Source of the DNA: Zygophlyctis sp. KS116
Lineage: Eukaryota; Fungi; Chytridiomycota
Assembly (NCBI GenBank): GCA_054661495.1
Contig: BAAFSQ010000001.1
Location: forward strand, 30,001 to 62,000
DNA: 32,000 nucleotides
Direction: 5' to 3'
Shown: positions 1-32,000 of the stretch, piece by piece
Numbering within the stretch: position 1 is the stretch's first letter
Layout of the letters: each line of letters opens with the position of its first letter
Notes under the pieces: generated by a model
What the model saw: the letters and a program-made list of their open reading frames with translations, nothing else
Databases searched by the model: none
Told to the model about the DNA's origin: nothing
Made by a program: the position numbers and the translations under genes

Positions 1-6
1 AAATAG

Positions 7-448
7 AAACGATTGGGTTCTATTATCTAAATTCACTTCTGCATTCAATCGGGGAGATGTAGTCTTCTTTAAAAATCCACATAATCATCGACAAACATTG
101 GTCAAGCGAATTGTTGCGGTTCCAGGCGATTTGGTGCGAAGGAAACCACCAGGGATCGCAGATCTTTTATTTATACCAGACATACTTTATAATTTCTCAA
201 AAGGGATAATGCATCAGAACTTTGAAGGAGATACCTGGATTGTTGTTCCCGAGGGACATGTATGGGTTGAATCGGATTCAGAAGATGATCGAGTTGTGGA
301 TTCTAGGCATTATGGTCCTGTGCCAATTGGATTAATTGTAGGAAAGGTTGAAATGATCTTATTTCCAATGGACAGATTTGGAAAATCTCTACAAGCTTCA
401 AAGTCTAGAATTGTTGATGAAGGTCGTCTAATTACGAGACAAATCTAG
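7..448 (+). CDS. Mitochondrial inner membrane peptidase (Imp1/Imp2 family, peptidase S26), last exon; 5' part lies outside the window
   Basis: Frame is open from just after the TAG at 4-6: NDWVLLSKF..RGDVVFFKNP..LVKRIVAVPGD (catalytic Lys box) and VPEGHVWVESD..DSRHYGPVPIGLI. Stop TAG 446-448. Confidence 0.88.
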
Positions 449-465
449 TGCCAAAATGACAGCTT

Positions 466-1804
466 CTAATCACTATAATATTCATCAGAGTCATAATTCA
501 AGATATCGAATTCCACCTTGTATCTCAAGAGTCCTCCAATACCACCAAAACCCCTCACAAATTGTGATCCTTCTTGTGATTTGTTTGTGACGAATTCTAA
601 AGTAGTACCAAAGGATTTATAGTTTTCTGCAATCTAAAGTTTAAATTGGTTTTAATAAATACCCATTCCACAATAGTCATCTTATCAACAACTTCCAATT
701 CTACTTTTGTTTCTGAATCTTCAAAAAGTTCTCTATTTGTTTCTTGATCCTTATTTAAAAATAAAACAGTTTCGGATCCTGTTTGAGGATTCTTGAGTAA
801 ATATCGCATAGTTTCAAGATTTTCCCAAATAATCAAAGTTTCAACAGCTCCTAATTCTAATGCCTTGAAAGTATCATCAACACCAAAGCAATATTTTCCT
901 GAATCAATTGAAATTTCATCAAAGTATTTTTGCAGTAATTTCTTTTCTTGGATAAACTTGACATTTGCGAGAAAATCTGCAGAAAGTTCAATCGCCTGAT
1001 TAAAACCATTTTCACCTCCATAAGACACATCCACCACCTTTACTACTTTAGCAGCCAATCTTTGATCAAAATTATCAGACTGTCCCAAGTCATTCTTAAA
1101 ATCAGCTGAACCAGCTAAAATGATTCCTGAAACATTAACCTTATCATTTGTTATATAATGTTGCACTGCCAATTCACAAATTTTAGAGACATAATTGTGT
1201 CTTTTTTCCTCTCTTAAACGTGCAAAACGTAGAGCAGACTGACCACCACGACCATGCTTCTTTGGCAAATCAACACTTAGACGCTGTAAAATTTCTCTAG
1301 TATTTCCAGCAAGAGTACCGAATAAAGTTCCATTACCATCCATTACAATAAATCCAAATTTAGAATCACATTCCAAGAGTTCTGATAGTGCCTCTGTATG
1401 AAACTTGTTATCACACAAATAAAGAGATGTGTTAATAGGCTTGAATGGTTCAAAATCAATATTGACTTTTTTCTCCTTTCCTTCATCAGTTATAATGGTG
1501 CCACAATACACAACCAAGCCATTCGTTGGCACTTTTGGATATAATTTAAGCCGCTGCTGTGTTGAAGTGATTGCCGATAGGACCGATAAACGATTGACTC
1601 TAGACTTGATATTAGATGCAGTTCCATATTCATCAGCCAACATTTTAGAGATCCTTGAAATCTGATCTTTAGGCTAATATTAGGTATTATGAGTACCGGA
1701 ATAATCAGGGATATCATTGAAGTTCCGTTGCCTCTAGCTGCTTCAAGAGACTTTATCAATCTCTTGACTTTCCACATCTCAATATTGGATTCTGTGTCGT
1801 CCAT
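466..1804 (-). CDS. SUP45: Eukaryotic peptide chain release factor 1 (eRF1), 428 aa; exons 1804-1697, 1673-663, 633-466
   Basis: GTS, TASNIKS, YLCDNKF and GGQ motifs, and C-terminal [18 protein letters not shown]. Removing a 23-nt intron (1674-1696) restores SLIIP|PKDQISR; removing a 29-nt intron (634-662) restores VEW|IAENYK. Confidence 0.98.
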
Positions 1805-1872
1805 TTCAAATCAAAAAAAATTTCCGGAAAAATTTAACTTTTTTGTTTTACAACAGAATTTTAATTTGATAG

Positions 1873-4232
1873 TTAAACTTGAATCTGCTCAATAGAATGT
1901 TTTTGAACAATCAAGACTGAGCAGTTGGAGACTTGATCAATCCATGCTTTTAAGAATCCCTTGTAACTCTTCATTCCGAGTATAATTAGATCTGTTCTAG
2001 AGAGTTTTTCACCTTGAATTGCAATTAGAGAATTTGGAGTTTTAGTAGTGTGATAAGAAATGATAACATTCGAGAGACCCTTAATGAGATCTAGCTTTTG
2101 ATTTTTTTCCTGATTCTCGTCAGAGAGAATATATGATATTTCAATTTGCACATTTGAGCTTTGAACCATGTATGAGATTAAAGAGAATACTTCTTCATCA
2201 TCTTCATTATCAAAGCAAGGGAAGTAGACCTTGTGAATCATTAAAGAATCTTCTTTATGGAAAATATCTTGAGATTCATTTGATTTTGAAATTCCAAATC
2301 CTCTGTCTAAAAAGAGTCCTAAAGTGCATGGGGTACTATTAAATTCATGAGACCATAAATGAACATCAATTGTTGAATTAGTTGATTTGGATATTGTAAA
2401 TGGTAGTAAGATTAGATTGGAATGTTCTTCAATTGAGGCTTTGATAACTGTTGAAGAAAAATCTTGTTTACAAGAAATGGCAGATAAGCAATTCATTTCT
2501 ATACCATTTAGTTGACCAAATGTTTGAATGACAGACATTATGGGATCAGATGGTGTATTTTCATCTTTTCCTAGAGTTGCCATCATCATTGAAGATTCAC
2601 GATCATTGATTTCATTAAATCGTAGAGTACTAACTTTTATCTTCATAGTGCTTGTTCTGAATAACTGGACCAAAGACATTATCGACGGAACTGTTTGTAG
2701 TTTAGGAAGAGATAACAGAATTGATAGTTCATTGGTCAATACAGGCTCATTCAAAATAGTCGCAGTTGAGCCGTGACCGTGTTCCAAAGAGGATACTTTT
2801 TCCATTTGTAAAGACTTTACAGATGCATTAGCATTTTCAGTAGTCGATTCAGGTGGAAGAATGTAAGCGACCAGAGGAATTGTGAAAGCGCTTGAAAGCA
2901 ACATCACTATAACCAACATGGTAAACACAGCTCGAGGAATGATGCCAGCACGAAATCCGATATTCAAAACTAAAAGACCCACATATCCCTTTTGGTTTAA
3001 TAATATACCCATTGCAGCCGAAGATCTCCATGAATGTTCAAAATACATTCCCATTAATGCAGTAAACAGTATTTTTGACAATGAAGAAACAACTAATATC
3101 AAAATCATTAATCCCCAGTCTAATCCACTAAACTCCCCACTAATATTAAATTTTAGAAAACTTACTTTATAAATGCAATGCTGGCCAAGACACCAACCAG
3201 TCCATAATAAATTGGAACAAATAAAATCATGAGAATATCTTCCATTTTCTCTGCAATCTTTATAGAAAATCGATGATTATGAGGAGTCCTTAAACCTACT
3301 AAAAGCGCACCAAATATTGCATGTGCTCCCATCGCTTGAGTAAACCAAGAAAAGAAAAAGACCATGCAAAAAGTTAGAAGAACAGATAATTGAGATAAAG
3401 ATTCAGAAGTAGTAGCCATTCGAGCTATTCTTGTCATAACTATATCTAATATCCACCAAAATAGTATAAATACTGCTAATACAGCATTAAAGATTGCTAA
3501 AGCCTTGTAAGGATCCTGTGAGTTTTCTGCATAAGGAATCAAATACATGAGTACCACCCAAGTCATGATTGCATTGACATTTGAGACATCCCCACTTAAA
3601 GCAGCAATCGGATTTTTGTATAATCTACTATTGGCCAAAATTCTGTTTACAACTGGAAGCCCAGTCCATGCCATACAAACAGCAGTATAGAATATAAAGG
3701 GACCCTGAGCAACAGGAACATAATTGCTTGATAAGGAAGGCAGCAAAGAGTATAAGTACCAGCTGACACCAACAGAGGCAGCTAAAGGTAGTAAGAATAT
3801 ATTACTGGCAGTCAGAAAGACTATTTTCCTTGACTTTAAAAATGAGCTTGGATCTGCTTCCAATCCAATCATAAAGCAAAAGAGCACAATACCAAATTGA
3901 GAAACTGCACCAAGCAGATTTGTTGATGCTAATGACCAAATATTATTTTTATAACTCTCAGCATACAATCCAGAACCCAAGATCATACCGGCTAATACCT
4001 CTGAAACTACTCTATGAGATTTGAATAGTCTATTAAGCACAAAATGCAAAGATCTAGACAAAATAATGATCAGCGCTGCCTGTACTAGAAGAATAGAAAT
4101 TGGCTCATGTAATGGAGTCCCACCATCAAATATCGATGGTGGAGTACCATGAGATCCACTAGAGCCGGTGTGAGCAGTTGCATTGCCTTGAGAGACCTCT
4201 GCAAGCCTCACAGTTGTATTTAAGCTATCCAT
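1873..4232 (-). CDS. KHA1: Cation/H+ antiporter, CPA2 (KHA1/CHX-like); 26-nt intron 3140-3165
   Basis: Multi-TM N-terminal domain with VVSEVLAGMILG, FMIGLE, TGLPVVNRIL, HAIFGA and LLNQKGYVGLLVLNIG, followed by a soluble C-terminal region. The intron joins the two ORFs in frame (FI-N-GEFSGLDWG). Confidence 0.88.
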
Positions 4233-4368
4233 TGTCTTGAAATTTAATGTGATAGGTTTCTATTAATAGTTTTGCTTATCAGCCATCTAAAAATAGCGTT
4301 AATATCTCAATACTACAATTATTCCATCTTATTTTTATTCCTGGAGTCATAAATTCTTAGGTTCTTTT

Positions 4369-5308
4369 CTAAAATAACTCCACTCCCCAAAAGACTGCAG
4401 GATCTACAGATCTCTTATCCTTGTTCAGAGCACTGACACGCAATAAATCCTCTTTTGACAAATCAATCTTAGTAGCTTCAAAGTTTTCCTTTAATCTTTG
4501 AGGATTTGAAGACTTTGGAATAACTGCATATCCTCTTTTCATACCCCAAGCAAGAATAATTTGACTTGGAGTAGCATGATACTTTGAAGCCAATTCTACA
4601 ATTACAGAATCTTTCAAAAGTTCTTGTAACTGACCTGTTCCACCCAAAGGACAATAAGCAGTCACAGTTATTGAATTTTGTCTACAGTATTCTACTAGTG
4701 GTTCTTGAGAAAGATACGGATGAATTTCAACCTAAAAGTAAACTATAAACATTATATACTTGTAAATAAGATGGTTTAATCCTAGCTTTAGACATCAAAT
4801 CCTGCATTTGCGAAATATTGAAATTTGATACACCGATTGCCTTTACCAAACCAGCATCTACCAATTTCTCCATTTCTTTCCAAGTATCAAGAATAGAAAC
4901 ACCTTGTTCAACAATTGGTTTTTTAGTTTTTGGATCTATAACAGAACTTCCATCTTCATTTCCTTCAAACGCAAGTGGCCAATGCATCAAGTATAAATCC
5001 AAATACTCTAGTCCAAGATCTTCCAGTGTCTTACGAAAAGCAGGAGCTACTTTAGACGGATGATGAAAAGTATTCCAAAGTTTCGAAGTCACAAAATAAG
5101 ATTCTCTTGGGACTGTAATTTGTTTAAACGCTTTCCCAATTTCATCTTCATTCTCATACACATACGCACAATCAAAGTGTCTGTAACCAATTTCAAAAGC
5201 TTTAAGAACAGAATCCTTGACTACATTTGGTTCTGCTTTCCCTATTTTTAGAAATTAACTCAAGTACTTACACGTCCCAAGACCCATCAATGGCATTTTA
5301 AGCGTCAT
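4369..5308 (-). CDS. Aldo-keto reductase; introns 5242-5271 (30 nt) and 4732-4759 (28 nt)
   Basis: [53 protein letters not shown] and IPKS motifs, all restored after splicing. Confidence 0.95.
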
Positions 5309-5531
5309 CTTGCACTTTGTTGAATAACTTGGCGACGCGTTTTTGACTGGATCATTGGTGAAATCGGACATTCTCATTCTCCATATTCAATCCATCCGTG
5401 CGTTCAATTTAACTTACATTCTAGCAACTATTAATAGAAATCTAAAATTAGACTCTTTGCTTTTTAAATAAAACTTAGTAAGTACAACCAACTCAATTCT
5501 AGGTTTTTCAAGGGCAGTGGCCACGGATCAA

Positions 5532-5744
5532 ATGAATAAATCAAACAATTCTAATTCTTCAGACAGATCTAGGAATTCTTCTGCAAAATCATCAGAAAGA
5601 TCATCTTCTCCTCCTGCAAAAATAATCTCTGGGTGGGAACATGCTGTATATGCCCATCGCAACACTGATAGATATGCTTATATTGGAAAAGAAGATGGTG
5701 AACCCCAATGGGTTGATTGGGGAAAGAAAAGTGATAGAAAGTAA
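5532..5744 (+). CDS. Hypothetical 70-aa microprotein (Ser-rich N-half, Trp/Tyr-containing C-half)
   Basis: ATG 5532 to TAA 5744. Upstream are two intron-like GT..AG segments (5398-5424, 5478-5502) that match the local intron size and consensus. Confidence 0.45.
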   Translation: MNKSNNSNSSDRSRNSSAKSSERSSSPPAKIISGWEHAVYAHRNTDRYAYIGKEDGEPQWVDWGKKSDRK

Positions 5745-5853
5745 ATATGTTGCAATTGTGATGTAGTAAATTGAGAATATAGTAATTTCTTGATTTGGAA
5801 ATATTTAAGAGAGAAAATGATACATATGCTAATTGAAATATGAGTTTGAAAGA

Positions 5854-6579
5854 CTAGGAACAATTGACTGGTGAGATTTCTAATGAAATTGCATTCCTAA
5901 AATTAGTATTTGAAAATGAAATTTCTGCATCACCACCAATAGCTACAAAGTAATTTGAGGGACATGATAGTGATAATGATAATAGAATTCCATCATGTCC
6001 TTTTCTAATCATTTTAATCAAGAATTTTTCTAATGATTTAGGAAGTCCTTCCCAAAGACATTCACCATCATCAAATCTAATAAACCAAGATCCAAATGCT
6101 CCTAATGAAATTGAATCTATAATAGGATCAGTACAAGTTCTCTTGTTTAATAGAGATTCTAGTCCTGAAGGTAATCTATCATGAGAAAATGTCCCATCTT
6201 TTCTTAAAACGATCCAAGCGCTTGCAGGGCCTAATATAATTGATTTAATATCTGAATCTGCATCTGATAATGCATCTTGGAGTTTACCAACAATTGTCAG
6301 TGATGTTGCTAGTAAACCATTTTCATACACAATAACCCAAGTTCCAAGCTCTGATATAGAAATACTAGAAATCTTTACTGATTTTGTAGATCGGGATGAT
6401 AGTTTTGCATCAAGAGATTCTGGTAGTGTTTCCCTAATGAATCAGCAAGTCAAAGGTTATACTTACCATGCACAAGATCCGTCATTGTATCCAACATACC
6501 ATCCTCCCTTTGGTCCGAAATTAACTGCAATGATTTCTTTAGAGTCTTTTGGCTTTTTCAAGTGATCAAGAATTGTCAT
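5854..6579 (-). CDS. Uncharacterised internal-repeat protein; 33-nt intron 6434-6466
   Basis: About four to five copies of a ~45-aa unit (hxhGxxGxWhhxxxDGxxxWxxLPxxL), e.g. NFGPKGGWYVGYNDGSCAWETLPESL and SLGAFGSWFIRFDDGECLWEGLPKSL. Confidence 0.75.
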
Positions 6580-6672
6580 TAAAATTTTATGCTGGTACAA
6601 TCCGCCTGAAACATATTTATTTGATCATGCTGCAATAAATTCAATGTCAAGTTTACAGTCAAGTTTTAATGT

Positions 6673-8408
6673 CTATCCAATGTTTTCCACTGATAAATCA
6701 AGATGATCTTTACTCAAGTATTCAGGATTCTTAGAAATCCATTCGATTCTAGCAAATTCTCCTGCTTTTCTAACAGCTTCGTCATCTTCTGGAGCAATAT
6801 ACAAGTCGCATTTTGTACTATTAATTAATAAATATAATTTACCATTCAGTACATGGTCCTGGAATGATTCGGAAATGCTAAATTTTAAGTTTAAAAAAGT
6901 CTTACATTGCAAAAATGTGAATATTTTTCTCGTCTAATGTCTGCTCTACATATAAAACACATACTATACTTGCATCTAGGACACTAAATATTAGAAAAAA
7001 GAAATACAGTGATTTTGTTACATCCATCAGATTTGCTAAATGAAATTTTACAGTATGGGCATGTTCGTAATAGAGCTTGAGACATTTTATTTTCCACAAA
7101 GAGTCTAAAACTTGATCTTTCTTTTTCATGACACTCGTGAAAAATCTTCCATTCACTACAACATTTAAGACAACTTGCTTTTTCACATGATTTACAATTG
7201 AAAACAATTGATTTTTCCTTTACTGAATCCCTTAAATTCCTTATTAATTGTTTAAAATCTATAGATTCTAGTCTTCTTTTGATATAAACTGACAGAAAAA
7301 TTAAAAGAAAAACATTGCTAGGATTTAAATAGAGTGTAGCCAAAAAAGAAATTATATAGCTTGAAATAGGAATAATTTGCTTGATCTTTTCTAAATCAAT
7401 AAATTTAGTAATAAACCACTTTTTAAGAGAGAAATATAAAGACTTGTTTTCTGGTACATATTCTTCTGAATAAGAACAAAAAGGACAATTAACTATTCTT
7501 AATCCAGATTTTTTCAATTCTTTTTGAGCCAACATGACATGATATCTCTTTAGTAAATTTTCAGGAACAAATCTAGATAATTCCTTAAAATGTCCTGTAC
7601 ATCCACTTCCCATATAAACACATTTAATTTCATTCCCTGCCATTACACAAGTTCCAAAAAGACATTGATTTACAAATTGTAAAATACAATTTCCACAAAA
7701 CAAGTGTCCTAAAGAACATGCACCCATTTCTTCCCAAGAAAATTCATCAAAACAACATTGACAAGTCAAATTCTGATTACAAGAATTATATTGTTCCTTA
7801 TTGATTTCTTTTGCCAATTCTAAATCTTGTCCTTGTTGAATTTGATTCTCTAAAGATTGAATTTGATCTTTTAATTCTTGATTTTCCAATTGATAAATTT
7901 CAATTTTCCTTCTTGGTATAAAATTCATTAGATTCGACCACCAAGAAGGTCTAATTCCCTTTAAAATACTTTTTGCCTTTAAATAATCATTTGTTTCAAT
8001 AAGAATATTTCCAATAGTAGATTTCCAATGCCAAGGAAATTCATTTAGCAATTGTGCTTTTGCACCTATTAAATAGTCCTCATCTCTAAATAGCATGAAT
8101 TCATCCCATTTTACATTTTTTGTAGAGTTTGAATTTTTAGAATTTTCCAACAGCATCACTGTAATTTCATGAATACTTTTCCCTTGAGATATTAAATTCT
8201 TCAAGCGCAGAGGATCTGAACAAGGAAATCTAGATTTTAAATTCAAAAATTTGAAATTCTTTAAAGAAATTCCAAATAAATTGGGTTTAGTTGGATAATT
8301 TCCTTTTAGTTTTCTTAATTTCTGGACAAGCGGTTTAGATTCAATCTTGTCAAGCATCCATTCTACCCATTCTAGATCAATTTCTTCAAATTCTTCAAAT
8401 TCTTTCAT
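6673..8408 (-). CDS. RNF216/TRIAD3-like RBR E3 ubiquitin ligase; introns 6984-7007, 6878-6905, 6818-6842
   Basis: RING1 (CQCCFDE..CSLGHLFCGNC), IBR (CPFC..CKSCEKASCLKC..HEC) and RING2 (CPYC..KSDGCNKITCPRCKYSMCFICR), plus an RNF216-type tail YSHFCNHFR..PCTECTKCDLY. Confidence 0.88.
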
Positions 8409-8441
8409 TAAAAACCCTCAATTTACTATAACTGTTTAATA

Positions 8442-11400
8442 ATGATGTTGCTATGGACGATTTTGAGTATTGCTTCATGTTTTGCAACTAGCTATACATG
8501 GTAATTTACATCTCTAAGAAAAGGTGGCCGCAAGTCACTGATAATGATAATGTCAACGTGTCAATAATTGCTCCCTGGACAAGATACAAAATTAGAATTA
8601 AAATTGTTGATGATAATGTAAAATGACTGTTTTTATACTAGAATGTGCCTTGCACTCAATGCGCTAAAGAATTTGTAAATGTTGGTGGATGTCCGATTTT
8701 TTCATTGGATGAATTTAATTCTATTACTTTTGGTACATTTAAAGGATGGATTACTAAAATTATAGATAAAGAAACTTTTGAATGGGGGTTGACTTGGAAT
8801 ACAACAGATTCTGGAATAATTAAATATAGTATCAAGAGAAATCAAGTTTCTACAGAGAGGTTTTTCAAGAATGCTCTAAATGATAAAATTGGGATATTTA
8901 ATGTTAATTGGTATGGGGCTTACAAGGATCAATTAGGGATTTGGTCAAGTGCTGGATCTAAACAGGGAGTGGCTATAAATGATATTATATTTTATAAGAG
9001 TATACCTGGAGAATCTAGTACAAAGTTTTTATCGTTTTCACATGTAAATTCTAGTCTTGTAAACTCTTTAATGGCTACTACGGATGATTTTAATAGTTTA
9101 ATGGGATTAGATTTATTGATACCAGATAGTTTAAATGCGGATATTGATAGGTGTGGTACAAATGTAAAGACTGGTTTTGTAAATATTCATAATATTGTGT
9201 CTCTTAAATCATCTTTTCTGATACATGCATCTTCTGGTATAATAGTAGTTCAGAATAATAGTCTGGTTTGATTTTTAATTTTAATTTTTAGAGTCTGGTT
9301 TGGTCTAAAAAGATGGATGGGTGTATTCAAAGTATTCACGTAAAGTCACAAACTAATGATGGATATTCTTCAAGTATAGTCTTTATAGTAGGCGCAGGAT
9401 CAGATCTAAATAGAGTATGGATATATTATGAAGATACTTTAGAGGTTAAAGAGTTATTGGTAAGTTTTTGAACCTTAATAATTAGGATAGTCAAAATAGG
9501 AATCTAGAGAGACTATTTGGAAGCATTGCAAGTCTAAGAATTCTAGATATATCTGTGTCATCACTGAGCCATGATTTGGTAAAGCTTTTAGTACAAAATA
9601 ATGGGGTATATTTTTTGGTTACATTCAATAATATTTCTGTAAGTATTTACAATATTAAAATGTAGTCAAGTTGGGAGATTACATTTAGATTTCCTACAAT
9701 GGTTCCAGAAGGTTATAATTATACATTTAAATTTAACAGTGACTGATACAATGGGGGTCTTTAGATTTAAACGACTTTGGAACTCTTCGACTGATTCAGG
9801 TGCTTTTTTGGGGATAAACTCTTCCTCTTATACTTTTACAAACCTTTCTCTGACTGGACTTGGGTATCATAAATCGATTTCTTCAAGTCTGTTTGTATGG
9901 GGGAATTCAGTTTTCCTTTCTGCAAATGATGGATTAAGTATGTCTTTTGTAAGACATTTCTCTTCTCCAGTTCAGTCCTTTGATGGATCTTTAAATGGTG
10001 ATTATCTATTTAAATTAGCTGATAATCAAGTAAGATTCATTAAATGATTCAAGTAATAGCTTTGGTATGGTCATATTGCCATAGATAGACTGTCGCCGAT
10101 TTTTAGATCATCCAATGTAGCAACTTTGTCAACATCTTTTCAGTCACAGATGTACCAATATAATAATGCAGATGTTGCTACAAACTACACAATAACTGCG
10201 GAATGGAGTTCAACAGACCGATTAGAAATAGAAAATCAGGAAATAGCGGTGGCTGAAAATGTCCGAAACGCTGATAGTTTATACGGGGTAAATAGCAATT
10301 TTGGCTAAAGAGACTTAGTTTGATTGTCCATATGAACGGATTTCATTTGAATACTATGCAGACCCTTTAATTATCTACGAGTAATACGATCACATTCATA
10401 ATTATTAGTGACCAAAATTCTTTAACGGACGTTTCTTTGCCAGTTACCCCTCGCCGTTATTTGGATTTGCCAAGTAAAATCTTTTTGGACTTGAATGGAT
10501 CATTTTCCTTTTCTATTATCATTTCTATTTTTGAAGATATACAAGATATTTCTTCGCTTAAGCTATCATATATCTTAAGCAATACCACTTTTATTACTGT
10601 AACTTCTACAAAAAGAATTCAAGAGGAAAGTCATTCAATTATATATGATTTCAAAATTACTGATAATGGGATGGCCTTGGAACAAGAGCCTGGAGAAAGC
10701 TTTTCAATAACTTCTCTGCTTCTATTTCCTTTTGAATCCAGTTTTGAGTGCATGAACAAACAAAATGCGGTATTCTCCTAAATTTTAATATTAGATACAT
10801 CTAAAACCACTTATCATATATTCTGGTTGCGCTCCCGATCAGAATCTTTTGTACCATTATAATTTCTCAGACCAGGGATGTCCAAATCCAGACTCTGAAT
10901 ATCCATGTATTTATTATGAAGAAGGTATTTATCTTTATTCCTAATTGTTAAGTCTTCTCTCCAGGGTTTCTAATTAAAGATAAACATAATCACAATACAA
11001 CTTATCCTGGCTATTATACGCTTCTCGTAGTTGGGATGGGAACTTCACCTTCAAATATAGTAGAATTTACGGAAACCGAACTTTTCAAATTTAATCCAAC
11101 TAGCAATGGCTCTGATACTTCTCTAATTTGGACTGGCAGTCTCAATCAGTACGATTTCCCCGTGTTTTCGTCTCAAAATACCAGCATTACATGGAAATGT
11201 GAACATAACAGTCCTTGTGGTAATATTATCCCAAAACTAAATAACCCATCTCCATTTATATATCTTATGCTTCAAGCTTCAACTGAAAACGTCAATAGTC
11301 ACTACTCTTACTGTAAATTAAAGAACAGGTTTATTATCAGACTATATGGACTCCCAGTAAAATTCACCACTTCCATTATTATGACTTTTGGATCAATGGG

Positions 11401-11752
11401 ATTCTGCATTTTATTATTGATGGTCTATACGCTCATCAAGCGCCAATCCTTTAATCGTCAAGAAACGATTGCCGGTCTTTCTAAACCTGAACTAGTCAAA
11501 ACATCTGTTACGCAACTTTCAAAGTCCAAAACTCTTAAATCAGCAATGTATTCAAGCGCCTCTAGCGTTTTGGAAGAAGCTAAATCTACATTAGAAAAAC
11601 TTGATCAGGAATCTAATAATTCTTCAGAAGAAGAAGATGCCTTTGAAGAGAAACCTGCACTTGTCGAGGATTCTGTTTTAACTAATCTAATGGAGACGAA
11701 TCGGTTAAGGAACAGAGGACGTTCAGTAATGGGAAAATTGGCAGAGGCTTGA
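8442..11752 (+). CDS. CATSPERG: CatSper channel auxiliary subunit gamma-like single-pass membrane protein, ~1004 aa, 12 exons
   Basis: Signal peptide MMLLWTILSIASCFA. Eleven introns: 8501-8523, 8618-8641, 9266-9291, 9460-9485, 9639-9665, 9712-9739, 10030-10059, 10288-10318, 10381-10408, 10770-10794, 10925-10952. Splicing gives a continuous 3015-nt ORF. Blocks LPSKIFLD, YSGCAP, PCIYYEEVFSPGFLIKD, GYYTLLVVGMG, FKFN..SLIW, WKCEHNSPC, SYCKLKNRFIIRLYGLP and a TM helix match, in order, my recollection of the CATSPERG C-terminus. Confidence 0.82.
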
Positions 11753-11813
11753 GTGCAGGTTGGTCTATTGGATCTAAAGCTGCTGGTGCTCTGGTGCTCA
11801 GCTGATTTTGTAA

Positions 11814-13116
11814 ATGATTGCGATTGTTGTACTGTTATACGCTTGTGGAGTATTAAGCAAGTATCATTCTCATCGTTGGATAGAAAAAAGTAATTTCTTA
11901 AATTTCATGATCAGATCATAATGTTGCTTTGAGTATTGATTCGAATGTCCCCGTTTTATATTTGGATTCGTATAATGTTGACATGAAATGCTTTAGGCAT
12001 TGGATCGATATACGCATTATAAATGAAATGATACCAGTGCCAGAAAATGAGAGATTATTGATTGTACTGGGAAGATATAGCGATAAATGCAAATTGAAAA
12101 CAAATCATGGGATGATTTACTCTAAACAATGGAAGATTTATAATAAGAATATTCAATTTCAAATTTCAGATCCAGATAACGCTGTTGTCGGTAACTTTAG
12201 CATAAATCTCTCTGGAACGGTTCCAATGGTAATTTATTAATGTTAAAAATCATATCAGTCTCAAAAGCCAAAAGATTCAGAACTACATCTCCCATTTCCG
12301 TTTAATTTTGATTTATCACGCAAGATTAACTTTGCAAATGATAAGCTGGTAATTGAATGTAATCCTTGTAGAATACATGGAGCTGCGAGTATAGATGTAT
12401 CTGTTCATGGGGAACTTTTTAAGCCTGATCAGAAAATTAAGACAAGGATTGGTATAATTCAAGATTCATTATTTAATCTTACAACTTATATGGGGAATGG
12501 ATTAGATGGAACTGATTCTTTGAATCTATTAAATATTCCTCTTGGTATAGTTTTGTATTTGATTTCTTATGGTAGGTGTTTTAAATATCCCAAATGTTAT
12601 TAGTATCTCAACTTCTTTTATTGTTGGTTTAAAAGCTTTTGCTAAATCAAACTGCAACATGATTATATCAGCAGGACAATTTATAAAGTCTGAAAATTAC
12701 ATTGCAGATCTTTACCATGAAGGAACCAGTGGTAATGTGGATATAGATAATAGGGGAAACCCAGTTATTCAAAGTTTACCTCCAAGAGCACACTTATTCA
12801 ATTCTACAAGTTTAACAGGATCTAAAGAAATGAATTTTGTTTTAGAATTTTATCCAACCTTACAAATGTCTTCATCAATTTTCGGAAAACCAGTTGCTGA
12901 AATTGTAAATATATCAAATTGTATAATATCTAGGCAAAAGCACAAGTCGGACATGTATTTAAAGTTGTTAGTTATGATGATTCATTATGTTTATCTGGTT
13001 CATCTATTCAAGTAAGTGGAGAAGCCACACTATCGTGGAGCATCGGGGACATAAAATCCCCAATTTCATCATTATCAGACAAATCTTTGCTGAATCAATG
13101 TATTGAACCTTTGTAA
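11814..13116 (+). CDS. Putative secreted beta-rich protein; introns 11890-11914, 12229-12258, 12545-12575, 12905-12933
   Basis: Hydrophobic N-terminus MIAIVVLLYACGVLS. Four short introns give one continuous ORF. Segments IECNPCRIHG and LLNIPLGVLNIPNVISI loosely recall fungal DUF7029/DUF7223-type proteins (unverified). Confidence 0.7.
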
Positions 13117-13153
13117 AATAGTAGCTAGTGTAAACGAGTAAAATATAGTTTAA

Positions 13154-14300
13154 ATGGATTTTATGCCCAAACTCCCTCTTAAGCCCGCTGGAGCAGTAGA
13201 TCCAGTCCTCCCTCCTCCGTTTACCAATCAACGATTCAACTATAATGGGGAATCGATATTGCCAAGTACCAGGATTGCTGATACTACTACATGTAAGCAG
13301 CTATTTACTAATGTAAAGTACAACAATGGCTTAGATCAAAGGCTTATAGTAGATTATTAGAGTTTGTCCAACGATTGAATTACAATGCAATTGATAAGAA
13401 GTTGGGATCCACAGTCTGCAGCGAATCTGTTGCAAAATCATTACAAGTGATCAGCACTCTCTCTGAGTTGATTCATGATTTCCCCCCGTTGGAATCTAAT
13501 CAGAGATTTGGGAATTTAGCATTTAGAGAGTGGAACTTGAGGCTGCAAGAGCAGGCTCTCCCATTAACACGATCGTTATTGTCTGATAGTCCATACTCTG
13601 AAGAAATTTCAGTATATTTAGCAGGGGCATTTGGAAATGGACAGCGAATTGATTATGGGAGTGGTCATGAATTATCTTTTGTAGCATGGCTTTGTTGTTT
13701 GGACTCGATTGGTTTCTATGATGGTGGAATTTAAGTAACTAATTATTAGAAAATGATGCTGCAAGTCTAGTTTTAGATGTGTTTAGCTCTTATTTGAAGC
13801 TTGTTAGAAAGTTGCAAATTACGTATAATCTGGAGCCAGCAGGATCTCATGGTAATATTACCTTAGACTGATTCATAGGAGTTTGGGGATTGGATGATTT
13901 TCAATTTCTCTCGTATTATTGGGGTAAGTGATCATCGCTCATCTTTATAGGAAGTGCACAGCTTGTGAATCATAAGAATATTCTACCAAAGTCAATCATG
14001 CAAAAAGATATAGTAGAGTATTACGCAAAGGATTATATTTATCTAGCTTGTATTAAATTTATTATAGATGTGAAGAAAGGTCCGTTTTACGAGCATTCGC
14101 CAATGGTAAGAAATTATGCTGATAAAAAAACATAGCTATATGACATTTCTGGGGTACAAGAATGGAAAAAAGTAAATTCAGGGCTTCTAAAAATGTATGT
14201 GGTAGAAGTTTTGAGCAAATATCCAATAATGCAGCATTTTCCTTTTGGAGCAATTTTATCATTCGAGGAAGAAGACATTGTTCGTGATTTATCTAAATAA
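13154..14300 (+). CDS. PTPA: Serine/threonine phosphatase 2A activator (PTPA; Rrd1/Rrd2 family); introns 13293-13318, 13724-13749, 13852-13878, 13924-13950, 14106-14135
   Basis: [61 protein letters not shown] and [12 protein letters not shown] after splicing. Confidence 0.95.
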
Positions 14301-17268
14301 GCTTGCTAAATCGGCTATTCTTTGTTTCTGTAATGATTCTTTATTTGAGTGCTTGTCCTCCTTGAATGTCAGATTTGCGAGTCTCATTTTTTCTTGTTGT
14401 AAAGCTACAATATTCTCCTCTATAGTTCCCTTGGCAATAAATCGGATTGTCTGGACTGTTTTTGTTTGACCAAGACGATGAACTCGATCAATAGCCTGTT
14501 GTTCAACGGCTGGATTCCTAACAATTAAATATTTTAGAATAAATACCAATAAGGTTCCATCAAATATATCCTCGAAGCTGATGTTAAATTAAGACCTTGT
14601 CCACCAGCTTTCAATGATACCAACATCACTAGAATTTTGGGATCTGTCCGCAATCGCTCCATCGCAGCGACACGTTCAGATCGACGCATTTTTCCATCTA
14701 ATCTTACAAATGCGATTCCGGCATCTTGTAACGGTTTCTCAATTAAATCAAGCATTTTAGTCCATTGGCTGAATATGATTGATTTGATAGGCGTGTCTGA
14801 ATTTGCATGTACATGTCGCAAGTTTTCTAATAAAGCAGTTGTTTTAGTACTGAATCCAGAAGCCATGTGAACTTCTGAAAACAAATCATCTATAGCTTCA
14901 TACTGCTGTTAAAACGTTTTAAATATTACCTCGTCATTTCCTTCAGCCACAGAAATCAGATCATCTGCAGAGATATAAGAAGAACATTGAGAGCAAATCG
15001 AATCACCATCTTCTTTAATAGAAAGTCCACATTTAGAGCAATATAAATGCCCACATCTGGAGATGATCGGAGACTCTGCAAAACAGTTGCAGTTTGAGCA
15101 CAACTCATCACCTGCATCTTTTAAAAGACCATATAAATATAATGCACGCTTCTTGGAAAATTCTGAATCATCTCGTAAAGATATTTCACGTTCTTTTCAA
15201 TTATTATGATAAAAATCTTACCAATTTCTTCAAACTTTGAATCATAGTCATTACAAAGTTGAGGATGTGCACAGATTTGACGTAGACGTAGAATCATTTC
15301 CAAAACATGAACGTAGTGTTTCATCTATGTGATAAGTACAATAAAGAAATCCATACCACTGTTCCGGATGATTGTAAGCCATTTAGTACTGTTTTAGCCC
15401 GCTGGTGCATTTTATCGTATAGAGACCGTTCTGATGGATCCAGTTCCAATACAACAGTGTCATCAAACTTTGGAGGAATATCTAGAATTGATTGACCATC
15501 AATCTTTTGATCTTTTGTTCGACGCAATGTTATAGATTTCATTAATGTTTGTAATCTTGATACACCCAAAGAAGGTTCAGAAGTACTAAATTTTATCGGT
15601 TTTGAGATATGCTGCGACCAATTAACTTTGATATCAAAAGGTTCAATCCCAATAAATTTAATCAAACTGTACAAGTCATCTAATTTGTTTTGAATAGGAG
15701 TTCCGGTAAGACACCAGCGAACTGCAGCATTGAGAGCGAATGCTGCTTTTGCTTGAACTGTATTCGAATCTTTGATGGAATGTGCTTCATCCTTTTTAAT
15801 TTATAAAAGAAAAAGTTACCAATACTACTCGATGCCAATATACACTTTGTAAAGGAGCAGTTGCACTTAATGTGCTATCAAGTTTATTTGCCTTTTTAGC
15901 TCTAGCGAATTCCAATGCTAATACATTATAAGTAGAAATGACAACATCCTATTTTGTTATTTTAAGAAAAATACATGTGAAGCTAGAAATTCTGGATCTC
16001 CATTTCTACCTGGACCATGAAAAATCAAGACTGATAATTTCTTATTCTTTACATGAGCGGAAATCTGATCTTCCCAATTAGATACTGTACTTAAAGGACA
16101 GATTATAAGAGTCGATCTTGAAGGTGTAATATTAGAAGGGGTATCATTATCATCTGGAATATCTTTTACAAACCCAAAAGGATCAGGCTTTGATTTTCCT
16201 TTTGAATTTATAGATATTTCTGGTGCATTCACAGGTTCATTTGGCCTATTTGCCAAAATCAAAGAAATAACTTCCAAAGTTTTCCCCAAACCTATATCAT
16301 CTGCAAGAATACCACCTAAAGATTGCCTTGGACAAGCATCCCTTTCTTCATTTGTAATAATATTCCTATATTTTCCAGATTTTTCAATCCATAAACTCTT
16401 TTTTTGATCATTAAAATCCACTTGTTGTTCTTTTTGAAACATGAAAAACAATGCTTGACGTTGATGTTTATATAGCGGAGTTATTAAATCCGGACTTGGT
16501 TCCATTTCCTTTAAATCCTCTGCAGGCGTTAAATTATCATAAACTGCTTGAATTTGAGATTTTGCTTCTTGTTCTGAATATAAATTTCTCTTGTATGTAT
16601 CAGTTGCAGTAACAGAATAATTATTCCCTTGTATAGATCTATTATATGAAGCTGAAAATTTCAAATTTGAAGCAGATACATTATACACTTGCTGTGGATT
16701 CTTATAAGGATATAGAGTAACTTCTATTGGCCTTCTAAATAGAATATTAACAGCTAGAAAATGTTTTCCAACATAACCTCCTAGAATTTCCGGACCATTT
16801 ACTAAAATATGAATTATTACAGCATAAGTTTGCTAAAATTAAATTAAATTAATTTACATTAAAATGAACTTTTGGAAGAAATGCATGAAATTCAATTCCC
16901 AATCCCATTAAAGGGGCCAACAATGAAGACATTGAAAATTCCAAATCTCCTAAAAGATTCTGTCTAGTGTCAAATACTTTAAATTTTGTGATTTTATCAA
17001 TGTACGGCGCTAGTATCACTGGAATTTCCTTGGCGCCTGATTCAAATTCCTTATTTATAGTATCCGTCTGACCATTTCTTATAATCGACTCAACCATTCC
17101 AAAACAAACCATGTCTTTATTATCTGGTTCAACAATCACCACATCGTCTTCTTCGGACGATCGGTAATATGATGATTCAGAGTCTTGGTCGGTATCTAAA
17201 TCTATAACATCAATCTTTCGCTTGTTTGAGTCTTGCGTTAGATCAACAAATTGCACAGATTTCGACAT
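14289..17268 (-). CDS. Rad5/HLTF-like SNF2 helicase with HIRAN-like and RING domains; introns 16833-16857, 15949-15974, 15792-15819, 15325-15356, 15193-15221, 14906-14929, 14518-14546
   Basis: [16 protein letters not shown]|[26 protein letters not shown]3HC4 [27 protein letters not shown]|[17 protein letters not shown]. Confidence 0.93.
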
Positions 17269-17291
17269 ATTGAACCTCTGCCCTATAAAAA

Positions 17292-18383
17292 ATGTCAATT
17301 GTAAGGCTCAAAAGGATTGTTGATGAAGGAGATCATGGAATATCTTTATTGGATTTTATGAAGTCACAGTTTGGACTAAATTCTAAAGTTTCTTGTGCAT
17401 TAGTACAATCTGGAAAAGTGTCTGTAATGGGATCATTTGCTGCTACAGGATTAATGTCAAGGCCTTTATTTAAATTATCTTGTGGAGATATTGTTGCATG
17501 TGAATTGGAAAAAAATACTATAAAGTCAAACATTGTTCCAAAATTAAAAATATTATACAAGGATAATCACTTATTGGCTTTAAGAAAGGTATCAGGGGTA
17601 GTAGTACATGGTGGATCAAAGATGTCACAATCTATAGAAAGTTGCATTCATGGTAAATAGTAAAATCTAAAATATTTTTAGAATATCAATTTGAAAAGGA
17701 TGAGCCGCCTAGGTTAGTCCATCGGTTAGATAAAGATACTTCAGGTGTTTTATTACTGGCAAGGACAAAGGAAATGGCTCAGATTTTTGCAAAATATTTT
17801 AGTGAGCCTGAAAAGTATATCAAGAAAATTTATGTGGGAATGTTATTACCAGATTCAAATGATGAAACTGTTTTAGAAAAAGATTGTGGGGTAGTTAAGA
17901 GGATAGAAACAGGGATTTTTAATATGAATTTACATGGAAAGGAAAAGCAACGGTTAACAATGTATGATTCTAAAGATCCATTTACTAATACGGGAGAAAA
18001 GGTAGAAAAGGCTATTACAGACTATGTTTATGTTGGATCAAGTAAAAAAATGGTAAATCCTTATGATAATAATTAAAAAGGGTACAATTGCTTTATTTTC
18101 TCCTGTTACTGGTAGAAAACATCAGATTAGAGTTCATGCTGCACAATCGCTAGGTAGGGCTATTGTTGGAGACTACAAGTATGGTCCTGGTATAAGGGAG
18201 AAAATTAAGAAAAGTCTTCCTGCAAGGTTTCCAATGATGTTGCATTTGAAATCTATAATTTTGAAAGATTATTTTGGGAAAGAATTGACTATTAATGCTC
18301 CTTATACCACGGAATTTCAGAAATGTGTGAATGCAACTGGAATGGAAAAATTCGTAAATATTGATTGGCCTAAAATTGAATAA
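17292..18383 (+). CDS. RluA/RPUSD-family RNA pseudouridine synthase with S4-like N-terminus; introns 17653-17681, 18053-18080
   Basis: ILYKDNHLLALRKVSGVVVHGG, catalytic VHRLDKDTSGVLLLA, TGRKHQIRVH, IVGDYKYG, MMLH. Confidence 0.93.
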
Positions 18384-18457
18384 TTACTCAAGTATAGTCG
18401 ATCTTGATTTTCAGACATGCTAATATTTATAAGAAATTTCTTCAAGTGACCTTATGC

Positions 18458-18606
18458 ATTATCGTTCACAATAAAATCTAATACTTCTAAAATTGAACTA
18501 TTAAAGTAGTAAATTCCTCAAAAATGCAATAAATATCGTAATCAAAATCATTTTTAGTTAACCTTCTGCTTCTTGTTTGGAAGAGTACGAGCAGGCGCTA
18601 TGCGAA
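18458..18606. repeat. 149-bp direct repeat, copy 1 (last 53 nt of the Crinkler CDS plus 96 nt of 3' flank)
   Basis: Identical to 21140-21288 except for one substitution (gaactaTtaaag vs gaactaGtaaag). Confidence 0.97.
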
Positions 18607-21014
18607 TGAATAGCACCAATCCATCAACCATTGATAAATTATCCATTGGTATTCCTGGAATAGGAGCGAGTTCTTTCGTATCGTAATCAAAGCAAAGAAT
18701 CAGCTTATTTTGAATATGCGGTTTACCTTTAGCAAAAGACTCAAAACTTTTGACTCGTTCTGTTTGAGTATAATACTTTCGCTGCATGTATCTCACAAAC
18801 ACAAAGTGAATAGCAGATTTAAGAGGAACACGATCCAAAAGATATTCAAGTTCGGCGAGGGGAATTTCCGTTTTCCAGTTCTTACATTCGCCAGACAGAA
18901 ATCGATTTTCTCCTTTTACAGGAAAGCAGTCGGTGCGGAAATCCACCCTTTCGTGACGCAATGAACGCCAAAGGTTGCCAAAGTTGTACTTGAACTTTAA
19001 AAGTGACTCTGGCCATTTAAAGGATGGCGAAGATAAGAATGGAATAGTGATTTTACTGAATCCCTTGAAAAGATCATCTAGGCATAGCACATTGTCTGAA
19101 GGGGATTCTAAACACTCCAATTCATAGAGTAAATTAGAGAAAAACGCTCCAAAATCAATACCTTCTAAGCCTTCATAATGACTGCATAAAGATACTGCAG
19201 CTGCTGCCGAAGCTTCCAATTCAGCGCCCGGATCTTGGCAAACGGTAAACGGGAAATCAAGCATGCCCCGCCTATATCTTGCCAGCCTCTGGTATTGAAT
19301 CAAACATTTTCTGAAGGGCACTCTCTGGATAGTATTCCTTTTAGAAATAGGGTAATATCCCTTGTTGCCCAAAAGACATAATAACAAAAGAATGTCCTCC
19401 TCTGGGTTGGGAAACACAAGAGAGGGAAACCAATCGTCTTCGTCTTCTGCTCCTTTCTTGTAGAGATCTCCAGATTTAATTTGCAAATCAAAAGCTTCAT
19501 TTTCCAATGGATTGAAAAAAAGAAAAGAGCTGACATTTCCCATCATGAAAAGGCACATTTGAGAATGTATGAAATCCTCGTCATATTTCATTTTTAATTC
19601 ATGAATTCTAGTGCCTACAATGCCCAACACCTGAGAAATATCCAAATTAGAATTTTCCAGCACTATATTTTCAAATATTGTAGATAAAAGAGGTCTACTG
19701 TTCTTAAAAAGATAATTTTTAAATTCAGAAAAAGCAACTCCACTTAGTGTTATAGATTTTGGATATCTGGGCGAAATATAACACCAGTCAGTCGGACCAT
19801 CCGAAACTCTTTCATTAAATTTTGTATGGTTAAAATAGGTTTGAATACTAATACTAGAGCTGAAAATAGCAACTAAACGTAGCTCCCGGAATAAATCTCG
19901 CATCCGGATCAAATATCCTACTCGATGACACTCTATCGAGGGAATTTCATCCAGAAATACAACAATGGTTTGAGAATTGTTCCCATTTATCCCCATATAA
20001 GAATCAATCATCTGCGCACCTTGAGCAACAGTAATTGGTTTAAAGAACGTTTTCCCAGTAATAAGCGAGACAATAAATCCGCAAGATTTAAGAGACTTAC
20101 TATAGAAATCGGAACTTCCACCATTCTTTTCATAATCCAATCTAATACATTCAAGAAACTGCTCAGACACATTCTTGTATCTCTTGTAAATCGCTTGTCC
20201 TACATTATTCTGACTACTTGAACATACAAGATAATGTACTTTGAGTTCCTTTCTGCACATCAATGTAAACGCCATTTGAGTTTTCCCCATTCCCGAAGAC
20301 CCATCAAGAAATATAAAAGGCATCGCTATTCTTGTATCTCTATTTCTCCTCAGCTCTTTCCCATAATTATCCAAAGAAATTATTTTATCAACAAGTTTTC
20401 GGACAATCTCTGCCTCGGTTAACCGAGACCCAATTTCCATGTATAAATCATAACTAGCATCAATTTCAGGATCAGAAACTAGAGTTACTATACATATTTA
20501 AGAAATAAAGAATCATACCATTCATATTATTCTTGATACTCGAGACTTCAAAAGTAACAATCAGCGGATCTTCTATCGTTTCTCCTATATTTGCCATCAA
20601 ATAATCGACTGCGAGAGGCTCAGATTTATCAATTGTATCATTTCTCTTGTCGAATGCATCCTTGTTCTTGAAGACTTTGAGATCTTGCGCATCAACATTT
20701 TTGAGAGCATTTGAATCCTCTACTTTAACTGCGTCTTTAAATTCTGCAAGATCGGCAGCCAGGGAAAGATTTACAGTAGTAGCAGACTTCCCTCTGTATG
20801 GTCGACCAGTCTCAGAGTCATAGAGATGAAACCAAATGCAATCGTTTGTGTTTTGCATGGTGGGCTGTGGTTCCTGACCGTGAAATTTCATTTTCTTCAT
20901 TTTAAACCCATGATTTAGCCTAGTAGAAGAAAAGCAATAAAATCTTTGCGAACAATGCCCTACAGCTATGATTCTTGCTAAAGTGTCTCCTAGTCTGTGA
21001 TTTCTTAAAATCAT
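18554..21014 (-). CDS. Crinkler (CRN/CR)-type protein: ubiquitin-like header, P-loop NTPase and putative restriction-endonuclease-fold domain; one intron (20518 to 20488 or 20479)
   Basis: Header IWFHLYDSETGRPYRG..LAEFKDAVK..VDAQDLKVFKNKDAFDKR..EPL..PLIVT, typical of chytrid/oomycete CRN-like proteins. Walker A GSSGMGKT, Walker B IVVFLDE, PD-(D/E)xK-like RVDF..GECKNW. Start codon uncertain (21014 or a downstream Met). Confidence 0.85.
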
Positions 21015-21139
21015 TCCAGTTAAGAAAGCATGCTGAGGCTTGGGTGCGCCACTGCAGAAACAGAAATCGGACAAGAGATTTTTAATTCCACTTGCCTGTT
21101 GATTTTTTTCAAAAGATTTTGTTGAATGGAATAAAGCTA

Positions 21140-21288
21140 ATTATCGTTCACAATAAAATCTAATACTTCTAAAATTGAACTAGTAAAGTAGTAAATTCCT
21201 CAAAAATGCAATAAATATCGTAATCAAAATCATTTTTAGTTAACCTTCTGCTTCTTGTTTGGAAGAGTACGAGCAGGCGCTATGCGAA
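21140..21288. repeat. 149-bp direct repeat, copy 2 (orphan 3' end of the Crinkler gene, located upstream of it)
   Basis: 148/149 identical to 18458-18606; offset 2682 bp. Confidence 0.97.
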
Positions 21289-21394
21289 AATGACAACATT
21301 TTGAAAGTAGACAGGTTTAATCGATACGTGACGAGAAAAACAGTTCTTTCTACACAAAATTGAGTGCAGATAGCTGCCATTAATAACGATAAAG

Positions 21395-21710
21395 TTATAA
21401 ATGCTTTTTGATGAGGCCTATTTTTAATTTCCCGACAAACATTGCCAACTCTTTCAAAGAGCCATATAATGCAACCGATGCTTCTTTTCCAATAAGAATC
21501 ATATTATCCGGCATATTCTTCATACAATCTCACCTTAGATTGTTAAGGTCTCAGAAAGCAATGATATTGGTACATATCACACTGATAATAAGAGCATCAT
21601 CTTTTGAATTTCCAAGACCATCGACAAGAGAATCGGTTTCCAATGGATGTTCCTATTATGTGTAAATAAATTACATTTTCTTCTTTTGAAGTACCCTCTC
21701 ATCAAATGAC
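21395..21710 (-). pseudogene. Degenerate Crinkler-like relic: header fragment followed by a short tail ORF
   Basis: SFDER (frameshift) TSKEEN | 22-nt GT-AG (21653-21674) | EHPLETDSLVDGLGNSKDDALIISV matches the end of a CRN header. After ~55 nt comes MKNMPDNMILIGKEASVALYGSLKELAMFVGK..stop (21523-21395). No intact start. Confidence 0.6.
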
Positions 21711-21724
21711 TAGACACGGACGAC

Positions 21725-21816
21725 TTGAGCATAAGTTTGAGCATAAGTGGTAGGAAGGCTGGTGGGTTGATTGGCTGGTGGGTTGATTGGTTGGTAGGCT
21801 GATGGGTTGATGGGTT
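21725..21816 (+). repeat. 12-bp tandem duplication (ttgagcataagt x2) followed by a degenerate G-rich tetranucleotide array (GGNN/GATN, ~17 units)
   Basis: ggta ggaa ggct ggtg ggtt gatt ggct ggtg ggtt gatt ggtt ggta ggct gatg ggtt gatg ggtt, from 21749 to 21816. Confidence 0.85.
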
Positions 21817-21848
21817 TATATAGGTTACATTCTCAAAAAAAGCCACAA

Positions 21849-24343
21849 ATGTCAAGATTCTTCAAGGCAGATACTGGCTTCAGCAGTGATTCTTCATCTA
21901 CATCATCAGACGAAGAGGATTACATTGATTCATCAGACTCGGGTGATCACTTGTCGGAAGATGAGGAAAGTGAAGATCAAGTAGTTAAAGTTGCATCGGG
22001 TGCTGCAAGATTTATGAAAGGAGCTGCATCATCCGATGATGAATCTTCTGATGAAGATGTCAAGAGAATGGTCAAATCTACTCGGGATAAGAGATTTGAA
22101 GATATGAGATTAATTGCCAAGGGAATTAATAATGGTAAAAAGAATGGAGATTGGGTCATGATTCAAAATGAATTTGATAAACTTGTAAAGGCTCTAAATA
22201 AAGCAGCGGCTATTATCGCTAGAGAAAAGGTTCCGCGCTTTGTAATTAGATGTTTGGTTCTCTTGGATGATCATATAAAGAATTTTATGAGTAATAAGGA
22301 TCAAATTAAGAAGCTGAATCCCTCTTCTGCAAAGGCTTTTAATGCAATGAAACAAAAGATTCGTAAAATAGAAAAAACGTATGAAAAAGAGATGATGGCT
22401 TTTAGAGCTGTAAGAAAAGTCAAGTTTTTAATAAATTAGGCTCCTGTGAATGAAGAAGAATCTGCCTCAGAAGCTGAAAGGGAGGCTGAAGGGATGTCTG
22501 ATGAATCGGATATGGAAGATTCAGAAGTGGAACAAGTTAATCAAAAAAAGGTTCAGTTTACAAAACAAGCCCCACAGCCCACACAAGAAGATGAATCAGG
22601 CTTTACAATTGTAGGAAAAGGAGGGAAAATAATTGATGTTTCTAAATATAATCTTTTGGATAGATTAGCTGAACTTTTGGAAGAAAGAGGGAAAAAAAGT
22701 ACTGATAAAATGCTTTTAATTCAAAATATTGGAAGTTTATTGAAGATATCTGCTTCTCCTTATCAATCTTTAAAGGTTTTATTGGCTTTGATTCCTTCTA
22801 GATTTGACTATACATCTACTTCTGGTGGTTACACTCCTATTGATATCTGGAAATGTGCTCTTGATGAACTGAATAATCTATTTGATATTTTAGAAAAATT
22901 TCCAAATGCATCAGTTGGATATTTAGAGGAAGATTTGGATCAAAATGAAACAGTCTTGGAAAAGGTAATAAGATTTAATTCTGAGAATTATAGAAGTTTT
23001 TAAACAATGAGCCAATCAGAATTCAAGGTCACCTAGGATCTTTTATTGATAGGTTAGACGACGAATTCATTAAATCATTGCAAAATATCGATCCTCATAC
23101 ATCTGAATATGTTGACAGACTTTCTGATGAAACATCACTTTATTCAATCATTTTAAGAGCTCAAAAATATTTTGAGAAAAAGGGAGATACTCAAGATCTT
23201 GTGGATATGACAATTATGCGTCGTGTTGAACATATTTACTTCAAGTCTGACGAACTAGTCAAAATCATTGAAGAGACAGTAGGATCAAAGGAAGATTCCT
23301 CTAAACTTGTTTCCAATTTATGCACTGTTCTCTACAAAACTGGTATAGATAGAATTAGAACTAGAGCTCTTTTATGTCATGTTTACCATTTAGCACTTCA
23401 TGATCAATTTTACGAAGCTCGAGATATGCTCTTAATGTCTCATTTACAGGAAAATATATCAATGACAGATATTCAGACTCAAATCATGTATAATCGAGCT
23501 ATGGTGCAACTGGGTTTATCTGCGTTTAGATGCGGGCTAATTCTGGACGCCTGCAACGCACTTCAGGATATATTTTCTTCTGGAAGAATTCGCGAGCTAT
23601 TAGCTCAGGGAATTCAGACTGGTAGAGAAAAATCAGTAGAGCAAGAAAAACAGGAAAAATTGCGTCAAATGCCATTCCATATGCATATTAATCTGGAACT
23701 AATTGAATGTGTTTATTTAGTAAGTGCTATGCTGTTGGAGGTTTATAATATGGCTTTATCAAACGCCGATGGTAAAAGAAAAGTCATTTCAAAAACTTTC
23801 AGAAAGTTGTATGATTACAGTGAACGACAGAGTTTTTGTGGACCTCCTGAGAATATCAAGGATCACATAATGGCTGCTTCAAGAGCTATTGCTCATGGTG
23901 AATGGGAACAGGCTCGAGATCTCATTCTATCTATCAAGATCTGGAATGTGATGCCCCAATTTGAATCTATTAAGAATGTCCTGACTCATAAAATCCAAGA
24001 AGAATCTCTTAGCACTTTTGTTGTCAATTGCTCTCAGTACTGTGATTCCCTTTCTGTTGCTGATTTGTCTAGTATGTTTTCACTTGACTCAAAATCTGTA
24101 TCTCAAATTTTAAGCCGCATGATTCTTAATGAACAATTATTTGGATATTTGGATGAAGCAGACGAGTTTGTAATAATGGATACAAGGTTAAGTCAATCTA
24201 CTAATGGCTTGGAAGCCGCTTCAATCTCTATGATTGACAAAATAATAAGTTTCTCAGATATAAATCAAAAATTGGCAGAATCTAGATCAAATATGGATAC
24301 TAATAATGGAAATAATTCTATTAGACCTCAAGTTTTGCGTTAA
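21849..24343 (+). CDS. NIP1: Translation initiation factor eIF3 subunit c; introns 22410-22439, 22965-22993
   Basis: MSRFF start, acidic N-terminus, KRMVKSTRDKRFE, IDRLDDEFIKSLQNIDPHTSEYVDRL, RQMPFHMHINLELIE, GPPEN, PCI domain. Confidence 0.97.
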
Positions 24344-24552
24344 AAATCTTTTGGGCGTTTATCAATCATGGGCGTTTATTATCATTAAAAGTTTTTAATA
24401 GAATTAATGGCAATTAAAAAAGCGTTTGTGCTGAAAATCGAACAGTTCTTCACCTTGAGATAGATAGAAAGAGGTTGTAAAACATTTTAGCGCGACTTTT
24501 TTCAACGGCCGATCAAAAGAGATCTGGCTAATAGAAGTAAAAACTTGTCTAC

Positions 24553-24625
24553 CGAGCTAGGCAGGGATCGAACCTGCAGCCTCAAGATTCGTAGTCTTAC
24601 GCGCTACCAATTACGCCACTAGCCC
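24553..24625 (-). tRNA. tRNA-Arg(ACG), intronless
   Basis: 73-nt cloverleaf: acceptor GGGCTAG/CTAGCTC+G, anticodon arm TAAGA-CT ACG AA-TCTTG, T arm GCAGG-TTCGATC-CCTGC. T5 Pol III terminator-like run at 24539-24543. Confidence 0.97.
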
Positions 24626-25271
24626 TTAACACATGAAAATTGCAGTTGGTTATAAGCGCTATATATTTCAAAAAAGAACTCAATTACCAAAGTAGATTTA
24701 TTCAATCAGAGTTGCTAGATTTATTATCGAATTATAAGATACACCTCTAAAAAGAACCACTTGGATGTTCCACCCATAAAACCCTGATTGCATCGAGTCC
24801 TAGGTCTAGCATGTGCGTGTCACAGAAAGAGTTTTTCTTTCAGATTTATCCTTATTCACAATTATCGACAACAGCCGTAAATCTTTCTCTGATTGTTTCC
24901 GAAACTTTCCATACTTGCACTTGCGTCGAATGATCATGCTGGTCAAAGAAAACGTGTAAAGAATTCATCTTGACATTAAAAAGATTTTATTTAACTTGAA
25001 ATATATCGGCTATATTTCCAGAGATTGGCAAACTGGAAGAATTTCACTCAGCCAGGAAATGATAATACACTATTCTCAATATTTCATGTATAATTGATTA
25101 TATCAATCTTGGATATTCTTTATCAAGATAATAAAAATCTATTAATATATTCTGTTAGTGACATTATTTATGGTGCATGTTTTAATTATGTTGTAATTTC
25201 GAAAGAAGATGATCTCCTTTGTATTTCCAGTAATTTAGGTAGTTATACGATTGCACAATTCCCCAAAACAT

Positions 25272-25344
25272 GGGCTAGTGGCGTAATTGGTAGCGCGTAA
25301 GACTACGAATCTTGAGGCTGCAGGTTCGATCCCTGCCTAGCTCG
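25272..25344 (+). tRNA. tRNA-Arg(ACG), identical second copy
   Basis: Same 73-nt sequence as the minus-strand copy, followed by ATATTTTTGTTTTTT (Pol III terminator-like). Confidence 0.97.
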
Positions 25345-25562
25345 ATATTTTTGTTTTTTCAGTATTAAAGGAAAAGGGAACTGTTATCGCATTATTTTGT
25401 TACTAAAGAAAAAATCGCGATGAATTTTTTACAATCTTTTGATCGTTGGCTGATACAAAATTAGAATAATTGATAGACTCATGATTTGTATTAAACTTTA
25501 GAGATTTATAAAATAAAATTTGAGAATTGAAATCTTGCAACACAAATTTTAAAAAAAAATTG

Positions 25563-26760
25563 ATGGATTTGATCACTGGAGATGAAGTTGGATTGATCAA
25601 GCGTAAGTTGCATTATACATTTGATCATTCATAGACTCTGAGATCATTCTTGATAATGGAGATGATGATGAGAAAGTAGGACCATCAACAGCCCCTCCAT
25701 GGACAAGTATGAATAAGGATGAAGCAATTGAATGCATGGCTCTAGATCAAAAAAATTCAAGGGTAAATCTAAAAGACTGATTCCTAGGTATGGATTGCTA
25801 AGAAATCTGGATGCATTAATGCACTGAGCATACAAGATGGAACTCTGCTGTTTAATAAGTCAATATTTGTTCCACAAAAGAATACTAATGGAGAGCTAAT
25901 TTTAAACAAGCATAAAAAATCAGAGCATTTTATAGGCATTTTCTATGATGATAAGAAATCAAGGTATTATTAATATTTGACATTATTAGACTTATTTGTG
26001 GAACAGATACAGGAAATCTGTATATTTTTACAGATCAAGACCAAAAAGTTGAAAAAATTGAATTAAATCAAGACCTTCTATGTGCTTTTAGAGTCCATCC
26101 TATTCATTCACATTTACTTGCAACTGGAGGGGATGAGCGAGAGCTCTGTGTGTGGGATTTGTCAAAAGATTATAACGATTTTAAGCCAATTTGGACCTCT
26201 AAAAATGTAAAATATTGTTAATTTAATTCTAGGTTAAACATGATTTTCTTGATCTTAGAGTTCCTGTTTGGATAACTGCAATTGATTGGCTTCCATCAAG
26301 TCCTTCTACACTTTTAGTAGGAACCGCATATAATCAAGTTCGTATTTATGATACTACCAAAGCTAGAAGACCTCAAAGTTCAGTAGAATTGGGTAAATAC
26401 CCTATAAAATGCCTAGAATTTATGCCATTTTCTAATGATTTAATCGCAATAGCAGATAATCGTGGTCAGTTAACACTTTGGAACACATCAACTCAAAAGA
26501 TTTCTAGAAGTTTCAAGGGAATCCCAGGAACAATAACTAGCATCTCAGGAGCAACCAATCATAATTGGATTGCTGTAGTTGGAGTAGATAGATACCTAAG
26601 AGTATTTGATTCAAATACTGGAGTCTGTCTATGGAAATTATTTTTAAAACAGCGATTAACAACCCTAAAGCTATTAGAAAAGGGTGAAAGAGATCAGCTA
26701 TGGGATTCTATACCAGAAATAAAGGAGACAGTTTCAAGAAAGAAGAGAAAACAGCAATAA
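25563..26760 (+). CDS. NSA1: Ribosome biogenesis WD40 protein NSA1/WDR74; introns 25603-25634, 25763-25787, 25964-25989, 26207-26232
   Basis: ITGDEVGLIK N-terminus, LATGGDER, WTSKN|VKHDFLDLRVPVW, VRIYDTTKARRP, VGVDRYLRVFD, FLKQRLT, DQLWDSI. Confidence 0.92.
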
Positions 26761-26838
26761 ACATCTTTCTTTTACCAGTGTTATCTAAAGAGACGCTCGA
26801 TCGGCGCAGTAAATTTTCGCGATTTTATCAACCGTGAA

Positions 26839-27362
26839 ATGTCTGAACCAAATCCAACCAAATCTCAACCTGTTGAAACTCCTCAGATGAATGCATTTGA
26901 TGATGTGACTGGAGCCTATGATGAATACTTGGCTGATGTTTTCTCAATCGGAAAGACTGCTTATGAAGCTAAAGGCAAAATTCCAAAGAAAACTGGAACA
27001 TGGACAAACAGTTACTATGGAATCGATAATCCTGGAATCTGTTGTCTTTCTAGTACATTTTTTCTTTAATCTCTAGTTTGCTGTCGACCATGTAGTTATG
27101 GAATGGTTCGTTCCAGCTTTCGTCAAAAGAAGGATTGGATTGCTGTAAATATATTTTATTAATTACAAAGGACTGTATTTTAGGATGTCTTATCGGATGC
27201 CCAGCGCAATGGATTAATCGTATAGCTATTCGTCAAAAATACGAAATTGATGGATCTATTCTGGGAGATGGTTTGTATTCTCTGTGTTGTGGACCTTGTG
27301 CTCTGGCTCAAGAAAGTGCTGAAATTGAAGCTAGAAATTCAAAGATTAATTCTGCTTACTAA
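26839..27362 (+). CDS. PLAC8-family Cys-rich protein; introns 27053-27076, 27145-27170
   Basis: ICCLSICCRPCSYG and RIAIRQKYEIDGS..CCGPCALAQESAE signature. Confidence 0.88.
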
Positions 27363-27410
27363 AGGTTTAAAAGTGTCTTGGGGCTCTTTTAGGGTAAAAA
27401 GTTTTTTTTG

Positions 27411-28549
27411 ATGAGTTCTCAAGAGTCCAATGGAATCTATGCCATGTTTAGCAATTTCAAGGCTAAATACAATCTGAAATCTCCGGGATCATTTGAGAAT
27501 CTGCATCGAGAGTCCAAAGGTATGCATTAAGGGAAATAATTATAGTGACATTTCCAGGAATGTTTCATACCGATGGTGTAAAGGTTGATATTGCATCGAT
27601 CTTGTCTGAAAATTTCAATGTTGTTCATTCCTTTAGTTGGGCTAATCCAACTCATCAAGGAGTTTATCAATTTGGCGCGACTTATACTCAACCTAAATTT
27701 GTAATTGGAGGTCAAGTGGATCATGCAGGAACTTTACAGGGGAAAATCTGTTATAATTGGATTCCAATTCCTGTTCCATCGCATAATCCAGAAGCACCAA
27801 AAGTAGCATCACCAGAAGTGACTTCTACAACAAAATTCCAAGGACAAACTCAATTAGGATCAAGTCAAAAAATACTAATCTTTGAACATGAGCACCTTGA
27901 TAGAGACTTTTCTATTTCTTTAAGAGCTACAAATCCTGATTTATTCTCTAAAGGATCAAAACAAGTACTATCAATGATTCCAGAAACTTATTCTATTGGG
28001 TTTTTGCAATCTATATCTCCAAGTTTAATTGTTGGAGGTGAAATGTCTCTTCCAAATGGAGGTAATTTCTTTTAATTGATAAATATAGAATTTAAGAATA
28101 GATCAGTTACATATGCTCTTAAATATGCACCATCATCTTCTGAAATTCTACCACCACCAATTTTACCTGAAGGAATGCCATCTCCATATATGCCTGTTAA
28201 TCCTAAAGACCCTAGTGAAGCTCTTACAATTTCTCTCTCTCCTAGTACTGGATTATTGCACTCTTCTTACTGGAAAAAGATTAACCAAAGACTTGAAGTT
28301 GCAACTGAAGTTCAAATCCTGGCTGATGAAGCATCTGGTCGACGTGAAGGTATTGCTACGTTTGGTTGGAAATTGGATACTGTATTTGCTACTATCAGAT
28401 CTAGTATAGATACTCAAGGACGTATTGGAACAGTATTAGAAGAAAGAATAGCTCCTGGAATTGGGTTACAATTATCTGCAGAGATGAATTATGGTAAATC
28501 TATTGGCGGAGAAGCAAAGATTGGAATTGGTTTTACAATGGAACAATAA
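27411..28549 (+). CDS. TOM40: Mitochondrial import channel Tom40; introns 27520-27545, 28062-28088
   Basis: SPGSFENLHRESK, NFNVVHSF, YQFGATY, SYWKKINQRLEVATE, RSSIDTQGRIGTVLEERI, C-terminal AKIGIGFTMEQ. Confidence 0.88.
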
Positions 28550-28562
28550 AAATTTTATAAAA

Positions 28563-29782
28563 ATGAATTTAAATTGGAGAAATAGTACAAGTATGTATGC
28601 AAACAGAGACACTGTCCACAGTCATGTTGAGTCTGTTATTGTAGAATTTAAAGGATTGATTCCAACGCTGGATACTTTTAGTAATTTTGAATTTATAACC
28701 GCTAGCATTTGACAATGGAGTTTCTGCACAACTTTTGTCTCTTTTTGGGACTTTAGAAATCACATTTAAAAACCGAATGTATAATATTCCCATCTCTATC
28801 TGGCTTCAATTAAATTACCCTTTATCGGCACCAATCATGTTTGTAAAACCAACGCCGAATATGTTGATTCGAACTAGTAAATACGTTGATAGTCAAGGTA
28901 AAATCTATCATCCACAATTAGCATACTGGAAACCGGATAGTTCTCTTGTAAAATTTTTGAGAGTATTACAACAAGTATTCTCTCAGGAGCCACCAGTCTA
29001 TGCTAAGCCCGCGAATATGAGTCCTGCTGCTGTACATTCTACTAGTACACGATCAATGGTTGGGAATTCTTCTCATAATAATACTGTCACTGGGAATGCA
29101 TCACATACTACTGCGAATAGATCAAGTACTACGAGTTCTGGTAGTCCATCACAAGGTCATGGTGGTTGGAGGCCTAGACAAGTACAGAATTCAAAAGAAG
29201 ATGAAATTTCTAGATTGAGGATGAATCTAACAGCAAAAATAAACCACAAGTCTTTGGGATATTCTCAAATGATGGAGCATGCATCTCAGGAACAGATTTC
29301 TGTGAATAGAAAATTGATGGAAAGTCAAAAAGATGTAGATTCTTGTTTGAATCAATTGGATACATCTTGTGTAATTTTAATTTAGAGTAATAATTAGAAT
29401 AATTTAAAGCAAAATATTCAAGTTTTGGTAAATGTTAACAAGGAAATAGTTGAAGCTATAAAGGTCATTGAAAATACACCAGATCCTGATGTAAATGTTA
29501 TTGCAGAAAATCAGGCAGTATTATGCAAACAGTAATTTAACATATCATGATTTTAATAGGATTTTTGATGCTGCTGCTGAAGCTAGAGCCATTGATGATT
29601 GTATTTATCATTTGAAAAATTCATTTAATGCTGATAATTTGGATATTAATGTATTTATAAAGGTAAACTTGAACCTTTTAAAAGTAATCTAGACACTTAA
29701 ATCTTTGGCTCGCGAAGAGTTTTTCAAAAAGGCATTGATTTTGAAAATTAGAAGTCACTTGGGACTCAAGGAAGAATTATAG
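28563..29782 (+). CDS. VPS23: ESCRT-I subunit Vps23/TSG101; introns 28681-28705, 29371-29397, 29532-29559, 29663-29692
   Basis: UEV domain (FTFDNG..LFGTLEITFKNRMYNIPISIWL..YPLSAP..VKPT..VDSQGKIYHPQL), coiled coil, and steadiness box (AEARAIDDCIYHL..FIKTLKSLAREEFFKKALI). Confidence 0.93.
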
Positions 29783-29787
29783 ATTTT

Positions 29788-30952
29788 TTATATATAAGCA
29801 GCTTTAGCATACATTTGAGCTCCAATTATAGAGTCTTTTTCATGACTAGAATTTGAAAATGATTCCAATCGTTCAATTAACAATCCATCAACTGATAGAA
29901 TAAGATCATCATTTGTAAGAGAGTCAAACCTTTCTACTTGAACGTGTTTTCTAATTGAGCTGAAGAATGCAGCCATGATCTGACTCTGACTTTGATTCAT
30001 TTGTTTATTGTCATTAGACACTAGAAACATCCAGTGATTTGGTAGAATATCAATCAGTTGTGGATTTGTTTTGATAAGATTGAAAATTCCTCTTGGATGA
30101 AGCTTTGAAAATCGTTCATTTTCCATCAATAGATTCGGAATCACTGAAATATCTTCTATTCCATTCAAACATTCAAAAGAATAATGCATTATTAAATCAA
30201 AAATCCCATCAATTCTAATTTTTAAAAGTTTAAGAATCTTACAAAATCACTCCATAGATTGGCGGTAAAATTAGATTTTTAATGATCAATGAATGCATTG
30301 AATTGAAAATCGAGTCTAGAATTGAATGCATTGCTATATGCGCACCAGTCTCTACGCCCAATATGTAAATCCTAGAGACATCTCCACCAAATTGTCCGAC
30401 ATTTGCATTCACCCATTGTAAACATTTTAAAAAATCAGTGGCCATTTCAAATAATTTCCCATGAGAGACTGATGTAAAATCTGGAATTATGACAACATAA
30501 CCTCTAGACTCTATAATCTTTGCCCATTTTTCCCATTTCCTCTTATCCAATGTCGACCAATTTCGTGAATAAAATAGTATAATAATAGGTTTAAGCGATT
30601 GATAAGATTCTGTGTAATAAATATCAAGAGTTCTTTTATAATTATTTCTTCCATCGTAAAAGACATCATTCACAACGTTACAATTGGAATTTATATTAGA
30701 TTTTATGGATGATCGTGTAAAATATTTTAATTGACTTGCTGAATATTGCAGTATTTTTATATTCTTTACGGGAGACATGGAAAACCCCGGAAGAACCGAC
30801 GACCAAGGTGTCCAAAACATTATGCACATCCATCCCAACATTGTAATAAAAATAGATAGTGGGAATAGTAAATATTTCATTGGCCAAAACCCATAAACTC
30901 TTGCTAATGCATGCAGTATTTTATCAGTCATACATTGAAACATTGAAAGCAT
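29788..30952 (-). CDS. Isoprenylcysteine methylesterase-like alpha/beta hydrolase, catalytically degenerate; 28-nt intron 30215-30242; start uncertain
   Basis: LDIY, GYVVIIPDF, WVNANVGQFGGDVSRIYILGVETGAHIA, LIDGIFDLIMHYSFE; N-terminal hydrophobic segment. Confidence 0.78.
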
Positions 30953-31158
30953 AGCCAGTAATCTTTTGCTGCTTTGCTCTTGCTCGGAACAAAATTTCAC
31001 CGCGCAAAATGTAATCACTCATGATTAAAAGGTTAATAATTATAATGAATTTTTTGTAAATAATTCAACATAGAATCTAGTTTAGGATTGAAACATATCA
31101 GATTGAAATCAATAACACAAGATCAGATCAATTGCGCGTGTCGCGGTCAAGGTTTACA

Positions 31159-31725
31159 ATGGCGAAAATGCCACAATCAACTGCATTTAAGCAGGCAGAA
31201 TCATCAAAATGTCAAGATGATATATTAAGAAATCTACTGGATAGATTAAATTCAATCGTTGCTCAGAAAACTCCATTTAAAAAAGGTTCTTTACCATCAG
31301 GAATCGCTAATCAATTGTATAATATTCTCATAAAGGAAAATTCAGACAATTGGACTCTTGATAAGAAATCTACTAGGAAAAGACTGACTCAACTTTACAA
31401 GGAAAGAGTCATCACTCTAGAAAGAGATGCTCCAGTGTCTCCAACTTTAAGAATTTCTAAAAAGAATACAAGAGAGGAGCTCTTGACTCTTACTCCAAGA
31501 AGATTATTTCAAGATTTTGCTAGGGAAACTCACCATTCTGAAGAAGTTAGAGTTCCTTTAGGATCTCTTTTATCTCCAGAAATTAAATCAGACTCTGATG
31601 ATTTTCAAGTTTCAAATTCTCTAATGAAAACTTATACTAAAGTAATGAAGAAACTCTCTGACAAACCTGTATTAGATTTAAGGCCTACAACAACTAGAAA
31701 AACACGTTCTCAAACAAAACTATAA
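31159..31725 (+). CDS. Hypothetical basic protein (188 aa) with S/T-P sites
   Basis: Uninterrupted ORF in AT-rich DNA, occupying the gap between neighbouring genes. No family recognised. Confidence 0.65.
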   Translation: MAKMPQSTAFKQAESSKCQDDILRNLLDRLNSIVAQKTPFKKGSLPSGIANQLYNILIKENSDNWTLDKKSTRKRLTQLYKERVITLERDAPVSPTLRISKKNTREELLTLTPRRLFQDFARETHHSEEVRVPLGSLLSPEIKSDSDDFQVSNSLMKTYTKVMKKLSDKPVLDLRPTTTRKTRSQTKL

Positions 31726-32000
31726 ACTTTTGTATTTTAGCGCTTCCAATTCTACTTGTGTATCTAGGAATTCATCAAAATCATTTGTATCTTGTAGTTT
31801 TTGTAAAAGATCTTGTTTTAGAGTTTCAGACTCATCTATTAATGTACTTGAGCTTTTAGAAAGTATTGGATCAGACATGACACGTTGAGTTGATAAAGAT
31901 TTTTTGGAACGTTGTTTTCTTGGTGGTTTGGAGAGACCAGAGAGTTTATAGAGTGAGACAATACTGACTCTCAGGACGATAAGAAACAAGAAAAAATTGA
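31720..32000 (-). CDS. 3' end of an unknown gene entering from beyond the window (hydrophobic segment, then charged tail)
   Basis: Frame is open to the window edge (SIFFLFLIVLRVSIVSLYKL..ELEALKYKSL). Stop TAG at 31722-31720. Confidence 0.6.
   Translation of the reverse strand, partial: NFFLFLIVLRVSIVSLYKLSGLSKPPRKQRSKKSLSTQRVMSDPILSKSSSTLIDESETLKQDLLQKLQDTNDFDEFLDTQVELEALKYKSL

Follow-up and report, generated by a model that had tools for sequence, protein, structure and literature searches.

CatSper is a calcium channel best known from the tails of animal sperm. An initial annotation of a 32,000-nt stretch of the genome of the chytrid Zygophlyctis sp. KS116 (contig BAAFSQ010000001.1, forward strand; hereafter the window, in whose coordinates all positions are given) had proposed that small open reading frames and unlisted exons splice into a homologue of CATSPERG, the gamma auxiliary subunit of this channel. 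This raises the question of whether a complete gene is present, whether it belongs to the gamma family and whether it has the company of other CatSper genes. The CATSPERG interpretation was supported: window 8442-11752 (+) is very probably a single-copy CATSPERG orthologue of a chytrid-type fungus, encoding a type-I membrane glycoprotein.

Exon-intron structure and membrane topology

A gene model rebuilt from the sequence contains 12 exons and 11 GT..AG introns (Table 1). The spliced product runs from an ATG at 8442 to a TGA without an internal stop and has 1004 amino acids, which reproduces exactly the length and intron count first proposed; the gene is real and intact, with all of its introns correctly phased. 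The joined translation was used for frame and hydropathy checks only, and profile, fold and family searches were run exon by exon.

Intron 6 was placed at 9712-9739 (28 nt) in preference to 9739-9799 (61 nt, giving a 993-aa product), because the stretch cut out by the longer alternative is protein-conserved in L015, a syntenic metagenome contig from a related organism. A shortest-path model with the fewest introns was dropped as implausible, its long introns removing conserved protein.

Table 1. Exons, introns and protein regions of the CATSPERG-type gene. Identities are amino acid identities; L015 and L016 (a near-identical scaffold) are metagenome sequences; P0012 is the Entophlyctis homologue, and P0027 and P0030 are further homologues.
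Feature	Position	Strand	Description
Exon 1	8442-8500	+	ATG and hydrophobic N-terminus, aa 1-20; L015 has a similar short exon 1
Intron 1	8501-8523	+	23 nt; counterpart first intron in L015
Exon 2	8524-8617	+	aa 20-51; 58% identity to L015 3753-3842
Intron 2	8618-8641	+	24 nt; L015 has a 24-nt GT..AG intron at the equivalent place
Exon 3	8642-9265	+	aa 52-259; N-terminal domain and beginning of beta-propeller region; conserved in L015 and L016
Intron 3	9266-9291	+	26 nt
Exon 4	9292-9459	+	aa 260-315; collinear with P0027 and P0030; 51% identity in L015, 98% in L016
Intron 4	9460-9485	+	26 nt
Exon 5	9486-9638	+	aa 316-366; collinear with P0012 367-412; 64% identity in L015
Intron 5	9639-9665	+	27 nt
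Exon 6	9666-9711	+	aa 367-382
Intron 6	9712-9739	+	28 nt; also 28 nt in L015; start of exon 7 protein-conserved in L015
Exon 7	9740-10029	+	aa 382-478; best-conserved propeller blades; 67% identity in L015
Intron 7	10030-10059	+	30 nt
Exon 8	10060-10287	+	aa 479-554; 45% identity in L015, 96% in L016
Intron 8	10288-10318	+	31 nt
Exon 9	10319-10380	+	aa 555-575; conserved CP[YF] motif closing the propeller region; 65% identity in L015
Intron 9	10381-10408	+	28 nt
Exon 10	10409-10769	+	aa 575-695; CATSPERG Ig-like domain (Pfam PF22851)
Intron 10	10770-10794	+	25 nt
Exon 11	10795-10924	+	aa 696-739; cysteine-rich start of CATSPERG C-terminal domain; 65% identity in L015
Intron 11	10925-10952	+	28 nt
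Exon 12, first part	10953-11362	+	CATSPERG C-terminal (stem) domain, Pfam PF22846
Exon 12, TM helix	11363-11440	+	approximately aa 876-901; hydropathy peak, AF2, mouse alignment
Exon 12, tail and TGA	11441-11752	+	cytosolic, approximately 100 aa, acidic patch; stop 11750-11752

A Kyte-Doolittle scan of the joined product found one strong hydrophobic stretch, the TM helix of Table 1, in addition to the hydrophobic N-terminus. AlphaFold (AF2) modelled the last exon at pLDDT 93.2, with one long terminal helix (residues 138-170 of the modelled piece). Hydropathy and model fit a type-I single-pass topology and bear out the large ectodomain and lone TM helix described earlier. The accompanying signal peptide stands as far as the hydrophobic residues 1-20 are concerned, which are probably a signal peptide, with cleavage predicted from hydrophobicity. 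The tail, described as acidic, carries a distinct acidic patch around aa 956-978, yet taken as a whole it is only slightly acidic (D+E 17 versus K+R 14 in 99 aa).

Conservation in relatives and partner genes in the genome

Exons 2-12 recur in order in L015, where a GT..AG intron of 24-31 nt was found at all 10 junctions tested. Divergence from the near-identical scaffold L016 is 3.1% for exons and 6.4% for introns, and indels are absent. Both share the gene order RNF216-like, CATSPERG, PTPA, SNF2, pseudouridine synthase, eIF3c. An eRF1 gene also lies near CATSPERG in Quaeritorhiza and in L013.

Most of the partners expected of a CatSper complex were found on other contigs of the same genome, as the initial annotation had anticipated. 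A CATSPERB_C match lies on contig C56 (96.7 bits), a single delta/epsilon-type gene on C15 (CATSPERD-E_C, 53 bits), TMEM249 on C627 (44.9 bits) and CTSRT/C2CD6 on C193 (29.7 bits). Four single-repeat Ion_trans genes (C8, C21, C2 and C217) match CatSper1, 3, 2 and 4/1 chains of the PDB, respectively. One of the four matches CatSper2 only, the others match CatSper1, 3 and 4 among Cav/Nav repeats, and two score better against single Cav/Nav repeats than against CatSper chains; their assignment to CatSper1-4, made from sequence matches, is tentative. Because these partner genes are present, CATSPERG is not an orphan subunit here.

The sperm-type exchanger sNHE had been named among the genes to look for. 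A Na+/H+ exchanger gene lies 4 kb upstream of CATSPERG, but tests of its identity as sNHE gave no support. No solved structure matched the C-terminal 411 aa of this exchanger, none of the NHE loci of the genome adjoins a same-strand cyclic-nucleotide-binding domain, and the gene is not retained beside CATSPERG in the relatives examined.

A decaying or repurposed relic, whether intact by chance or employed for something else in a cell that lacks a functional CatSper channel, is an improbable account of this locus. The 1004-codon frame is open across 11 correctly phased introns, and divergence from L016 is concentrated at third codon positions (2.2, 1.6 and 5.5% at positions 1, 2 and 3). With L015, amino acid identity is 45-68% over the exons, at the same intron positions and with different intron sequences, and the conserved cysteines and motifs are retained. 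Most partner genes are also present, although two features of that set do lean towards a relic: the candidate pore gene C217 has Ile at the filter position normally occupied by Asp or Glu, and only three canopy-type genes were found (beta, gamma and one delta/epsilon) versus four pore subunits.

Membership of the gamma family

In the Ig-like domain and stem, two gamma-specific Pfam domains score above their curated cut-offs. Exon 10 matches PF22851 (CATSPERG_Ig-like; E 9.2e-11, 42.2 bits, cut-off 27) just upstream of the stem, and window 10952-11749 matches PF22846 (CATSPERG_C; E 1.1e-21, 78 bits, cut-off 27.6), the only CATSPERG_C match in a six-frame search of the 12.7-Mb genome. Many homologues are matched by exon 11 (phmmer) immediately upstream of their own CATSPERG_C match, and all of the invariant or near-invariant residues of the family are kept (D10, N48, C83, S87, P88, C89 and C121, in the numbering of window 10952-11464, the top row of the family alignment).

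Against mouse CATSPERG2 (7EEB chain F, residues 921-1082), the last exon gives E 7e-19 in phmmer, and its TM helix aligns with that of the mouse protein. The last-exon motifs that the initial annotation had compared with animal CATSPERG are visible in the comparison with the mouse protein (F.P.FL..D, G.Y.L.VVG, SLIW, W.C..NSPC and YC....F.....GLP). The AlphaFold and Foldseek comparison with the mouse CatSper structure agrees: the only significant match (E < 0.001) of the last-exon model is 7eeb_F (E 6e-11, TMq 0.79, rmsd 3.0 A, 30% identity).

The order of parts is that of mouse CATSPERG2 and human CATSPERG (7EEB chain F; 9UBW chain F). Identity to the mouse protein is approximately 30% in stem and TM helix, and conserved Cys, Asn-Ser-Pro-Cys and Tyr-Cys motifs are common to both. 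The window protein differs from the mammalian ones in its length (1004 versus 1145 aa), in an N-terminus diverged beyond the reach of the Pfam propeller model, in an unrelated tail, in a gene interrupted by 11 introns (23-31 nt) and in its presumed setting, a fungal zoospore rather than a sperm cell. The tail is conserved in close relatives only, and the best matched stretches mostly stop near query residue 160-170.

For the N-terminal half, direct searches were blank: PF15064 (beta-propeller) matched neither the exons nor the six-frame genome translation, PF15020 was likewise without a match in the six-frame search, and exon 3 alone gave nothing significant against Pfam and the PDB. These blanks are uninformative because the models barely reach non-vertebrate members of the family; PF15064 scores 32 bits on Nematostella CATSPERG and approximately 21 bits, below its cut-off, on chytrid homologues. 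Exons 3-7 are nonetheless collinear with full-length chytrid homologues at 43-46 bits in phmmer, including exon 3 with the Entophlyctis homologue P0012 (residues 98-298, 42.9 bits) and exon 7 with P0027 and P0012 (44-46 bits); exon 7 also matched Rhodelphis, Allomyces and animal CATSPERG. A profile built from non-animal N-termini and the window's own exons, without animal sequences, aligned with 7eeb_F residues 161-644, in its beta-propeller region (E 1.5e-17), with CATSPERB next (5e-3), and the CP motif columns of exon 9 align with 7eeb_F in the profile alignment. The AF2 model of the Entophlyctis N-terminus (pLDDT 85.5) has 7eeb_F as its top Foldseek match (E 6e-21, TMq 0.57), followed more weakly by the epsilon, beta and delta chains of 7EEB. 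Family profiles and the predicted structure of a relative point to CATSPERG homology in this region.

A rival to gamma orthology is that the gene is a canopy-type paralogue, either of the beta, delta or epsilon kind or a fifth member confined to its lineage. CATSPERB, CATSPERD and CATSPERE resemble the window protein in overall fold and single-pass topology, and an architecture of propeller, Ig-like domain, stem and TM helix is common to all four canopy subunits; 7EEB chains H, E and G are further matches of the chytrid homologue's N-terminal model, and a faint CATSPERD-E_C match (E 0.029) overlaps the TM stretch. The scores of the gamma-specific Pfam domains lie far above this last match, however, the last-exon model reaches only E 0.085 or worse with chains E, G and H, and in the N-terminal profile search gamma and beta are 15 orders of magnitude apart, in favour of gamma. 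Sequence and structure scores of the three other subunits are clearly weaker, the genome has separate beta and delta/epsilon genes on C56 and C15, and animal proteins annotated CATSPERG turn up in the same family search. A paralogue is very improbable on this evidence.

Foreign origin, by animal contamination of the assembly or recent horizontal transfer, would suit a family best known and best annotated in animals but deserves almost no weight, since the ultra-short introns are of the type found in relatives, base composition is flat across the window, the gene order is shared with L015 and L016 (and the eRF1 neighbourhood with Quaeritorhiza and L013), and the tree groups the gene with metagenome relatives in the chytrid-containing half, apart from the animal and blastoclad groups. 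The eRF1 of the source genome is fungal and chytrid-like, and the nearest named relatives of the CATSPERG gene agree with this.

CATSPERG in zoosporic fungi and its predicted role

The CATSPERG orthologue is not new in kind. Homologues were found in at least 15 zoosporic fungi, most of them labelled 'hypothetical protein', and full-length models exist in GenBank for many chytrids and blastoclads (for example Cladochytrium replicatum KAI8808239.1, Zopfochytrium polystomum KAI9325876.1, Entophlyctis helioformis KAI8924729.1, Allomyces macrogynus KNE71993.1 and Blastocladiella emersonii KAI9152507.1). These proteins share the family and architecture of the window protein and align with it collinearly, exon by exon. 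Over the best-conserved part, the named species are 30-37% identical to the window protein, whose closest relatives, at 45-96%, are metagenome contigs. Allomyces is reported to express homologues of CATSPERB, G and D during its sexual stages (bioRxiv 10.1101/230292), and a 2026 atlas of the fungal flagellum lists a CATSPERG orthogroup as restricted to flagellated fungi (PMC13358043). In the literature searched we found no report of a CatSper current or localisation in any fungus.

Two suggestions of the initial annotation are qualified by these records. The gene is hidden in that prokaryote-style callers split it into exon-sized open reading frames, but full-length models of its homologues are already in GenBank. 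Its spread in fungi is underestimated in so far as the homologues mostly go unnamed; the subunit is nevertheless on record from Allomyces and in a catalogue that covers flagellated fungi. Because such genes are already recorded in many related fungi, the finding is solid but ordinary.

In mouse, the beta, gamma, delta and epsilon subunits each contribute a beta-propeller to the canopy roof, gamma-gamma contacts join the dimers and assembly proceeds canopy first (PMC9205950, PMC13484710); a Catsperg knockout has not yet been reported (PMC13484710). The window protein runs, in order, from a probable signal peptide through an N-terminal domain and predicted beta-propeller, an Ig-like domain, the cysteine-rich stem and the TM helix to the short cytosolic tail. 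By analogy with the mouse CatSpermasome, its ectodomain would form one quarter of an extracellular canopy above a heterotetrameric CatSper1-4-type Ca2+ pore, and its TM helix would sit beside one pore subunit, packed onto the voltage-sensor domain. The channel would depend on such a canopy to assemble and to remain stable in the flagellar membrane of the zoospore; Ca2+ entering there would change the beat and so the swimming direction, which gives CATSPERG a predicted role in motility or taxis.

Four pore genes, three canopy genes and the filter isoleucine of C217 might also describe a pared-down, ancestral-type CatSper complex, which we regard as a doubtful reading of the gene set. If it is true, this channel would depart from the mammalian one in canopy stoichiometry and perhaps in ion selectivity, and chytrids would offer a culturable system for asking what the canopy does and how its fourth position is filled.

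Understanding of the CatSper mechanism is unchanged by the CATSPERG orthologue described here. What it adds is a well-supported full-length member of the family from an uncultured chytrid lineage of lake origin, with a checked exon-intron model. Introns as short as these make both prokaryote-style and default eukaryote gene callers fragment the gene, and, as the fungal homologues are mostly unnamed, domain-based re-annotation with PF22846 and PF22851 would bring out the family throughout the zoosporic fungi. A fungal genome of 12.7 Mb has retained a near-complete CatSper gene set, and this supports the view that the channel and its extracellular canopy predate animals and are a general device of opisthokont flagella.

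Gene model and its conservation in relatives

The window (C1:30001-62000 of the assembly) is AT-rich, with about 31-35% G+C, and the six-frame ORF list shows the gene as pieces only. A gene model was built by reading the three forward frames and splicing the pieces through GT..AG introns, giving 12 exons, 11 introns of 23-31 nt each and a 1004-aa product with zero internal stops, the same intron count and length as in the initial annotation (11 introns, ~1004 aa). Intron 6 has two readings (see the table); the longer one was ruled out because L015, a metagenome contig with a homologous gene, conserves the start of exon 7 at the protein level. A hydropathy scan of the 1004-aa translation detected a hydrophobic N-terminus and a single strong TM stretch at about aa 876-901, in agreement with the one TM helix predicted initially, and the product contains 17 N-x-S/T sites and 15 cysteines. 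The acidic cytosolic tail predicted alongside held in part: one acidic patch is present in the last 99 aa, but the overall charge is only mildly acidic (D+E 17 vs. K+R 14).

Three metagenome fragments matched the last exon at 54%, 45% and 96% identity in a large HMMER search, and their contigs were compared. L015 (Logan, SRR23867098) has a gene order identical to that of the window and matches each of exons 2-12, in order, at 45-68% amino acid identity, with a GT..AG intron of 24-31 nt at the equivalent site in 10 of the 10 junctions tested; its first exon and first intron are similar, the exon being likewise short. L016 (ENA ERZ19571628) is a near-identical variant in which exons differ by 3.1% and introns by 6.4%, with no indels, and exon differences by codon position (1/2/3) are 2.2/1.6/5.5%. 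At the sequence level, the exon/intron conservation in L015 and the codon-position differences in L016 indicate that the reading frame is under purifying selection and that the splice pattern predates the split from the L015 lineage. With the intact model, these comparisons confirm a real spliced gene.

Locations of features and their database matches (window or contig coordinates; P0012, Entophlyctis homologue)
Feature	Location	Match or remark
CATSPERG gene	window 8442-11752 (+)	ATG 8442; TGA 11750-11752
Intron 6, accepted	window 9712-9739	28 nt
Intron 6, rejected	window 9739-9799	61 nt; 993-aa product
CATSPERG exon 3		P0012 98-298; 43 bits, phmmer
CATSPERG exon 5		P0012 367-412; phmmer
CATSPERG exon 6		P0012 417-429; phmmer
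CATSPERG exon 7		P0012 433-528; 44 bits, phmmer
CATSPERG exon 10		P0012 644-739; phmmer
CATSPERG exon 12		P0012 795-961; phmmer
eRF1 gene	window 597-1643 (-)	
Na+/H+ exchanger	window 1873-4232 (-)	4 kb upstream of CATSPERG
RNF216-type RING/RBR gene	window 6984-8408 (-)	33 nt to CATSPERG ATG
CATSPERB_C	C56	96.7 and 27.9 bits
CATSPERD-E_C	C15	53.2 bits
TMEM249 (CatSper theta)	C627	44.9 bits
CTSRT/C2CD6 (CatSper tau)	C193	29.7 bits
Candidate CatSper1	C8	CatSper1 across full structured length, E 1.5e-21; single Cav repeats score higher
Candidate CatSper2	C2	PDB matches are CatSper2 chains only, E 8.7e-10
Candidate CatSper3	C21	best single-repeat match is CatSper3
Candidate CatSper4/1	C217 (L008) 2043-2336 (+)	matches CatSper1 and CatSper4
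Second Na+/H+ exchanger	C2:61667-62575	9 kb from CatSper2-like gene
Voltage-sensor-only Ion_trans match	C1018 (L009) 139-735 (+)	1.3-kb contig

CATSPERG identity along the protein

A Pfam scan of the exon pieces placed CATSPERG_Ig-like (PF22851) on exon 10 (E 9.2e-11; 42 bits vs. a cut-off of 27) and CATSPERG_C (PF22846) on the last exon (E 1.1e-21; 78 bits vs. a cut-off of 27.6). The last exon also matches residues 921-1082 of mouse CATSPERG2 in the CatSpermasome structure (chain F of PDB 7EEB; 7eeb_F) with E 7e-19. The animal CATSPERG motifs listed in the initial annotation are visible in this alignment, and all seven positions that are invariant (one) or near-invariant (six) across 71 family members are retained (an Asp, an Asn, three Cys and a Ser-Pro pair). 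We modelled the window's own last exon with AlphaFold (171 aa, the 71-member family alignment as input; pLDDT 93.2). In the PDB, Foldseek gave one significant match to this model, 7eeb_F (E 5.8e-11, TMq 0.79, rmsd 3.0 A, 30% identity); E values for the beta, delta and epsilon chains were 0.085 or worse. The original assignment to CATSPERG is thus supported by Pfam domains, sequence and structure.

For the N-terminal 575 aa, the PF15064 beta-propeller model gave no match on the exons or in the genome, and nothing was found for exon 3 alone against the PDB. PF15064 performs poorly outside vertebrates, scoring 32 bits on Nematostella CATSPERG and falling below cut-off, at about 21 bits, on Zopfochytrium and Chromosphaera; the N-terminus was therefore examined through family members. 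Exon-by-exon phmmer searches against the 137 proteins of the large search gave collinear matches, exon 7 also matching Rhodelphis, Allomyces and animal CATSPERG. A profile combining the window's exons with N-terminal sequence from 15 non-animal members matched 7eeb_F residues 161-644 (E 1.5e-17), with CATSPERB second (5e-3). For the Entophlyctis N-terminus, an AlphaFold model (625 aa, alignment of 56 rows; pLDDT 85.5, pTM 0.84) matched 7eeb_F best in Foldseek (E 5.9e-21, TMq 0.57), and the epsilon, beta and delta chains of that complex came next. The collinear matches, the profile and this model indicate that the protein belongs to the CATSPERG family along its entire length, the N-terminus by sequence and, by structure, via a relative only.

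Partner genes and neighbours

Searches of the 12.7-Mb assembly (1175 contigs) found CATSPERG_C once, one delta/epsilon-type gene and the further partner domains listed in the table; PF15020 gave no match in the genome, a null that is uninformative. Eight Ion_trans matches fall at seven loci, four of which look like single-repeat six-TM channels, and these four genes are tentatively assigned to CatSper1-4 by sequence matches. The initial annotation had considered an orphan subunit in a genome devoid of pore subunits; since candidate pore subunits are present together with CATSPERB and CATSPERD-E partners, CATSPERG is not an orphan.

The third pore-loop position is acidic in Cav, NALCN and CatSper repeats (e.g. 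T-L-E-G-W, T-Q-E-G-W). The CatSper4/1-like gene, a predicted ORF, reads T-Q-I-G-W, so the selectivity-filter acid may be missing from one of the four candidates for the pore. On C1018, a coiled-coil-like stretch follows the voltage sensor, a candidate layout that resembles voltage-gated proton channels (Hv1); Hv1 is also a sperm-flagellum protein.

Na+/H+ exchanger genes occupy about seven loci. With this number in 12.7 Mb, the two exchanger-CatSper proximities exceed chance (about 0.1 expected). The window exchanger has no VSD or CNBD match and no sNHE-type C-terminus, no same-strand cyclic-nucleotide-binding domain was found beside any exchanger in the genome, and its linkage to CATSPERG is not kept in L015 or in L013, another metagenome contig with the gene; the sNHE search proposed initially therefore yielded no candidate by domains, neighbours or synteny. 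The companion cyclase search located class III cyclase domains on four contigs.

The RNF216-type gene is head-to-head with CATSPERG, and L015 keeps this tight divergent pair (about 25 nt); the L015 orthologue carries recorded matches to Pfam RNF216 families, and the window ORF has no Pfam match at E 0.001. Given the 33-nt gap between start codons, there is room only for tiny or overlapping 5' UTRs, unless one start codon is not the first ATG.

Origin of the gene and place in the family

The best named matches of the window eRF1 gene are chytrids at 80-81% (Batrachochytrium, Quaeritorhiza, Rhizophlyctis, Gorgonomyces, Spizellomyces), then other early fungi, and named relatives of CATSPERG come from chytrids and blastoclads, followed by ichthyosporeans, Pigoraptor, Rhodelphis and animals. 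In a maximum-likelihood tree of the stem domain, the window gene groups with the L015 and L013 sequences (support 99/92 and 98/90) within a weakly resolved half containing chytrid sequences; the blastoclad and vertebrate groups are well supported and separate from it. Flanking gene order is common to the window, L015 and L016. On the eRF1 affinity, named relatives, tree and shared gene order, CATSPERG is therefore native to this genome and inherited vertically.

eRF1 adjoins CATSPERG in Quaeritorhiza haematococci (L014), lies <=5 kb away in L013 and 7 kb away in this genome; this linkage in three lineages is an old microsynteny of these chytrids and a useful relatedness marker. Several GenBank chytrid eRF1 proteins (P0152, P0156, P0165, P0169, P0214 and P0265) are named 'Electron transfer flavoprotein alpha-subunit', which looks like a propagated annotation error. 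P0003, a MetaClust protein of 1888 aa that the tree places among the animal sequences, contains two CATSPERG_C-like segments and probably represents a fused or tandem gene model.

The suggestion that gene finders fragment the gene holds in part: in L015 and L016 it is called as strings of 50-200-aa ORFs, and several GenBank fungal models are partial, but full-length models exist for many species. Nearly all of the GenBank fungal models carry the name 'hypothetical protein'. Chung et al. 2017 (PMC5362262), with Allomyces among those screened, reported that beta, gamma and epsilon share one gain/loss pattern and are likely older than the unikont-bikont split. Expression of Allomyces CATSPERB, G and D homologues was reported in sexual stages (bioRxiv 10.1101/230292), and a 2026 fungal flagellar-protein atlas lists CATSPER1-4, B, D/E, G, T, EFCAB9 and TMEM249 orthogroups as specific to flagellated fungi and not universally retained (PMC13358043). 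Given these records and the UniProt label of the Allomyces proteins ('CATSPERG C-terminal domain-containing protein'), the window gene adds one more member to a known family, one already described as ancient and as occurring in zoosporic fungi.

The mouse CatSper1-4 pore is covered by a canopy whose roof consists of the beta-propellers of the beta, gamma, delta and epsilon subunits; each auxiliary subunit is proposed to partner one particular pore subunit, as the cryo-EM structure reportedly confirms, and neighbouring dimers are joined by gamma-gamma contacts (PMC9205950). The canopy assembles first and is required for pore assembly, gamma contacts beta and epsilon, and a Catsperg knockout is so far unreported (PMC13484710). 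By analogy, the chytrid protein would serve as the gamma pillar in a canopy of this kind, which would sit on a Ca2+ channel in the zoospore flagellum.
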